Below, piece by piece: positions 1-64,000 of a DNA stretch of 64,000 nt. The stretch lies in NCBI GenBank assembly GCA_037481775.1, contig JBBFKZ010000001.1:151150-215149 (forward strand). Direction: 5' to 3'. The stretch's first letter is position 1; every line of letters begins with the position of its first letter. A program made the position numbers and the translations under genes. This stretch comes from Candidatus Bathyarchaeia archaeon. Lineage in GTDB: Archaea > Thermoproteota > Bathyarchaeia > Bathyarchaeales > Bathycorpusculaceae. The notes beneath the pieces were generated by a model that saw nothing but the letters and a program-made list of their open reading frames with translations, was not told where the DNA came from and searched no databases.

Positions 1-173
1 GCATAAAAATCGTATTCAACAAGAGGTAACGGCAGTTTCGCTTATTCTCTAAGTAGGCTCAATTACTCTCTTTTGCAGATGCTTTGAAATGGCGCTTGGC
101 ATTATTATTCTGTTTAGGCAAAATTTGAAAGGGCGGTTCAGATTAGGATGCTAAGCACAGTTTATTGTATTTG

Positions 174-554
174 TTAAATTGAGCGGCAGAAGACGCATGT
201 TTCCTTGGAGGGGGCAGGGGTCTTTTTTTGGCAGGGTTTACACATTAGGCCTTTTTCACGGATTATTTTGCAGGTTTGACAGAAAAGTTCTAGGATTTCT
301 TTTTGTGATGATTTTTCGTGTAAAAGCATGTTCGTCATCTGATCTATGAGCAGTTGTACTTCGGGGCTGTCTTCAATTGTTATGAGGTTTCCTCGGTTTT
401 TTGTTGTGTATCTGCTTATTGCTGATTGGGTTAAGCCTAGAATTTCAGCTACTTGCTGTTCTTTCATTCTATGTTTTTCCACGAAGTTTCGGGCTATTGC
501 GGCTTTTACGGCGGGTAAAACTGTTTTTACTCCTACCTCGCAAGGCAGTAACAT
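174..554 (-). CDS. XRE-type HTH transcriptional regulator with C-terminal Cys-rich tail
   Basis: Track ORF 174..590. HTH segment 'QQVAEILGLTQSAISRY'. Three C-terminal CxxC pairs (CQTC, CKPC, CVFC). Start moved to the second ATG (554, 'MLLPCEV') because GGTGA lies 4 nt upstream and an AT-rich TATA-like box abuts the ATG at 590. Start at 590 remains possible. Confidence 0.6.
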   Translation of the reverse strand: MLLPCEVGVKTVLPAVKAAIARNFVEKHRMKEQQVAEILGLTQSAISRYTTKNRGNLITIEDSPEVQLLIDQMTNMLLHEKSSQKEILELFCQTCKIIREKGLMCKPCQKKTPAPSKETCVFCRSI

Positions 555-598
555 GTGTTCACCAGTTGGTCTAATTTCTGTTAGAAACATATATAAAT

Positions 599-633
599 AT
601 GACGCGTGTCATATCATTTATGACGTGTGTCAT
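599..633. promoter_or_regulatory. Putative twin operator: ATGAC-N4-GTCAT twice, 21 nt apart, in a divergent promoter region
   Basis: ATGACgcgtGTCAT at 599..612 and ATGACgtgtGTCAT at 620..633, between two divergently oriented regulator genes and next to the AT-rich stretch 591..600. Confidence 0.35.
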
Positions 634-1574
634 GTCGGGCTTCGTTTCATACAAACTTTTTGCACCCCAATCTCTCACTCCTTTACCCGGCAAGACACAC
701 GTCAAATAAAAGCTTTATCAAACGGGGAAAAGCCTTGATAAATTATCGCATTGCTGGCGAAAAACGCGATTTGGCAGAGGCCCTTAAAGCATTAGATGCC
801 GTGTGCAGAAAATGCGTGCCTGTAACACCGCTTGAATGCATAACACGTTGCGATGTCTGGAGGCTAAAGAATGAACTTCGAAAACTGCGGGGAGTTATGG
901 AAAAACCAAATTTCATGAAAGAACTTCTAAATACTCTAAAGAATGAAACGCGACTGCAGATTCTAAAGACCATCGCAAATGAGGGTTATTCTGCAGATAA
1001 GCTTGATCACAATTTTAGAGAAGTAGGGCGCATGGACGGCAAAAACACTATTTATGAAGAATGTCTACAACCATTGGCTGCGGTTGGACTGGTAGCGGAA
1101 AACATGAACCAGCGATTTTACGCTACGGTTTTCGGATGCATACTTGCCAAGAGGCTTGATGGATTTGCTGATTTGATTCGCTTCTTGCCAGCCAATTCAG
1201 AATGCTACGAGGAAACTCTACTGACCACACTGCTACAAGGACCTAAAACCTTTAAAAACTTAGCATCACTTGTTTCGCCGAATATTGCCCCGCGCATCTT
1301 GAAGCGACTGAAAACAGCGGGTTTAATAGAAACTCCAGAAGATAAAGATTGCGTGTTCTTCTTTAGGTCGAAGCGTGACCCAGCGAAGGAGACACTTTCT
1401 AATGCTGAACGAAAAGTTTACAATGCTATTTCAGAATGCGGAATTTCAGCGCGGCAACTTTCTGAGAAAACAGGGATTTCCCCGAGAAGAATCTACTTAC
1501 ACTTGCGCCGGCTAAAAGGAAAAAAAGCTTGTTTTCGTAAGAAGAACACCAAAGACCTATCGCTTGACAGCTAA
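627..1574 (+). CDS. Winged-helix (ArsR/TrmB-like) transcriptional regulator with two wHTH modules; 3' end apparently frameshifted
   Basis: GTG at 627; TTG at 735 is an alternative start. 'ETRLQILKTIANEGYS' and 'ISARQLSEKTGISPRRIYLHLRRLKGKK' resemble wHTH helices. N-terminal Cys cluster 'CRKCVPVTPLECITRC'. After the A7 run at 1520..1526 the +1 frame reads a textbook wing, 'LVFVRRTPKTYRLTAKGLKL', up to TAA at 1669..1671. Confidence 0.6.
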   Translation: MSCRASFHTNFLHPNLSLLYPARHTSNKSFIKRGKALINYRIAGEKRDLAEALKALDAVCRKCVPVTPLECITRCDVWRLKNELRKLRGVMEKPNFMKELLNTLKNETRLQILKTIANEGYSADKLDHNFREVGRMDGKNTIYEECLQPLAAVGLVAENMNQRFYATVFGCILAKRLDGFADLIRFLPANSECYEETLLTTLLQGPKTFKNLASLVSPNIAPRILKRLKTAGLIETPEDKDCVFFFRSKRDPAKETLSNAERKVYNAISECGISARQLSEKTGISPRRIYLHLRRLKGKKACFRKKNTKDLSLDS

Positions 1575-1826
1575 AGGCTTAAAGTTGGCATCTTTGCTGC
1601 GGGAATTACAGGCGCTTGTTGAAGAAATCTGGAAATCTTCTGAGCAGTTAGACAACAGCGAAAACACTTAAGCGCAAGAGAAAAAACAGGAATGGGAGCT
1701 TGCAGCTAAACTATAGCCCAACAGCATAACGGATATTGTTGGCTGAAGATAGCTTGCTCATTTTATTTTTAATGGCGAAAACTGGCGTTAAAAGTGGAAG
1801 AAAACATGCTTCGTTATTTTCTTTTT

Positions 1827-3977
1827 CTAATTGTTGTGTTCGTGTTTTTCAAGCTTTTTCGAAACATATTTTTCAGGGTTTTTCTTGAATTCCTCTTCAC
1901 AATGCTTCGAGCAGAAATAGTAAGTTTTGCCTGCATACTCAGTTTGACCATACGCTGTCTCTGGCTCAATTTCCATGTCGCACACAGGATCCTTCACCGT
2001 GACCGGCGCTTCTTCCTTGAATGCTACGCTTCCTGGTTCATACTTCCTCAAGGTTTGGCTGTTAAGAGCAACTAATACTGTGCTCATAGACATGATTATG
2101 GCTCCAACAGCGGGAGGCAAAACTACGCCGTAACCGCTTAGTACACCAGCTGCCAAGGGTATGGCTACAATGTTGTAGCCTGCGGCCCACCACAAGTTCT
2201 GCGCCATCTTACGGTATGTTTTCTGTGAAAGAGCTATTACTTTTGTAACGTCTCTTGGGTCGTTTTTAACGAGGATTATATCCGCGCTTTCAATTGCTAC
2301 ATCTGTTCCCGCGCCGATGGCGATGCCAACGTCTGCCGTAACCAATGCGGGCGCATCGTTTATGCCGTCGCCCACCATAGCCACCTTATGACCCCTAGCT
2401 TTTAACGCTTTAATTGCCTCAGATTTTTGATCGGGCAGAACTTGCGCAAAATACTCGTCTATGCCAAGATCTCGTGCAACCCATTTCGCGACGGCTTCAG
2501 AATCGCCCGTAAGCATGTAAACCTTCAAACCAAGGGTTTTCAGTTTAGCCACAGCTTCCGCAGATTCCTTCCTAATCTTATCTGCCAACGCAAAGGCGCC
2601 GACAAGTTTTCCATCAGCAACTGTGAAAACAACTGTCTTTCCATGTTCCTGTAAAGTCTTAATCGTGTCATCGTTTATCTTTATTTTCATTTCATGCAGC
2701 AGCGCTTGACTCCCAACATATACTTCACTGCGCGCAACCTTCCCATAAGCGCCTTTTCCCGGTAACGCTTTGAAATCTTTTACTTTAGGAATTTCCACAC
2801 CTTTATCGTTAGCATAGCGCACAATGGCTTTCGCGATTATGTGCTCCGAATTACGTTCCACAGCCGCGGTAAGCGCCAGAAGCCGCTCTTGGGGAATGTA
2901 GGCAACAACGTCCGCGACGCCGAATTCTCCTTCCGTTAACGTTCCAGTCTTGTCAAAAACAACCGCGTCAACATCCTTAACCATCTCGAAAGCACGCCTG
3001 TCTCGGATAAGAATGCCACTTTTCGCAGTTATTGAAGTGGAAAGCGCCACAACCAACGGGATAGCCAACCCAAGAGCATGAGGACAAGCAATCACAAGAA
3101 CGGTTACTGTTCTTTCCAAAGCCACATACGCGCTGGCTAGGGCGGACCAAGCAACGAAAGTCACTATGCCCACGGCAAGTGCGACGTAAAAAAGCAACGC
3201 CGCAGCCCTGTTTGCAAAATCCTGCGTTCGCGACTTGCTTTCCTGTGCGGCCTTCACAAGCTTTATCACTTGTGCTATATACGTTTCTTCACCAGTCTTT
3301 TCCACCCTAACTTTCAAGGAACCTTCACCGTTGATAGCGCCGCCTATCACACGGCTTTCTTTAGCCTTAAAAACGGGCGTTGACTCGCCAGTCAGCAACG
3401 CTTCATTAACAAAAGATTCGCCTTCAACAACGACACCATCAGAAGGAACCTTCTCTCCCGGACGCACCAGCACCACATCACCAACCCGCAGTTCTGACAC
3501 AAGCACATCCACCACCTCACCATCCCGTATAAGATGTGCAGAGGCGGGCATGACGCGGACAAGCACTTCAAGCGCCCGCGAAGCACCAAGCACGCTTTTC
3601 GCTTCTATCCAGTGGCCTAGGAGCATAACATCGATTAACGTTGCTAGCTCCCAAAAGAAGTCCATGCCCGCTATGAGAAAAACGGTTGCGGCAGAATAGA
3701 AAAAAGCTACTGAAATCGCCATGCCTATCAGCGTCATCATTCCCGGCTGTCGGCGCTTAACTTCCTCAACCATGCCCTGCAGGAAAGGCAATCCACCATA
3801 GACATAAATTATCGCTGAAAGAACCAACAAATTTTCTCGCTGGTAAGGCACCACAATCCAGGTGAGTCCCAACCAGCTTTGAATAGTTTCAGATAGCAGC
3901 AAAACAGGAACTGTCAGCGCAAGAGAAAACCAGAATTTACGCTTGAACATTTGCATGTGATGAACATGATGAGCCAT
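1827..3977 (-). CDS. copB: Heavy-metal (copper) P1B-type ATPase, CopB-like, with C-terminal YHS/TRASH-like domain
   Basis: 716 aa. P-type motifs TGES ('LLTGESTPV'), '[10 protein letters not shown]' and '[10 protein letters not shown]'. Transmembrane 'CPH' motif and His-rich N-terminus 'MAHHVHHMQ'. C-terminal 'DPVCDMEIE...[19 protein letters not shown]'. Confidence 0.85.
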
Positions 3978-4058
3978 AAAATCAACCTTTCACAAAAAAG
4001 GGATGCGGACTCTAACTTATTTGAGTTATCCTTCTCAAAAAATGAGAAAAATTTGCGG

Positions 4059-4550
4059 TTAGCCGCCGGGTGCGCCGTGGAACGGCGCGTTTTCCCAGAG
4101 CAGTTGCCACCAGTCGTCCTCGGTTATGGTCTCTGCCTTTACGATTACTTCCAGAATGGCCTTTAGCAAAGCATGATGTCGTTTCTCGTCAACCAAAATG
4201 GACTTCAAGAGAAACTTCACCTTGCTATTCGCTATTGTAGGCAGAATCTTCTCAATTTTCTTGATAAGCTCCGCTTCCATCTGGATGTGCTTCTCCACAA
4301 GCGCCCTCTGCGCATCAAGATTCTCCTGCGTTAAAGCCTGCGAAACGACCATTAGAAAAGTAAGCGCGGACTCGTACAGGTCCGCGTGCTTCATGGAATC
4401 AAAGGCTATGCCTTTCAAAACGCTTGCTACAGCCGGGTTCTTAATATCAACCACGCCCTTATTCAGGGAGTCAACAATTTCCTTCTCAACAATTATCTGG
4501 CGCTTTATGAACTCAACCAGCTCACTATTCGAGTTTGAACTCATTTCCAC
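4059..4550 (-). CDS. Ferritin/rubrerythrin-like four-helix-bundle protein (hypothetical)
   Basis: 163 aa, helical-looking, with 'FDSMKHADLYE' and 'VDEKRHHALL' segments. Co-directional with the flavodoxin and copB genes. Confidence 0.4.
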   Translation of the reverse strand: MEMSSNSNSELVEFIKRQIIVEKEIVDSLNKGVVDIKNPAVASVLKGIAFDSMKHADLYESALTFLMVVSQALTQENLDAQRALVEKHIQMEAELIKKIEKILPTIANSKVKFLLKSILVDEKRHHALLKAILEVIVKAETITEDDWWQLLWENAPFHGAPGG

Positions 4551-4577
4551 CGTTTATCCTCCCCCTTTTTAAGCATG

Positions 4578-5030
4578 CTAAGCTTTGTGCATAAGGGTTT
4601 CAGCAACGCGCTTGCCAAGCTCACGGCACATGCTCAGCGCTTTTTCATCAGGCGCATACTTCACCAGCAATGGCGGCTCGATCACTTGCATTTCAAACTT
4701 GTTCTTCATAATTTCAAGAAGCATTTTCGGTGCTTCACCACTCCAGCCGTAAGAGCCAAAAGCCGCACCTACTTTCCCCTTTAGATTCATACCCTTCGCA
4801 GCGGCGTCCTCAAACAGCCTCTTCATATCCATTGGCGTGTCATGATGATACGTTGGTGCACCCAGAATTATAGCGTCAAAATTCGCTAGGTCATCAGCAT
4901 CAACATGATAGCTCAGCTCCACTTCGGCATTGCCAGCGTTTTTTGCGCCCTCAGCCACAGCCTTCGCCATTTTCTCCGTGTTTCCACTTCGGCTATAATA
5001 CAAAACAAGAATTCTCGGCACAAAATTCAC
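4578..5030 (-). CDS. Flavodoxin-fold FMN protein
   Basis: 150 aa. N-terminal 'ILVLYYSRSGNTEKMAKAVAEG', typical of the flavodoxin FMN-phosphate loop. Confidence 0.7.
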   Translation of the reverse strand: MNFVPRILVLYYSRSGNTEKMAKAVAEGAKNAGNAEVELSYHVDADDLANFDAIILGAPTYHHDTPMDMKRLFEDAAAKGMNLKGKVGAAFGSYGWSGEAPKMLLEIMKNKFEMQVIEPPLLVKYAPDEKALSMCRELGKRVAETLMHKA

Positions 5031-5236
5031 CTTTTAGAATAGAATGGTCAGCCAAATAATATGAACCTTTTGCAAATCAGGAAATAGCGGAAGAAAGAGG
5101 CAAAAAGGAATGCGCGTGTCTGTAAGGTTTTAGCAACGTGCATAACCACGTGTTTTTAGACGTAATATTCTTAAGTTGGAAACATAGGTTAAGTGCGCCA
5201 AAAAATTGTTTCCTTGAGAAAAGGAGAAGGCTCTTA

Positions 5237-6649
5237 ATGGAAAAACTAAAAATTAAGAAATCATGGATGCTTACCTGCGCACTGCTCTTACTGCAATTAA
5301 CAACTTTTGCTTCTGTCAGTCAGGCTTACGCCGTGATTCCCACAGGACCGCTTGATGTTGAAGTAGATGTAGGCGCAATACATTTCCGAGGAGAAATCGC
5401 TGACTTCTACATCCTGGTTTCTTTATCAGGTACGCCCATAGACGCAACGTTAACCGCTGATCTATATTATGAAGGAATGCTGGACTCTAATCTAACAGGT
5501 TTAATTCAGCCGGTTACTACAGGACTTTACAGAATAACCTACGCCATTCCGAATGATGCTTCGCCTGGGACATACGCTTTAGTTGTAAACGCTTGCCACA
5601 ATTGTGCCAAAGGCACTGCATTGAAAACTTTCTTGATAAGTCAGACGCTAACAGGCTGGGACGCATGGCTAATCGATATACAGAACAACATAGCAACTAT
5701 AAAAACTGAAGTCAGCACGATTAAAGTATCTTTGACCAATATAGACGCGAGGATAACCAGCATAGAAGGCAACATCATTACAATTCAGACAGACATAGGC
5801 AGCATCAAGACTGACATAACCACGATAGGGATAACACTGACCAGTATCGCGGGAGACATGGCAACCATAAACACTGCCATAGGCAGCATCCAAGGTAACA
5901 TAACGTCAATTCAAGGAGACATACTAGCAATCAGCACCCACGTAGGCTCAATCAAAGTGGACATAAGCAGCCTAAACGCAACTTTAACAAGCATCCAAGA
6001 TTCACTCGCGATAATCAGCACCACCGTCGGCACTATGGAAACAACCTTGAACAATATTGAACTCGGCATAACGCAGGTGTCTGGAAGCACAGTGTACATA
6101 AGCACTGTCTTCGGCGATCTGCAGGGCACTTTAAGCACAATCCAAGGCGACATAGCCACCATAAACACCAACATAGGCATGCTGCAAACAGACATAAGTT
6201 CATTAAACGCCACTTTAAAGGAAATTAAAGAGTCAATCGCCACAATCGAAACCAACGTGGGCCAGATGCGGGTTAGCTTGGACCAGATAAACGCGAAGCT
6301 TGTTGCGTTAGACGGTGATGTGGCAACGGTAAGAACAGACTTGGGCACAATTAAAACAACCATAGAAGACATCCAACTGAAAGTAATAAGCATTCAAGGC
6401 GATGTGGCAACCATAAGCACTGCGCTGGGCGATTTAACGGGCAAAATAACCGATATCCAAGGGGACATAGTCACGATAAAAACAGACATCGGTGAAATCA
6501 AAGCCACACTACGCGACATGCAAAACCGTGGAGGAGAAAACGCTGGTGCCACCTCGCTCTGGCTGGTACTCGCTGTGATCGCTGCCATCGTAGCGGTTAC
6601 TGCGATAATGCTGTTTCTGAAGAAGCATGGAAAAAGCAAAGTTGCTTAA
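5237..6649 (+). CDS. Secreted, C-terminally membrane-anchored surface protein with long coiled-coil stalk
   Basis: ATG at 5237 is preceded by AAGGAG at 5221; the track ORF begins at GTG 5138. Signal peptide 'MEKLKIKKSWMLTCALLLLQLTTFASVSQAYA'. About 110 aa of beta-rich head, about 290 aa of heptad repeats, TM 'LWLVLAVIAAIVAVTAIMLFL', then basic tail 'KKHGKSKVA'. Confidence 0.75.
   Translation: MEKLKIKKSWMLTCALLLLQLTTFASVSQAYAVIPTGPLDVEVDVGAIHFRGEIADFYILVSLSGTPIDATLTADLYYEGMLDSNLTGLIQPVTTGLYRITYAIPNDASPGTYALVVNACHNCAKGTALKTFLISQTLTGWDAWLIDIQNNIATIKTEVSTIKVSLTNIDARITSIEGNIITIQTDIGSIKTDITTIGITLTSIAGDMATINTAIGSIQGNITSIQGDILAISTHVGSIKVDISSLNATLTSIQDSLAIISTTVGTMETTLNNIELGITQVSGSTVYISTVFGDLQGTLSTIQGDIATINTNIGMLQTDISSLNATLKEIKESIATIETNVGQMRVSLDQINAKLVALDGDVATVRTDLGTIKTTIEDIQLKVISIQGDVATISTALGDLTGKITDIQGDIVTIKTDIGEIKATLRDMQNRGGENAGATSLWLVLAVIAAIVAVTAIMLFLKKHGKSKVA
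5663..6523 (+). repeat. Intragenic heptad (a/d) repeat region encoding a Thr/Ile/Asn/Gly-rich coiled coil
   Basis: Hydrophobic spacing is 4-3-4-3, for example 'TIQGDIATINTNIGMLQTDISSLNATLKEIKESIATIETNVG'. Recurring 'IQGD[IV]xTI' units are also visible as imperfect DNA repeats (atYcaaggNgaY). Confidence 0.8.
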
Positions 6650-7326
6650 GCACTTGTAGACTTAGGGAGCAGATCGCAATAGTAAAAGCGGTTATCCCTC
6701 AGCACTATCTCCCCCTTCTTGAAAGCTATCTTCTCATTAAATATGGGTCCATCATAGACGAATGAGTGGAATTCGCCGTTTTCGCCGCATGGATCTACAT
6801 TGGCTGGAAGCCTTGACAAAAACTCTTCATCGAACTCCCTGCCGACGAAATCCTTGGCTAGAAGAGTTGAGTCAACAGATGTGACGACTGCTTTGAAGCC
6901 GAGTTCGATGAACCGCGAGGCAAGTAGCCGAGTATTCTTGCCCCATAAAGGAAACAGCCCTCTCATGCCAATTTCAGCTAAGAGGCGCTCGCGGTATTTG
7001 CGCACATCAGCTAGAAAAATGTCGCCGAACACAACCGAGCAGACGCTGTTGTCGCGGTACCGCCTCAGCACTTTCAGTAGTTCGCTTTCGTATTCAGCGT
7101 TAGAAGCCCCTTTACGGATGAACATTTCCTCGAGCGGGAAATGCAGCGTGGTTGCCTGTTGCTCCAGCAGAACGCGGCGCACGCCGTGAATGCTGATTCT
7201 GTCATAATCCCGTGTAACTGTTGTTAATAGCGCAATCACCTCGTAGTCGCCAGTATTTAGAACTTCGTAAAGCGCAAGAGCGCTGTCCTTGCCGCTGCTC
7301 CACGCCATGATGACTTTTTCCCGCAT
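6646..7326 (-). CDS. PP-loop N-type ATP pyrophosphatase (Dph6/MJ0570-like, diphthine-ammonia ligase family)
   Basis: 226 aa. N-terminal 'MAWSSGKDSALALYE' PP-loop (SGKDS). Size fits the archaeal family. Confidence 0.6.
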   Translation of the reverse strand: MREKVIMAWSSGKDSALALYEVLNTGDYEVIALLTTVTRDYDRISIHGVRRVLLEQQATTLHFPLEEMFIRKGASNAEYESELLKVLRRYRDNSVCSVVFGDIFLADVRKYRERLLAEIGMRGLFPLWGKNTRLLASRFIELGFKAVVTSVDSTLLAKDFVGREFDEEFLSRLPANVDPCGENGEFHSFVYDGPIFNEKIAFKKGEIVLRDNRFYYCDLLPKSTSA

Positions 7327-7411
7327 TCAGATAACCGTGCCTTTTCTGCTTACCTAATGTATGGGCTAGTTTAAATATTTCAGAGCCGCCATCTAATACC
7401 ACTGGTTAAAC

Positions 7412-8893
7412 ATGAAAGTGCTCCTCATTAATCCGCCGCAGACATTTTATCCCGGCTCGGATCCGCCTGCAGGCAACCTCCCTTTGGGTCTAATGTATAT
7501 AGCAGCTGTTCTTGACGGCGCCGGCTATAAGGTTGAGATTCTAGACGCTTTCATGACTAGTGCTGTGTTCAAAAAAATCGGTGATGCCACCATAGTGGGC
7601 ATGCCTTACGAATCGATAAAGGAAGAGATTCACAGAAGGAAGCCCGACATTGTTGGCATAGCAAACCCGTTTACATCTCAAGTTGAGCATGCCATCAGAG
7701 TGGCTGACATCGCAAAGGAAGTAGATCCAGACATTTTAACGGTTGCTGGTGGCCCGCATGTCTCAGCTGCACCCGTTGAGTTCATGAAAGAGGCGCAGAA
7801 CGTGGACATCGCGGTAACCGGTGAAGGCGAGTACACCATGCTCGAGATTGCCCCTGTCTATGCGGGAACCAGAAAAATGAGCGATGTGAAGGGCATAGTT
7901 TACCGAGAGAACGGTGTGGTGAAGCAGACACCCCCGAGACCGTTCATTAAGAACTTAGATGAGCTACCCTATCCTGCGTATCATCTGGTGAACATGGAGC
8001 AGTATCTTAGCCCCAGCAAGATAGAGTACCGCAGTTTCAAGGATAGAGCAATATCCATGATAACCAGCAGAGGCTGCCCATTTAACTGCAACTTCTGTTC
8101 GGTTCACCTGCACATGGGCCGCACGTTCAGGGTCCATTCAGCAGACTACGTTGTGGATCACATAGAGTACGTGGTGGACAAGTACAGAGTTAAAACCATC
8201 TTTTTTGAGGATGACAATTTAACGTTTGACCTGAAAAGGTTTGAGGCCATCTGCGATAAAATAATCACGCGGGGCATCAGGTTCAAGTGGGAAACGCCTA
8301 ATGGCATAAGAGCCGATTATTTGACGCTTGAGCTTTTAAAGAAAATGAAGAAGTCCGGCTGCCAAAGCGTCTTCTTCGGCATCGAGTCAGGTGACCAGTA
8401 CATTCTGGATAACGTTATCGATAAGCGCCTTGACTTGAAGAAAGTGGTTGAAGTTGCCAAGATGTGCAAGTCCGTGGGGATAAGCACTGCCGCATTCTAC
8501 ATTATCGGTTTCCCCGGAGAGAAAAAGGAGCACATGCTTAGGACAGTGGAGCTTGCGCTTCGGCTTAAGCGCGAATATGATGTGGGCATGCTGCTTCATG
8601 TGGCGACGCCCTCGCTGGGAACACGTCTATACCGAGAATGCGTTGAGAAGGGCTACATTCAAGGGGAGCTGTCGCCGCGTGCCTTCGCCGAGGTAAGGCA
8701 GACATGGGGTATGCCGCTGATAAGGACAGAAGATTTCACGCCTGCAGAGGTGAAGGAAATAGCAGCCATGGCTGTTAAGCAGTACAAGCGACTGTTGCTG
8801 ATTAACTACTTCAAATATCCGGGAAAAACGCTTAGGACCGCGCTGGATCAGCCAAAGCTCATCTGGAAATTCATCCAGAACCTGAAAACGTGA
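7412..8893 (+). CDS. B12-binding-domain radical SAM protein
   Basis: 493 aa. N-terminal Rossmann-like B12-binding region ('MKVLLINPP...LGLMYIAAVL'). Radical SAM cluster motif 'RGCPFNCNFCS' (CxxxCxxC). Confidence 0.8.
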   Translation: MKVLLINPPQTFYPGSDPPAGNLPLGLMYIAAVLDGAGYKVEILDAFMTSAVFKKIGDATIVGMPYESIKEEIHRRKPDIVGIANPFTSQVEHAIRVADIAKEVDPDILTVAGGPHVSAAPVEFMKEAQNVDIAVTGEGEYTMLEIAPVYAGTRKMSDVKGIVYRENGVVKQTPPRPFIKNLDELPYPAYHLVNMEQYLSPSKIEYRSFKDRAISMITSRGCPFNCNFCSVHLHMGRTFRVHSADYVVDHIEYVVDKYRVKTIFFEDDNLTFDLKRFEAICDKIITRGIRFKWETPNGIRADYLTLELLKKMKKSGCQSVFFGIESGDQYILDNVIDKRLDLKKVVEVAKMCKSVGISTAAFYIIGFPGEKKEHMLRTVELALRLKREYDVGMLLHVATPSLGTRLYRECVEKGYIQGELSPRAFAEVRQTWGMPLIRTEDFTPAEVKEIAAMAVKQYKRLLLINYFKYPGKTLRTALDQPKLIWKFIQNLKT

Positions 8894-9050
8894 TGTCAGA
8901 TTGTTTAGGCTGAGGGCGTCTGCGTTTGCAACGCTTGATTACCGCTACAGCAACAATCACCACTGCAGCAAGATTATGACGCTTTTGGCGGAATCATAGG
9001 AACATGTATTAGGCACGGTGACTGAATAATGCTTAGAGATGCTTTGATTT

Positions 9051-9644
9051 ATGGCTAAGACATTAATTGTTTATGGCACTCGCTATGGGGCAACAGCCCG
9101 AACAGCAGAAGATGTTGCGGCAACTCTTCGTAGTGAAGGCTTAAGCGTTGAAGTGGTTGACTTGAAAAAGGGCAAAGTAGCGGACATAGCCGAGTACAAC
9201 CTCATCATTGTCGGTAGCGGGATCCAAATAAACAAGTGGACTGGCGAAGCGCAGAAGTTCCTGAAAAAGTTTCAGAAAGAACTAAAGAACAAGAAGGTCG
9301 CGTTATTCGTTTGCTGCGGCAGCGCAGAGCCAATAGATGACAAAGCGGACAAAGCCCAGTCGATAGCGGATGCCAGACGAAAATATCTGGAGAAGAAAGC
9401 CGCTGAATACCATCTTCAACCCGTCGCTTTAGGCTTGTTCGGCGGAGTCTACAACTTCAACAAGGTGTCCTGGCTGTTTGGCAGATTCATGCAGGCGGTG
9501 AAGCCGCAGCTAGAAAAAGCTAGTGTGCCCCAAACGGAACCCGGCCTCTACGACACAAGAGACTTAAGCGCCATACGCAGCTGGGCAAAAGAACTCGCCC
9601 AAAGAAGCAATTATCAGCGTAGTGGCGGGCCCGCTGGGATTTGA
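9051..9644 (+). CDS. Flavodoxin-domain protein (long-chain/HemG-like)
   Basis: 197 aa, 'MAKTLIVYGTRYGATARTAEDVA'. The last 22 nt overlap the 3' end of the antisense tRNA-Arg. Confidence 0.65.
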   Translation: MAKTLIVYGTRYGATARTAEDVAATLRSEGLSVEVVDLKKGKVADIAEYNLIIVGSGIQINKWTGEAQKFLKKFQKELKNKKVALFVCCGSAEPIDDKADKAQSIADARRKYLEKKAAEYHLQPVALGLFGGVYNFNKVSWLFGRFMQAVKPQLEKASVPQTEPGLYDTRDLSAIRSWAKELAQRSNYQRSGGPAGI

Positions 9645-9720
9645 ACCCAGGTTCTTCGGCTTTCCCCCGCACAAGAGCGCCCGGAGGCCGACGCCTTAAT
9701 CCGTGCTGGGCTACGGGCCC
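9623..9720 (-). tRNA. tRNA-Arg (anticodon CCG) with about 19-nt intron at 37/38 and encoded CCA
   Basis: Hand-folded. Acceptor GGGCCCG/CGGGCCC. Anticodon stem UCGGC/GCCGA. Loop CU-CCG-G[intron GCGCUCUUGUGCGGGGGAA]A. T arm CUGGG-UUCAAAU-CCCAG. Discriminator G followed by CCA. Confidence 0.85.
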
Positions 9721-9777
9721 ACCCTTTCAAGGCAAAATGCGCTGCAGGAGATTTAAACTTGACCGCGCCGGAAAGGG

Positions 9778-10293
9778 CTATTCTTGCGTTAACTCTTCGT
9801 TTATCCACCAAGCTTTTTTCTTTCCAGACTTTTCTCCCGCGTAATATTCGATTACCGCTTTGCCCAGCTGCCTCTTAGAGTTTCTCTGCATCTTCCGCAG
9901 CCTGTTCAGCACAAGCCACCTGTTAGTCTTCAGATACTCCGCAAGCTCCGGCGTGGTTGCGCCCTTATAATGCAAAAGGTAATCCACTATTTTATGGTCT
10001 ATTTCGTCAAGACAGAAGGCATGCGGATTAACCCGTCCATGCTCGTATGTGAGAAGCTCCAAGTCTGCAAGATACTTCTTGATTTCGGATAACTGCTGCT
10101 CGATTGCATCCATGCGCTTCTCTAACGCGAGAAGCTTATCAGGTCTAGGCGTTTTCTGCAGCTTTTCCATTATGGCTTCTCTGATAAAGTCGCTTCGATC
10201 ACCTTCAGGAACGCGCAGGATTAGCTCTTGATAAACTTCTTCAGGGATCTTCGCCGAAATCACCCTAAGTTCGCTCACCGCAATCACACTCAA
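9778..10293 (-). CDS. Ribbon-helix-helix (CopG-like) plus C-terminal winged-helix DNA-binding protein
   Basis: 171 aa. N-terminal 'ISAKIPEEVYQELILRVPEGDRSDFIREAIMEKL' looks like RHH. A central coiled segment follows. C-terminal 'IVDYLLHYKGATTPELAEYLKTNRWLVLNRLRKM' looks like wHTH. Confidence 0.55.
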   Translation of the reverse strand: MSVIAVSELRVISAKIPEEVYQELILRVPEGDRSDFIREAIMEKLQKTPRPDKLLALEKRMDAIEQQLSEIKKYLADLELLTYEHGRVNPHAFCLDEIDHKIVDYLLHYKGATTPELAEYLKTNRWLVLNRLRKMQRNSKRQLGKAVIEYYAGEKSGKKKAWWINEELTQE

Positions 10294-10366
10294 ACAAATG
10301 AGTATGCCCGTCTTATTATTTCATGGTTTCTACAATCGTTTTTCTCTAAACATCTGAAAAGCTTAA

Positions 10367-11521
10367 ATGTATTGGATCGGCGCTTTAAATCAGGGTTGGG
10401 TATTGCCAAAAGTTACCATATCCCTAATCAAGTGTGATATCGGCTCGTTGGCTGGACACCATATTGTTCCCAAACCCATATTTGACATCGCGGAGAAAAG
10501 CCTCAAAAAAGCAACAGAAAACCGCATCATAAACAGTTTTTACGTTTTCAACGCAGGCGACGATCTCGAACTGCTCATGGTGCATGAAAAAGGCGAACAA
10601 AACGCGGAAATTCACGGGCTCGCTTGGGAAACATTTAAGGAGTGCGCCAACAAAGCTGCACAGTTAAAGCTCTACGCTGCAGGCCAAGATCTTTTGAAAA
10701 ACGCTTTCAGCGGGAACATTCGAGGGATGGGCCCGGGCGTTGCAGAAATGGAGATAGAAGAACGAACTTCTGATCCAATCGTGGTTTTCGCAGCTGACAA
10801 AACATCTGCTGGCTCATTTAACTATCCTCTCTTTCGTATATTCGCCGATCCAATGAACACTGCTGGCCTCGTTATTGATCCAAACATGATTTGTGGCTTC
10901 AAATTCGAAGTTATAGACACGTTGGAAAACAAATCTATAATCCTTAAATGCCCCGAAGAAATTTATGATTTGCTGGCTCTAATTGGCACAGTAGGACGTT
11001 ATGTAATCTCTCGCGTCTGGAGAGCAAGTGACAACTTGATCTGCGCTGCAAGCAGCGTAAGTAAGCTTTCATTAATAGCTGGAAAATACGTGGGCAAAGA
11101 TGATCCAGTAATGATTACTCGGGCGCAGCATGGCCTTCCTGCTGTCGGCGAAATCTTGGCGCCTTTTATGCATAGCTACTTTGTGCAAGGTTGGATGCGA
11201 GGTAGCCACTGGGGGCCAATAATGCCCGTAGGAATGAAATCATCAAAATGTACTGCTTTTGATGGTCCACCAAGAATAGTTGCCTTAGGCTTTCAAGTGG
11301 CGAATGGTCGAATTTCATGCGATGATGAAGGGAACCCGCTTATCGCGGACTTGTTCGATGATCCAGCGTTTTCATTGGCAAGGCGTGAGGCTATGCGTAA
11401 CGCTTGTATGTTACGGAATATGGGTGAATTTGAGCCTGCACGTTTAAGTGCTGAAGACATGGAGTACACGACAATACAGCAAGTTCTGGAAAAACTCGGG
11501 AAGCGCTTCAAACCTCTTTGA
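10367..11521 (+). CDS. fbp: Fructose-1,6-bisphosphate aldolase/phosphatase (class V FBPase)
   Basis: 'KVTISLIKCDIGSLAGHH' matches the N-terminal signature of the archaeal bifunctional enzyme, and the length is right. TTG at 10403 ('MPKVTISLIK') is a likely alternative start. Confidence 0.85.
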   Translation: MYWIGALNQGWVLPKVTISLIKCDIGSLAGHHIVPKPIFDIAEKSLKKATENRIINSFYVFNAGDDLELLMVHEKGEQNAEIHGLAWETFKECANKAAQLKLYAAGQDLLKNAFSGNIRGMGPGVAEMEIEERTSDPIVVFAADKTSAGSFNYPLFRIFADPMNTAGLVIDPNMICGFKFEVIDTLENKSIILKCPEEIYDLLALIGTVGRYVISRVWRASDNLICAASSVSKLSLIAGKYVGKDDPVMITRAQHGLPAVGEILAPFMHSYFVQGWMRGSHWGPIMPVGMKSSKCTAFDGPPRIVALGFQVANGRISCDDEGNPLIADLFDDPAFSLARREAMRNACMLRNMGEFEPARLSAEDMEYTTIQQVLEKLGKRFKPL

Positions 11522-11534
11522 AATTCCTGTGGAA

Positions 11535-12098
11535 TTAAGTCGACGGAACAGTGTGTTTGGCAAAGTTAGCTAATACTGTGCATCTGTTCTCGACAATCGC
11601 GTGGAGCCTTCTGCGCAGTTCTTCCCCAACTTTTTCCTTTGTTTTTAGCAAAGCTACTTTTTTCGAAAGCTCTACATCGCCTATGCCAGTGAACCAAGCT
11701 TCAAAATCTCCACGGCTCAAATGAAAATTTATGGATTCTTCATTAACTTTCAAAATTTTATCGCAAAAATCTTGAAGGCTGTCCGCAGAGATGTTTAACG
11801 GCTTCCCTATACCCGCATAAAAGTGAAATGATTTATCTGGCGGCATCTGCGATAATAGTGCTTGCGCCTTCTCTTTGTCAATCTCGGGCACACCAAGTGC
11901 TTTTTTGCCTTTTTCCGTTATGACGTATAGCCCTTTTGCAGGTGATGCGATGTATCCCATGCGCGTGAGCCATATTATGTGCATCATGACTGACGGAAAA
12001 TCTTTCCCCAATTCCCTTGCTATGGACGCTGGTTTTTCTGGTTTATCAAGTAACAGCATAATCTCTAGTATCTCACATCTAACAGGCGACAAGCTCAT
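11535..12098 (-). CDS. Winged-helix protein with C-terminal domain of unknown function (possibly DUF5752-like)
   Basis: Track ORF runs to 12146. ATG at 12098 ('MSLSPVRCEILEIM') has GGTG 11 nt upstream. wHTH 'PASIARELGKDFPSVMMHIIWLTRMGYI...YVITEKGKKAL'. C-terminal 'FHFYAGIGKPLNISADSLQDFCDKI...FHLSRGDFEAWF'. Divergent from the glycosyltransferase gene. Confidence 0.5.
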   Translation of the reverse strand: MSLSPVRCEILEIMLLLDKPEKPASIARELGKDFPSVMMHIIWLTRMGYIASPAKGLYVITEKGKKALGVPEIDKEKAQALLSQMPPDKSFHFYAGIGKPLNISADSLQDFCDKILKVNEESINFHLSRGDFEAWFTGIGDVELSKKVALLKTKEKVGEELRRRLHAIVENRCTVLANFAKHTVPST

Positions 12099-12231
12099 AA
12101 CTACAATACACCTTAGAGGTATATGTACATACAAACTAATCAACATTTCTTAATGTTTGCTGATTGAAGATAAGCAAAAGCTTTAGTATGGTGCTTTATA
12201 ATGCTACAATGGAAAACGGTGAGCGCAAGGA

Positions 12232-13482
12232 ATGAAGATTGCCGTGCTGGTTTACGAGTATCCGCCTAAAATTGTTGGTGGATTAGGAACATATGCTGCT
12301 GAAATAACACGTAAATTTGTACTAATGGACCATGATGTAACTGTTTTTACGATGAATGATGACTCGGGCTCTTTGCCTACACGAGAAATTTGGCGCGGCA
12401 TAGAAATTCATCGACCGCTACACCTTGATGTTTCTGACTCATTACCCGATGTAATTGCTGAGGACATTAAAAAATGGGGCAGAGGTTTAACTTTATTCGG
12501 CAAGCTTCTTGTTTATAATTATCTAGCAGCGTCCAAGCTTATCAACGAGCTAATAAAAAAGGAAGGAATGAAGTACGATATCGTTGTGGCTCATGACTGG
12601 CTTTCAGTTATGGGCGGCGTCACAGTTAAAAAAGAAAGTGGCATGCCTTTAGCTTTTCATGTCCACTCAACTGAGAAAGGGCGAACTTTGGGGAATGGCT
12701 CAAGTGTGGTAAGTAACATTGAACTGCGAGGCGCTAAGATGGCCAACATGATTGTCACAGTGTCTTATGCCATGAAGGATGAGCTAGTACAACTTGGGTT
12801 TCCATCAGAAAAAATTCACGTCTGCTATAATGGAGTTGATCCGCAAAAATATGATCCTGCAAGCGTACCTGCAGAACAAGTCCGAAAAATCAGGGAACGT
12901 TACGGCATTAGAGATGGCGACATAATGATTCTTTTCATAGGAAGGCTTGTAGGCATAAAGGGTGTTGACAAGTTGATTATGGCTATGCCGCATGTCTTGT
13001 CCAAAATCCCCAACTCAAAGCTAGTAATAGTAGGCGTAGGCGACCTGCAAGAGTATCTGGTGAATTTAACCAGAACCATGCGGCTAGATGAACACGTAAA
13101 ATTCTGTTTCGACTTCATTACTGAAGAAGAACGTATCGCACATTATGCTGCTTGCGACGTGGCGGTTTTCCCAAGCCATTATGAGCCTTTCGGCATTGTT
13201 GCTCTTGAAGCAATGAGCATGGAGAAACCTGTTGTTGTGGGTGCTGCTGGCGTCAGTGGAATGCGCGAAATAGTAGTTTGCAGTGGTGAAGAGCAATGCG
13301 GATACCATATAAATCCAAATAATCCCAACGACATTGCATGGGGAATAACAAGCGCTCTGGAAAATGCGGGAAAACGGGAATGGCTTGGAAAGAACGGCAG
13401 GAAAAGAGTCTTAAGCGAGTTTACTTGGAATAAAATTGCTGAAAAAACCATTGAACTGTACGAGATGGTGCTTAAGCGCTGA
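12232..13482 (+). CDS. GT-B glycosyltransferase, archaeal glycogen-synthase-like (GT4/GT5)
   Basis: 416 aa. 'MKIAVLVYEYPPKIVGGLGTYAAE' N-terminus and 'FPSHYEPFGIVALEAMSMEKPVV' E-x7-E region. Confidence 0.7.
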   Translation: MKIAVLVYEYPPKIVGGLGTYAAEITRKFVLMDHDVTVFTMNDDSGSLPTREIWRGIEIHRPLHLDVSDSLPDVIAEDIKKWGRGLTLFGKLLVYNYLAASKLINELIKKEGMKYDIVVAHDWLSVMGGVTVKKESGMPLAFHVHSTEKGRTLGNGSSVVSNIELRGAKMANMIVTVSYAMKDELVQLGFPSEKIHVCYNGVDPQKYDPASVPAEQVRKIRERYGIRDGDIMILFIGRLVGIKGVDKLIMAMPHVLSKIPNSKLVIVGVGDLQEYLVNLTRTMRLDEHVKFCFDFITEEERIAHYAACDVAVFPSHYEPFGIVALEAMSMEKPVVVGAAGVSGMREIVVCSGEEQCGYHINPNNPNDIAWGITSALENAGKREWLGKNGRKRVLSEFTWNKIAEKTIELYEMVLKR

Positions 13483-13505
13483 ATGAGCTGGCGTATGGTG
13501 AAGCT

Positions 13506-14120
13506 TTGGACGCCAATTCGGACTTAAAGCGGAAGGCTGCTCAAGAAGCAGCAGCCCTACTATATTTTGGTATTGAAAAAGAGTATAAGCAAGCTAAATT
13601 GAAAGCTGCAAAAACTTTAGGCGTCCATTTTCTGCCATCCAACCTTGAAGTTGCTGTAGCGCTTGACAACATAGCTGAAGCGCTTGAAGGACCTGTTAGA
13701 AAAGAGCGGTTAATCCATATGCGCAGTGAAGCCCTAAAAGTAATGGAGGCCCTCAAGGGCTATCAGCCTCTCTTGATTGGCAGTGTTTGGCGCGGCACTA
13801 TCCGCAGAGAAAGCGACATCGACATAGCTGTGTACCATGATGCCCCAGATGAAGTTCTAAGAGTTCTCAAGAGTAATGGCATGAAGATTGTTAAAACTGA
13901 ACGCGTCACCACAACTAAAAAAGGCAAACCTGAAGAGTCCTTTCACATATACGTTGAGACTTCAAGTAAGCAAAGAATTGAACTGGTTGTTAGAAAATCG
14001 GAAGAGGTAAACCGCAAAAGAAAATGTGAGATTTTTGGAGATGAACTTAAAGGCCTTAACATCCAAGAGTTGAAGCGTTTACTCAAAGAAAATCCTGTGG
14101 AAAAATTTATCCCGACATGA
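13506..14120 (+). CDS. Pol-beta superfamily nucleotidyltransferase-domain protein
   Basis: 204 aa. 'GSVWRGTIRRESDIDIAVY' fits the GS-x9-12-DxD minimal NTase motif. TTG start. Confidence 0.55.
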   Translation: MDANSDLKRKAAQEAAALLYFGIEKEYKQAKLKAAKTLGVHFLPSNLEVAVALDNIAEALEGPVRKERLIHMRSEALKVMEALKGYQPLLIGSVWRGTIRRESDIDIAVYHDAPDEVLRVLKSNGMKIVKTERVTTTKKGKPEESFHIYVETSSKQRIELVVRKSEEVNRKRKCEIFGDELKGLNIQELKRLLKENPVEKFIPT

Positions 14121-14216
14121 CATTGTTGTGTTTCATTTTCTGCTACTTGTGTTGCTGCTTTAGCGTTTTCCTTGAAAAAGGCACATAAGTGCGTGTTGCT
14201 ATAGGTATCTGTAGCA

Positions 14217-14588
14217 TTGTTGCTCTTGAGGGTTAAACCTGTGGAGATTGATAAAAAGTCGTTTAAAAAGATGTTTCCGCATTTGGCAAAAGAACTTGAA
14301 GGCGGAGAAAGCAAGATTGCAATAGGCGCTGTAAGAACCGATTCAGATGTCGCTGAAAAATCGATGGATGACAAGTTTCGCAATTATAACCCTACTGTCA
14401 TCGACTTTATACGGCGTTGCGATACAGAAGAACAAGCAGAAGCAATAATCGCGTATTTGGAAAAAAGGGGCGAGTTAACTCCGGAATATGCTGAAAAACT
14501 GCGAAAGCAGCTGAAGCAGGAAGGCGTACGAAGCTTCGGTTCCAAAAAGGAAGAGAATTACTATTTTAAGCAGGGTGGGCTCTGCTAA
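14217..14588 (+). CDS. Conserved archaeal hypothetical protein (DUF2095-like by recollection)
   Basis: 123 aa. 'FKKMFPHLAKELEGG...NPTVIDFIRRCDTEEQAEAIIAYLEKRGELTPEYAEKLRKQL'. Ends in 'KQGGLC'. Start uncertain. Confidence 0.4.
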   Translation: MLLLRVKPVEIDKKSFKKMFPHLAKELEGGESKIAIGAVRTDSDVAEKSMDDKFRNYNPTVIDFIRRCDTEEQAEAIIAYLEKRGELTPEYAEKLRKQLKQEGVRSFGSKKEENYYFKQGGLC

Positions 14589-14702
14589 ACGTACTCATAT
14601 CATGGGGGAAATCCATTATGACAAAAAAGCGCTTAGAGTTATTGCAAATGATTTAATAGTTTTTCTGACGCAGATAGAAAAGGCGGAGGTAAGCAGACAC
14701 TC

Positions 14703-15755
14703 ATGGGTAAGGTGGATAAAGATGCTTTTGCTTCTGAATTTTACAGTCGACAGATAATCCTAAAGGAGTTAGGCTGGATCGGGCAGCGCAAACTTGCTAA
14801 GGCAAAAGTCGCCGTTGTAGGCGTAGGCGGTTTAGGCACGGCTTCCTCGCTTTACTTGGCACTTGCCGGTGTTGGACATCTACGTTTGATAGACCAAGAT
14901 ACTGTGGAAATGCCTAATCTGCACCGTCAGATCTTATACAGTATGGACGATCTGCATTACCCTAAGGTGGAAGTGGCTGCTAAACGGTTAATGAAGCTTA
15001 ACCCGCTCTTGAAGGCAGAGCCAATATCGGAGAATGTGAACCCAAGTAATGTTGAAAGGCTTTTGTCTGGCGTGGACCTCGTCGTCGACGGCTTGGATAA
15101 CATGTTTACCCGTTATTTACTCAACCGCGCATGCATCAAACTGGGCATTCCTTATGTTTTCGGCGCAGCCATAGGCATAGAAGGCAACCTCTCAGTTTTC
15201 ATGCCTCCCGAAACTGGCTGTTTAGAATGCTTGTTGCCGAGCCTGTCTGATGCCGACTTGCTGACGTGTGACACGCGCGGTGTTCTAGGCGCCACCCCTG
15301 GAATAATCGGTACCATGCAAGCCATGGAAGCAATAAAAATATTAACGGGCATGGGCTCGCCTCTTAAGGGTAAGCTTCTGATTTGCGACTTTAACGATAT
15401 GTATTTCACCACGGTTGAAACATCAAAAGCTGCTAACTGCCCCGCTTGTCAAGGCACTTTGGAACAGCTGGCGCAGCATGCAAAGCTGGTTTGGCTTTGC
15501 GGTCGGGACACTGTAAATGTTAACCCTGAGAAGCCGTTAAAGCTGAACCTTAACGAAGTTTACGAGAAAGTGAGGCAAAAATTCAACGTTCGCCTGAAGT
15601 CTCATCTCGCCATAATTTTCGATTACGAAAATTTGGAGGTAAGTTTGTTCAACGGTGGGCGCATGCTTATAAAAAATGTTAAAGACGAAAAGGCAGCGCT
15701 GAAAACGTATCAAAAAATCCTTGAAAAACTGGATATAACCCAATACACGTCGTAG
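14703..15755 (+). CDS. ThiF/MoeB/UbaA-family E1-like adenylyltransferase with about 100-aa C-terminal extension
   Basis: 350 aa. 'VAVVGVGGLGTASSLYLALAGVGHLRLIDQDTVEMPNLHRQ' nucleotide-binding motif. Zinc CxxC pairs 'GCLEC' and 'CPAC'. Confidence 0.8.
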   Translation: MGKVDKDAFASEFYSRQIILKELGWIGQRKLAKAKVAVVGVGGLGTASSLYLALAGVGHLRLIDQDTVEMPNLHRQILYSMDDLHYPKVEVAAKRLMKLNPLLKAEPISENVNPSNVERLLSGVDLVVDGLDNMFTRYLLNRACIKLGIPYVFGAAIGIEGNLSVFMPPETGCLECLLPSLSDADLLTCDTRGVLGATPGIIGTMQAMEAIKILTGMGSPLKGKLLICDFNDMYFTTVETSKAANCPACQGTLEQLAQHAKLVWLCGRDTVNVNPEKPLKLNLNEVYEKVRQKFNVRLKSHLAIIFDYENLEVSLFNGGRMLIKNVKDEKAALKTYQKILEKLDITQYTS

Positions 15756-15872
15756 GGGCGCGGTTGCCTAACTTTTGTGTTAAATCTCTGCTTCAGGAAT
15801 GAGAAATAAACTATAGAATAGCCATATAAAGAAAAGGAACGCGTCAACGGCGCGATTGCTGTAAAGTGGTGT

Positions 15873-16055
15873 TTACTCTATTACCTGAATTGCGCCTTGC
15901 GGGCATTGGGCTTCGCATGCACGGCAGACTAGGCATTCGCTGACGTTAACTGGGACGGATTTGCCGTCTTTTATCTCATAGACGCTGACCGGGCAAGTGT
16001 TAACGCAGGTTTCGCATCCGTTGCATTTGTCATTATCAACTACTATCTTTACCAT
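15873..16055 (-). CDS. 2x[4Fe-4S] ferredoxin
   Basis: 60 aa with 'CNGCETCVNTCP' and 'CLVCRACEAQCP'. Confidence 0.85.
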   Translation of the reverse strand: MVKIVVDNDKCNGCETCVNTCPVSVYEIKDGKSVPVNVSECLVCRACEAQCPQGAIQVIE

Positions 16056-16117
16056 TTCACATACCTCTTGTAAGTTTGATTCAAACGCTACAAGTAAAAT
16101 AAAAGTGTTTAGGTCGA

Positions 16118-17851
16118 TTAGCGAATTTCTTCACGTAGTCTAAGAAGAATTCCGTTGATTGTTGCCTCAGCTTTTTCTTTCCGCCGCTGATAATCCGCAA
16201 TTGCTTTCTTGTACTCTTCCAACGGAAGTTCTCCTCTACTGTGGCGAACCTCCACTGTTCTCAAATTAGCTGAGATTTCAACAAGTTCTGCTTCTGCAAT
16301 ATCCAGCTGCCTAACCGAATCAGCATAAACCCCGCCGGCGCTGCGGAAAACAGCCTTTAACTCAGCTATGTTCTTGTTTAGCGTGTCTATGCGGGTTTCC
16401 AGAGTTTTCCGTTGCACCTTGTATCGGCGCCTTGGAATCTTGCCCTTTTGCGCTCTTTCTTCAAGAAGCTTCAGTTCCAAGACTAACTTGTTTTTCTCTT
16501 CATATGCATCATTGAAGGCTCTTAATTGATCTGGACTGAGAATTACAGAAGCTTTTGGTGTTGCCACTCTTGGCGGTGCCGCAGCTTTGGGTCTTATTTT
16601 CCAGACAGCTAGAATCATGGCTCCAACCGCTGCTAAAGTCCACATCCACATAGTAGGCCTAAAAGACGCCCAAAGTGGATTATAATCATATTTGATCTGC
16701 ACAGTGTCTTCAGAAGGAACAGCGCTCTCTATGTTGCTGACTCCTTCTCTGTTAATTGTCAGCGTTTCTTGAAAGGCTTCTCTGGTTAAACTTGAGGATG
16801 GCTCTATTTCTGAGTACTGTGGCTCTATAAACTTCGCTCCTTCAGGGAGAACAAAGTTAACGGTGACCTTGTCAATGTAGCAATTGAGATTGGGGAATAG
16901 ATCAAAGTTCAAAGTGAAATGCGTTTGCTCAGAAGATACCTGGGGCAAAGTATAATCCGCTGATAGGAATGTTGCTGTGCCGCTGTTTAGAGGCGAGGCT
17001 AACGTAGCAGTGACAAAGGACGCGTTTGCATCATCGGTTTGAGTGCTGACGATCAAGTTTCTGCCGAATTCGTCACTTACAGCAATGTTTGAAGCCGCAG
17101 GCGGTAAGCCTATCTTAATAGAACTAATGCTACTTGTCGAGTTATTTACGATGCGATATTTGTCCGAGACTGTTATGCCGCCGGCGGCGTTTATCGTAAC
17201 TTGGCGAGTTAGCTGTTTCACGTTAATTATTTGAATGCTGCCGGAGCTTAAGGAAAAAGTTGCTGTTGCTGGCGAATAAGTGAATGCAGCTAAATTGTGC
17301 TTAACAAAGCTCGCTGTTTGAACTTCGCCGTCATTTTTTGTTATGGTAATATTTTGGGCATCTTCAGGTAAAACAAGAGTAACCTCACAGCTGGCCGCAT
17401 CCTTCACGAGACTGGGGTAGGCTGGAAAATCCAGCGTAAAATTGTTATAATTTTGAGTGATAAGGCTGTTCGAGAGAATGAATGCTACGGTAAAAACTTG
17501 AGGCGCGCCCTGTGGAAAACTTATTTTTGCACCGTAAAAGCCACTTTGGCCTTCCAACTGCACGCCAAGGCTCATGGGAAAAACATTGTTGTCGTCATAG
17601 GCTATGCCTTTGAGAATGTACGCGCCGTATTTGTATGGGACGCCTATTAGGAAGTCGCCTGTTAATTGTCCAGTTAATCGCACTTTGTCCCTTATAATTA
17701 CGTGGCCAGAGTACAAGACTTCAACTTGGTGATCAATCTGTTGTATGGTGTATGTGGCTTCTTGAGACAAAACAGCTTGCGTGTTAAATGAAGACAATAG
17801 AACCGCAAGTGAAAAAATCATCAGCACTATTGTGGTAGTAGTTCTCTTCAC
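16118..17851 (-). CDS. Type I membrane protein, ribophorin I (OST1)-like architecture
   Basis: 577 aa. Signal peptide 'MKRTTTTIVLMIFSLAVLLSSFNTQA'. About 380-aa extracytoplasmic beta-rich domain containing 'VLPEGAKFIE'. Single TM 'MWMWTLAAVGAMILAVW'. About 150-aa charged coiled-coil cytoplasmic tail. Confidence 0.5.
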   Translation of the reverse strand: MKRTTTTIVLMIFSLAVLLSSFNTQAVLSQEATYTIQQIDHQVEVLYSGHVIIRDKVRLTGQLTGDFLIGVPYKYGAYILKGIAYDDNNVFPMSLGVQLEGQSGFYGAKISFPQGAPQVFTVAFILSNSLITQNYNNFTLDFPAYPSLVKDAASCEVTLVLPEDAQNITITKNDGEVQTASFVKHNLAAFTYSPATATFSLSSGSIQIINVKQLTRQVTINAAGGITVSDKYRIVNNSTSSISSIKIGLPPAASNIAVSDEFGRNLIVSTQTDDANASFVTATLASPLNSGTATFLSADYTLPQVSSEQTHFTLNFDLFPNLNCYIDKVTVNFVLPEGAKFIEPQYSEIEPSSSLTREAFQETLTINREGVSNIESAVPSEDTVQIKYDYNPLWASFRPTMWMWTLAAVGAMILAVWKIRPKAAAPPRVATPKASVILSPDQLRAFNDAYEEKNKLVLELKLLEERAQKGKIPRRRYKVQRKTLETRIDTLNKNIAELKAVFRSAGGVYADSVRQLDIAEAELVEISANLRTVEVRHSRGELPLEEYKKAIADYQRRKEKAEATINGILLRLREEIR

Positions 17852-18057
17852 TTGAATTCACCGAGTTTAGGTTTCTCTATGTTATTAGTAGCTTATTTAT
17901 TTACTTTTAGAAAACGCGGGGTCTAATTGGTTATTGAATTTCGTTACGGCTACGGTGGCGTCCCATGCTTAGAGTGGTCGATGCTATCCGTGAATAATTC
18001 GCTTTACATAAATTTTGATTTTGTTAATTAAAGAACAAGTTATCATGGTGCAGATTA

Positions 18058-18110
18058 ATAGCCCCCTCTATAGGTTTCTGCATTGAATTGCTAATATGCG
18101 CCAAATATGA
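18058..18110 (+). repeat. Copy 1 of a 52/53-nt intergenic element (second copy at 34112..34163)
   Basis: atagccccctctataggtttctgcattgaattgctaatatgcgccaaatatga. Identical to copy 2 except for one extra C in the C-run. Confidence 0.9.
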
Positions 18111-18239
18111 TGGTTTTCCTTTGTGATGTATCAAATCCTTTGTATGGTAAGTACGGATGTGGAAAGCTTGTTACGCTTTTCTTTTGGAAAATGCTTAATT
18201 AAGGGATGTGCTTATTCTGTGCAGACGGAAGTATAAGCG

Positions 18240-18608
18240 ATGAGTGATGATCTTTCAAAGTTACCGCCTCAAGTTCAAGAGCGCTTGCTGAGGCTACAGC
18301 AGTTGCAGCAAACTTTGCAGGCTGTTTTGGCGCAGAAGCAGCAGGTAGAGGCGGAGAAGAATGAGGTGGAGCAAACCTTAGCTGAATTGCAAAATATAGC
18401 GGACGATGCTGTGATTTACAAGGCTGCTGGCTCTATTTTGATAAAGGCGGATAAAGCTAAGGTAACTGAAGAGTTGGTTGAACGAAAAGAACTGTTGAAC
18501 ACGCGGAGCACTGTTCTCGCCCGCCAAGAAGAAAGATTACGTAGCCAAGTGAAGGAAACACAAGCAAAGCTTCAAGAAGACCTCAGTCCCGTTTCGCCAT
18601 CAGCGTAA
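18240..18608 (+). CDS. pfdB: Prefoldin beta subunit
   Basis: 122 aa. Two coiled-coil arms flank 'AVIYKAAGSILIKADKAKV'. N-terminal 'LPPQVQERLLRLQQLQQ'. Confidence 0.85.
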   Translation: MSDDLSKLPPQVQERLLRLQQLQQTLQAVLAQKQQVEAEKNEVEQTLAELQNIADDAVIYKAAGSILIKADKAKVTEELVERKELLNTRSTVLARQEERLRSQVKETQAKLQEDLSPVSPSA

Positions 18609-18620
18609 TAGTCTGCTAGG

Positions 18621-18926
18621 GTGGAACATGTGGACGAGCTGGGGTTTCCCGACTTAACCACCGAGCAAATTGAGGTGTTATGCTCTACAGCGGAGAATGC
18701 TGCCAGAAACTTTGTTCTCTCGAAGATGTCCGCCAAAATGGTGGAGAAATTGAACATAAGCGTGGAAGTTGAAGGAACAAAACCTGTGAATGTGACGGTT
18801 GAGATAGAGTTGGAGCTATCGCCGAAAATGAAGGAATTTGACGTTGAAAAACTGGTGAAAGATGCGGTTAAAGAGGCGCATAAAGCAAGTGAAAATTACC
18901 TGAGAAAACTAGCATGTCCATCCTAA
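18621..18926 (+). CDS. Small conserved archaeal hypothetical protein (DUF3194-like by recollection)
   Basis: 101 aa with a GTG start, immediately downstream of pfdB and overlapping the DHH gene by 13 nt. Confidence 0.45.
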   Translation: MEHVDELGFPDLTTEQIEVLCSTAENAARNFVLSKMSAKMVEKLNISVEVEGTKPVNVTVEIELELSPKMKEFDVEKLVKDAVKEAHKASENYLRKLACPS

Positions 18927-19912
18927 ACATATTAGCTATTCTAGACGAAGTTGATGCCAAATTCGTTCTTTTACTATGTCATCACAACGCAGATCCCGAC
19001 GCAATATGCTCAGCCTATGCTTTTCAAGGCTTATTATCAAAGGTAAAGCCGCACATTGCTGCTGAGATTGGCGCTGGACAGGGGATCAGCAGGCTTTCAA
19101 AGCACATCTTAAAGCGGCTGCCTATAACTGTGAACTTGAATCCAAATGTGGAGAAAGCTGATGCCATATTGCTATTAGACACTAATACAATTCAACAATT
19201 GGATTCTTTGTCTGAAAAAGTGGCGAGAATCAAGGTGCCTATAATCGTAATTGACCATCATGCAGCTCATCCTGAGACGGAGCGTGTGGCGAGGTTATGT
19301 GTAACAGACGAAAAAGCCTCTTCTACATGTGAAATAATTTACGATTTTTACAGGCAGCTCAACATTAAACCAGACTTAAATGCGGCTAAAGCGCTGTTTC
19401 TGGGGATAACCTTCGATACCCGCCACTTTGTTTTAGCTAATTCTGCAACCTTTAAAACTATAGCTGCACTCAGTGATATAGGCGTGAATCCTCAAGAGGA
19501 GCTGGCTGCGCTTGCTTTGCCAATGGACTTTTCTGAGCGCGTCGCGAGAATAAAAGCGTGTAGAAGAGCCAAGCTAGTTAAGATGGAAAGCTGGATAATT
19601 GCTTTTTCGCATGTTAGTGCATATCAAGCTTCAGCCGCAAGAGCATTAGTTGACTTGGGTGCGCATTTGGCAGCAGTGGCGGGGCAAAAAAATGATAAGA
19701 TTGAGATTAGTCTACGCTGCACCAGCGAATTTCATCAAGCGACTGGCATCCACTTAGGAAGAGACATAGCCAAACCCTTAGGCGAGTATCTCCAAGGGAT
19801 GGGTGGCGGACACGCTACGGCTGCGGGGGTTAATGGCATAGGATCCATAGAAAAAGGGCTTAAGCGTTGCTTGCGATTGGTGAAAGAAAAACTTGTTGTC
19901 ACTAATCATTAA
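18914..19912 (+). CDS. DHH/DHHA1 family phosphoesterase (NrnA/RecJ-like)
   Basis: 332 aa. 'HHNADPDAICSA', 'VIDHH' and 'GGGHATAAG' motifs. Confidence 0.8.
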   Translation: MSILNILAILDEVDAKFVLLLCHHNADPDAICSAYAFQGLLSKVKPHIAAEIGAGQGISRLSKHILKRLPITVNLNPNVEKADAILLLDTNTIQQLDSLSEKVARIKVPIIVIDHHAAHPETERVARLCVTDEKASSTCEIIYDFYRQLNIKPDLNAAKALFLGITFDTRHFVLANSATFKTIAALSDIGVNPQEELAALALPMDFSERVARIKACRRAKLVKMESWIIAFSHVSAYQASAARALVDLGAHLAAVAGQKNDKIEISLRCTSEFHQATGIHLGRDIAKPLGEYLQGMGGGHATAAGVNGIGSIEKGLKRCLRLVKEKLVVTNH

Positions 19913-19968
19913 TGGGTAGCTACTCTTAAATGTGGCGACTAAGCGTAACATAGGCGGGCACAGCGACC

Positions 19969-20823
19969 ATGTCCATAATAGAAACAAAAAACCTCACATA
20001 CATTTATCCCGGCGCAACATATCCCTCAATTAGCGATGTGTCAATAAAAGTAGAGAAGGGCGAATTCGTTCTAATTACTGGGCCCAGCGGCTGCGGAAAG
20101 ACAACATTGTGCCGATGTTTTAACGGGCTTATCCCACATTTTTACCAAGGCGAATTAAAAGGCGAAATAACCGTGGCCGGGTTGGATCCCACTAAGCATC
20201 ATACACACGAAATGGCAAAGAGCGTGGGCATGGTTTTTCAAAACCCGGAAAATCAGCTTTTTGCCTTATCCATAGAGAAGGATGTAGCGTTCGGACTGGA
20301 AAATCTAGGTGTACCCAGAGAAGAAATACGGAAAAGGGTAGATTGGGCGCTCATGCAAACGGGCATTTACGACCTACGTGAAAGGTCACCGCATGAAGTT
20401 TCGGGTGGTCAGCAGCAACGCGTTGCTATCGCCGCTGTCCTCGCCATGCAGCCCGAAATAATAGTTTTAGATGAACCGACCTCTTTCCTAGACCCGTTGA
20501 GTGCAGAGAGAATATTTGAAGTGATACATGAACTTAACAAGAAACTTGGAATAACCGTGGTGCTGGTGGAGCATCGGCTTGATTTAACCGCTAAATACGC
20601 CGATCACATAATAATAATGGACGATGGCAAGGTATGCTTCGACGGCGCGCCCAGAGAAATTCTAAGCACCGAAGAAACACGCCTAATCGGTGTAGGTATC
20701 CCGAAAGCCACGCTTCTTTACAATTTGCTTAGGAAGGAAGGCATAAAACTGAGCGATATTACGCCGTTGTCTTCGGAAGAACTGGCAACACTGCTGTTGG
20801 AGGCTCTGAAGCCACATGATTGA
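19969..20823 (+). CDS. ecfA1: ECF transporter ATPase component
   Basis: Walker A 'GPSGCGKTT', signature 'VSGGQQQRV', Walker B 'IIVLDEPTS'. Confidence 0.85.
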   Translation: MSIIETKNLTYIYPGATYPSISDVSIKVEKGEFVLITGPSGCGKTTLCRCFNGLIPHFYQGELKGEITVAGLDPTKHHTHEMAKSVGMVFQNPENQLFALSIEKDVAFGLENLGVPREEIRKRVDWALMQTGIYDLRERSPHEVSGGQQQRVAIAAVLAMQPEIIVLDEPTSFLDPLSAERIFEVIHELNKKLGITVVLVEHRLDLTAKYADHIIIMDDGKVCFDGAPREILSTEETRLIGVGIPKATLLYNLLRKEGIKLSDITPLSSEELATLLLEALKPHD

Positions 20824-21640
20824 AGCTGAAAATGTTCACTTTGTTTACCCCAACGGTGTGGAAGCCTTAAAGGGCGTTTCGCTGGTTATCAGGGAAGGCG
20901 AGTTTGTGGCTATAATGGGCCAGAACGGCGCTGGAAAAACAACACTGATCAAGCATTTTAACGGCTTGCTGAAGCCGACAAAAGGATCAGTGCGGGTAAA
21001 CGGCGTGGAAACTACCAAAACCAGTGTTGCTTCCCTTGCGCGAAACGTTGGTTTTGTGTTTCAAAATCCTGATCATCAGCTTTTCAGCGAAACAGTCGAG
21101 GAAGAAATAGCTTTTGCATTGAAAAACTTTGGATTCGAAGCCGACGTGATAGAAAAGCGCATCAGTTGGGCTTTGAATCTTCTGGGGTTAGAGCAGTACC
21201 GTAAAACTTCACCTTTTCTGCTAAGCGGCGGCGAGCGAAAAAGAGTTGCGTTAGCCTCTGTTCTGGCTTGGGATCCGCAAACGCTGGTTTTAGACGAGCC
21301 AACGATAGGGCAGGACTATCAACAGAAGGAAAAGCTCCGCCAGTTTATTATTCAAATGCAGACACAAGGCAAAACAGTTATTATAGTTACACATGATGTA
21401 GAATTTGTGGCTGAGTGCAACCCGCGAGTAGTGTTGATGAAGGAAGGAAGAATTGTCGCTGATGGCGAAGGTAAAGGAATACTCACCAACCCTGAAGTTT
21501 TAGCTCAGTCATCTGTTGTTCTGCCGCAGATAACTCAAATTTTCATGAAACTGACGCCGCTGGGTCTTTCGAAAGACGTCATAGACCTCTACGAAGCAAA
21601 GGAAATATTACTCAAGTGCTGGAAGGGAGGTAAGAAATGA
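20816..21640 (+). CDS. ecfA2: ECF transporter ATPase component
   Basis: Walker A 'GQNGAGKTT', signature 'LSGGERKRV', Walker B 'LVLDEPT'. Overlaps the upstream ATPase gene by 8 nt. Confidence 0.85.
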   Translation: MIEAENVHFVYPNGVEALKGVSLVIREGEFVAIMGQNGAGKTTLIKHFNGLLKPTKGSVRVNGVETTKTSVASLARNVGFVFQNPDHQLFSETVEEEIAFALKNFGFEADVIEKRISWALNLLGLEQYRKTSPFLLSGGERKRVALASVLAWDPQTLVLDEPTIGQDYQQKEKLRQFIIQMQTQGKTVIIVTHDVEFVAECNPRVVLMKEGRIVADGEGKGILTNPEVLAQSSVVLPQITQIFMKLTPLGLSKDVIDLYEAKEILLKCWKGGKK

Positions 21641-22425
21641 GCTTTTTTGACGGCTTAAAATTCCGCAAAGTCTACTCGCCAATTCACAATTTAGATCCAA
21701 GAATGAAGTTCATATATGTCTGCTCGGTGTTTGTAGCGGCGATTCTCTTCAGCGAAATTATTCCATTATCCATTCTTTTCTTGATGCAAATACCCTTTGT
21801 TCTATTGGCGGGCGTCCCAAAGGAGTGGCTCCGTTCGCTTCGCGGCGCCGTCTTTCTAGCCGCATTCATTTTCCTAATTAATATAGCAACCAGCTTTTTC
21901 ACTTCAGGCTACATGCTGACAGCAGCCAATGTGGAAAATGCTGCTGCCTTGACCCTGCGCTTTATAGTGCTCGTGGAAGCCTTCTCGGTTTTCTTTTTGA
22001 CAACCTCTCCAGACCATCTGGGTTTGGCGTTAGAGCAGAGCCATGTGCCCTACGAGTTCGCTTTTGCCTTCACAACTGCAGTGCGTTTTGTTCCTGTTTT
22101 GGCAGAAGAAGCTCATACGATAATGGATGCGCAAAAGGCGCGAGGGTTGGAGTTGGAGAAAGGTAGTTTCATGAAGAGGATTAGAAACTACATTCCAATT
22201 CTCATCCCGCTAATAGTCAGCGCTATCCGGCGAAGCCTCGAGTTGGCTGAAGCTATGGAGTCACGTGCTTGGGGCGCCGCGAAAAAACGCACAAACTTGT
22301 ACGCGTTAAAGCTGCACAGAGGCGATTTTGCTTTATTGACGATAACACTCGCGGTTTTGGCGATTGCGGTTTATGCTAGGCTTTATGTGCCTGTGCCAAC
22401 GTTAACTCAACTAATTGGAGTTTGA
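21637..22425 (+). CDS. ecfT: ECF transporter transmembrane (T) component, CbiQ family
   Basis: 262 aa and polytopic. 'AEEAHTIMDAQKARG' ARG-type coupling-helix motif. 4-nt overlap with ecfA2. No S component in the window. Confidence 0.8.
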   Translation: MSFFDGLKFRKVYSPIHNLDPRMKFIYVCSVFVAAILFSEIIPLSILFLMQIPFVLLAGVPKEWLRSLRGAVFLAAFIFLINIATSFFTSGYMLTAANVENAAALTLRFIVLVEAFSVFFLTTSPDHLGLALEQSHVPYEFAFAFTTAVRFVPVLAEEAHTIMDAQKARGLELEKGSFMKRIRNYIPILIPLIVSAIRRSLELAEAMESRAWGAAKKRTNLYALKLHRGDFALLTITLAVLAIAVYARLYVPVPTLTQLIGV

Positions 22426-22529
22426 GCACCACTAATTTGGAGATTTTTCCTGGTTAGCTTTTAGCTGTTTTTGGTGAATTCCAGTTCATATTAACTATAC
22501 ATATAGCTTATTAATACTTACGACACACC

Positions 22530-22537
22530 ATATTTTT
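22530..22537 (+). promoter_or_regulatory. TATA-like box upstream of ATG 22563 (pilus locus promoter candidate)
   Basis: ATATTTTT centred about 29 nt upstream of ATG 22563. This spacing is typical of archaeal promoters driving leaderless or short-leader mRNAs. Confidence 0.3.
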
Positions 22538-22704
22538 CAAGAAACATCCGACACTCTAACCCATGGAGGGCAAAACCCACGAAGAAACAACAAGACCCAA
22601 AAACAGTAGACACTCTGGATCAGCCGCAAGCACCAGCAATAATCAGCGGTGCACCTACAAAACCTGCAGTTTTCCAAGAAGTCTACGCCCTCCAAGAGCC
22701 ATAC

Positions 22705-24141
22705 GTGTACGCGGCAATTGTCCGAGAAAAAGAAACCCAAAAGCTGCGCTACGAAGTTATAGAGCCTACTCTCCAACCAAACGAGGAAAAGTATCTTCGT
22801 GAAATAAAGAATTTTCTGATGGATGAAGTAGACGTAAACTTGAAAGAAATTGAAAACAAAGACAAAGCAGAAAACTTTCTAAGACAAAAAATCCGGGGGA
22901 TCATAAAAAAGTACCGCATGAAAATCCCAGCAGAAGCGGTTGACAAACTCACCTATTACATAATAAGAGATTCCTTAGGCTACGGAAAAATTGACCCATT
23001 AATGAAAGATCCTTTAATTGAAGATATCTCTGCAGACGGCACAAACATTCCGCTCTACGTGTGGCATCGCTTCTACGAGTCGCTGCCAACAAACATAATG
23101 TTCACAAACGTCGCTGAACTGGATGCCTTCATAATTCGCCTTGCATATCTAGCTGGCAAAAGCATTTCTCTAGCTACACCAATTCTTGACGCGACTCTTC
23201 CAGAAGGAAGCCGCATACAGCTCACCTACGGCAGCGAGGTCACCCGAAGAGGCTCAACCTTTACTATAAGGCGCTTCAAAGCGGATCCGCTGACAATCTC
23301 GGATCTCATAGCTTTCAACACCCTTTCCTCGGAGATGGCTGCTTACCTGTGGTTCATCATAGAGAACCGAGCTTCAGTCTTGGTGGCAGGCGGGGTAGCC
23401 AGCGGCAAGACCACTCTGCTCAACTGCCTATCCATGTTCATAAAACCTGAAATGAAAATTGTAAGTGTCGAAGACACTCAGGAGCTTAATCTCCCACATG
23501 AAAACTGGATACCCTCCGTAGTGCGCACTGGCTTCAAAGGTGATGACAAGCAAAGCGGCGACATCACCCTCTTCGACTTGCTGAAGGCGGCGGTTCGGCA
23601 GAGGCCTGACTACATTATTGTCGGTGAAGTGCGTGGTGAAGAAGCCTACACGCTGTTCCAAGCCATGGCCACAGGGCACTTGGGCATGTCCACCATTCAT
23701 GCTGAATCAGTCGACGCCGTAATTAAGAGGCTTGAATCCGAGCCGATGAATATTCCTAAGTCGCTTATTGCGATGACTAACGTCATTTTAGTTATGGAAA
23801 GAACCGAAGTTAAAGGGAGACCTGCAAGGCGAGTGAGCGTTGCATCTGAAGTAAAAGGAATTAATGCAGAGACAGATGAGATTCTAACTGAAAATGTGTT
23901 CCGCTGGAGCCCTCAGTTTGACAAGTTCACTTCAGGCGACAGCGTCCTCTTGGAGAAGCACATGAAGAAGCTGGGTTTAACCGAGGAAGATATACAACGT
24001 GAATTTAAAGCTAGGAAGACTGTTCTGGAGTGGATGGTAAAGGAGGGGATCCGACACTACAGTGACGTGGCCAAAGTGATCAGAGAATACTATGCTAACC
24101 CGAACCGTGTCTTCCAAAAGGCGAGAGTGGGGTTCAAATGA
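22705..24141 (+). CDS. Type IV filament secretion ATPase (archaeal FlaI/PilB/TadA family); N-terminus probably out of frame upstream
   Basis: Walker A 'GGVASGKTTLLN', 'DYIIVGEVRGEEA', 'TGHLGMSTIHA'. The intact ORF starts at GTG 22705. The same frame is open back to 22507 and encodes 'AVFQEVYALQEPYV' with no start codon. ATG 22563 lies in another frame. Confidence 0.85.
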   Translation: MYAAIVREKETQKLRYEVIEPTLQPNEEKYLREIKNFLMDEVDVNLKEIENKDKAENFLRQKIRGIIKKYRMKIPAEAVDKLTYYIIRDSLGYGKIDPLMKDPLIEDISADGTNIPLYVWHRFYESLPTNIMFTNVAELDAFIIRLAYLAGKSISLATPILDATLPEGSRIQLTYGSEVTRRGSTFTIRRFKADPLTISDLIAFNTLSSEMAAYLWFIIENRASVLVAGGVASGKTTLLNCLSMFIKPEMKIVSVEDTQELNLPHENWIPSVVRTGFKGDDKQSGDITLFDLLKAAVRQRPDYIIVGEVRGEEAYTLFQAMATGHLGMSTIHAESVDAVIKRLESEPMNIPKSLIAMTNVILVMERTEVKGRPARRVSVASEVKGINAETDEILTENVFRWSPQFDKFTSGDSVLLEKHMKKLGLTEEDIQREFKARKTVLEWMVKEGIRHYSDVAKVIREYYANPNRVFQKARVGFK

Positions 24142-25133
24142 GAAAAAAGCTCATGAAGAAACTCGCTACTGCCAAGGAACATTTAGCAGCGCTTAAAGGG
24201 TTAGATGAAAGTTCAAAACAAACACAAAAATCACTCTTGAAAGAACCTGTTGGGTTTTTGGAAAAGCCGTTATCTATAGCTTATCAGCTAATGGGCAGTA
24301 AAGCTGAGCGGTTTATGCCCCTATTCAAAGATTTAGACCAAACATTGCAAAAAGCAGGCTTAAAAATTAACTTCAAAGCATATATAAGCTTAACAATTTT
24401 ATCGTCGCTATTGATCGCCTTGGCAGTAGCGGCAGTGTTGCCTCTATTGTTATTTTCTATTTGCGCCGTGCCAATAAGCTCAGCGCTCTTATTCGGTTTA
24501 GGCGGCGGTCTACTCGCATGTTTTCTCTCGATTATTGGTTTTTACCTCTATCCAGTTTATCATGCGGATAAGCATAAACGAGAATTGGATGACGAGTTGC
24601 CCTTTACGACTGGCTACATGGCTATCCTGTCAAGTGCAGCTGTTCCTCCTGAAAAAATTTTTTATTCGCTCTCAAACTTGAATGTGCCTTTAGCTGTTTC
24701 CGCAGAAGCCAAAGAAGTTGCAAAAGGCATCAACTTGTTCGGTTTAGACGTGATATCCGCCTTAGAAAGGGTGTCAAAACGCACACCTTCTGAAAAACTG
24801 CGAGGCATCATAGAGGGAATAATATCTACAATACACACGGGCGGCAACTTAAGTGCGTTTCTGAGAGGAAAATTTAAGGTCGCAATGAACCTGAAAAAAG
24901 TGGGACTCAAAAAGTACGCCGACAATTTGGCAATTCTGTCGGAAATTTATGTAGCCTTACTCTTGACTGGCCCGTTGCTTCTAGTCATTATGGTGTCGGT
25001 TATGTCGGTGATGGGCGGCAGCATAGGCTTACTCAGCCCCGACATGCTACTGGGGCTTTTAACTTATTTGGTGATTCCAGTTTGCGCTGTCGTATTCCTC
25101 CTAATCTTGGACTCAACTTCGCCAAAATGGTAG
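24138..25133 (+). CDS. Type IV filament platform protein, N-terminal half (T2SSF domain; FlaJ/TadB-C-like)
   Basis: 331 aa and polytopic. Cytoplasmic T2SSF-like segment 'LPFTTGYMAILSSAAVPPEKIFYSL...GGNLSAFL'. 4-nt overlap with the ATPase gene. Ends at TAG 25131..25133, in frame with the next ORF. Confidence 0.75.
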   Translation: MRKKLMKKLATAKEHLAALKGLDESSKQTQKSLLKEPVGFLEKPLSIAYQLMGSKAERFMPLFKDLDQTLQKAGLKINFKAYISLTILSSLLIALAVAAVLPLLLFSICAVPISSALLFGLGGGLLACFLSIIGFYLYPVYHADKHKRELDDELPFTTGYMAILSSAAVPPEKIFYSLSNLNVPLAVSAEAKEVAKGINLFGLDVISALERVSKRTPSEKLRGIIEGIISTIHTGGNLSAFLRGKFKVAMNLKKVGLKKYADNLAILSEIYVALLLTGPLLLVIMVSVMSVMGGSIGLLSPDMLLGLLTYLVIPVCAVVFLLILDSTSPKW

Positions 25134-25139
25134 ATAAAA

Positions 25140-25955
25140 ATGCCCAAGATAGAGCGTAAAACGAAAAAACTTGCGATCATGATTTCAGCTCTGATAGCTA
25201 CCGCAATAGTCCTTGCTGGCTATTTCACTGTTGGCCTCAGCCCCGCGTTAGATGACTTCGTGTTTTTCGGTTTTCTCATCGTTATTTCGCCTATCGCGCT
25301 CTTGAATTATCTTGATTACAGGTGGAGAAAAGCTGTTGACGAGCGTTTGCCCGACTTATTCCGAAGCATAGTTCAAGCTCAAGAGACAGGCATGACACTT
25401 CACAGCGCTTTAGAAGAAGCAGCAAAAAGAGACTATGGTCCGCTAACTCCTGAACTGAAAAAGATGACTGCACAGATTTCTTGGGGTGCAAGTTTCGAGG
25501 AGGCACTTTCAGCCTTTGGAAAACGCGTGGGCACAGTGCTAACCCAGCGGACGGTACCCTTGATAATTGAAGCTAGCCGTTCAGGAGGGCAAGCAGAGAA
25601 AATTTTCGGGCCTATGGGCAAATTTATCCAGAGCACTCTTCTGCTTGAGAAAGAACGCAGAACGCAGACCCGCCCATACATAGCCATAATCTACGTGGCG
25701 CTTTTCGTGTTTCTATTCACGATAGTGATTCTTTTCAAAACCTTTTTCACAAATGTCGACGGCACAGCCTTGTTTTCCATGTCAACGGTTTCACTTATTA
25801 ATTTGCAGCGAATTTTCATGCATTTAACGATAATTCAAGGATTTTTCGGCGGTCTCGTGGCGGGCAAAATGGGTGAAGGCTCAATAACCGCTGGCTTAAA
25901 GCACAGTCTCATAATGATGCTGCTGGGCTATGTTGCATTGAATTTCTTTTTGTGA
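25140..25955 (+). CDS. Type IV filament platform protein, C-terminal half (T2SSF domain; FlaJ/TadC-like)
   Basis: 271 aa. 'LPDLFRSIVQAQETGMTLHSALEEAA...SWGASFEEALSAF...IIEASRSGG' T2SSF-like domain followed by TM helices. Confidence 0.75.
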   Translation: MPKIERKTKKLAIMISALIATAIVLAGYFTVGLSPALDDFVFFGFLIVISPIALLNYLDYRWRKAVDERLPDLFRSIVQAQETGMTLHSALEEAAKRDYGPLTPELKKMTAQISWGASFEEALSAFGKRVGTVLTQRTVPLIIEASRSGGQAEKIFGPMGKFIQSTLLLEKERRTQTRPYIAIIYVALFVFLFTIVILFKTFFTNVDGTALFSMSTVSLINLQRIFMHLTIIQGFFGGLVAGKMGEGSITAGLKHSLIMMLLGYVALNFFL

Positions 25956-26386
25956 GGATGAAGAAAATGGCTAAGGCAGCTAAACGGTTTTTGCAGGATA
26001 AGCGGGCCATAACACCCGTTCTCAGTCATCTCTTGCTCACAGTCGTGGCAGTGGCGGTTATGGCCATTGCCACTTCAGCCACGTTCGTGATAACCACCAA
26101 TCTCAGGGAGACTATGGGCGAACGCGTCTCAGTCGAAGACGTCTGGTTTAACAGTTCCACTGGTACAGTGAACGTTTACCTACGTAACGTGGGTAAAACT
26201 GCCATCCAAGTCGTGGCCGTTTACGTGAACCACGTAGGCAGCCCATTCAACTCGCCTTTTCGTTTAGAGCTAAATCAGCATGGTTGGCTAAGCGTTAATT
26301 GCACATGGAATCCTGGAGACACTTACTATATAGACGTAGTCACAACTAGGGGGACTCATGTTGCAGGTTATTACAAGGCGCCTTAA
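25952..26386 (+). CDS. Archaeal type IV pilin-like protein (class III signal peptide)
   Basis: Basic leader, then 'KRAITPVLSHLLLTVVAVAVMAIATSATFVI', then a small beta domain ('VNVYLRNVGKTAIQVVAVYVNH'). Start is ambiguous: GTG 25952, ATG 25958, or ATG 25967, which has GAGG 8 nt upstream. Confidence 0.7.
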   Translation: MRMKKMAKAAKRFLQDKRAITPVLSHLLLTVVAVAVMAIATSATFVITTNLRETMGERVSVEDVWFNSSTGTVNVYLRNVGKTAIQVVAVYVNHVGSPFNSPFRLELNQHGWLSVNCTWNPGDTYYIDVVTTRGTHVAGYYKAP

Positions 26387-29036
26387 ACTGTTTAAACATG
26401 GAAAACGCGGCATAAGCACCGTCATAGTCGTCATGCTAAGCCTAGTCCTCATAGTAGTCATAGTTGGCAACGTAGTTCTCTGGAGCTATCAGATGAACCA
26501 GTTAGACATGGAAAGAATGCAGGAAACTCTGAGCCTCATTAATGCAACGCGCATAACCCGTTCCTCATGGAGCATCGCCCAAAGAGAGTACATTACCAGC
26601 GCTGGTAGTAAGCTAAGCGGAACGTTCGTAGATACAACTGCTGCCGATAGTCTCGCTGAAACTTTTAGAGAAGAACTTGAAGGAATTTATAGTTATAATC
26701 CTTCGAGTTATACGCTTGGCGGTGCAACAAGCTATGTATTAGGCGATATTTCAGACCTTGCGTTATCAGATGGAGTATGCATGAATTTCAGAAGTTACAT
26801 GTCCAGTTCTCCCGCTAACGACAAGACTGACGCCTTCGTCGCTTACAGGGATTCTACAACATCACTCAATACACCTAAATGGCGGGTATGGGATGGCGAA
26901 AGCTTAACATGGAACTCGCAGAGCGAGTTGCCAACAGCTAACAGCTCTGTCAGGTGGGTTCGCGTCGCATATTCGCCGCTGGAATCCAGAAGCTATGAAA
27001 AAATTGTCGTCACGCTGTCGGATGACGGCTACTTAGATGCTTATGTATGGAATGGAGCAGCATGGAATGTTACAAGCAACATTGCCTTTCCCGGCACCTC
27101 CGCGAACGCGTATAGATGTTTTGATGTGGCTTACGAAAAAACAAGTGGCAGAGCACTACTGGTTTACTCAAGAGGCACGACAACAAACGAGATAGGCTAC
27201 AGAAGATGGACGCCGGAAACAGGCTGGGGCCCTGAGCAACTTCTGGATTTACCGTACACGTCAGGCATAGTGCGTTGGATCAGTCTAGCGAGTAGCCCTG
27301 GAGCACGTGCAGGAACAAGCGATGATAACGAGATAGCCATGATTTATCTAGACGCGAACAACGATGTTCACGGCTACGTCTGGACTGGTTCAGCATGGAG
27401 CCTTATGGGTGCAACAGCAATCTGGGATGCCACAGCAGCAACGTCAACACGCGAGTGCATAGCCGTTGCCTACGAGCAGACCACAGGCGAAGCCATGTTC
27501 ATCTGGGCGGATTCTGGAAGCAATCGTTTCTACTATAGAACATGGAATGGCGCAACCTTGAGCGCGGCAACTCTTCTAACTATAACAGCCACAGGAGGCG
27601 CTGGTTACTGGGTAACGCTGAAAGCTGATCCCGCATCCGATGACATGCTTTTCCTCGTAATTGATAGTGGAGCAGACCTCAACACGGCTTACTGGAACGG
27701 CAGTACATGGACAGTTCACACAGAACACGACGACACAGTCGACACAAATGCTAGGCGTTGCGCCGATTTCGCTTGGGAGCCCTCAGGCGGAAAAGGCTTA
27801 CTAGTATGGGGAACAACCACTGGACAAATAGCATATAAGACGTTCGTTGCGCCAAACGCATGGGGCACGCAGCAAAACATTGCAATGGGCGGGGCAAGTA
27901 ACATTCATCCTTGGGTGCAGTTGAGAACTAATCCTCGAAATGTCCCTGACGACGTATTGATATTAGGCTTGGTCCTTGAGGGAACCGCTTATGATTTGGG
28001 CGCTATAAGCTGGGACGGGGCAACCTTAACCGTTCTAGGCTCAAGCGTTATCTCAGCAAACACCACCGTAATTACATATGAGTGCTTCGAGTTGGAGTTC
28101 GCTAATTTTGGCGTGCCAACGTTTACGTGCGAAGTGGAGTTTTCAGGAAAATCGGATGTCAAAAACTGGACCCAACTTCTCTGGGCAGCAGCTTTATCCT
28201 TCACAGTACCAGATGTAACAACAACGTTTCAATTATATAATTATAATTTGGGTCAGTATCCAACAAGTGGAAGTGGATACATAACCGACACCATCGGGCA
28301 AACTACGGTTCCAAAAAACCAGACTATACCAGTTTCCTCAACGGATTTTCGAGATGCCAACGGGAACTGGAAAATGAAAATAACTGGAACCAAAATCACC
28401 TATACGCAGTTTGAAATGCACGTTGACTGGATAGAATTTAAACCGACACTGTTTGATGTTTACCGCCTTAATGTCGTCAATAATTTTGCAGTGGATTTAT
28501 CAACTTATCCGCGGGAACACATTCAGGGTTTAGAGTTGCTAATTAAGTATAAAGTCTCCGAAAGCTCGGAAAGATGGTTCTTAAAAGCGTATAACTGGCG
28601 CGCCGCTGCTTTCAGTGATGTAGGCTTCAACGTTACAGCTGGAAGCCAGCCGATACTTGGTGAATGGACTGAGTACGCTATAGCTGTTACAGACGATTGG
28701 GCTGATTACGTAAACGAAGAGGGCCTGGTTCGTGTAGAGCTTTTTGATGAAGGCACAGGTGCAAATCAGACTGTGTTGGAAATCGACTTCTTTGCAGTAA
28801 GAGTCATAATTGATGCCACACGCATAGACGTGAAAAACTCGAGTCCAATAAGCGTTCGCATCGTAGCAGTTTGGGTCATAAACTCTACAATGCATCAGCG
28901 CTACGATGTAGACATGTTGCTTAACGCTGGAGAAGCGGCAACGTATATCCGCGCGGACATAAAAATGCCGCAAGATACTTTTTTGGCAAAGGTTGTTACA
29001 GAAAGGGGCAATGTAGCCGTTTTCTCAAAAGACTAA
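26358..29036 (+). CDS. Giant pilin-headed surface protein: class III signal peptide, 8-repeat beta-propeller-like module, two beta-sandwich-like modules, pilin-like C-terminal domain
   Basis: 892 aa. N-terminus 'KHGKRGISTVIVVMLSLVLIVVIVGNVVLW'. Eight 'Y..W.G..W'-type repeats spaced about 52-56 aa apart (residues about 158-581). The C-terminal 74 aa are paralogous to the small pilin's globular domain. Confidence 0.7.
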   Translation: MLQVITRRLKLFKHGKRGISTVIVVMLSLVLIVVIVGNVVLWSYQMNQLDMERMQETLSLINATRITRSSWSIAQREYITSAGSKLSGTFVDTTAADSLAETFREELEGIYSYNPSSYTLGGATSYVLGDISDLALSDGVCMNFRSYMSSSPANDKTDAFVAYRDSTTSLNTPKWRVWDGESLTWNSQSELPTANSSVRWVRVAYSPLESRSYEKIVVTLSDDGYLDAYVWNGAAWNVTSNIAFPGTSANAYRCFDVAYEKTSGRALLVYSRGTTTNEIGYRRWTPETGWGPEQLLDLPYTSGIVRWISLASSPGARAGTSDDNEIAMIYLDANNDVHGYVWTGSAWSLMGATAIWDATAATSTRECIAVAYEQTTGEAMFIWADSGSNRFYYRTWNGATLSAATLLTITATGGAGYWVTLKADPASDDMLFLVIDSGADLNTAYWNGSTWTVHTEHDDTVDTNARRCADFAWEPSGGKGLLVWGTTTGQIAYKTFVAPNAWGTQQNIAMGGASNIHPWVQLRTNPRNVPDDVLILGLVLEGTAYDLGAISWDGATLTVLGSSVISANTTVITYECFELEFANFGVPTFTCEVEFSGKSDVKNWTQLLWAAALSFTVPDVTTTFQLYNYNLGQYPTSGSGYITDTIGQTTVPKNQTIPVSSTDFRDANGNWKMKITGTKITYTQFEMHVDWIEFKPTLFDVYRLNVVNNFAVDLSTYPREHIQGLELLIKYKVSESSERWFLKAYNWRAAAFSDVGFNVTAGSQPILGEWTEYAIAVTDDWADYVNEEGLVRVELFDEGTGANQTVLEIDFFAVRVIIDATRIDVKNSSPISVRIVAVWVINSTMHQRYDVDMLLNAGEAATYIRADIKMPQDTFLAKVVTERGNVAVFSKD

Positions 29037-30016
29037 TCAGCGCCTAGTTTCTTTTTTAACGAAACTATAGCTTCTTCTTGGTTTTCAGCCTCTATTGAAT
29101 CGATGTTATACAATTCTGCCATTTTCTTCCCGTTTTCGCTGAGTTTTGGAATTGCAATTAAGTAGGCTTTTTCAGGTGAAACATCGAATATCTTGGCAAA
29201 TAATGCGATAACTGGCTGTTCTGACACAACTTTTTCAGTCGTAGTTGCCAAATCAAGCACGATCATTTTCTTTGGCTCGTCGCCTTTGTAGGCAGCTATG
29301 TCGAAGGAATGGTTTGCGCCCGATTTGCCTTTGAGAATCGCGGGGCTTTCAACCGTTAATCCTTTTTCTACGAGAGTTTCTCGTATTGTAGCAATCGCAA
29401 ACCAGTTCAAGAAGGATTCTGCTTTGATATTCTCTGTTATTTTGTACGCGTACACGTCTCTGATGACACATTCTTCAAATGTGGAATTTGTATGGCAGTT
29501 CCTGCAGAAATTGATGGTTACGGGAATGTCAAAGCTTTTACCGCACTCGTTGCACGTGCACCAGATTCCTGCTTTTCTATAATCAACATCAATTTTTCTC
29601 AGCGGTTCACGACATTTCGGGCAGACATATTTGTCTCCTTCAAGAAAGTTCTCCTCTACGTCCATGTAGCCGCATTTTATGTGCTCTATCAACGCGCTTT
29701 TTTGAATATTAATTGATTTACAGAAGGGGCAACAGTAACGAACAGAAATGTTTGCGGAATCACATTTTGGGCAAAAAATGACTTTGTCATAAAGCTTCCT
29801 TTCCAAGATACCTGTAGCGTAAAGCTTGTTTAAGAAAGGCAAGACCTGCGCCTGGTCACCTACAATGTCCTCCACTACTGGGTATTTATAACCGGCTTTT
29901 GGATCGTAAACAGGTTCAAGGCTTTCAAATTTTCCGCTCAGAAATTTGCTTAACAAAACTTGTACATTCCGATCCTTATAGAGTGTAGGCGTCTCTTTTT
30001 TTTCAGTATTTTGCAT
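29033..30016 (-). CDS. Multi-zinc-ribbon protein with C-terminal alpha/beta domain (hypothetical; possible regulator)
   Basis: 327 aa. CxxC pairs at C82/C85, C96/C99, C132/C135, C155/C158 and C171/C174. C-terminal 'GKSGANHSFDIAAY...MIVLDLATT'. Convergent with the giant pilin gene, with a 4-nt overlap. Confidence 0.45.
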   Translation of the reverse strand: MQNTEKKETPTLYKDRNVQVLLSKFLSGKFESLEPVYDPKAGYKYPVVEDIVGDQAQVLPFLNKLYATGILERKLYDKVIFCPKCDSANISVRYCCPFCKSINIQKSALIEHIKCGYMDVEENFLEGDKYVCPKCREPLRKIDVDYRKAGIWCTCNECGKSFDIPVTINFCRNCHTNSTFEECVIRDVYAYKITENIKAESFLNWFAIATIRETLVEKGLTVESPAILKGKSGANHSFDIAAYKGDEPKKMIVLDLATTTEKVVSEQPVIALFAKIFDVSPEKAYLIAIPKLSENGKKMAELYNIDSIEAENQEEAIVSLKKKLGAD

Positions 30017-30294
30017 TTTATTCGATCTCTTCTGATGAACCCTTTGTTTAGCCTAAATTAATTACTCAGTGTTTTATATTTTGTTGAATTTGCAAATATT
30101 ACTTTTACGCATGCCGTCCTTCTTAGTTTTGAGTTAAACGTTTCAGCTCATTTTGAAGTATGAACGATTTTTTGGAGAAAACGGTTTGTATCTTCAACCT
30201 GCAGCTTATCAGAAGCGCTATTGCGCTTATGAGTCAGCTTTTTTAACGCGAAACCCGTATTCACACTGTGCACGTACATGGAGAAGGTAGCTGA

Positions 30295-31176
30295 ATGACA
30301 GATTACCCTCGTTTTGGCCCAGCGGGAATTCCGCCTCTCTTCAAAATTCTAGGTGCAGAATTGGCTGATGTTCCAAGACTTTTACGGGAAGAAGGGCTAG
30401 ACGCTTTTGAGTATCAGGCAGTCCGCTGGGGGCAAACTCCTCAACTTAGGCGGGAGGATGCTGAGGCGCTCGGTGCTGAGGCAAGAAAGAATAATGTTTT
30501 GCTTAGTGTTCACGGTTCCTATTATGTTAATCTCTGTGGTAAAAAAGAGGTTGTGGAAGCAAGCAAAAGGCGCTTAATCGCCTGCGCAACTGCGGCGCAG
30601 TGGATGGGCGCTTACATTTTGGTTTTTCACCCCGGGTTTTATGGGCGCATGGAAAAAAGCTACGCTTTTAAAACCTGCGTCGAGGCATTGAAGGATACTG
30701 TTTCAGCTCTGAATGGTATGGGGGTTACCGTGAAGTTAGGTCCTGAAACCATGGGGCGAGTTTTCCAAGTAGGCACATTGGAAGAAATCTTGGCTATTTG
30801 CGAAGAAGTTGAACAGACCCTGCCTGTTATTGACTGGTCGCATCTATACGCTCGACATCAAGGGGGCTTCCGAAAAACAGATGATTTCCGCGCTATAGTT
30901 GAAGAAGTTGAAAAAAGATTAGGGCCTGAGGCGGCGAGAAGCATGCACTGTCACTTCAGCAGAATTGAGTACACGGCCAAGGGTGAAAGGCGCCACCATG
31001 TACTAGACGAGAAAAGGTATGGCCCAGACTTCGAGATGCTGGCAGAGGTTATAGCTGAATTTAAAATGCGCCCTGTCGTCATATGCGAAACGCCGCTTTT
31101 AGATGTAGACGCAATGAAAATGCGCGCAATCTTTAGAAGCATTGTGGAAAATAGTGAAGGCGCTGGCAAGTCATGA
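30295..31176 (+). CDS. Endonuclease IV-like / xylose-isomerase-like TIM-barrel protein
   Basis: 293 aa. His/Glu/Asp-containing strands 'LLSVHGSYYVNL', 'LVFHPG', 'LGPETMG', 'IDWSHLYAR', 'MHCHFS' and 'VICETP' resemble the AP endonuclease family 2 metal ligands. Confidence 0.55.
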   Translation: MTDYPRFGPAGIPPLFKILGAELADVPRLLREEGLDAFEYQAVRWGQTPQLRREDAEALGAEARKNNVLLSVHGSYYVNLCGKKEVVEASKRRLIACATAAQWMGAYILVFHPGFYGRMEKSYAFKTCVEALKDTVSALNGMGVTVKLGPETMGRVFQVGTLEEILAICEEVEQTLPVIDWSHLYARHQGGFRKTDDFRAIVEEVEKRLGPEAARSMHCHFSRIEYTAKGERRHHVLDEKRYGPDFEMLAEVIAEFKMRPVVICETPLLDVDAMKMRAIFRSIVENSEGAGKS

Positions 31177-31292
31177 ATGAAATATGCAGCAAGAGGCTAC
31201 AGTTGGGATTCTTAGTTAGCGGGAAGTCAGCTACTTATGGGAGAAGCTTGAATCGCGCGGGGTATAAGCTTGTATGGGAAATAATTTTGTTG

Positions 31293-33989
31293 TTAACTTA
31301 GGAAACTTTCCAGTTTAGTTAGTCCGATGATTTCGTCGAAGCTTAAGCCCAGCGCATCCAGCACTTGCTCAAAAGTTGACTGTAAGTATGCAATATATTT
31401 GTCCACGTCAACTTCATTGTTTGTCGCAAGCTCTACTGGTTTTACATGAGGCTCCCTAACGGTTTTGACGAAACTAATCAAATCGCCTGCTCGGATTTCT
31501 ATACCGTTCTTTTCCAAAATCTTGGCAGCTTTAACGTGCTGTGGCGTGGTTTTCGTGTAGCGGTAAAGCTCTTCACCTAAAACAACATGAAAGGCAAGTT
31601 CGCTGAGGCTTTCCCATTCTCTTCGCTTCAGCCGCATGTAACGCTCACGTACAATGTTGGCTATGTCCTTCTTCGCCTTTTCGAAGTCCGCCGGCGTCTT
31701 AACCTGCGCAAGCCGCTCTTTCATCTGGTTAAACGCGTTTTTTATGTAGATGGGTATGTGCTTTTTCTTTCCTGTAAGCCCCTTAACGTCTACAGTGCCG
31801 TCTTCCAAAACACCCAGATAATTCTTTTTGCGGCTGCTGAAAACTGCGTATCTGTAAACTTTATCCACGTCTATATTCATTTTTAGCGCTTGCTCGGTCC
31901 AACGAGCTAGCTCGGCAATTTGCTCCTTAGTGGGGTTCTTAAGGAAAAGGCTATCCGTGTCCCCGTAAAGCACCTGTATACCTAACTCGCCGGCTTTGTT
32001 GAGTATTTGCGTTATAGCATGGCGGCCTATGGCTGCAGTGGCTTCCGCTACTGGCGGGCAATACAAATCGAAGCTGGCGGCTCCGAAAACTCCGTAGCTG
32101 GCGTTCAAGATAACTTTTAATGCGCCTTGGGTGATGCCATACCAGCTTCGCAGCTCAGCAGGCAAGCTTTTGTCTTTGGCTTTTAGTTTGTACCAGCGTA
32201 CACGTAAATCTCTCAATGAGCCAATAAGCAGGCTTTCTAAGGCTCGTTTTCTGGTGCAAACCCAATGCGGCGTGCCAGGTATCACATTTTGGCGGCATTC
32301 CGAATGTGGACAGAGGATTGACTGGTAGCCGAGGTTCCAAACCTTAATTATTGAAGGATATAGGCTTGGAAAGTCCATGACGGCGACGTTGAAGTGGACG
32401 CCGGGCACGGGTTCGACGACTATGGCGCCTTTGTATTTTTTGCCTTTGATGATGGCGGTGGTTGCGGTTTTGCCTTTCTTCGCAAGTATGTCTTCAGCGT
32501 TGGGAATCAGCATGTTGCGTCTGCGGTGCTCTCGGTGCATGAAGTTGCGTATCCAGCGGCTTACTCCCTGGCGGCTTACGTCTTCCATGGGCATGCTGCT
32601 TATTCGCGCGAGAACGAGGATTAGCTTCATGGCTAGCTCGTCTTCGACGCTGGTCAGTTTGAAAGTGATTTCTGAGTCTCTGAGGCAGTATTGCGCCAGT
32701 TCGGAGTAAGTTAGTTCTCCGAAGCTTTTTTCCAGCCGAATTTTTTCCACGCCTATTATGGCTTTGCCCACGTCATCAAGTGTCACGTCTCGATAACGAT
32801 TGTTGTAGGCGTAGATTTGAATTGACCTGTTGAAGAAGAACTTGTATAAATCAATGTGCACGCCATATTTCAGTAAACAGACGCGCTTACCAACCTCTAT
32901 GGGAATCTCGCTCTTTTTAATACCTAGATTCAGCGCGCGGTGAGCAAGATAGCGTAGGTCAAAATCGTCGCCATTGAAAGTTAAAATGAACGGGTATTCC
33001 CATAGCACTTCAAAGACCGCTCTGAGCAGTTCTTCTTCCTTATCAAAATATTCCAGAGAAACGTCCGCAGGCAAGTGTTCTTTTCCCTCACGGACACCTT
33101 CGCGTCTTAGAAGAAGCACTCTTTTTTTATTGTCTGAGCTGTATACGGAAACACAGATGATTTTATATTCAGCCTTGCGCGGGTCTGGCACTCTCGTGGA
33201 GACAGGCGCGTAAACCTCTATGTCAATGGCTGCTCTGCGAAATTTAGGCGCAGGATACTCCAGCAGCCTCGCCCAACTTTCAACGTATTCAAGTTCTTCA
33301 GCTGACTCCTCTTTGAAAATGGCCTTTATCTGCTCAAGAGTTTCTTCAGTCTTCTCCAAGGTTACAGGAACAAGGTTGCCGTTTTTGACTTCATAGATCA
33401 TTCCTGGAAAAAGCTGTCTATCATAAATGTAGCATTGGTAGTACTTTATTCGTGCCTCCCAAACCTTTGCTTCTTCATTATTCACCATTCCTTCAGATAT
33501 TTTCGGGAAATCCTCCGGTATTATGTCTCTTATAGTGCCTTGTGGGCGGCCACCTATAGCTAAAGGATCATTTGCAACAATTTTTGTTACCTGCACTTTC
33601 CTATCGAGAAGGGGATCGAACTTTTCTTCAAGAACAAAACGGTCAAAACCCTCATGCTTCACTAGTCGATCAATCTTCTCCAGCTCGTATTGTGAAAGGT
33701 TGGTGAAACAATAAGGCTTATGCCCAGTGTTATCATACCAGAAATAAATTTTTTCCGAGATAGGCTCATAGAGTTTAATCACCGCTTTCCTTGACTGCCC
33801 ATCGTAGGCTGCTGAAACAAAATATGACGGCGGCAGGTTCTCTGGTGCTACAGGAGGAAAAGCAAGTTTTGCTGCCTTTTTCGCGTCAGCAGGCGTCGCT
33901 TCAGTGCTGAACGCAACAGCTTTTGGCGCAGCTTCGTTGGGAGATTTCTTCTCCACCTGTGAATAGTCCAGTAAACTTCTCTGTGCCAT
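31293..33989 (-). CDS. polB: Family B DNA polymerase
   Basis: 898 aa. Exo I 'AIDIEV'. Motif A 'DFPSLYPSII', motif B 'KVILNASYGVFG', motif C 'LYGDTDSLF'. Confidence 0.9.
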   Translation of the reverse strand: MAQRSLLDYSQVEKKSPNEAAPKAVAFSTEATPADAKKAAKLAFPPVAPENLPPSYFVSAAYDGQSRKAVIKLYEPISEKIYFWYDNTGHKPYCFTNLSQYELEKIDRLVKHEGFDRFVLEEKFDPLLDRKVQVTKIVANDPLAIGGRPQGTIRDIIPEDFPKISEGMVNNEEAKVWEARIKYYQCYIYDRQLFPGMIYEVKNGNLVPVTLEKTEETLEQIKAIFKEESAEELEYVESWARLLEYPAPKFRRAAIDIEVYAPVSTRVPDPRKAEYKIICVSVYSSDNKKRVLLLRREGVREGKEHLPADVSLEYFDKEEELLRAVFEVLWEYPFILTFNGDDFDLRYLAHRALNLGIKKSEIPIEVGKRVCLLKYGVHIDLYKFFFNRSIQIYAYNNRYRDVTLDDVGKAIIGVEKIRLEKSFGELTYSELAQYCLRDSEITFKLTSVEDELAMKLILVLARISSMPMEDVSRQGVSRWIRNFMHREHRRRNMLIPNAEDILAKKGKTATTAIIKGKKYKGAIVVEPVPGVHFNVAVMDFPSLYPSIIKVWNLGYQSILCPHSECRQNVIPGTPHWVCTRKRALESLLIGSLRDLRVRWYKLKAKDKSLPAELRSWYGITQGALKVILNASYGVFGAASFDLYCPPVAEATAAIGRHAITQILNKAGELGIQVLYGDTDSLFLKNPTKEQIAELARWTEQALKMNIDVDKVYRYAVFSSRKKNYLGVLEDGTVDVKGLTGKKKHIPIYIKNAFNQMKERLAQVKTPADFEKAKKDIANIVRERYMRLKRREWESLSELAFHVVLGEELYRYTKTTPQHVKAAKILEKNGIEIRAGDLISFVKTVREPHVKPVELATNNEVDVDKYIAYLQSTFEQVLDALGLSFDEIIGLTKLESFLS

Positions 33990-34111
33990 CCCGATTCTCG
34001 TCCCTAGCCTACACTTATAGGCTAGCGCAGACTAAAATCTTTACCGACCACGCGCAGCGGAGTTACGCTACTTCAGAATGCAACTATTTGCTTGAAATAG
34101 ATAATAAGACG

Positions 34112-34163
34112 ATAGCCCCTCTATAGGTTTCTGCATTGAATTGCTAATATGCGCCAAATATGA
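34112..34163 (+). repeat. Copy 2 of the 52/53-nt intergenic element (first copy at 18058..18110)
   Basis: atagcccctctataggtttctgcattgaattgctaatatgcgccaaatatga. Lies between the rps6e stop (34213) and the polB start (33989). Confidence 0.9.
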
Positions 34164-34212
34164 CGGGTGCTGCCGAGAAGCGCATGTGCAAAAACATATC
34201 TTACGTATTTCA

Positions 34213-34611
34213 CTATGCTGTTTGAGCCATTTGTTGCTCTTTTTTACTTTCTGCGGGTTTTTGTGGTTTTTCAATGATTTTCGCGTTTATCTGCACGATT
34301 TCGTCGGTTATTATGTTTCCTCGTACGGTTTTTCGTTTTCGTTCTCCTTCTTTTTTAGGGTTAAAGCCTGTTCCGCCGCTCAGTATGACTTTTCGGCGGC
34401 CGCCGCCGTGCACGTTTGCCCTCATGGGTATTCCGTCTTTGTCTGAGCCGCCTGTGATCTGTAGCTTGTGCGCTGGTAAATCCACTATGGAGCCGTCTAC
34501 TACCTCGCCGATTTTTCTTCCAATGAGTGGTGCTGCACGTGTTTCTTCAAGCTCAACTACCTTTGAAGTTCCCGTCTCCGGGTCAGATACTATTACCTTG
34601 AATTTAGCCAT
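34213..34611 (-). CDS. rps6e: 30S ribosomal protein S6e (eS6)
   Basis: 132 aa. 'MAKFKVIVSDPETGTSKVVELEE...LQITGGSDKDGIPMRANVHGGGRRKVILS'. Confidence 0.9.
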   Translation of the reverse strand: MAKFKVIVSDPETGTSKVVELEETRAAPLIGRKIGEVVDGSIVDLPAHKLQITGGSDKDGIPMRANVHGGGRRKVILSGGTGFNPKKEGERKRKTVRGNIITDEIVQINAKIIEKPQKPAESKKEQQMAQTA

Positions 34612-34753
34612 GTGTCACTTTACTCTCCAGCGAAGTATGAAGTTAAGTATCTCTCTATTAAGGATTTATGGCGAATATGCCGCTGTTCAAGCCGTAAAAG
34701 TGCTTTTCTCTGGCATAAACATTTTAATCCAACCCTAGAGAAGTCTTGCTGTT

Positions 34754-35947
34754 ATGTGGCGGTTGGGCTTCTTCTTCCACGAAATTGCGTTCGGCTTGCT
34801 TTCGATATTTATCCCTCTGTATGTAGTAACACCAGCTGTTGGTGGTTCACTAGTTGACCTAGGCATAATGACTTCCTTAGCACTGCTTTCGGCTATACCT
34901 GCCTCCTTCTTCTGGGGTTACATCTGCGACAGAACCAGACATTATAAGCTCTACATTCTTCTGTCGTTTATTTCACTGGCTGTTATACTTTACCTTCTGA
35001 CCTTCGCCACAGACGTTCGCACGTTCACTTTTCTTTACGTAGTAATGGCTGTCCTTCACGTCGCCCATGAAGCACCAAAAAACGTTCTGATAGCCGAGCA
35101 CTACCCAAGGGAAGATTGGGGGAAATCCTATGCCCTTTATGAGGGCTTTACGGAGATCGGTTCACTAATTGGCTTGCTAATAGGCTTGTTTACGTTCACA
35201 GCTGCTTTAACCCCCCCTCTCATCTTGTTTCTGTGCAGCGGCTTAAACTTGGCAGCTTTTATTTTATCCATCTTCTTAGTGGCGGATCCGCTTATAATCT
35301 TCGAAAGAAGACTGGTCAGCATAGAAAAAAAGATTGACTACACCTACAACGGCTCGCGGATCTTTGCTAAGCTTTCGGATGGATTATCTCTTCGTGAAAA
35401 GTTCAAAAGCGAAAACTTCAAGGTATTTAGCGCTGGCTTGGTTCTTTTTTCTCTGGCTTCCAGCTTATTCTTCACGCCGCTGCCAATATTCTTCTCCAAA
35501 GCGCTTGACTTACCCGAGAACATGGTATTCCTGATTTACGTGCTAAATTCCAGCGGCGTCATGTTCGGTTACTTTTTGGCAGGAAAAAAAGCGGCTTCTC
35601 CAAATGCAAAATTGCATGTTCAGCGGCTTGCGCTTCTTCGAGGCACATTAGTTCTCGCATTGGTCTTCATAGTCAATTTGGCTTTCTCGCCGACGCCTTT
35701 GGCCTCCGTAATCTTGATTTTCATGGGTTTCGCATACGCTTTTTATCATATTCTAACGCTTTCGCTGTCTATGGAGTTGATTCCCGCTGGAAAAGCAGGT
35801 TTGTTTGATGTGCTTGTGGGCTTAGGCTCCTCTTTAGGCTCTTTTCTAGGTCCTTTCTTGGCTGAAACCTTTGGTTTTCTGCTTCAGTTCATGATTGCAA
35901 GCGCCATATTCTTTATGGCTTATGTGTTTTTCAAACTTTTTTACTGA
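34754..35947 (+). CDS. MFS-type transporter
   Basis: 397 aa with about 12 hydrophobic helices arranged 6+6 around a central loop ('FERRLVSIEKKIDY'). Confidence 0.6.
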   Translation: MWRLGFFFHEIAFGLLSIFIPLYVVTPAVGGSLVDLGIMTSLALLSAIPASFFWGYICDRTRHYKLYILLSFISLAVILYLLTFATDVRTFTFLYVVMAVLHVAHEAPKNVLIAEHYPREDWGKSYALYEGFTEIGSLIGLLIGLFTFTAALTPPLILFLCSGLNLAAFILSIFLVADPLIIFERRLVSIEKKIDYTYNGSRIFAKLSDGLSLREKFKSENFKVFSAGLVLFSLASSLFFTPLPIFFSKALDLPENMVFLIYVLNSSGVMFGYFLAGKKAASPNAKLHVQRLALLRGTLVLALVFIVNLAFSPTPLASVILIFMGFAYAFYHILTLSLSMELIPAGKAGLFDVLVGLGSSLGSFLGPFLAETFGFLLQFMIASAIFFMAYVFFKLFY

Positions 35948-35970
35948 AAAAAAGAAAAGAGAAATGAGAA

Positions 35971-37425
35971 TTATTCTGTATGTACTCGGAATAGGTCGAT
36001 GTCTTCGCGCATTGCTGGTGTTAGCTCTAAGAATTCTCTGACTGCCCGCTCCACGTCTTTCGCTTGTGTTACGTATCTTCCAACGATAATGACGTCCGCG
36101 CCTTTCTCCAACGCCTCTTTTGCAGTTTCCGGTACTATTCCACCTGCGACGGCTATTAGAAATCGTTTGTCCGGGAAGGTTTGGCGCAGTTTCGGTATCA
36201 GATCCAGCCCAAGGGTTTTCCCTGTTTCCTGATCTATTCCTCTGTGGATTACAATCATGTCTGGAAACTCTTTAAGCTGCTTAAGCTTTCCAATGGGGTC
36301 TTCCACGTTCAGCATGTCCACAACACCGTAGATGCCAAGTCGTCTTGCTTCGTGCACAAAAGCGTCTAATGTTTCAGGCGGCGCCAGACCGGCGGCAACC
36401 ACCGCGTCGGCCGTGTCCTCGTAGGCTATGTCAACTTCAACTTTTCCAACATCCAAAGTCTTCAAGTCAGCAATCATAAACGCGTCTTTGGCAACCTGCC
36501 GTAGCTCGTTTATCACGCGGGTTCCGTAACGTTTGATTAATGGCGTCCCAACTTCGATGATTATTCTGTCGCTTCCAGGCATCTGAGAGAGAACCTTCTT
36601 AGCCTTATCCAGTTCTGGTGGGTCAAGCGAAATCTGCAGGTAAGGCGGTCTCCACAAGCGCGGAACCTTGAAGCCCATTATCGGGTGCTTAGCGCGGTCT
36701 TTCTCGTAGAGCATCTTGTCAAGCGAAGGATACTTATTTAAGGCTCTGCGTAGCGCCAGCTTTGTTGCGCCATAATTGTACTGGTATATCTTGCGATAAT
36801 CGCTTGCCTGAGGATGAATAAAGACGCTGCATATGATCACCCAGTCATCCACCTTCTCCCTTGGAATGATGCCCTCCTCCACCGCGTCCGCAACTGCCTT
36901 TGCAACCGCAGCTTGGGCTGGACCGAAAATTTTCCCAGCATCCTCCATGTTCTTCACAGTAACCTTCGGCACAAGCAGCGTGTGCGGCTTAGGCGGAAGA
37001 TTCGGCCGAATAACCGACAGCAAAGGCGTGTGCCCTGCTGAAAGATTCGACAAACTGGTAGCGAAAGCTTGCCCAACAGGCCCGTTTTTGTCGCCTATTA
37101 GGAGATCTATATGCGCTACCTCGCTTCCTTCTCCCAAGAGGGCTTCGCCAATCAGGTATGTAGGCCCTGATTCTTCGACACATTCATCCGTGAACGGCAT
37201 CGGTATGCGGTTCACAATGTCTTTAAAGTCGACATTGAACTCTTTAAGCCAAGTGTAAAGAGTATCTCGGTGTATATTAAGCTCCTTTGCGGTGCCTGCA
37301 ACTGTCGGTCTTGTCGGTTTCTGTCCCTGCGAAAGTCTGCGTTCAACTTCTTTTTTAGCGGCTTCCGTCACAAGTTTTATGAAATCGTCTTTTGTTTCAG
37401 GCTTTTTAGTGTCTATATCCGACAT
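35971..37425 (-). CDS. fae-hps: Bifunctional formaldehyde-activating enzyme / 3-hexulose-6-phosphate synthase (Fae-Hps) with in-frame N-terminal HTH extension
   Basis: Fae part 'LIGEALLGEGSEVAHIDLLIGDKNGPVGQAF'. Hps part 'LQISLDPPELDKAKKVL...IIEVGTPLIKRYG'. Residues upstream of 'MPFTDEC' (ATG 37200) encode 'TVAGTAKELNIHRDTLYTWLKEF'. ATG 37425 has GAGG and a TTATATA box upstream. The track ORF extends to GTG 37503. Confidence 0.8.
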   Translation of the reverse strand: MSDIDTKKPETKDDFIKLVTEAAKKEVERRLSQGQKPTRPTVAGTAKELNIHRDTLYTWLKEFNVDFKDIVNRIPMPFTDECVEESGPTYLIGEALLGEGSEVAHIDLLIGDKNGPVGQAFATSLSNLSAGHTPLLSVIRPNLPPKPHTLLVPKVTVKNMEDAGKIFGPAQAAVAKAVADAVEEGIIPREKVDDWVIICSVFIHPQASDYRKIYQYNYGATKLALRRALNKYPSLDKMLYEKDRAKHPIMGFKVPRLWRPPYLQISLDPPELDKAKKVLSQMPGSDRIIIEVGTPLIKRYGTRVINELRQVAKDAFMIADLKTLDVGKVEVDIAYEDTADAVVAAGLAPPETLDAFVHEARRLGIYGVVDMLNVEDPIGKLKQLKEFPDMIVIHRGIDQETGKTLGLDLIPKLRQTFPDKRFLIAVAGGIVPETAKEALEKGADVIIVGRYVTQAKDVERAVREFLELTPAMREDIDLFRVHTE

Positions 37426-37724
37426 TTCTGTCGCCTCTGCGTCTGTATAGCGAGACGTGTATATAAGAATGTCGGAGCAAAACAATTGTTTCAACGAGAG
37501 CACAGCTGTTTTTTCTGAAATTCTGTCGGCTAAGAAGTTGATTGTTAAGGCATAACACTTTTGGTTTAAAGAAACTGCTCCTGCATTGGGCTGATATCTG
37601 TGTGCATTCGTGCGCTGCGCGCTCTGTAAGTGTATAAGCGGTTAGCGCTAAAATTTAATAGTCCCTTAGATTTAGCGGTACATCTATATCTCCGCGTGTA
37701 CTCTGTGTTAGCAAATATTCAACG

Positions 37725-37925
37725 GTGTCCTGTATGTTTAGGCTTAATTGGGTGTGTTTAAGCTTGATCTTGCTTGGTTTTGTGCTTTTTCTTTACGGCG
37801 CTAACTTCTACGACGCAATAGTTGGCTGGCTGGGCGTTTTCGTCATTCTTGGAGGTGCACTTGCGCTTCTTCTTTTATACATTTATTGCGAGTTAAAGAA
37901 ACAAGGATCTGTTCAGAAGCCGTAG
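37725..37925 (+). CDS. Small two-TM membrane protein (hypothetical)
   Basis: 66 aa with two hydrophobic helices and a C-terminal 'ELKKQGSVQKP'. Overlaps the 3' end of the convergent peptidase gene by 13 nt. Confidence 0.35.
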   Translation: MSCMFRLNWVCLSLILLGFVLFLYGANFYDAIVGWLGVFVILGGALALLLLYIYCELKKQGSVQKP

Positions 37926-39448
37926 AGTCCACTGTACTTTTCTTCTAAATACCGCAAGTAAGGCTCAGCGTCCAGTTTTCTTCCAGTTACTTTAGTTATC
38001 AAGTCTGGCGGGTCATACAAGGCGCCATGTGAATGAACGTTTTTAGCAAGCCATGCTATGATGTCTTTCGCGTTGCCCTGTGCAAGTTGGCTTCGCCAAT
38101 CTTTTATATCGCTGGCTAAAGCGGCGAGCAGCTGCCCACTGTAGATGTTGCCTAAAGCGTAGCTTGGGAAGTAGCCGTAGTACCCGCTTGCCCAATGCGT
38201 ATCTTGCATCACTCCTTCAGAGTCATTTTCAATTTTCAAGCCAAGAAGCTCCTCGTACTTTTGATTCCATACCTCTGGCAGCTGACTAACTTCGACTTTG
38301 TTTCCGAACAGGTCCTTCTCAATTTGGAATCGAATTATTATGTGAAGGCAATAGGTTACCTCGTCGGCTTCCACGCGAATCTTTGAGGGCTTAACCTCGT
38401 TTATAGCGTGCACAAACGGGTCTAACTCAAGATGCGCTAGGCTCGAGCCAGCTATTGCTTTCAGCTTAGGTAGGAAGCTAATCCAGAATTCTCTGGAGCG
38501 CCCTACAATGTTTTCCACGAAGCGGGATTGAGATTCATGTATACCATAAGAGCAGCTTGCGCCGACAGGCTGGTATTTCCATTCTCTCGGCAGTCCCTGC
38601 TCGTACAATGCGTGTCCAGTTTCATGAAGCACCGAGAAGATTGAAGATGCGAATTCTTCAGGGTAATAGTGTGTTGTAATTCTCACATCGTCATAATATC
38701 CCGTGGTGAAGGGATGCTCCGTTTCATCGATGCGCCCAGCGGCATCCGACGAGCTAACATCGTAGCCCATTGCCTCTGCAAGAGCTTTCGCGATTTGCCG
38801 CTGCGCTTCAATTGGAACATTGCATTTAAGCACCGCTGTATTCGGCTGGTTTGGCGCATTCTGAATCTTCCTAAGCAGAGCAACTAGCCCCTTTTGAAGC
38901 TGCTCAAAAATAGGCGCGATTGCCGCAGCGGTCATTTTAGGCTCAAAAATATCTATAAGCGCATCATAGGGTGTTGCTGTTGCCTTGACTTTCATGAGAA
39001 TTTCTGCTTTTTCCCGGTTAAGCTCCACAAGTTTCTGCAGCTCAGGCTGAAGCAGGCTGAAGCATTTTGCAGCTTTTGCTTTTTTCCAACTGTTCACTGT
39101 TAACGCTTGCTGCTTGGCGATTTCTGCAACAAGCTTTTCCGGCAGCTGAGTTTGCTCATCATAATTTTTCTTGATAAGATAGACATTCCGCTTTTCTACC
39201 TCAGTTAAAGTGTCATATTGTGGGCTTGCGAGTATTTCGTTTAAGAGCTTTCCAATTTCTGGTGAAGTGCTCATCTTATGGCTGATGCGGCTTAACAGCG
39301 CAAGCTGCTGGCTCCGCTGCTCGATGCCCCTAGGCGGCATCATGGTTTCCATGTCCCAGTGAATTATGGCTTCAGCGGATTGCAGAACAATCAAGTCTTT
39401 GGCTAATTCAAGCAGCTTTTTATATGCTAAGTGCACTTCGGATGCCAT
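37913..39448 (-). CDS. M32 carboxypeptidase (carboxypeptidase Taq family)
   Basis: 511 aa. 'HETGHALYEQG' (HExxH) and 'HESQSRFVEN' motifs. Confidence 0.85.
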   Translation of the reverse strand: MASEVHLAYKKLLELAKDLIVLQSAEAIIHWDMETMMPPRGIEQRSQQLALLSRISHKMSTSPEIGKLLNEILASPQYDTLTEVEKRNVYLIKKNYDEQTQLPEKLVAEIAKQQALTVNSWKKAKAAKCFSLLQPELQKLVELNREKAEILMKVKATATPYDALIDIFEPKMTAAAIAPIFEQLQKGLVALLRKIQNAPNQPNTAVLKCNVPIEAQRQIAKALAEAMGYDVSSSDAAGRIDETEHPFTTGYYDDVRITTHYYPEEFASSIFSVLHETGHALYEQGLPREWKYQPVGASCSYGIHESQSRFVENIVGRSREFWISFLPKLKAIAGSSLAHLELDPFVHAINEVKPSKIRVEADEVTYCLHIIIRFQIEKDLFGNKVEVSQLPEVWNQKYEELLGLKIENDSEGVMQDTHWASGYYGYFPSYALGNIYSGQLLAALASDIKDWRSQLAQGNAKDIIAWLAKNVHSHGALYDPPDLITKVTGRKLDAEPYLRYLEEKYSGLYGF

Positions 39449-39599
39449 TTTTTTGTTTGTCTCCTGTTGTGCTTCTTTTAGCGAGCGCTTGCAAGAAAAG
39501 ACTTGTGTTTCTAAATGAGGCTGCAGCGGTTGGCGCCTAATGTTGAACGTCGGTAAATCTTAATAACGGCTCGTGTAATCTGTTTTTGTGTGGTGTGGA

Positions 39600-39872
39600 A
39601 TGAAACGGAAGTTGATGGAGATACTGGCTTGCCCCATAGACAAGCATCACCCGCTTGAGCTTTATGTTTTCGAAGAAAAAGATGAGATAACTGAGGGTTT
39701 GATTGTCTGCCCTAAGTGTCTTCGGTGGTATCCGATACGAGATGAAATTCCCGAGATGTTGCCTGATGAGCTGCGGAAAGAAACTGAAGATTTGCCGTTT
39801 TTGAAGAAATGGCGAGAAAAAATTCCTGAAAAAATAGTTTTCGAAGGTAAACCTTTTAGTCTGAAACGGTAA
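39600..39872 (+). CDS. Trm112-like zinc-ribbon protein
   Basis: 'MKRKLMEILACPIDKHHPLEL...LIVCPKCLRWYPIRDEIPEMLPDE'. ATG 39600 has GGTG upstream. The track ORF starts at GTG 39588. Confidence 0.7.
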   Translation: MKRKLMEILACPIDKHHPLELYVFEEKDEITEGLIVCPKCLRWYPIRDEIPEMLPDELRKETEDLPFLKKWREKIPEKIVFEGKPFSLKR

Positions 39873-39880
39873 GAAGCGTT

Positions 39881-40828
39881 TTACTCCAGTTTTATTGCTT
39901 TATTCTTTGCTGAGGAGCGTAAGGCTGCTTCCGCGATCTCCAGCGCCTTTAAGCCGTCCACACCGGTTATCAGCGGCTTCTTCTTCGCTAGTATGCAATC
40001 GGCGAAGTGCTGCAACTCGAGTTTTAAGGGCTCCTGCCAAGCGTATCTCGGCATTAAAGTTGCTTTTTGATCCTCAATCCATAATTCCTGCGTCATGTAA
40101 TCAAGCCGCATTATGGCGTTGCTGCCCGTGACTGTGAGCAGCCGCGTTTTATACGGCGTTAACCAGTTAGATTCTATAAACGCGCTTTTTCCATCTTTGT
40201 AGGTAAGCATTATCTGCGCGTAATCCTCAAACTTTCTGTGCATCATGCTTCCTGTTTTTGCGTAAACCATGATGGGCTCCTCATCGAATATGAAACGCAT
40301 AACATCTATGTCATGTATTGCCGTGTCTTTAACTACGCCTACATCGCCTATCCTCTCAGGCCACTGAGAAAACCGCTTTGCAGTTGCACATACAAGTTCG
40401 CCGATTTCCTTTTTCTCCACCGCTCTTCTAATGTGCTGCAGCCCAGGAATAAACCTCATCAAAAAGCCAACTGTCAAGTGCAAGCCGTTTTTCTCGGCTG
40501 TTTCCAGAAGCGTTTTCGCCTGCTTCGTGTTCGCAGCCATGGGCTTCTCGACTAAGACATGCTTTCCAGCGTTAAGCGCCTTCAAGGCCTCCTTCGCAAG
40601 CATGGTTGACCATGTGCATACGCTTACGGCTTCAATATCCTCATTTTTCAGCATTTTCGCGCTATTCGTGTATGCTTTGATGCCATACTGTCTGGCTATG
40701 CTTTTTGCTCTTTCAGCGTTTACGTCGCAAACAGCCACCAACTCTGTGGATTCAATCTCTTTATAGGCGCGCGCATGATTTTTTCCCCAGCCTCCTACGC
40801 CTATTACCGCTACGCCCAGCTTTCTCAT
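39881..40828 (-). CDS. Gfo/Idh/MocA-family NAD-dependent sugar oxidoreductase (WbpB-like candidate)
   Basis: 315 aa. 'LGVAVIGVGGWGKNHARAY' Rossmann N-terminus and 'VLVEKPMA' motif. 4-nt overlap with the upstream dehydrogenase gene. Confidence 0.7.
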   Translation of the reverse strand: MRKLGVAVIGVGGWGKNHARAYKEIESTELVAVCDVNAERAKSIARQYGIKAYTNSAKMLKNEDIEAVSVCTWSTMLAKEALKALNAGKHVLVEKPMAANTKQAKTLLETAEKNGLHLTVGFLMRFIPGLQHIRRAVEKKEIGELVCATAKRFSQWPERIGDVGVVKDTAIHDIDVMRFIFDEEPIMVYAKTGSMMHRKFEDYAQIMLTYKDGKSAFIESNWLTPYKTRLLTVTGSNAIMRLDYMTQELWIEDQKATLMPRYAWQEPLKLELQHFADCILAKKKPLITGVDGLKALEIAEAALRSSAKNKAIKLE

Positions 40829-42180
40829 CTATTTCTTACTCCTCGACCTAACCCACGATATATGAACCCTTCTTTTTCAACTTTTTGTGTTTCAATCACG
40901 CCTGCCAAATCAACCAAAGCCGGAGGCGCCTTCATAACTGCATATAGCTTTTTGAGATTTAGACGTTTAAAAACGTCCAGCGGGCTAATTATCATTATGC
41001 AGTCTGCGCCTTCTGCAGCTTCAATTAAACTTTTTTTAAGCATACGCGACCCACTTGCCTGCTCATATACTGAAGGCACGGGGTCATAGAGGTTCAGCTT
41101 CGCGCCTTTCTTTTCCAGCATATGCACAAGTTTTTCCGCCGCCGTCTGAGGCTGAAAGTTGCCCAGCAAAGCAATTCGCGCTCTTCTTAATGTTTTCCCA
41201 CAGCCGTGCAGCGCATCTTGCGCCAAGTTGACTGCGTGACTTGCCATCTGCTCATTGATTTGCCTAGCAAGTCCCGGCAACCGAAGCTTGACTGTTAGGT
41301 TTTCGGCGTTTTCAAGCAGAAGGTACGCGCCATCTCGGCAGTTTTCCTCAGCAATCGTCGGTGAGAAACCTGTATCTTGCAGGCCTGCGGCTTTTATAGT
41401 TTCAATGTAATCTATGCCTGCGCTTTCACAGAAAATAGCTAATTCGTTAGCTAATGCCATGTGTGCATCTTTTTTTGCGATGGCAAAGAGCGTAGCGGCC
41501 TCAGCAGTTTTTATGTCACTTATCTTGTGTACAGCTTTTTCAGTTACGGTTTCTAAGACTTTTGAAGCGGAGTCTAAGCTGTTTTTGTCTACGGCAGCTA
41601 TCTTTAACTCTTGGTCTCTAATTGTGACAGACCTTTGGCTGTGTGGAATATAAATGGGGTTGTAGGCAAAACCTAGTGAATCGCCCACTTTGAACCCTGA
41701 GGTGTTCTCCAAAAGCTTTTTGATGACGCCTTCTGTAACACCGAACCCTGTTATGCCCGCGTAAATGACCAATGTGTCCCTATGTAGGGCTACACCAACC
41801 TGTTTGCATATCTTCTCTATTTCTGAGTAATCTGCTCTTTTCTTATCATCAAATTTTACTGGAATTGCTATAAGTATTATGTCACTCTGAGAAACCGCAC
41901 TTTTTAAATCGCTTGTGGCGCTTATCTGCCCTGTTTTTGCAAAGCGTTTCAATTTAATCTCTGCTTCGCGGGCCACGTAGGGCACGTTGCCCTTCGCTAT
42001 GCTCTTAATCACGCTCTGGTCTAAATCTGTGCATATAACTCTGTAGCCTGCTTCAGCGAAGGCAACAGCATAAAGAATGCCTGTTTGCCCGCAACCCACC
42101 ACGCTTACCATGTATGCTTGACGCTTTTCAGCTGTGTCTATTTCTTCGGGTTTCAAATGTAGAATCGCGGGCATCAGCAC
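40825..42180 (-). CDS. UDP-sugar 6-dehydrogenase family protein (UDP-GlcNAc/ManNAc dehydrogenase-like)
   Basis: 451 aa. 'VSVVGCGQTGILYAVAFAEAGYRV' Rossmann N-terminus. Three-domain length typical of the UDP-glucose/GDP-mannose dehydrogenase family. Confidence 0.7.
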   Translation of the reverse strand: MLMPAILHLKPEEIDTAEKRQAYMVSVVGCGQTGILYAVAFAEAGYRVICTDLDQSVIKSIAKGNVPYVAREAEIKLKRFAKTGQISATSDLKSAVSQSDIILIAIPVKFDDKKRADYSEIEKICKQVGVALHRDTLVIYAGITGFGVTEGVIKKLLENTSGFKVGDSLGFAYNPIYIPHSQRSVTIRDQELKIAAVDKNSLDSASKVLETVTEKAVHKISDIKTAEAATLFAIAKKDAHMALANELAIFCESAGIDYIETIKAAGLQDTGFSPTIAEENCRDGAYLLLENAENLTVKLRLPGLARQINEQMASHAVNLAQDALHGCGKTLRRARIALLGNFQPQTAAEKLVHMLEKKGAKLNLYDPVPSVYEQASGSRMLKKSLIEAAEGADCIMIISPLDVFKRLNLKKLYAVMKAPPALVDLAGVIETQKVEKEGFIYRGLGRGVRNR

Positions 42181-42203
42181 GTGTTCTCCAAAAGTTTACT
42201 TAT

Positions 42204-43571
42204 TTAAAGGGTTTTGAGGATTTTTTCAAGCTTCAGACTATACTCTTCAACTAGCTTCCGTGCTTTCTCTGGGCTTTTCGCTTCCGCGTATAACCTATAA
42301 ATTGGTTCAGTTCCGCTGGGTCTTATCAGAATGGAGCTTTTATCCTCAAACCATATTTTTACGCCGTCAATGGTGCTTATGTTTAAGCCTTGCACTTGAC
42401 CAAGCAGTTTTTGAAGTACTTTGTCTTTTTTGTCTTCTGGGCACTCAATCTTTCCTTTTTCAATGAAATACTGTGGTTGCTCTGCAATCAACTGCGAAAG
42501 CGTCTTGCCTGCTTTAGCCATTATCTCCAGGATTAGGGCAGTTGTCATCGAGCCGTCGCGAACCGCTTGGTGTGGACCGTAAAAAACTCCGCCGTTTTCT
42601 TCACCGCCCAGCTTCGCTTTTATTGCTTTCATCGTTTGAGAAACCGTTACGCTTCCAACCTTGGTCCAAACTATTTCGCCACTATAGGCGTCGGCAACAT
42701 CCTTTACAAGCGTTGAGGAACTGACCGGCGTGACTATCTTTTCATTTGGGTTTCTAATGAGAAACTCTTTTTCAATCAACGCGAAGGTCTTGTCGCCCCA
42801 GTGAATTTCTCCCTTTTCGTCTACAAATATGGCTCGGTCAGCGTCTCCGTCAAATGCAACGCCTAAATCCGCGTCCACAGCCCGCACAATCCTCGCAAGC
42901 TCTGTTAGGTTTTCTGGGCGCGGCTCCGGCATTCTGCCCGGAAAAGTTCCGTCAATATTAGCGTTAATCGTGGTGACTTTACAGTTTAATTCACGTAGAA
43001 GACGCGGCGCTGCAAGACTGCCAACGCTATTAGCTGTGTCCACTACAACATGAATTTTTTTTCTTGCTATCTCAGAAACATCCACGTGTTTCTTTATTGC
43101 TTCGATGTACTCGTCATTTACTGTTGGCAATTCATGCGTAGCGCCCAGTTTATTCCATTCAGCAAATACTTGCTTGCCTTCAAAATAGATTTTCTCTATT
43201 TCAATTTCCTGCTCGTGAGAAATTTCTATGCCATCTTTCCAGATGACTTTTATGCCGTTATATTCAGGTGGGTTGTGCGACGCCGTTATTATTACGCCAC
43301 CGTCCATGCAATGATTTTTTATCGCATATTGCAGTGCAGGAGTTGGCGCCATCCCCGCGAAATACACGTTGCAGCCAGTGGCTACTAAGCTGGCGGTGAC
43401 TGCCTTAGCAAACATTGGGCCGCTGGTTCTAGCGTCATGTCCCAGTAGCAGGTTTTTCTTTTTGAAGAAAGTTCCGATGGCTGAGCCTATTTTCACTGCC
43501 ATTTCAGGAGTTAATTCCTTGTTTGTTAATCCGCGGATGCCGTTTGTCCCGAAAAGCTTGTTTGCACCCAT
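42204..43571 (-). CDS. glmM: Phosphoglucosamine mutase / phosphohexomutase
   Basis: 455 aa. Phosphoserine loop 'TASHNPPEYNGIK'. Metal loop 'GVAFDGDADR'. Confidence 0.85.
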   Translation of the reverse strand: MGANKLFGTNGIRGLTNKELTPEMAVKIGSAIGTFFKKKNLLLGHDARTSGPMFAKAVTASLVATGCNVYFAGMAPTPALQYAIKNHCMDGGVIITASHNPPEYNGIKVIWKDGIEISHEQEIEIEKIYFEGKQVFAEWNKLGATHELPTVNDEYIEAIKKHVDVSEIARKKIHVVVDTANSVGSLAAPRLLRELNCKVTTINANIDGTFPGRMPEPRPENLTELARIVRAVDADLGVAFDGDADRAIFVDEKGEIHWGDKTFALIEKEFLIRNPNEKIVTPVSSSTLVKDVADAYSGEIVWTKVGSVTVSQTMKAIKAKLGGEENGGVFYGPHQAVRDGSMTTALILEIMAKAGKTLSQLIAEQPQYFIEKGKIECPEDKKDKVLQKLLGQVQGLNISTIDGVKIWFEDKSSILIRPSGTEPIYRLYAEAKSPEKARKLVEEYSLKLEKILKTL

Positions 43572-43591
43572 TCTTGAGTCTCCCGTTCTGT

Positions 43592-44680
43592 TTAAAAGAT
43601 AATATTGGCTCTTAAATGGTTTTCAGAAACTTCTTTAGCTGGGCAAACTGCTGTTCCTTCCGCAAGTGAGACGCCGTCTTTGATTTTCGCTTGATCGGCT
43701 ACAATGCAGCCCATGCTGATTTTGGCTTTTTTCCCTATAGTGACGGCTTCACCTATAATCGCACCCTCTATCATTGTGTAGTCATCTATTTGCGCATCTG
43801 GAAAAATTACCGAATCGCGTATTTGCACGTTTTTCCCAACGATAACGTTTTTCCCCAGTATCGCGTATGGTCCTATCACAGAGTTTTCGCCAATAGAAAT
43901 CCCCTTGTCTAAAGCCACGGGTTGCCTAATTTCGAACTTGCCTGCCGCGCATACTTTTTGAGTTTTGGCAAGTGTATCGAGAATAATTTTGTTCGTCTGC
44001 AAGTACTCCTCTGGCTTGCCAATGTCTTTCCACACCCCACTAATGACATGCCCATAAAGTTTGCCTTCTCCCGCCAATTTCGGAAAGACCTCTCGCTCCA
44101 TCGATACTGCTCTCCCTTTTGGAATATAACTTAGGACCTTCGGGCTGAGCACGTAAATCCCCGCGTTTATCAAGTTGGTCGGCGCTGTGCCCTTTGCTGG
44201 TTTTTCAACGAATCTCTTCACGAGCCCTTCCTTCGTAATTTCGGCTACTCCGTATCTGCTTGGGTCTTCAACTTCGCAGAGAGCAATTGTGGCTAAAGCG
44301 TTGGTTTCTCTGTGGTTCGCTACTATTTCTTCATAGTTGACATATGCGAATATGTCGCCGTTTAAAACTAGGAACGGCTCTGCGTTGTCTAGTAGCTTTT
44401 CAGCCTTTTTTATTGGCCCTGCTGTTCCAAGCGGCGTTTTAGGTGGATCAATGGAGTATCTTATCCGTAATCCGCTTTTTGGGATTCGCTGCTTTTTAAT
44501 GTAGAATTCTGTTTGCATATTAACTGCTAATATCGCATCTTTGATGTCGCTTCGCGCAAGTTGCTCGAAAATCCATTGAAGCAAAGGCTTGTTAACTATC
44601 GGAAACAAAGTTTTAGGTCTTGTGCAGCTCAGCGGTCTCAATCTGGTGCCGAATCCACCTGCAAGGATTAAAGCCTTCAA
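43592..44680 (-). CDS. Sugar-1-phosphate nucleotidylyltransferase with C-terminal left-handed beta-helix (archaeal GlmU-like bifunctional candidate)
   Basis: TTG start. 'MKALILAGGFGTRLRPLSCTRPK'. C-terminal hexapeptide repeats 'IGENSVIGPYAILGKNVIVGKNVQIRDSVI'. Confidence 0.8.
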   Translation of the reverse strand: MKALILAGGFGTRLRPLSCTRPKTLFPIVNKPLLQWIFEQLARSDIKDAILAVNMQTEFYIKKQRIPKSGLRIRYSIDPPKTPLGTAGPIKKAEKLLDNAEPFLVLNGDIFAYVNYEEIVANHRETNALATIALCEVEDPSRYGVAEITKEGLVKRFVEKPAKGTAPTNLINAGIYVLSPKVLSYIPKGRAVSMEREVFPKLAGEGKLYGHVISGVWKDIGKPEEYLQTNKIILDTLAKTQKVCAAGKFEIRQPVALDKGISIGENSVIGPYAILGKNVIVGKNVQIRDSVIFPDAQIDDYTMIEGAIIGEAVTIGKKAKISMGCIVADQAKIKDGVSLAEGTAVCPAKEVSENHLRANIIF

Positions 44681-44985
44681 TCAACGTCACCCTTTAAAGG
44701 GGATTATACTATCTGTATGTTTTAATATAAACAGTTATGGCGGAAAATTGCCAGCGTACTGCAAAAGCTAAAGATTCAGTCCCGTACTCCTCCTATAAAT
44801 AGGCGATTTTGATTTAGCCCAAAATTTTTTAGTGATAATTTTTGTCGCTTAATCATCTTTATTTGTTTATTGAACTAAGAGGAAACAGCTGAACATTGCA
44901 TGTTGAATATAACCTGCTGGTTTTCGATTAAAATACTGCGTTACGGTTATATGTTGCTGGTGTAAAACAGAAGGGGAGAACGCCT

Positions 44986-46428
44986 ATGTCAGACATGGGA
45001 GTAACCGTTAAAAAAAGCGAAAACTTCTCAGAATGGTACACGGAGGTAGTTTTAAAATCAGGGCTAGCTGACTACGCCCCAATAAAGGGTTGCATGGTTT
45101 TCCGCGAGCTTTCCTACGCCATCTGGGAGAAAATCCAGGAAATTTTCAACAAGAAGATAAAGGCGACTGGCCACAAGAACGTTTATTTCCCCATGTTTAT
45201 ACCTGAGAGCTTTCTGAAGAAAGAGGCAGAGCACTTTGCAGGGTTTATTCCAGAAGTTGCTTGGGTAACCGAAGGTGGCGATTCACCATTAGAGGAGAGG
45301 CTCGCCGTAAGGCCGACTTCTGAAACGATAATTTACGCTACTTACGCGAAATGGATTAGAAGCTGGCGAGACCTGCCAGTCAAGCTTAATCAATGGTGCA
45401 ATGTTGTCAGATGGGAAACCAAGGCAACTAAGCCCTTCCTTAGAACCAGAGAATTCCTATGGCAAGAGGGGCACACTGCACATGCGACAAAAGCTGACTC
45501 AGATAAAGAAGTGATGGACATCCTAAACGATTACAAGGATTTAATGGAAAACTACCTCGCAATCCCCGTGCTTATCGGCGTGAAAACCGACAAAGAAAAG
45601 TTCGCTGGCGCTCTTTACACGACAACGCTGGAAGCAATGATGCCTGATGGGAAAGCTTTACAGATGGGTACATCACATAATTTGGGACAAAATTTCGCCA
45701 AGGTTTTTGACATAAAATTCATAGGAGAAGATGAGAAGGAGCATCATGTTTGGCAAACCTCATGGGGCATATCCACACGGCTGATAGGCGCGCTTGTTAT
45801 GGTTCACGGCGACGACAAGGGCTTAGTAATCCCTCCGAAAGTTGCGCCAATACACGTTGTCATAGTGCCTATACCGTACAAGGACGCGGACTCCACGGCG
45901 ATATTGGCAAAAGCCAAAGAAATTCTGGCAAAACTCGAAGCGTGTGGCATAACCGCAATTTTGGATGATAGAGAAGAATACACGCCTGGATGGAAATTCA
46001 ACGAGTGGGAACTGAAGGGTGTGCCCATACGTATAGAGATAGGCCCAAGAGATCTTAAGCAAAACCAGCTAACCATAGCGAGAAGAGACACCTGCCAGAA
46101 AACTGCAGTTAAGATGGAAGATGCCGTGCAAGCTGTAGAAAAGCTCCTTGAGGACATCCAAAGCAACTTGTACGCCAAAGCTAAAGCAGCCTTAATGGAA
46201 AAAACAACTACTGTGCGTAGCTATGATGATTTTCAGCGGACGCTCCGAGAGAAAGGCGGCTTCATCAAAGCGCCTTGGTGTGGTAGCAGCGACTGCGAAG
46301 AGAAGATCAAGGACGAAACAGGCGCCACAATTAGGCTGAAACCATTCGAAAAAGAGGCGCCCACAGCCAACTGCATTTGCTGCGGTGCAAAAGCTGTGGA
46401 AATGGTGTACTTCGCCAAATCCTATTAA
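44986..46428 (+). CDS. proS: Prolyl-tRNA synthetase (archaeal/eukaryal type)
   Basis: 480 aa. 'FSEWYTEVVLKSGLADYAPIKGCMVFRE' N-terminus, class II motifs, and a C-terminal Cys cluster ending in 'YFAKSY'. Confidence 0.9.
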   Translation: MSDMGVTVKKSENFSEWYTEVVLKSGLADYAPIKGCMVFRELSYAIWEKIQEIFNKKIKATGHKNVYFPMFIPESFLKKEAEHFAGFIPEVAWVTEGGDSPLEERLAVRPTSETIIYATYAKWIRSWRDLPVKLNQWCNVVRWETKATKPFLRTREFLWQEGHTAHATKADSDKEVMDILNDYKDLMENYLAIPVLIGVKTDKEKFAGALYTTTLEAMMPDGKALQMGTSHNLGQNFAKVFDIKFIGEDEKEHHVWQTSWGISTRLIGALVMVHGDDKGLVIPPKVAPIHVVIVPIPYKDADSTAILAKAKEILAKLEACGITAILDDREEYTPGWKFNEWELKGVPIRIEIGPRDLKQNQLTIARRDTCQKTAVKMEDAVQAVEKLLEDIQSNLYAKAKAALMEKTTTVRSYDDFQRTLREKGGFIKAPWCGSSDCEEKIKDETGATIRLKPFEKEAPTANCICCGAKAVEMVYFAKSY

Positions 46429-46443
46429 ACAGCATCTGCTTTA

Positions 46444-48276
46444 CTATTCAGCTATCTTGACGTACTTGCCAAGCTGCTTGGCCACATCATCTAACCCAAG
46501 CCTCTTCAATGTTGCTTTTCTCGGTATTCCCCGCTCATCCCAGCCTCTCTTCTGATAATACTTTTGTAGCATAATATTGTAATTTTCCAAGTCGAGTTTG
46601 GCACCTTTCAGGGGTCCTTTAGTTAACGGCTCTTTAAACCATCTTACAGGCGGCACGTCCATCTCACTTGACCAGCGGCTTCCATACTCGCGCACCCAAA
46701 AAGCTCGAATCAAATTCCATACGCGCTCGCCTATTTCATTTAGTCTGTTCCAAGTGAACTCCACGCCAGTGGCAACGCGGAGAAAACGAGTGTACCACTG
46801 CAGTTCTAACCCAAGCGAAATACTTGGGAACCGGCAAACTGTTAAAGATTCAAAAACTCCACCGCGCTGATGCTGCATCTCTATAATCTTGACAATTTTT
46901 TCTTCGCTATAGCTTCCGCGGTTAACTTTAACTTCCCAGGAAATCAGCCATGCATCCTTATGATGCGCGCCAATTGCGCTGGTGCCGTAAGCCAACGCCA
47001 TGCCGGGCGCAGCGTGGCAATTGTAGGCGGAGACTTCTAACCCCTTAACGTGCATTGCCCACTCGTTTGCGCCGTAACCTATTTTTGCAGCGGCAGCTTG
47101 TGCTCCTTCAGCGAGAACATCGCCTAGTCCGCGCCTATACGCTATGTCTTCAATTAGCTGTTTGGCTTCCGCATATTCTCCCCAGTTGAGCTTATCAGCG
47201 ATTCGATGCTTCTCGGATGCTTCAATGGCAAAGCCCAACACGTTGCCAAGCGAAATCGAGTCTAGGCCCAGTTCGTCTGCCATGCGGTTTAAAGCCGCAA
47301 CCTGTCTGAGGCTGCCTAATCCTATATTAGCACCGAGCATTGCCACGTTCTCGTAATCCAGCTCCGCTTCCCTTCTATGTGCGTCTCTGATAACATTGCC
47401 GCATGTCATGTTGCATTGGGGGCAGCCGCGGTTGGAAACCTTGATTTTCTCCATGGCGAAACCGCCTATCTTGTCTGCTTTATCAAAAACGGCTTCTTGG
47501 AAATTGAAGGTTGGTAGCACACTATTTTCTTGGCTCCACTCTATAGTTGACATTGTTCCCTGCCGTTTCCAAAAGGTGTAGAGAGGCAATGTTAACACTT
47601 CCCTGTAGCTTGCTGCACTAAGCTCTTTCATCTCTTTAGGATATGCAAGCGGCAGGCTGTCAAAACCTTCAAAAACGACTGCTTTCAGATTTTTGGAGCC
47701 CATAACTGCGCCCATTCCAGGTCTTCCACCCGAACGGCCTTCCTGAGCGATGACGGTGGCAAACTTGACGAGGTTCTCCCCTGCTGGGCCAATAGATACA
47801 ATGCCCGCGCTTTGTCCATAAATGTCCTTCAGCTGTGCCTCGGTTTCGAATGTGCTTAAGCCCCAGAAATCTTTAGCGTCCACAAACTCGGCCGTTTTAT
47901 CCTTAATATGAAGAATGATAGGTGTCTCTGCTTTTCCCTCAATAATAACGGCGTCGTAACCAGCTTTACGCATCTGAACCGCAGCGGTGCTCCCAATGTT
48001 TCCATCACCATAACCGCCTGTCAGAGGGCTCTTCGCTGCTACAACAAACTTACCGCTGTTCGGTAAGCCTATCCCCGTCAATGGCCCAGCCGCAAAGACA
48101 AGCTTATTTTCCGGCGATAGTGGTTCGGTTCCAGGTTTTAGCCCGTCCCACAGAATCTTGGCGGCGAAGCCTCTGCCGCCGAGAAAATTCAGGGCCATGT
48201 TCGCGTCATATGACTCTGCAACTGCCTTGTTCTTGCTTAGGTTAACTTGCAAGAAAACTCCATTCCACCCAAACAT
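46444..48276 (-). CDS. aor: Aldehyde:ferredoxin oxidoreductase family (tungstopterin) enzyme
   Basis: Start set at 'MFGWNGVFLQVNLS', the canonical AOR N-terminus; the track ORF extends to 48333. Also 'GCPQCNMTCG' 4Fe-4S ligands. Confidence 0.85.
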   Translation of the reverse strand: MFGWNGVFLQVNLSKNKAVAESYDANMALNFLGGRGFAAKILWDGLKPGTEPLSPENKLVFAAGPLTGIGLPNSGKFVVAAKSPLTGGYGDGNIGSTAAVQMRKAGYDAVIIEGKAETPIILHIKDKTAEFVDAKDFWGLSTFETEAQLKDIYGQSAGIVSIGPAGENLVKFATVIAQEGRSGGRPGMGAVMGSKNLKAVVFEGFDSLPLAYPKEMKELSAASYREVLTLPLYTFWKRQGTMSTIEWSQENSVLPTFNFQEAVFDKADKIGGFAMEKIKVSNRGCPQCNMTCGNVIRDAHRREAELDYENVAMLGANIGLGSLRQVAALNRMADELGLDSISLGNVLGFAIEASEKHRIADKLNWGEYAEAKQLIEDIAYRRGLGDVLAEGAQAAAAKIGYGANEWAMHVKGLEVSAYNCHAAPGMALAYGTSAIGAHHKDAWLISWEVKVNRGSYSEEKIVKIIEMQHQRGGVFESLTVCRFPSISLGLELQWYTRFLRVATGVEFTWNRLNEIGERVWNLIRAFWVREYGSRWSSEMDVPPVRWFKEPLTKGPLKGAKLDLENYNIMLQKYYQKRGWDERGIPRKATLKRLGLDDVAKQLGKYVKIAE

Positions 48277-48449
48277 GCGTATCACCGCGCGCGTGTGCCA
48301 TATAATAAACGACGGAAATAAAAGTTTAATCAACCGTTACGAATACTGTCCTCTACAGAACACATGCATTTTCATTCGGGTTCCTCGGTTCTTCGGAAGC
48401 TTTATGTTTTGGAATAGCGCAAGTGTGAAGTTATGCAGGGGCTTTAACA

Positions 48450-49652
48450 GTGGTGCGCATAAAAATTACAGAACGAGCAAAATCTGTTGAATACGCAATA
48501 CGTGACGTAGTAGTTAACGCCGGATCCTTAGCAACTACCGGTAGAAAAATTTTCTACCTAAACATAGGTGATCCTGTAGCGTTTGATTTTCCCACGCCTC
48601 CGCATATCAAACAAGCTCTTTGTGAGGCTGTCCAGTCTGAAAAGAACTATTATGCGCCTTCAGAAGGGCTGCTTGAGCTGAGGCAGGCAATTGCTGAAAA
48701 AGAAAAAAAAGTCAATGGCGTAGACATAACTGCAGAAAATGTTCTAGTTACCGCAGGAGTCTCAGAAGGAATCCGTATGGTTATATCGGCGCTGATAGAG
48801 AAAGGCGATGAAATTCTTGTTCCCGGACCCGCGTATCCGCCGTATATCTCCTATGCGAAGGCGTATTATGGAAAGCCAGTCACTTACGAAACAGTAGAGG
48901 AAGAAAACTGGCAGCCGAACATTGACGATTTGCGGAGGAAAATTTCGAAGAAGACACGGGCGATAGTGATAATCAATCCAAATAATCCCACAGGCGCGCT
49001 TTACAGGAGAAAGGTTGTCAAGCAAATATTAGACATAGCTGGCGAGCATGATCTGCTGGTTTTGTCAGATGAAATTTACGATCAGATACGATACGTTGAA
49101 GAGTGCGAAAGCACCGCGCATTTAGCCAAAGACTTACCCGTAGTAGGCTTGAATGGCTTCTCAAAAGTGTACCTCATGACGGGCTGGCGGCTTGGCTACA
49201 TATACTTCCATGAGCAAAACGGCGAGTTACAGGAGCTGAAGGAAAGCATAGAAAAAGAGCAGCGCATCCGAATCTGCGCTAATACCCCCGTCCAAGTTGC
49301 GGGAGTTGCCGCGCTGAAGGGCCCGCAGGATCATGTGAAAGATCTCGTTGAAAGGCTTAGAGTTAGACGAGACTACGCATGGAAGAGGCTGAATGAAATC
49401 GAAGGAATAAGCTGCGCGAAACCTGAGGGTGCCTTCTACGTGTTTCCGAAGATTCACGGTGTCGGCGCAAGGTGGAAGACAGACATGGAGTTTGCCATCG
49501 AACTCTTAAAAGAAACAGGTGTTCTGCTAGTGCATGGTTCAGGCTTTGACCCCGCCTATGGCGCTGGGCATGTTCGAATGGTGTTCCTTCCTCCAATTGA
49601 GACGCTGGAGCAAGCCTTCAACGCGATAGAACGCTTCATGAAAAAGAAGTAG
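48450..49652 (+). CDS. Class I/II aminotransferase, alanine aminotransferase-like
   Basis: 400 aa with a GTG start. 'SVEYAIRDV', 'LNIGDP', 'NPNNPTGALY' and 'GFSKVYLMTGWRLGY' (PLP lysine) closely follow my recollection of the Pyrococcus AlaAT pattern. Confidence 0.8.
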   Translation: MVRIKITERAKSVEYAIRDVVVNAGSLATTGRKIFYLNIGDPVAFDFPTPPHIKQALCEAVQSEKNYYAPSEGLLELRQAIAEKEKKVNGVDITAENVLVTAGVSEGIRMVISALIEKGDEILVPGPAYPPYISYAKAYYGKPVTYETVEEENWQPNIDDLRRKISKKTRAIVIINPNNPTGALYRRKVVKQILDIAGEHDLLVLSDEIYDQIRYVEECESTAHLAKDLPVVGLNGFSKVYLMTGWRLGYIYFHEQNGELQELKESIEKEQRIRICANTPVQVAGVAALKGPQDHVKDLVERLRVRRDYAWKRLNEIEGISCAKPEGAFYVFPKIHGVGARWKTDMEFAIELLKETGVLLVHGSGFDPAYGAGHVRMVFLPPIETLEQAFNAIERFMKKK

Positions 49653-49683
49653 CCCGAAAAGCCTCTAATGTCCTGCTTCGGGT

Positions 49684-50583
49684 TTATTGGTAAATTGGCA
49701 CTCCCTCGGCGGGGTCGGCGATTGCCTTCTGGAAGGCATCCATCAGCCTTTTCGTAACTGGCCCGGGTTTTCCTTCGCCTATTTGCCGCTTGTTCACTTC
49801 CCTTATGGGCACAATCTCCGCTGCAGTGCCAGTGAAGAATGCCTCATCGGCGGTGAACAACTGGAAAGGCGTAATATTGCATTCGGTTACTTCGTATCCT
49901 AAGGTTCTGGCAAGCTTGATCACAAACTGCGCTGTGATGCCTGCTAATGCGCCTGTAGTGCTTGGCGGAGTAAAGATTTTCCCGTCCTTGACTATGAATA
50001 GGTTTTCACCTACTCCTTCGGCTATGACGCCGTTTTTGTCTAAGCAAATCGCTTCGTCAGCGCCACTTGCAGTAGCCTCTATTTTGCCCAGCACGCTGTT
50101 AAGGTAGTTTAGCGATTTTATCTCATGTGTGGAGGCGTCCACGGGGTTTCTTCTGACCCAGCTTATCATAGTGGAGATGCCCTTTTCTTTTGCTTCCTTC
50201 GACATTATGGAAATCGAGTCAGTTATGATAATCACAGAAGGCTTGGGGCACTTCCGCGGATCCAAGCCAAGGTCACCTACTCCTCTAGTAACTACAAGGC
50301 GTATGTACGCGTCTCTCAGCTTATTTCTGCGCAGCGTTTCAACAACGGCTTGTATCATTTCCTCTTTTGTTAAAGGTATTTTGAGCATGATGGCATGGGC
50401 TGAGCGGTACAAGCGGTCAATGTGCTCTTTTAGTTTGAAGACGACGCCGTTGTAGGCGCGGATGCCTTCAAAAACTCCGTCGCCGTATAGTAGGCCGTGA
50501 TCGTAGACAGAGATCTTGGCCTGAGATTTCGGATAGTATGCGCCGTCTATGTAGACTTGCAGCTCTTTTTCCATGGCTTTCAC
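49684..50583 (-). CDS. ilvE: Branched-chain amino acid aminotransferase (class IV)
   Basis: 299 aa. 'HGLLYGDGVFEGIRAYNG' and 'EGVGENLFIVKDGKIFTPP'. Confidence 0.85.
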   Translation of the reverse strand: MKAMEKELQVYIDGAYYPKSQAKISVYDHGLLYGDGVFEGIRAYNGVVFKLKEHIDRLYRSAHAIMLKIPLTKEEMIQAVVETLRRNKLRDAYIRLVVTRGVGDLGLDPRKCPKPSVIIITDSISIMSKEAKEKGISTMISWVRRNPVDASTHEIKSLNYLNSVLGKIEATASGADEAICLDKNGVIAEGVGENLFIVKDGKIFTPPSTTGALAGITAQFVIKLARTLGYEVTECNITPFQLFTADEAFFTGTAAEIVPIREVNKRQIGEGKPGPVTKRLMDAFQKAIADPAEGVPIYQ

Positions 50584-50654
50584 TTCGATATTGGCGCTTT
50601 TATTGTAAACATTGTTTGATATATTTTTTGGCCGTGATCTATATGCTTCATATA

Positions 50655-52532
50655 TCAGCCGTAGAATTGCGGTCTTTTGGAGAGTTGCATAGGCAAGGGC
50701 AACGGCTTAAACGGCTTGCCCTGCAGCTTATCGACGATTTTTGTTATCAACTCGTCTAGCTTTAGAGTTTGCACTTTACCGTGGGCTTCTCGGTCTCGCA
50801 CTGCGAGAACGCCTGATTCGAGTTCTCGTTGACCCACAACGATGATGTAGGGAACCCATTCCATCTCTGCCTCGCGGATTTTCTTCTGCAGCGTGAACGC
50901 TCTGTCGTCAATGTCTACGCGTATATTGTGCTCAGCCATTTTGCGCGCGATTTCCTCAACTTTCTCTGTGAAGCTGTCTGAGATGGGTATTAACCGCACT
51001 TGTGTAGGCGCCAGCCACAGGGGCAGCATGGGCAGTTTGCCGCTTTGCTGCTCGCGATAGGCTTTTTCCAGCAATGCATAAACACATCTTTCGATGGCGC
51101 CGCTGGGTGAGCAGTGCAGAATCAGCGGATGCTGCTTTTGACCTTTCTCGTCAACGTAGGTTATCTCATATCTCTTCGCGTTTTCAACATCTATCTGATC
51201 GGTGGAAAGCGCTGCAGCCTTGTCCTGATTATCCACGAAGTTGGCGTCCCATTTCAGCGTAAAGTAGAAGAAGCGTTCTGTCCACATTTCCACCAGCATG
51301 GGTTTGCCGAAGATTTTGGCCAAATCTGCAATGAAGTCCTTGTTTTCCTCGTAGAAGTCCTTTGTGAAGCGTATGGCAATTTCGTAATCCTCCTTTGACA
51401 AGCCGATGCTACTCAAAACGCTTATGCAAAGGTTAAAGCGCTTCTTAAACTCCTGCTTCGCCTGCTCCAAATCAGTGCAGAAAGCGTGGCAGTCTGGCAT
51501 GGTGAATGCGCGTAGCCGCTTTAAGCCTACGACCTCGCCGCTTTTCTCGCGTCTGAAACTGTAGCGGGTTAATTCGTAAACTTTAAGCGGCATCTGCTTG
51601 TAAGAGAACTGTGCATCATGCATCATCAAAAACTGACCGAAGCAAGCGGCGAACCTTAGGAAGAGTTCCTTGTCCTCTGTTTTCAGCAGGTACTGACGCG
51701 CGGGAAAACGATTCAAGTAATTCGCCAAGCTGGGATGATTGAAATCGTACATGACGGGTGTTTCCACTTCCATGGCGCCGTAGGCAATTATCTCTGAAGT
51801 CACAAACTGCTCAAGAAGAGATTTGATTAAACGCCCCTTTGGGTACCAGCGAATATTGCCGGGGTCACTGCCCTGTTCGTAATCAGCTATTTCCAACCGC
51901 TTCATCAAGGGCACATGCGGAGGCATCTGTTGGCTCGCGCGGACTTTTGAGATTTCATATTTGGCGAACTTTTCAAGATTCACATGCCCCTTGAAGTTGA
52001 AATCTTCGACTGGCGTAAGCTGGCCATCGGGCTTAAGAATGTGCCAATAAGACTTCAACTTCTCCTCAGCCTTTAACGCTTCAGAAACCTTTTCCTCCGG
52101 CTTGGCAGCGGTCTCAGCAGCTGAGGGCGCGTAGGAGCGGGCCTGCTCCGCCAGCGGATGCGCTTTGATGGAGATTGTGAACTGCTTATTCCATCCGAAA
52201 GGCGCGCGATAGGTTTCTATGCCCTTCTGCTTCGCGTAGGCTTCCATGGCCTTTATCACCTTTAGCGCTTCGGAAGGCTTGGACAGGTTGCTGCTTAAGT
52301 GCGCAAACGGGTAAATCAAGATTCGATTAACCTTAAGCTTCTCCAAGAAAACCGCAACATCGTCTATGGCTTTCTTCGCTAAAGCTGCATCGTCGCCTTC
52401 TTCGATGGCGGTAAAGAGCACAACGACTTCCTCAATGCGGTTTTCTTCCCTGCTGGCTTCTTCAGCCATAGCTATTTCTTTCTCAATAGGCTTGAACACA
52501 ATGAAGTTGGAATGTAACTGGAGTATCCGCAT
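50655..52532 (-). CDS. thrS: Threonyl-tRNA synthetase, archaeal type with N-terminal editing domain
   Basis: Start set at 'MRILQLHSNFIVFKP', with GGAG 13 nt upstream; the track ORF extends to GTG 52565. Class II catalytic core and C-terminal anticodon-binding domain. Confidence 0.85.
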   Translation of the reverse strand: MRILQLHSNFIVFKPIEKEIAMAEEASREENRIEEVVVLFTAIEEGDDAALAKKAIDDVAVFLEKLKVNRILIYPFAHLSSNLSKPSEALKVIKAMEAYAKQKGIETYRAPFGWNKQFTISIKAHPLAEQARSYAPSAAETAAKPEEKVSEALKAEEKLKSYWHILKPDGQLTPVEDFNFKGHVNLEKFAKYEISKVRASQQMPPHVPLMKRLEIADYEQGSDPGNIRWYPKGRLIKSLLEQFVTSEIIAYGAMEVETPVMYDFNHPSLANYLNRFPARQYLLKTEDKELFLRFAACFGQFLMMHDAQFSYKQMPLKVYELTRYSFRREKSGEVVGLKRLRAFTMPDCHAFCTDLEQAKQEFKKRFNLCISVLSSIGLSKEDYEIAIRFTKDFYEENKDFIADLAKIFGKPMLVEMWTERFFYFTLKWDANFVDNQDKAAALSTDQIDVENAKRYEITYVDEKGQKQHPLILHCSPSGAIERCVYALLEKAYREQQSGKLPMLPLWLAPTQVRLIPISDSFTEKVEEIARKMAEHNIRVDIDDRAFTLQKKIREAEMEWVPYIIVVGQRELESGVLAVRDREAHGKVQTLKLDELITKIVDKLQGKPFKPLPLPMQLSKRPQFYG

Positions 52533-52546
52533 GGGCTTGCTTTCTC

Positions 52547-52771
52547 CTAGGCGCTGAAACGCCACTTATCAATAGTTTTATCCTTTTTAGTCTTCTTCTT
52601 AAACTCCTTGTAATGCTCCCTGCAAAGATAAACACGTTTCTCGCTGCTGCTGACGTTCAAGCCAGCAGACTTGGCCTTCTGAGCGGAAAGCGAGCGGACA
52701 GCCTCCCCGCTGCAGCCAGACACGCTGCATTTGACTCCTTTGTCTATGCGTCCCACAGTTCTTGTCTCCAC
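52547..52771 (-). CDS. Small basic Cys/His protein (hypothetical)
   Basis: 74 aa. 'CSVSGC...CREH' plus a Lys-rich tail. Stops 15 nt before the thrS ATG. Confidence 0.4.
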   Translation of the reverse strand: METRTVGRIDKGVKCSVSGCSGEAVRSLSAQKAKSAGLNVSSSEKRVYLCREHYKEFKKKTKKDKTIDKWRFSA

Positions 52772-52796
52772 ACAGCTTTACGCACTACAATAGACA

Positions 52797-53723
52797 TCAT
52801 TGCTTAATTCCTTTTTCATAAATGCCGCGTGCTCTCTCATAAATTTCCTCTTTCTCGCCGAAGAACGTCGGCCCCACGCCTTCAACGACCAGCGACGCTG
52901 CGGCGGCACCCACGCAAGCGCACCATACTGGGTCTTTCTGGTGGATGTACTCTGCTAAGAAGCCGCCTATGAACGTATCTCCTGCGCCTGTAGGGTCAAT
53001 TGCCCTTCTGGAACGGCATGCTGGAATAGTATATTGCGCTCCGTTCTTGGAAAGCACAGCGCCTTTAGCGCCTAACGTAACAATGACTGTTTTAACGCCA
53101 AAGTCATGAACCGTTTTTATAGCTGATTTCAAGTCCGCACGCGCCGTCAACGCGCTGATTTCATCCTGAGAAGATTTGTAGATGTCAACGAGGCTGAGCA
53201 CATCAGGGTCCAATTGCGCCTGTAGCGTTACAGCGCCTGCCGCGTCGAAACTGCGTAGTAAACCCTGTGGATCAAGGGATAAAATCTCCGCAGAAGCTCT
53301 TAACCGCTCCATCACCTCATATGAGACTTCGCCTGCGACCGGCGCGATGTGGACTGCTTTGGCGTACAGAAACCGCGGTAAATCGCATACATCCAGCGCA
53401 GAAGCTTTGCTTGTTAATTTCAGCATTCTGCCTGCCAAATCGCTGCTGTATTCGAGTTTAAACCGTGTTGTCTGCTCCTCAGCGCGTTTCGTAACACTGG
53501 ACAGATCTATGCCCTCGGCGCCAAGCCACCACATGTAAGCCTCTGGAAAATCTCCGCCTACCTTCGAGATAACGGAAACCGCTGCACCTAGCTGTCTCGC
53601 GGCAAGCGAAACATATGCTGCGGCTCCGCCTAAAATGGTAAAAGGGCGACAGTGACTTGGCAGGTGAATGGTGTCTATAGTGAAATGCCCAACTACTGTA
53701 ACGTCAGAAGCATGGAGTGCCAT
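52797..53723 (-). CDS. PfkB-family carbohydrate/nucleoside kinase
   Basis: 308 aa. 'DPTGAGDTFIGGF' ATP/anion-hole motif. N-terminal GG-containing strand 'ILGGAAAY'. Confidence 0.75.
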   Translation of the reverse strand: MALHASDVTVVGHFTIDTIHLPSHCRPFTILGGAAAYVSLAARQLGAAVSVISKVGGDFPEAYMWWLGAEGIDLSSVTKRAEEQTTRFKLEYSSDLAGRMLKLTSKASALDVCDLPRFLYAKAVHIAPVAGEVSYEVMERLRASAEILSLDPQGLLRSFDAAGAVTLQAQLDPDVLSLVDIYKSSQDEISALTARADLKSAIKTVHDFGVKTVIVTLGAKGAVLSKNGAQYTIPACRSRRAIDPTGAGDTFIGGFLAEYIHQKDPVWCACVGAAAASLVVEGVGPTFFGEKEEIYERARGIYEKGIKQ

Positions 53724-53854
53724 CTAACCCCTCTTCTAGAAAACACGTATGGCGCATGTGCTATATAGGAATGCTTGAACCCAGAAGCGTATTTTTAGCC
53801 ACGTTTACGCTGTGAGCCACAAGCGACGTGCCTTATGCGAAGCAGGATGAAAAA

Positions 53855-54232
53855 TTATGATTGAAGCAGCAATATTGCTTTCGCCAAGTCGCCTTCACAT
53901 TCTTCCAGCGCTTTCCGAGCTTCTTCTATGCTTTTTCCCGTCTGGTCAGCCACAAGCTTAACGTCTTCTTCAGACACAACGAACCCTGATGCACTGGCAA
54001 CGGCACGTTCAGGCGCTTTTTCCGTGACTTTTCCGCCGATGATCTGAAAAATTTTCTGCCCTTGCATCTCAAGAATCGCCACTTCAGGCTGCTCAATCGT
54101 TATCTCCTTGCTGCTTGTTTTTATGATAACCTGCTCCACATCTGGGACAGCGTCCATATTCATGCCCAAGCGCTGCATCATGCGTCTTGTCTCTCGAGGG
54201 CTCATACGTTTATGCATAGGAACCGCATCCAC
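53855..54232 (-). CDS. nac: Nascent polypeptide-associated complex protein (aNAC) with UBA domain
   Basis: 'RRMMQRLGMNMDAVPDVEQVIIKT' NAC domain. C-terminal UBA-like 'SIEEARKALEECEGDLAKAILLL'. An internal ATG may be the true start. Confidence 0.8.
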   Translation of the reverse strand: MDAVPMHKRMSPRETRRMMQRLGMNMDAVPDVEQVIIKTSSKEITIEQPEVAILEMQGQKIFQIIGGKVTEKAPERAVASASGFVVSEEDVKLVADQTGKSIEEARKALEECEGDLAKAILLLQS

Positions 54233-54261
54233 AAACTATTCTGCGGTAGCGCCTCATATAC

Positions 54262-54753
54262 TTAACTTTCCTTGGCGCTTCCATGCCTAACCTTCACGGC
54301 GACTCCTGTCTTAAACGCCCTCATCTCAGCGCTTGACAACAAAGCGCGGCCAACAGCCAAAACCCGATTATCCTCATCGACGACTATTACTTCGTCCTTG
54401 GCGTGGACAGCGTCATCCACCTTAACTACATGTGCTGCAAAAACGTCGCCGCCGTCGGCCACGAACTCGGAAACGTCTCTTCTTACAGTAACAAAGCAGC
54501 GGGCGAAAGCTGCGTTTTCAACAATTAATTTAGCTGCTGTTATGCTTAAGGATAGCAAGCCGTCAGTGGGGCGGATAGTTGCGAGTCTCTTGCCATTTAA
54601 ATTAACGTAGCGTATTCTGCCCGTGGCTTTCGAGTACATTACCTCAACGCTCTCCGGAAATAGTTTCGCGCCTACTCCTTTTCCGAACTGGTAATCCGCT
54701 ATGCTTCTGAGCTGCTGTAACTCGTTGCGCATTTCTATTCGCCATTGCGCCAT
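54262..54753 (-). CDS. PUA-domain RNA-binding protein
   Basis: 'LRSIADYQFGKGVG' N-terminal module and C-terminal PUA-like 'DEVIVVDEDNRVLAVGRALLSSAEM'. Start at ATG 54753 or 54732. The track TTG start at 54837 would overlap mbf1. Confidence 0.65.
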   Translation of the reverse strand: MAQWRIEMRNELQQLRSIADYQFGKGVGAKLFPESVEVMYSKATGRIRYVNLNGKRLATIRPTDGLLSLSITAAKLIVENAAFARCFVTVRRDVSEFVADGGDVFAAHVVKVDDAVHAKDEVIVVDEDNRVLAVGRALLSSAEMRAFKTGVAVKVRHGSAKES

Positions 54754-54811
54754 TTTGTTTCGACAACTATAAACATCACCAAATAATAAAAACAGTATAG
54801 GTGAAGAACCA

Positions 54812-55342
54812 GTGCGATGCGAAGTCTGCGGCCGCAAAATTCACGGCACACCAATCAATGCTGTAATCGAAGGCGCTAAGCTAATGGTGTGTGCTGAATG
54901 CTCAAAACACGGAAAAATAATCAGCGAAGAAGAGGCCGACTTAAGGCAACAGCAACTTAAAAAGCCTTCACCGGCCACGCCGCTGGTGCAGAAAAAGAAG
55001 GTCGCGCCGGCCTCAGTTGAAATCACTCAGGAGGTTGTGGAAGGCTATCATGTCAAGATAAGGCAGGCGCGAGAGAAGCTGGGGCTTTCCCATGAGGAAC
55101 TGGGCAAGAAGATAAATGAGAAGGCATCTGTTTTAAGCAAGATTGAAACTGGAAAAATGGCGCCTGACAACGTTCTAGCCGCCAAGCTTGAGCATGCCTT
55201 GAAAATCAAGCTGCTTGTTCCAGTCAAAGATGAGGTTGCGCCTACAATGCTAAAGGCACCGAACCGCGAGACAACTCTAGGCGACCTTATAGAGCTAAAC
55301 AAGAAAAGCGCGGAGGAATCCACAGAACGAAAGCAATCATAG
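54812..55342 (+). CDS. mbf1: Multiprotein bridging factor 1 (zinc ribbon plus XRE HTH)
   Basis: GTG start with GGTGA 8 nt upstream. 'CEVCGRKI...CAECSKHG' zinc ribbon. HTH 'IRQAREKLGLSHEELGKKINEKASVLSKIETG'. Confidence 0.85.
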   Translation: MRCEVCGRKIHGTPINAVIEGAKLMVCAECSKHGKIISEEEADLRQQQLKKPSPATPLVQKKKVAPASVEITQEVVEGYHVKIRQAREKLGLSHEELGKKINEKASVLSKIETGKMAPDNVLAAKLEHALKIKLLVPVKDEVAPTMLKAPNRETTLGDLIELNKKSAEESTERKQS

Positions 55343-56598
55343 TGCAGCGACGCTTAAGTCACGAACCCTCAAGTTTAGAAGAACTTAAAAAACTCGCGGA
55401 AGCAGCTGGCTACACTGTCGTCGCAGAAATAGAGCAACTGCGCGAGCCTGACGCCCGTTACCAGATAGGCGCCGGAAAAGTGGAAGAACTCGCGCGTCTC
55501 GTCAAGGAAACCGCTGCCGAAAAAATAATTTTTGACAATACGCTTAGAACAGTCCAAGCTTACAATTTAGCGAAAGCCACCGGCGTCGAAGCCATCGATC
55601 GTTTCAAGCTTATTCTTGAAATCTTCACGAAAAGAGCCACGACTACTGAAGCAAAACTGCAGATTCAGCTGGCGACGCTGCAGTATGAGCTTGCGCATGC
55701 TAAGGAGCGGGTAAGACTAGCTAAGCTGAAAGAGCAGCCGGGATTCATGGGGCTCGGCGCCTATGAAGCAGACGTTTACTACGAAGCCGTAAAAAGGCAG
55801 GTGCACACTATCCAGCGTAAACTCCGTAAAATACGAGAGAAACGGTTTCTGCACCGAGAAAGAAGAACCGAATTAGGTTTTTCCACAATTTCCTTAGCTG
55901 GATACACAAACGCCGGAAAAAGCTCATTATTCAACGCTTTAACAGAAGAAACAACCCATGTAGGAAACGCACTGTTCACGACGCTCTCAACAACAACACG
56001 GCTTGTCGAGGTTTCAAAGAGAAAGTTCTTGTTAACCGACACCGTCGGCTTCATAGATCGCTTGCCCTTGACATTAATAGAAGCTTTCCATTCAACCCTT
56101 GAAGAAACCATTTACTCCGACCTCATAATACTGGTGCTGGACTTAAGCGAACCAATAGAAACAATCGAAAAGAAAAACAACATCTGCCTAGAAACAATCG
56201 ATCACATCGGCGCAACAGGCATACCCATCATCACAGCGCTAAACAAAATCGACCTGTTAACTGAGGCTGAAGCTAAACAGAAATTCGACGCGCTAAAGGA
56301 CAAAACGAAGAACCCAATTCTTGTGTCGGCACTACATCGGATAAATCTCGACCAGGTAAAGAAGGCGATACTGGAAAAACTGGAAGATTATGTGCAAGCA
56401 TCTCTTTCTGTGCCGTTAACGCCTCAAACCATGCCCATAGTTTCTTGGGTTCACGAAAAAGCAGACGTAAAAAAAGCAAACTTCATGAATGATTCTGTAG
56501 AATTAATTTTTGAGGCAAAGCCTCTATTCGCTGAAAAAGTAAAAAAACGCGTGGAAGCTCTCAATGGAAAATTCGAGCAATTCTACAAATCCCAATAG
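55342..56598 (+). CDS. hflX: GTPase HflX
   Basis: G1 'GYTNAGKSSLFNALT', G3 'DTVGFI', G4 'NKIDL'. N-terminal HflX domain 'YQIGAGKVEEL'. Confidence 0.85.
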   Translation: MQRRLSHEPSSLEELKKLAEAAGYTVVAEIEQLREPDARYQIGAGKVEELARLVKETAAEKIIFDNTLRTVQAYNLAKATGVEAIDRFKLILEIFTKRATTTEAKLQIQLATLQYELAHAKERVRLAKLKEQPGFMGLGAYEADVYYEAVKRQVHTIQRKLRKIREKRFLHRERRTELGFSTISLAGYTNAGKSSLFNALTEETTHVGNALFTTLSTTTRLVEVSKRKFLLTDTVGFIDRLPLTLIEAFHSTLEETIYSDLIILVLDLSEPIETIEKKNNICLETIDHIGATGIPIITALNKIDLLTEAEAKQKFDALKDKTKNPILVSALHRINLDQVKKAILEKLEDYVQASLSVPLTPQTMPIVSWVHEKADVKKANFMNDSVELIFEAKPLFAEKVKKRVEALNGKFEQFYKSQ

Positions 56599-57157
56599 CA
56601 CCGAAAAGCAATCGCAGGAAATCGTTGTATTAAGATGGGGCCATAGACCACAGAGAGATGCACGCCTTACAACGCATGTAGCACTAACCGCACGGGCGCT
56701 GGGCGCTTCCGGGCTTCTGCTCTCCGACACGACGGACGAAAAAATAAAGGCAACCGTAGAAAAGATCACACGAAACTGGGGTGGAAGCTTCTTTTTTGAA
56801 ATGGGCATACCCTGGAAAAAGGCGGTAAGCGCTTGGAAAGCTAAAGGCGGCATAGTTGTTCACTTAACAGTTTACGGAGAAAACATACAAACAAGCGATG
56901 TTCTTAAAAGAATTCGAAAATCGGGTAAGCCCATCATGGTGCTTGTTGGAAGCCAAAAGGTTCCCAGAGAATTTTATTCAAAAGACGTTTCTGACTTCAA
57001 CATTGCCATCGGAAATCAACCGCACTCAGAATGTGCAGCGCTTGCAGTTTTCCTAGATCGCTTTTTTGAAGGAAAAGAACTAGCCAGAGACCTTGCAGAA
57101 GCAAGAATAACTGTGGTGCCTCAAAAAAGAGGTAAAAAAACAATAGTTAAACGTTGA
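56564..57157 (+). CDS. trm56: tRNA (cytidine56-2'-O)-methyltransferase
   Basis: 'VVLRWGHRPQRDARLTTHVALTARALGA' signature of archaeal Trm56 (SPOUT). About 20-aa N-terminal extension that overlaps hflX by 35 nt. Confidence 0.8.
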   Translation: MENSSNSTNPNSTEKQSQEIVVLRWGHRPQRDARLTTHVALTARALGASGLLLSDTTDEKIKATVEKITRNWGGSFFFEMGIPWKKAVSAWKAKGGIVVHLTVYGENIQTSDVLKRIRKSGKPIMVLVGSQKVPREFYSKDVSDFNIAIGNQPHSECAALAVFLDRFFEGKELARDLAEARITVVPQKRGKKTIVKR

Positions 57158-57224
57158 TTATTGCTTGAAACGTGAATAAGAGTTTTATTGTAGCATCGTA
57201 CTAATTATAGTAGGAAAACGGCCT

Positions 57225-57737
57225 ATGTTATCAACTGTTGATGATGCAATGTTAATAAAAGTTGCAACGGCGCTGGGCGATGAAGACGCCGTGAAACTAA
57301 TTGAGCATCTAAAAAGTGTAGACGAGATTACAGATGATGAAATCGCTAACAAAACAGGCATCCGACTAAACATAGTGCGCAAAATTCTCTACAAGCTTTA
57401 TGACCACTCGCTCGTAAGTTTAAGAAGAACTCGAGATCCCAAAACAGGCTGGTTCATCTTCCACTGGAAACTACAGCCAGACCAGCTTGAAGGCTTCATT
57501 TTAAGCCAAAAACGCCGCGTTCTGGAGAAGCTGAGCATTAGGCTGGAATATGAGAAAAACCATGACTTTTATTATTGTAACACCGAAGGCTGCAAACGAA
57601 TCCCATTCGAGGAAGCCGTGGAACTAGTTTTTCACTGCCCAACCTGCGGCAAACCATTAGTGCATTATGCAAATGAAAAACTTGTGCAAAATTTGTCAGA
57701 GAAAGTTGAGCTGTTGAGGAAGGAACTGGGTGAGTGA
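57225..57737 (+). CDS. tfe: Transcription factor E (TFE alpha)
   Basis: wHTH 'ITDDEIANKTGIRLNIVRKILYKLYDHSLVSLRR...GWFIFHWKL' and zinc ribbon 'YYCNTEGC...HCPTCGKPL'. Confidence 0.85.
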   Translation: MLSTVDDAMLIKVATALGDEDAVKLIEHLKSVDEITDDEIANKTGIRLNIVRKILYKLYDHSLVSLRRTRDPKTGWFIFHWKLQPDQLEGFILSQKRRVLEKLSIRLEYEKNHDFYYCNTEGCKRIPFEEAVELVFHCPTCGKPLVHYANEKLVQNLSEKVELLRKELGE

Positions 57738-58260
57738 AAAGCTTCCAACAAGGGAGCAAGCCCTACGGATTCTCCAAGAATATAAATGCTCCCCCGAAGT
57801 TATAGAACATTGCAAAGCAGTTTCCAAGCTTGCACTGGAAACAGCACATGCACTCAAAAGAAAAGGCTTCAACATTGACATGACACTGGTGGAAATAGGA
57901 GCTCTACTCCACGATATAGGCCGCTCTGTAACCCACACCGTTCATCACGCAGTCATCGGCGCTGACTTAGCGGAAAAAGCAAACCTCCCTAACTCAGTAA
58001 TTTCTATAATTAAACGGCATGTCGGCGGAGGAATAACCGCGGACGAAGCAGAAGCCTTAGACTGGCCAAGAGATGTTTATGTGCCAGTTACCCTCGAGGA
58101 AAAGATAGTTGCATACGCTGACAAGCTAATTGAACGCGCTGATGTTGCGCCCATAGAAGTAACCATCGAGAAACTTCGCCGAGAAGGGAAGCATGAAGCG
58201 GCTGAGAGGGTTCGCAAACTTTACGATGAAATAACAAGCCTCATGGGCGGCGATCCATGA
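57730..58260 (+). CDS. HD-domain phosphohydrolase
   Basis: 176 aa. 'HCKAVS...LLHDIGR...' HD motif. Overlaps tfe by 8 nt. Confidence 0.75.
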   Translation: MSEKLPTREQALRILQEYKCSPEVIEHCKAVSKLALETAHALKRKGFNIDMTLVEIGALLHDIGRSVTHTVHHAVIGADLAEKANLPNSVISIIKRHVGGGITADEAEALDWPRDVYVPVTLEEKIVAYADKLIERADVAPIEVTIEKLRREGKHEAAERVRKLYDEITSLMGGDP

Positions 58261-59042
58261 CAGCGCTGACGCTGCTGACAAAGGCCTACGGAACCAGCCA
58301 GCTACAACAAATCGATGAAGCCCTCAAACTGACGTTTCAAGGTTTAGCTGTAGAAACAAAAATTTTAGGCACAATAGCTGACGGCTGGGTACATATAGAG
58401 CTTACAGGCGAAGACGAGAAAATAGCAACAAACTACCTAATCAAGGAAATAGGCGTCTGCCCACGCACCCTCAGAAACCTTAAAAAATCTTCCACCTTGA
58501 AAGGATACCTATCAAACTTGACTGGCCAAAAGCTATTGGTGGACATAGGCGTTTTCGAGCCAAAAATCATTCCCGCAGTCATATTCATGCAGCGTTTGCA
58601 AGCGCAGCTTATGGCTGGAACCCTAGTTCCTCACGGAAAGCTTGCCGAACTCTTTGGTTTCTGCAAAGGCTTACCCTTGAATGTAAAGATAACTAGGTTA
58701 AGCGAAGCGGAAAGTTACATAGAAGCCGACTTGTCAAGTAAACAAATTGCCAATTATACGCTCTGGCGAGAATCACTGCTTGACAGACTAATTGTGCTAG
58801 GCGTATCTTTCAACGAGGTAAATAAGGCACTGGTGCATGCAAAATTGTACAGAGATGTTATCGATGTAGAATCTTTAGGGCTGCTTGAACATGCACTAAC
58901 ATGCAAGCTTGGAACCGACGCAGCAGGATTAATCCCAAAAATCGGCAGGATTCTGAAAGGAGCAACTTTTGCTGTTTTTGACGCAAAAAAGAATTATGAA
59001 CTTGAATTTAAAAAGCAAGATTTCCATTCATCCGTTAATTAA
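58257..59042 (+). CDS. Conserved archaeal hypothetical protein (DUF2110-like by recollection)
   Basis: 261 aa with a 4-nt overlap with the HD gene. The position after tfe and the HD gene matches an arrangement I recall as conserved in archaea. Confidence 0.4.
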   Translation: MTALTLLTKAYGTSQLQQIDEALKLTFQGLAVETKILGTIADGWVHIELTGEDEKIATNYLIKEIGVCPRTLRNLKKSSTLKGYLSNLTGQKLLVDIGVFEPKIIPAVIFMQRLQAQLMAGTLVPHGKLAELFGFCKGLPLNVKITRLSEAESYIEADLSSKQIANYTLWRESLLDRLIVLGVSFNEVNKALVHAKLYRDVIDVESLGLLEHALTCKLGTDAAGLIPKIGRILKGATFAVFDAKKNYELEFKKQDFHSSVN

Positions 59043-59084
59043 AGGCTTGCTGCTTTAGCATGTTCTCCAGCGACCGCCGCCTTT

Positions 59085-59720
59085 ATGAACCAGTTAACTG
59101 CTGATAATAGTCGAGTGTGCCTAAAGTACATGACTAATGGTGCCGTCTTTCCTAAAATCAAAGTAGTCGCGCTTGACTTTGACGGCGTAATCACAAACCT
59201 GAATGTTGATTGGGATGCCGCGCTTCATTTGGCATCCACTGCAGCTGGCTACAACATTGAAAACCTTATTCCTTTTTACGAAGCCACCTATGGAACACCA
59301 GTTTTTCAAAAAGCCAGCAAGTTAATCGAACAGCTTGAATTGGAAGCACTAAAAGACGCTGAGCTTGCACCTTACACAGTCGAGTTTCTGGAAAAGCTTG
59401 CCGAACTAAAGGTTGCCATTTACATAGTTTCAATGCAAAGCATGCACGTAGTAAAACAGTTTCTCAACAAACACGGCCTCTCAGCTTACATTAGCGATGT
59501 AGTAACTCGCGATAAATGTCCAAGCAAAAAAGCCCAAGTTCTCTATGTGCTGGAAAAATCCCGTGTTCGCCCTGAACAAGTTCTGTTGGTCGATGACTCC
59601 GCTGGCAACATCACCAATTGCAAAGTACTAGGAATAAGTTGCTTCCACTTTGAGAAACAACAAAACCCGCAAAAAACAAAGGAAATGTGGGATGCAATAC
59701 TGAAACGCGTAAGAGGCTAA
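59085..59720 (+). CDS. HAD-superfamily hydrolase
   Basis: 'VVALDFDGVITN' motif I and 'LLVDDSAGN' motif IV. ATG 59130 ('MTNGAVFPK') is an alternative start. Confidence 0.7.
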   Translation: MNQLTADNSRVCLKYMTNGAVFPKIKVVALDFDGVITNLNVDWDAALHLASTAAGYNIENLIPFYEATYGTPVFQKASKLIEQLELEALKDAELAPYTVEFLEKLAELKVAIYIVSMQSMHVVKQFLNKHGLSAYISDVVTRDKCPSKKAQVLYVLEKSRVRPEQVLLVDDSAGNITNCKVLGISCFHFEKQQNPQKTKEMWDAILKRVRG

Positions 59721-59782
59721 CAGCCTCCAACCCTTAAACAAGAGAGTAGCATTTAGTGGTGTATTCTTCAAAACAGCGAAAG

Positions 59783-59857
59783 TGGGCCGGGCCGGAGTTG
59801 AACCGGCGACCTCAGCCTCGTAAGGGCTGTGTCCTAACCAAACTAGACGACCGGCCC
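59783..59857 (-). tRNA. tRNA-Val (anticodon UAC), no intron, CCA not encoded
   Basis: Hand-folded. Acceptor GGGCCGG/CCGGCCC. D arm GUCU/GGAC. Anticodon arm CAGCC-CUUACGA-GGCUG. T arm GCCGG-UUCAACU-CCGGC. Discriminator A. Confidence 0.9.
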
Positions 59858-59971
59858 TCTTTTCTTTTCCCAATCTTAATAGGATTGCTTAAATAAGTTT
59901 TGAGCGTGGCAAATAAATATTTTATAATGCCTTATGGCTTTAGTAGTAGAACCAAGCCACGTAAAGGTGAT

Positions 59972-61051
59972 ATGTTGAAAAGAGTTGTCGTTACCGGCGC
60001 CGGCGGACCTGCAGGAATAAATTTTATTATGTCGCTTCGCGTTGCACCGGAAAAAATCTTCATTTTAGGCACAGAAGCCAATGAGTACTTCGTTCACTTG
60101 TCGCCTGCCGATAAGAAATATCTAGTTCCAAAGGCCAAAGACTCTGCATACATTGACAAGTTGAACGAGATCCTGCGAAAAGAGAAAGCCGACTTCTTGC
60201 ATGCTCAACCGGATGTTGAAGTGGAGGTTGTTTCGGAAAATCGTGAAAAACTAGAGGCAAACACGTTTTTGCCTTCGAAAGAAGCCGTCAAAACATGCCA
60301 AGACAAACTTAAATCCGCTGAAATCTGGATGAAAAAAGATGTGCCAGTAGCAAAAACCGTGGAGATACAGACAGAGCACGATGTTGAGCGGGCGTTTGAA
60401 GAGCTTGGAACCCCCTTGTGGATTAGAGCCCGCCATGGCGCCGGCGGCATAGGAAGCACCCCCGCGTACAATAGAGAAACAGCTCTTGCGTGGATAAAAT
60501 ATTGGAGAGCGCGAAACGCCAGTTGGGGTTTCATTGCACAGGAGACTCTTCCAGGAAGAAATGTGGCTTTTCACAGCATTTGGAAAGATGGCGAACTTGT
60601 GACGTCCATGGCAAGAGAACGAATTGAATACATATACCCGCATCTTGCTCCTTCAGGCATAACAGGCACGCCTGCTGTTCAAAGAACCATACATGACGAG
60701 AAAGTGAACAAGATTGCTACGGATGCGGTGCTTGCCATAGACCCGAATTTTAACGGATTAGCCTGTGTGGACCTGAAAGAAAACAGGGATGGCACTCCAT
60801 GCGCCACTGAAATCAATGCTGCCCGAATGTTCACAACATCCTTCTTCTTTTCCTTCGCCAGCAAAATTCTAAGAAAAGACCATTACGCCAACATTCCCTA
60901 CCTCTACCTTAAACTTGCATGTAACGAGAGCATACCTGAAATTCCCAAGTACAATATACTGCCAGAAGGCGTTTACTGGATTAGGCACATAGATGCACCA
61001 GCCAAGCTTGTGCAAAATGGCTACGTTATTGGAGAAATGTACCGCTGGTGA
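59972..61051 (+). CDS. ATP-grasp-domain protein (carboxylate-amine ligase-like)
   Basis: Start set at 'MLKRVVVTGAGGPAGINF', downstream of the TTTATAA box at about 59921. The track ORF begins at TTG 59900. The family call is from general pattern only. Confidence 0.45.
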   Translation: MLKRVVVTGAGGPAGINFIMSLRVAPEKIFILGTEANEYFVHLSPADKKYLVPKAKDSAYIDKLNEILRKEKADFLHAQPDVEVEVVSENREKLEANTFLPSKEAVKTCQDKLKSAEIWMKKDVPVAKTVEIQTEHDVERAFEELGTPLWIRARHGAGGIGSTPAYNRETALAWIKYWRARNASWGFIAQETLPGRNVAFHSIWKDGELVTSMARERIEYIYPHLAPSGITGTPAVQRTIHDEKVNKIATDAVLAIDPNFNGLACVDLKENRDGTPCATEINAARMFTTSFFFSFASKILRKDHYANIPYLYLKLACNESIPEIPKYNILPEGVYWIRHIDAPAKLVQNGYVIGEMYRW

Positions 61052-61057
61052 ATATCG

Positions 61058-62044
61058 ATGAAAGTATGGTATGACGCGTGCACAGGCAAACACATGCGCT
61101 ACGGCTCTGCGATAGCAAAAACACTCAGAAACCGCGGACACGAGGTAATATTAACTACGCGGCAACATCCTGACACTCTACAAGTCGCAAACTTCCTAAA
61201 CGAAAAACCCATTGTTATAGGAAAATATAACCCAAAATCTTTAGCTTCTAGACTTAAGGCTGGGCTTCAACGCCAGCTTTCATTCTGCAAATTATTCGGA
61301 AAAAATCCGCCTGACTTTGCTGTTTCGCATAGCTCTGTTGACCAAATAAGAGTGGCTTTCGGCTTAGGCATTCCAGTAATCGCTACCATCGACACAGTGT
61401 ACGCTGAAGCGGTGAACAGGCTTACTCTTCCACTCGCAGACTATATTGTGGCTTCTAAGGCTATTCCCGAAGAAGTTCTAAAAACCTACAGCGTTAAAGG
61501 CGAGATTATTGGTTTTAACGGCGTGGACGAAGTAGCTTGGATTAAGGATTTCACTCCTACAGTAGAACATGCCTTCAAGAACCCATTGATTGTCGTGCGG
61601 GAAGTCGAGGAAAAAGCCGCTTACACCGCGAAAAAATTTTCCTTAATGCCCATAGCGAAAAAGCTAACTCGCCTCGGAAATGTTGTTTATCTTTCGAGAT
61701 ACCACCGAAAAGAGATTAAAGACCTAATAGTTCCGAAAGGGTTTGTTGATTCTGCAAGTTTAGCCGCTCAAGCAGACTTATTCGTCGGAGTCGGCGGAAC
61801 CATTACCAGAGAAGCAGCATTGCAGGGGACACCAGCAATAATTATTGACTTTTACCAGAAGCAACACGTAAATGATTATCTGATGGAGAAAGGTTTCCCG
61901 ATTTTTAAGGCAACGCCCGCAGAAGCCTATCGCTTAGCTGAAACGCTTATAGGTAAAAAATGGAATGTCCACAGTAAGCTTCATGAACTCGAAAGCCCAG
62001 CAGATACAATTGAGCAGATAATCAGCCGAAAATTTAAGGGATAA
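61058..62044 (+). CDS. DUF354-like GT-B fold protein (UDP-GlcNAc 2-epimerase-like fold)
   Basis: 328 aa. N-terminus 'MKVWYDACTGKHMRYGSAIAKTLRNRGHEV' resembles the DUF354 N-terminus as I recall it. Confidence 0.45.
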   Translation: MKVWYDACTGKHMRYGSAIAKTLRNRGHEVILTTRQHPDTLQVANFLNEKPIVIGKYNPKSLASRLKAGLQRQLSFCKLFGKNPPDFAVSHSSVDQIRVAFGLGIPVIATIDTVYAEAVNRLTLPLADYIVASKAIPEEVLKTYSVKGEIIGFNGVDEVAWIKDFTPTVEHAFKNPLIVVREVEEKAAYTAKKFSLMPIAKKLTRLGNVVYLSRYHRKEIKDLIVPKGFVDSASLAAQADLFVGVGGTITREAALQGTPAIIIDFYQKQHVNDYLMEKGFPIFKATPAEAYRLAETLIGKKWNVHSKLHELESPADTIEQIISRKFKG

Positions 62045-62047
62045 ACT

Positions 62048-63067
62048 ATGCAGATTGAAGGAACGAATGTCTTGATCACTGGTGGCGCCGGATTCATAGG
62101 TTCGCATTTAGTAGATGAATACCTTAAAAATGGTGCAAACAAAGTTGTAGTTTACGACGACTTCTCAACTGGAACAACAAAAAATCTCGAGCACATAAAT
62201 GACAGTAGGCTAATAGTTACCAACGGTTCTATTCTCGACAAAAATCGCCTTTACAATATTTTAAGAGACGCTAAAATCAATATTATAGACCATCAGGCGG
62301 CAGAGCTTGAGGTGTACCGCGGAATAACAGATTCAGAAGCAGACGCATACACAAACATTCTAGGAACACTAAACGTATTAAATGCTGCATTAAAAAACAA
62401 AGTGGAAAAAGTATTATTCGCTTCTTCAGGCGCAGTTTACGGTGAAGCAAAATCACTTCCAATTGATGAGGATCATCCTTTAGAACCACATTGGCCTTAT
62501 GGCGTTAGCAAACTTTCCGCTGAAAAATATGTGCTGCAGTACCATAAGCTCTTCGGCTTAAACACAACTGCCTTCAGATATGGAATTGTCTATGGCCCAA
62601 GAGAATGGTTTGGCCGTGTCTTGACGATGTTCATCAAAAGGATATTTCTGGAAAACAAGTCGCCGGTCGTATTCGGCGATGGTGCTCAAACACGGGATTA
62701 CGTCTATGTGGGCGATGTAGTGAGAGCCCACATATTAGCGATTAAAAACTTTAGCGCTGACGGGCAAGTGTTTAACATAAGCAGCGGGCGGGGAATTTCT
62801 ATAGGTAATTTAGCAAAACTACTCGTTGAAATGTCAGGCAAAAATTTGGAAATTATATATGATAACCCCGAAGAGGGAACAGCTTCAAGCTTTCAGCCAG
62901 AACGCATCAGACTCAGTGGCGAATTAAAAAACTTTATCCTAGACCATCGCAAGGCTCAAAAAGTTTTGGGTTGGGCTCCAATTACCGAGTTGAAAGATGG
63001 CTTAATCAAGGAGATAGATTGGATTTTGAAAAATTCAGAAAGATGGAAAACAAAACCCCGAGTTTGA
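62048..63067 (+). CDS. NAD-dependent nucleotide-sugar epimerase/dehydratase (SDR)
   Basis: 'VLITGGAGFIGSHLV' and catalytic 'PYGVSKLSAEKY' (YxxxK). Confidence 0.85.
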   Translation: MQIEGTNVLITGGAGFIGSHLVDEYLKNGANKVVVYDDFSTGTTKNLEHINDSRLIVTNGSILDKNRLYNILRDAKINIIDHQAAELEVYRGITDSEADAYTNILGTLNVLNAALKNKVEKVLFASSGAVYGEAKSLPIDEDHPLEPHWPYGVSKLSAEKYVLQYHKLFGLNTTAFRYGIVYGPREWFGRVLTMFIKRIFLENKSPVVFGDGAQTRDYVYVGDVVRAHILAIKNFSADGQVFNISSGRGISIGNLAKLLVEMSGKNLEIIYDNPEEGTASSFQPERIRLSGELKNFILDHRKAQKVLGWAPITELKDGLIKEIDWILKNSERWKTKPRV

Positions 63068-63178
63068 GCAAAACGCATTCCAGCTTTAGGCTAAAAAATC
63101 TGCGTGCTTTTTCTGTCAAGAGTTTTTAAACTTAAAATAACACTATCGCAATTATGTGTTTTTCTGAGGGCTAAACAA

Positions 63179-64000
63179 TTGGAAGAACAAAAAGTGCTAG
63201 TCGTAGGTTTGGGCGAGATTGGTCGCCCGCTATTTGAATTGTTAAAAGAAAGTGGCCGCTTTCAAGTTTACGGTTTTGATGTTGACGAGGAAAAAATGTT
63301 GGAACTTGCGCAAAATGTAGAAGTGTTTCCTAATAAAGTGGACGTTATGCATATTTGCATTCCATATCAGTCGAAAGAAACCTTCATAGATGCTGTAGTT
63401 GATTATGCTAATAAATATCAGCCAAAGTTACTAATTATTAATAGCACGGTTCCGCCGAGAACAACCGTTGAAATCTCTGAAAGATGCAAATGTTTAGTTT
63501 CGCATTCGCCTATTTTTGGTACACATAAAAATCTAGAGTACATGAAATGGGAAATAAGGCGCTGGACGAAGTTGGTCGGCGCCGTTGATGCTGCAGCAAG
63601 CGAAGCTACATGCAAGCACTTCGCAAAAGCAAGGATTAAATGCAAAATTCTAAAAAGCCCGATAGAGACAGAGTTAGCTAAACTTTTCGAAACTATATAC
63701 TCCGCTTGGATGATCATCTTTTTCCAAGAGATGCATCGTATCTCAAAACATTTCGGAGCTGACGTCGACGCTATAGCCGGCGTTATTGAACAGATACACC
63801 GCGTAAGATTGGATAGGCCAGTATGGTATCCAGGCGTTATCGGTGGCCACTGCTTGATTCCTAATACTGAATTACTTCTTAAAAGCTATGATTCGGAATT
63901 TTTACGGTTGATTTTGAAGTCTAATGCGAGAAGGAAAGAAGAGATTAAGGACGGAGAGATTTACAGGGAGGTGGAGAAGGTTAAAATGAGGTGTGAAGCT
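63179..64000 (+). CDS. Nucleotide-sugar dehydrogenase-like protein, 3'-truncated by window end
   Basis: Not in the ORF track because no stop occurs before the window end. The frame is open from TTG 63179 (or GTG 63194) to 64000. 'KVLVVGLGEIGRPLF' Rossmann motif and 'YPGVIGGHCLIPN' Cys-containing motif. Confidence 0.55.
   Translation, partial: MEEQKVLVVGLGEIGRPLFELLKESGRFQVYGFDVDEEKMLELAQNVEVFPNKVDVMHICIPYQSKETFIDAVVDYANKYQPKLLIINSTVPPRTTVEISERCKCLVSHSPIFGTHKNLEYMKWEIRRWTKLVGAVDAAASEATCKHFAKARIKCKILKSPIETELAKLFETIYSAWMIIFFQEMHRISKHFGADVDAIAGVIEQIHRVRLDRPVWYPGVIGGHCLIPNTELLLKSYDSEFLRLILKSNARRKEEIKDGEIYREVEKVKMRCEA

Follow-up and report, generated by a model that had tools for sequence, protein, structure and literature searches.

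The Pilus Locus and Its Conservation

Within the 64,000-nt stretch of DNA analyzed here (the window), a pilus operon includes a gene for an 892-aa modular pilin-like protein. Ahead of the operon lie ABC/ECF-type genes (19969-22425). Its genes, together with a convergent neighbor, are as follows:

22705..24141, + strand: pilus assembly ATPase (Pfam T2SSE, E 7e-39; PilB3_C)
24138-25133 and 25140-25955, + strand: two platform genes, a split TadC/FlaJ (Pfam T2SSF in both; ArlJ/UpsF-like matches)
25952..26386, + strand: small pilin (139-144 aa), probable major pilin (weak Pilin_N and UpsA matches)
26358..29036, stop codon included, + strand: whole gene of the 892-aa modular pilin-like protein (ORF list, AlphaFold2 model)
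29033..30016, - strand: convergent TackOD1, cysteine-rich and zinc-ribbon-like (Pfam PF18551, E 2.5e-42)

The NCBIfam FlaI match of the ATPase falls under its cut-off. The small pilin gene overlaps the start of the 892-aa gene by 29 nt, and the TackOD1 gene overlaps its stop. The reading frame given in the initial annotation and every motif quoted from it are in place; the start codon is ATG, with a Shine-Dalgarno-like AGGGGGA upstream. The protein is 100% identical to P0001, a hypothetical protein of a Bathyarchaeia MAG, and its homologues are all named 'hypothetical'.

Of 80 loci compared at species level, about 55 share the order ATPase, TadC1, TadC2, pilin, 892-aa gene and convergent TackOD1, and nearly all of them are from Bathyarchaeia. 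Counted gene by gene, the position of the ATPase is conserved in 56 loci, that of the platform genes in 55-62 and that of TackOD1 in 58, and in 60 loci the small pilin gene precedes the large one. More distant relatives of the 892-aa protein are found in pilus loci too, and a VirB11/FlaI-family ATPase is encoded along with a TadC/FlaJ platform both in the window and among the relatives. The small pilin has 1774 homologues, the best 120 clusters being 70-99% identical, and JGI has labeled some of these homologues as FlaG/FlaF family or Flp pilin; it is probably the major pilin, and the TackOD1 protein is probably a regulator or cytoplasmic partner.

The locus has the gene content of subsystem 4A (Makarova clade 4A), an assignment made by gene content alone. 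Like the subsystem 4A and thaumarchaeal arCOG06883 loci, it combines an ATPase, two platform proteins, a pilin, an 'adhesin' and TackOD1, and Bathyarchaeota have been listed among the 4A-type hosts (PMC4858521; PMC5847659; bioRxiv 10.64898/2026.04.22.720090); earlier work placed arCOG06883 itself in pilus loci of thaumarchaea (PMC5847659, PMC4858521).

We considered whether this machinery might support a bindosome-like display rather than a pilus adhesin. The peptidase-processed 892-aa protein would then use the same ATPase and platform in a short pseudopilus or membrane stub and capture a substrate, for example a polysaccharide, for uptake. A class III signal and a pilus operon are compatible with such a display, as are weak NCBIfam BasE/BasF/BasA-like matches for the ATPase, a platform protein and the small pilin, and a 2026 preprint puts forward the idea that type IV filament machineries 'functionalised' with class III binding proteins are widespread. 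However, Pfam, NCBIfam and PDB sequence searches found no likeness to solute-binding proteins in the 892-aa protein, no transporter appears to be linked to the pilus locus across Bathyarchaeia, and the small pilin has the extreme conservation expected of a filament-forming major pilin. We therefore regard a bindosome-like display as unlikely.

The Pilin-like Ends of the 892-aa Protein

The protein divides into the following parts, all encoded on the + strand:

26358..26411, + strand: basic leader, aa 1-18, ending in KRG, with predicted class III cleavage after G18 (FlaFind-type site, conserved motif, profile similarity)
26412..26516, + strand: hydrophobic pilin-type N-terminal helix, aa 19-53 (model, hydrophobicity, hhalign)
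26517..26681, + strand: first strand after the helix and N-piece 1 (Nd1), aa 54-108, constant scaffold (in minimal 291-309-aa homologues)
26682..26831, + strand: N-piece 2 (Nd2), aa 109-158, accompanying the propeller cassette (recurring Nd-propeller-module unit)
26832..28115, + strand: eight-bladed beta-propeller, aa 159-586, four A/B two-blade units (model, hhalign, Foldseek)
28116..28451, + strand: module A, aa 587-698, GH114_assoc-like beta domain (hhalign to module B)
28452..28802, + strand: module B, aa 699-815, GH114_assoc, constant scaffold (Pfam PF14741; in minimal homologues)
28803..29033, + strand: pilin/FlaG-type beta-sandwich, aa 816-892, ending ...VVTERGNVAVF (separate model, fold search)

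AlphaFold2 lays out the full 892-aa protein as one N-terminal helix, then 32 strands across aa 159-586, with a confident pLDDT of 89.5 but a pTM of just 0.63, so that how the domains are placed relative to one another is uncertain. With 11 observed versus 8.4 expected, N-glycosylation sequons show no enrichment. No curated family covers the whole protein, Pfam returning GH114_assoc only and NCBIfam no match. None of the three results that the initial annotation had named as counting against it was obtained.

The N-terminus had been read as a class III signal peptide followed by a pilin helix, and several observations support this over an ordinary signal anchor, with cleavage as a prediction. 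A short basic leader precedes an uninterrupted hydrophobic helix in the FlaFind pattern: a FlaFind-type site, RGISTV, is at aa 17, the leader reading KRG/ISTV (the slash marks the predicted cut), and the protein has a single hydrophobic segment, which spans aa 18-40. The N-terminal motif [DN]-K-R-G/[VI]-S-N-V-I-V-V-M-L-S-L is shared by 51 loci, and the leader and helix match the N-terminus of the adjacent small pilin with an hhalign probability of 69-85%; these two genes, neighbors in a pilus operon, are the only class III-type ORFs at the locus. A simple motif search of the 64,000-nt window (peptidase A24-type GxGD) found no prepilin peptidase, and the enzyme that would process the leader may have its gene at another site in the genome.

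The other pilin-like part lies at the extreme C-terminus, where a separate model of the last 77 aa has six strands (pLDDT 88). A PDB fold search with this segment gave one match with E <= 0.001, the flagellar-like type IV pilin from Pyrobaculum calidifontis (8fk7; E 6.5e-4, TM 0.71, 20% identity), and the next matches were archaellum FlaG/FlaF (TM 0.67-0.73). The modeled fold supports a pilin-like domain, a pilin-type beta-sandwich though not contiguous with the helix: in the P. calidifontis pilin and in FlaG/FlaF the sandwich follows straight after the helix, whereas here about 760 residues separate the two. The domain is kept in nearly all family members. The initial annotation had also seen a parallel between the last 74 aa, with 'IDVKNSS...' at aa 823, and the adjacent small pilin. 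This parallel is visible to the eye, but its sequence statistics are marginal: BLASTP aligns 22 aa with a pairwise E of 0.002, hhalign returns an E of 0.004 with a probability of 8%, and hmmsearch scores the pair no higher than shuffled controls.

These two ends bear on a further possibility, that of a signal-anchored or S-layer-associated surface protein whose N-terminal segment is an uncleaved anchor, which stands outside filaments and whose place in the operon reflects co-regulation only. Such a protein would fit with the predicted status of leader cleavage, with the choice 'S-layer protein or adhesin' that Makarova et al. 2016 left open for extra thaumarchaeal pilus-locus components, and with the existence of propeller-cassette relatives that carry Sec-type signals. 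On the other hand, the profile of the leader and helix is like that of a pilin, the K-R-G/[VI]-S site is strictly conserved, the C-terminal domain has a pilin/FlaG fold, and the gene shares its 29-nt overlap with a pilin gene. Moreover, the pilin-type head and the C-terminal domain co-occur throughout the family, whereas the Sec-signal relatives end in other C-termini. An anchored surface protein thus seems very improbable to us.

The Propeller, Its Flanking Modules and the Exchangeable Middle

The eight-bladed propeller proposed in the initial annotation is present in the AlphaFold2 model as eight blades of four strands each, spanning aa 159-586. All eight W-x-G-type motifs, at aa 173, 227, 280, 339, 392, 443, 492 and 548, are found, with 49-59 aa between neighbors, and by sequence comparison the repeats are far beyond chance. 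The suggested alternation of two blade types in four two-blade units is borne out by hhalign. Among themselves, the four units match with probabilities of 85-99% (E 7e-6 to 2e-17), and blade-versus-blade comparison splits cleanly into an odd and an even type: odd-odd and even-even pairs reach 60-98%, bar b1-b7 (1%) and b6-b8 (27%), and odd-even pairs mostly stay below 35%. In the model the strand at aa 159-163 ('AFVAY') resembles the fourth strand of a blade and could close blade 8.

In a Foldseek search of the PDB, the best propeller matches were the Photorhabdus PHL/PLL lectins (E ~1e-9, TM 0.65-0.69 normalised to target, identity ~12%), then AAL-type fucose lectins; these lectins have 7 or 6 blades, as compared with 8 in the 892-aa protein. 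The likeness to fucose lectins noted earlier holds at the level of fold, where lectin propellers head the list, but no sequence model reproduces it. No Pfam model matches the propeller, which has no curated family, models of known lectins (PLL and AAL among them) and of PilY1 gave zero matches to the protein in Pfam and PDB sequence searches, and membership in PLL (Pfam Beta-prop_PLL PF26607) or in the fungal fucose lectins was rejected. The spacing of the W-x-G-x-x-W hairpin equals that of the WDGxGW motif of RSL-type lectins. The Arg/Glu residues that bind sugar in RSL-type lectins are apparently not conserved, so that glycan binding by the propeller is suggested by the fold alone.

The fold list also raises the question of whether the propeller could be catalytic, a domain of glycoside hydrolase or lyase type that degrades a polymer rather than simply binding it. 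The list includes GH43-type arabinanase and galactanase as well as sialidases, the family of module B is named for its association with GH114 hydrolases, and a dockerin occurs in one relative and a GH85 C-terminal domain in another. Yet the enzymes superpose poorly (TM 0.15-0.28, rmsd 18-28 A) in comparison with the lectins (TM 0.65-0.69), and the hydrolase families give no sequence match, which makes catalysis quite improbable.

The two modules of about 110 aa that follow the propeller had been thought to be related, and they clearly are: module A (aa 587-698, with 'VDWIEFKP' at aa 689) and module B (aa 699-815, with 'IDFFAVRV' at aa 809) align over 108 columns with an hhalign probability of 99.7% and an E of 5e-26. 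Module B matches Pfam PF14741 (E 2.5e-8, 34.6 bits, cut-off 22), as do 12 of 19 relatives. The pieces N-terminal to the propeller, Nd1 and Nd2, are homologous to one another as well (hhalign 96.8%, E 3e-10). In all but 4 of 128 proteins (124/128), the number of Nd pieces equals that of GH114_assoc-like modules, a pattern suggestive of nested domains, and the insertion in the 892-aa protein appears to be nested. Secondary structure, sequence patterns and domain counts are the basis for proposing closure of the propeller, contact of the helix with the C-terminal domain, and pairing of Nd pieces with modules. The Nd-propeller-module unit is self-contained; it occurs in tandem in giant proteins and also in unrelated proteins with Sec signals. 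The propeller is found in 1695 representative proteins/clusters, in up to 18 copies per protein, and its partner domains elsewhere include MG2, PKD, CARDB, dockerin, fn3 and Big_13.

Comparison across loci, where the counterparts of the gene encode from 291 to about 930 aa, supports the idea of a pilin split by an insertion. The minimal relatives (291-309 aa) align to aa 1-120 and 700-891 only, so that the middle is an inserted, exchangeable cassette. In P0079-type proteins both flanks are ~70% identical and the middle is unrelated, consisting of three repeats of ~115 aa; other relatives carry inserts of ~150 aa or ~330 aa, and some have LamG and DUF2341 domains. The constant scaffold is larger than the plain pilin first envisaged, comprising the helix, a small N-piece, one GH114_assoc-like module and the pilin-type domain (~290-300 aa).

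A Probable Modular Minor Pilin and Its Parallels

We suggest that the 892-aa protein is probably a modular minor pilin that acts as the adhesin of a conserved bathyarchaeial type IV pilus. Its 18-residue leader would be cut after KRG by a class III prepilin peptidase encoded elsewhere, the helix (aa 19-53) would enter the filament core, and the beta-sandwich at the extreme C-terminus would form the pilin head. Between these pilin parts, the nested insert of ~760 residues would comprise N-piece 1, N-piece 2, the propeller, module A and module B. The tip would be the only position in the filament with room for so bulky a subunit, which would therefore probably be incorporated first, the small upstream pilin then polymerizing beneath it in an assembly driven by the ATPase and the two platform proteins. 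The propeller and the GH114_assoc-like modules would bind a ligand outside the cell, a glycan being the likeliest, and swapping or losing the middle cassette from species to species would retune what the pilus adheres to.

Bacterial systems offer several parallels. Among the modular pilins of Streptococcus sanguinis, PilB carries a vWA module and PilC a lectin module (PMC8179133, PMC9934059), and such bacterial proteins have been modeled at pilus tips (PMC8179133). These proteins and the 892-aa protein alike combine a class III signal and pilin helix with a large binding module foreign to pilins, are predicted to sit at the tip, and differ widely in their modules from one relative to the next; like the modular pilins defined by Raynaud et al. 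2021, the 892-aa protein joins a pilin module to a domain that is not pilus-specific, since the cassette also occurs in non-pilin proteins. The PilB module, however, is appended by a short linker after a complete pilin module, whereas the archaeal cargo lies between helix and sandwich and is apparently nested. With its cargo ahead of the pilin-type beta-sandwich, the protein departs from the classic modular pilin, whose module comes after a complete N-terminal pilin; its topology is closer to the insertion type of GspK. It differs further in its archaeal host and in its cargo of an eight-bladed propeller and GH114_assoc-like domains, and it has no sequence relation to the bacterial modular pilins.

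An extra domain inside the pilin module, and a proposed tip position, are features of the minor pseudopilin GspK of type II secretion (PMC8179133), although the insert of GspK is a single alpha-domain as opposed to ~760 aa of beta domains. The large minor pilins CofB and TcpB of type IVb pili also have beta-rich C-terminal binding domains, sit at the tip and are thought to initiate assembly (PMC8179133); they are bacterial, lack a propeller and carry their extra domains after the pilin module. PilY1/PilC resembles the 892-aa protein as a propeller-containing adhesin tied to type IV pili, an analogy drawn earlier for the archaeal subsystem 4A adhesins (bioRxiv 10.64898/2026.04.22.720090). PilY1, however, is held by minor pilins without being a pilin itself, in contrast to the pilin-type N-terminus found here. 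Membership in the PilY1/PilC family (PF05567 / IPR008707) was rejected, with no Pfam match at E <= 5, no PDB sequence match and no place in the first 50 fold matches. Archaeal pilus loci with predicted adhesins have been described (PMC4858521; bioRxiv 10.64898/2026.04.22.720090), and the published 4A 'PilY-like adhesin', for which no anatomy is given, may belong to the 892-aa family. Thus the general kind, that of modular pilins and of predicted adhesins in archaeal pilus loci, was known before, and the variant described here is new.

The presence of two pilin-type genes, one near-invariant and the other highly variable with an interchangeable middle, points to a simple pilus with its specificity in a single exchangeable tip subunit. 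A more specific reading, which we offer tentatively and with some doubt, is that of a 'Russian-doll' pilin: a GH114_assoc-like domain would split the pilin, a second copy would split the first, and the propeller would split the second. The innermost cassette would be freely exchanged, yielding a programmable tip adhesin of a Bathyarchaeia-wide pilus, and the propeller would be a new glycan-binding family that also occurs in giant multi-copy surface proteins of other archaea, e.g. DPANN.

The 892-aa protein extends to archaea a 'modular pilin' principle established in bacteria, with a different and apparently recursive topology in which domains are inserted within domains rather than appended. 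Defining the ligand of the propeller would allow many archaeal surface proteins (~1,700 representative clusters) to be annotated. In sediments, hot springs and peat, Bathyarchaeia rank with the most abundant archaea not yet in culture, and the 'Russian-doll' reading, if true, would offer a concrete starting point for studying how these archaea fasten to polymers or to partner cells.

Genomic setting of the large pilin-like gene

The large gene is an 892-aa ORF whose ATG start is preceded by AGGGGGA and whose 5' end overlaps the 3' end of the adjoining 144-aa small pilin ORF by 29 nt. It is the fifth member of a co-directional gene set and converges with a TackOD1 gene.

Genes of the pilus locus
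Gene 1 of the set: assembly ATPase (T2SSE, PilB3_C)
Genes 2 and 3 of the set: platform genes, two half-size TadC/FlaJ
Gene 4 of the set, 25952-26386 (+): small pilin, weak Pilin_N and UpsA matches
Gene 5 of the set, 26358..29036 (+): large pilin-like protein
29033-30016 (-): TackOD1 gene, cysteine-rich, zinc-ribbon-like, 4-nt overlap with the large gene

This gene content agrees with the 'subsystem 4A' of a 2026 preprint that counts Bathyarchaeota as hosts and mentions an adhesin 'remotely homologous to PilY' (bioRxiv 10.64898/2026.04.22.720090). The presence of TackOD1 (arCOG06883) in thaumarchaeal pilus loci has been noted earlier (PMC5847659, PMC4858521). Our locus scan, which took one genome per species and finally used a profile of the 19 closer sequences because the 92-sequence alignment was too diverse, returned 130 relatives of the large protein, nearly all from Bathyarchaeia MAGs (hot springs, sediments, peat). 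The identical six genes stand in identical order in about 55 of the 80 fetched loci, the TackOD1 position is kept in 58 of 83, and more distant relatives also lie within pilus loci containing the ATPase, platform, small pilins and TackOD1. No GxGD-type prepilin peptidase motif was found within the 64-kb window.

Conservation of the two pilin-type genes differs sharply. The small pilin has 1774 homologues, and the best 120 clusters listed show 70-99% identity, whereas the large gene product ranges from 291 to about 930 aa among relatives. Most small pilin homologues are 139 aa long, which suggests that the true start of this gene is an internal ATG near 25967 and not the GTG at 25952. Two further observations concern neighboring genes. 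Directly upstream of the pilus operon, three ORFs (19969-22425, +) resemble by eye an ECF/ABC-type transporter set, two of them as ATP-binding proteins and the third as a membrane component. In the pilus locus of a distant relative (L002), some 4.5 kb upstream of the gene for the large protein, lies a separate ORF (1499-3493, -) whose 664-aa product contains a lectin propeller of the true PLL type (Pfam PF26607).

Pilin-like character of both ends

A full-length AlphaFold2 model, computed from a 92-homologue alignment that includes proteins with a non-homologous middle, has a mean pLDDT of 89.5 and a pTM of 0.63; the propeller region exceeds a pLDDT of 90 despite the non-homologous middles in the alignment.

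Regions of the large protein in the AlphaFold2 model
N-terminal: leader, basic and disordered
aa 19-53: single long helix
aa 57-158: small mixed region
aa 159-586: propeller, 32 strands in eight groups of four
aa 587-698 and 699-815: beta modules A and B
aa 816-892: C-domain, six strands

The initial annotation described the N-terminus as a class III signal peptide followed by a pilin helix, and this is supported: a FlaFind-type site, RGISTV, accompanies the sole hydrophobic segment of the sequence. In 51 related loci this site reads [DN]-K-R-G/[VI]-S-N-V-I-V-V-M-L-S-L (slash, predicted cleavage position), and the small-pilin profile aligns to aa 5-63 (probability 69-85%), a match that runs from the leader through the helix into the beginning of the first strand.

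The C-terminal stretch, from aa 823, had been likened to the globular domain of the small pilin. In sequence the parallel is marginal: hmmsearch of the C-domain against the small pilin family gave at most 6.8 bits, below the 11.4 bits reached by shuffled decoys, and we dropped homology to the adjoining pilin as evidence and turned to a fold search. Here the comparison with pilins stood. Modeled alone (pLDDT 88), the C-domain has a single PDB match at E <= 0.001 among 350,542 chains, 8fk7, the type IV pilin from the flagellar-like pilus of Pyrobaculum calidifontis (TM 0.71, 20% identity), followed by FlaG and FlaF of the archaellum (TM 0.67-0.73). Thus, with a pilin-like N-terminus and a C-domain of predicted pilin fold, the large protein is pilin-like at both ends: it starts as a pilin and finishes as a pilin head, and about 760 residues separate the two. 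The alternative of an uncleaved, signal-anchored or S-layer-type protein seems very improbable, given that the cleavage motif is conserved, that the C-domain is pilin-like and that pilin head and C-domain co-occur.

An exchangeable and apparently nested middle

All motifs quoted in the initial annotation were found in place, including the module ends at aa 689 and 809 and eight W-x-G cores at aa 173, 227, 280, 339, 392, 443, 492 and 548. The proposed four two-blade units are borne out by hhalign comparisons based on the 19-sequence family alignment (mutual probability 85-99%, E 7e-6 to 2e-17), and chance does not account for the repeats. Two blade types alternate, with odd-odd and even-even pairs scoring 60-98% (exceptions, b1-b7 at 1% and b6-b8 at 27%) and odd-even pairs mostly below 35%. 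Modules A and B, suspected to be related, are homologous over 108 columns (99.7%, E 5e-26), and neither the N-domain nor the C-domain showed a relation to them in hhalign. By sequence the large protein is an orphan: Pfam recognizes just the GH114_assoc domain of module B (E 2.5e-8), a search of NCBIfam gave no match, PDB sequence searches with the protein or the family profile returned nothing even at E <= 10, and Pfam on 19 relatives found no propeller, lectin or PilY1 family at E <= 5. N-glycosylation sequons are not enriched.

The idea of a pilin split by an insert is supported by relatives with swapped middles and by five minimal relatives (291-309 aa) that have no middle at all and align in two blocks, aa 1 to about 120 (44-54% identity) and about 700 to 891 (41-46%). 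The dominant architecture, surveyed with HMMs built for single domains of the family alignment, comprises a pilin head, N-domain, variable middle, one to three GH114_assoc-like modules and C-domain. In a group of about 811-aa relatives (P0079-P0114; e.g. loci L013, L015, L019, L020), identity is about 70% over aa 1-149 and 591-892, and the intervening 365 or so residues form three repeats of about 115 aa unrelated to the propeller, with no BLAST similarity to it; this middle is a different cassette on the same scaffold. These repeats and the lack of BLAST similarity led us to reject a six-bladed propeller in these proteins, where an HMM 'match' arises because they sat in the model-building alignment. 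Elsewhere, middle inserts of about 155 aa (about 450-475-aa proteins at L052, L055, L060, L062 and L068) and about 330 aa (about 600-680-aa proteins at L053, L072, L074 and L077) match no domain model that we built. As judged from the minimal relatives, the P0079-type cassette and the other inserts, the middle of the large protein is an exchangeable insert.

The N-domain itself consists of two homologous pieces of about 40 aa, Nd1 and Nd2 (hhalign 96.8%, E 3e-10), and the number of Nd pieces equals that of modules in 124 of 128 complete proteins (1:1, n=22; 2:2, n=97; 3:3, n=5). From these counts and the domain boundaries, the simplest reading is an apparent nesting, helix[Nd1[Nd2[propeller]modA]modB]C-domain, in which every Nd piece would make up a single domain together with one module, split by the next element. 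The Nd-propeller-module unit also occurs standalone, following either a Sec-type signal or a class III head of another kind, and giant proteins of Micrarchaeota and Woesearchaeota carry it in tandem. Tandem units were seen in 2860-3635-aa proteins of Micrarchaeota, Woesearchaeota and Bathyarchaeia MAGs (L027, L044, L046, L048). The propeller cassette was likewise observed on other class III heads, for example KKALAIPVTFLILF, RALSPVIGAIILIAI and KKGQFSIIAALLV (P0059, P0073, P0074, P0099, P0113, P0067, P0071), so that one cargo has been grafted to several unrelated pilin types.

The propeller and a proposed adhesin function

The predicted propeller came out as eight modeled four-strand groups, and lectin propellers are its best PDB fold matches. 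A strand at aa 159-163 (AFVAY) is similar to strand four of the even blades (ALLVYS) and probably closes blade 8. In Foldseek searches, the seven-bladed Photorhabdus lectins PHL/PLL rank top (E ~1e-9, ~12% identity, TM 0.65-0.69 normalized to target), with the six-bladed fucose lectins AAL/AFL/AofleA after them; PilY1 is absent from the top 50 PDB matches, and matches in a viral structure library were limited to generic propellers and jelly rolls that superposed poorly. The likeness to fucose lectins extends to the fold and not to sequence, where Pfam assigns no lectin family. The spacing of the W-x-G-x-x-W hairpin equals that of the WDGxGW motif of RSL-type lectins, and the Arg/Glu residues that contact sugar in RSL are seemingly not conserved. 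We hypothesize from the fold that the propeller may bind sugar. A catalytic rather than binding propeller could be imagined from glycosidase matches, which appear in the fold search as do integrins, but both superpose poorly and Pfam finds no hydrolase signature, and we regard catalysis as very unlikely.

No Pfam family covers the propeller. A search with this domain by itself in 1.84 billion representative proteins gave 1695 matching proteins at E <= 1e-3, of which 1255 also pass E <= 1e-10 and 382 pass E <= 1e-30, in carriers of up to 7926 aa with up to 18 matched stretches; the giant proteins P0241 (6719 aa) and P0242 (7926 aa) hold up to 16-18. Companion domains in a sample of propeller proteins (MG2, PKD, CARDB, dockerin, fn3, Big_13) are typical of extracellular adhesion or display and fit a binding module; closer relatives of the large protein carry LamG and DUF2341.

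We suggest that the large protein is probably a minor pilin of the modular kind that acts as the adhesin of its pilus. The leader would be processed at KRG/I, the helix and C-terminal pilin head would anchor the protein in the filament, and its steric bulk would confine it to the tip, an argument by analogy that draws on GspK, CofB and the bacterial modular pilin PilB (PMC8179133). Binding of a glycan or another surface ligand would fall to the propeller and the GH114_assoc-like modules, and swapping cassettes would retune specificity. That the protein instead serves a bindosome-like surface display by a short pseudopilus seems unlikely to us.

As a pilus adhesin, the large protein would work like bacterial modular pilins, but its middle is not appended after a complete pilin module; its topology is nearer to the insertion type of GspK, and is apparently recursive. 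It lies outside the PilY1 family, given the lack of PF05567, of a PDB sequence match and of a high-ranking fold match, and the presence of a pilin head, and by sequence it belongs to neither the PLL nor the AAL lectin family. At the level of gene neighborhoods, this type of locus and its 'adhesin' have already been noted (PMC4858521; bioRxiv 10.64898/2026.04.22.720090); every database copy of the protein is named 'hypothetical', and its anatomy has not been described before. It introduces no new principle, and it represents a well-supported, fairly elegant architecture from an ecologically important uncultured lineage.
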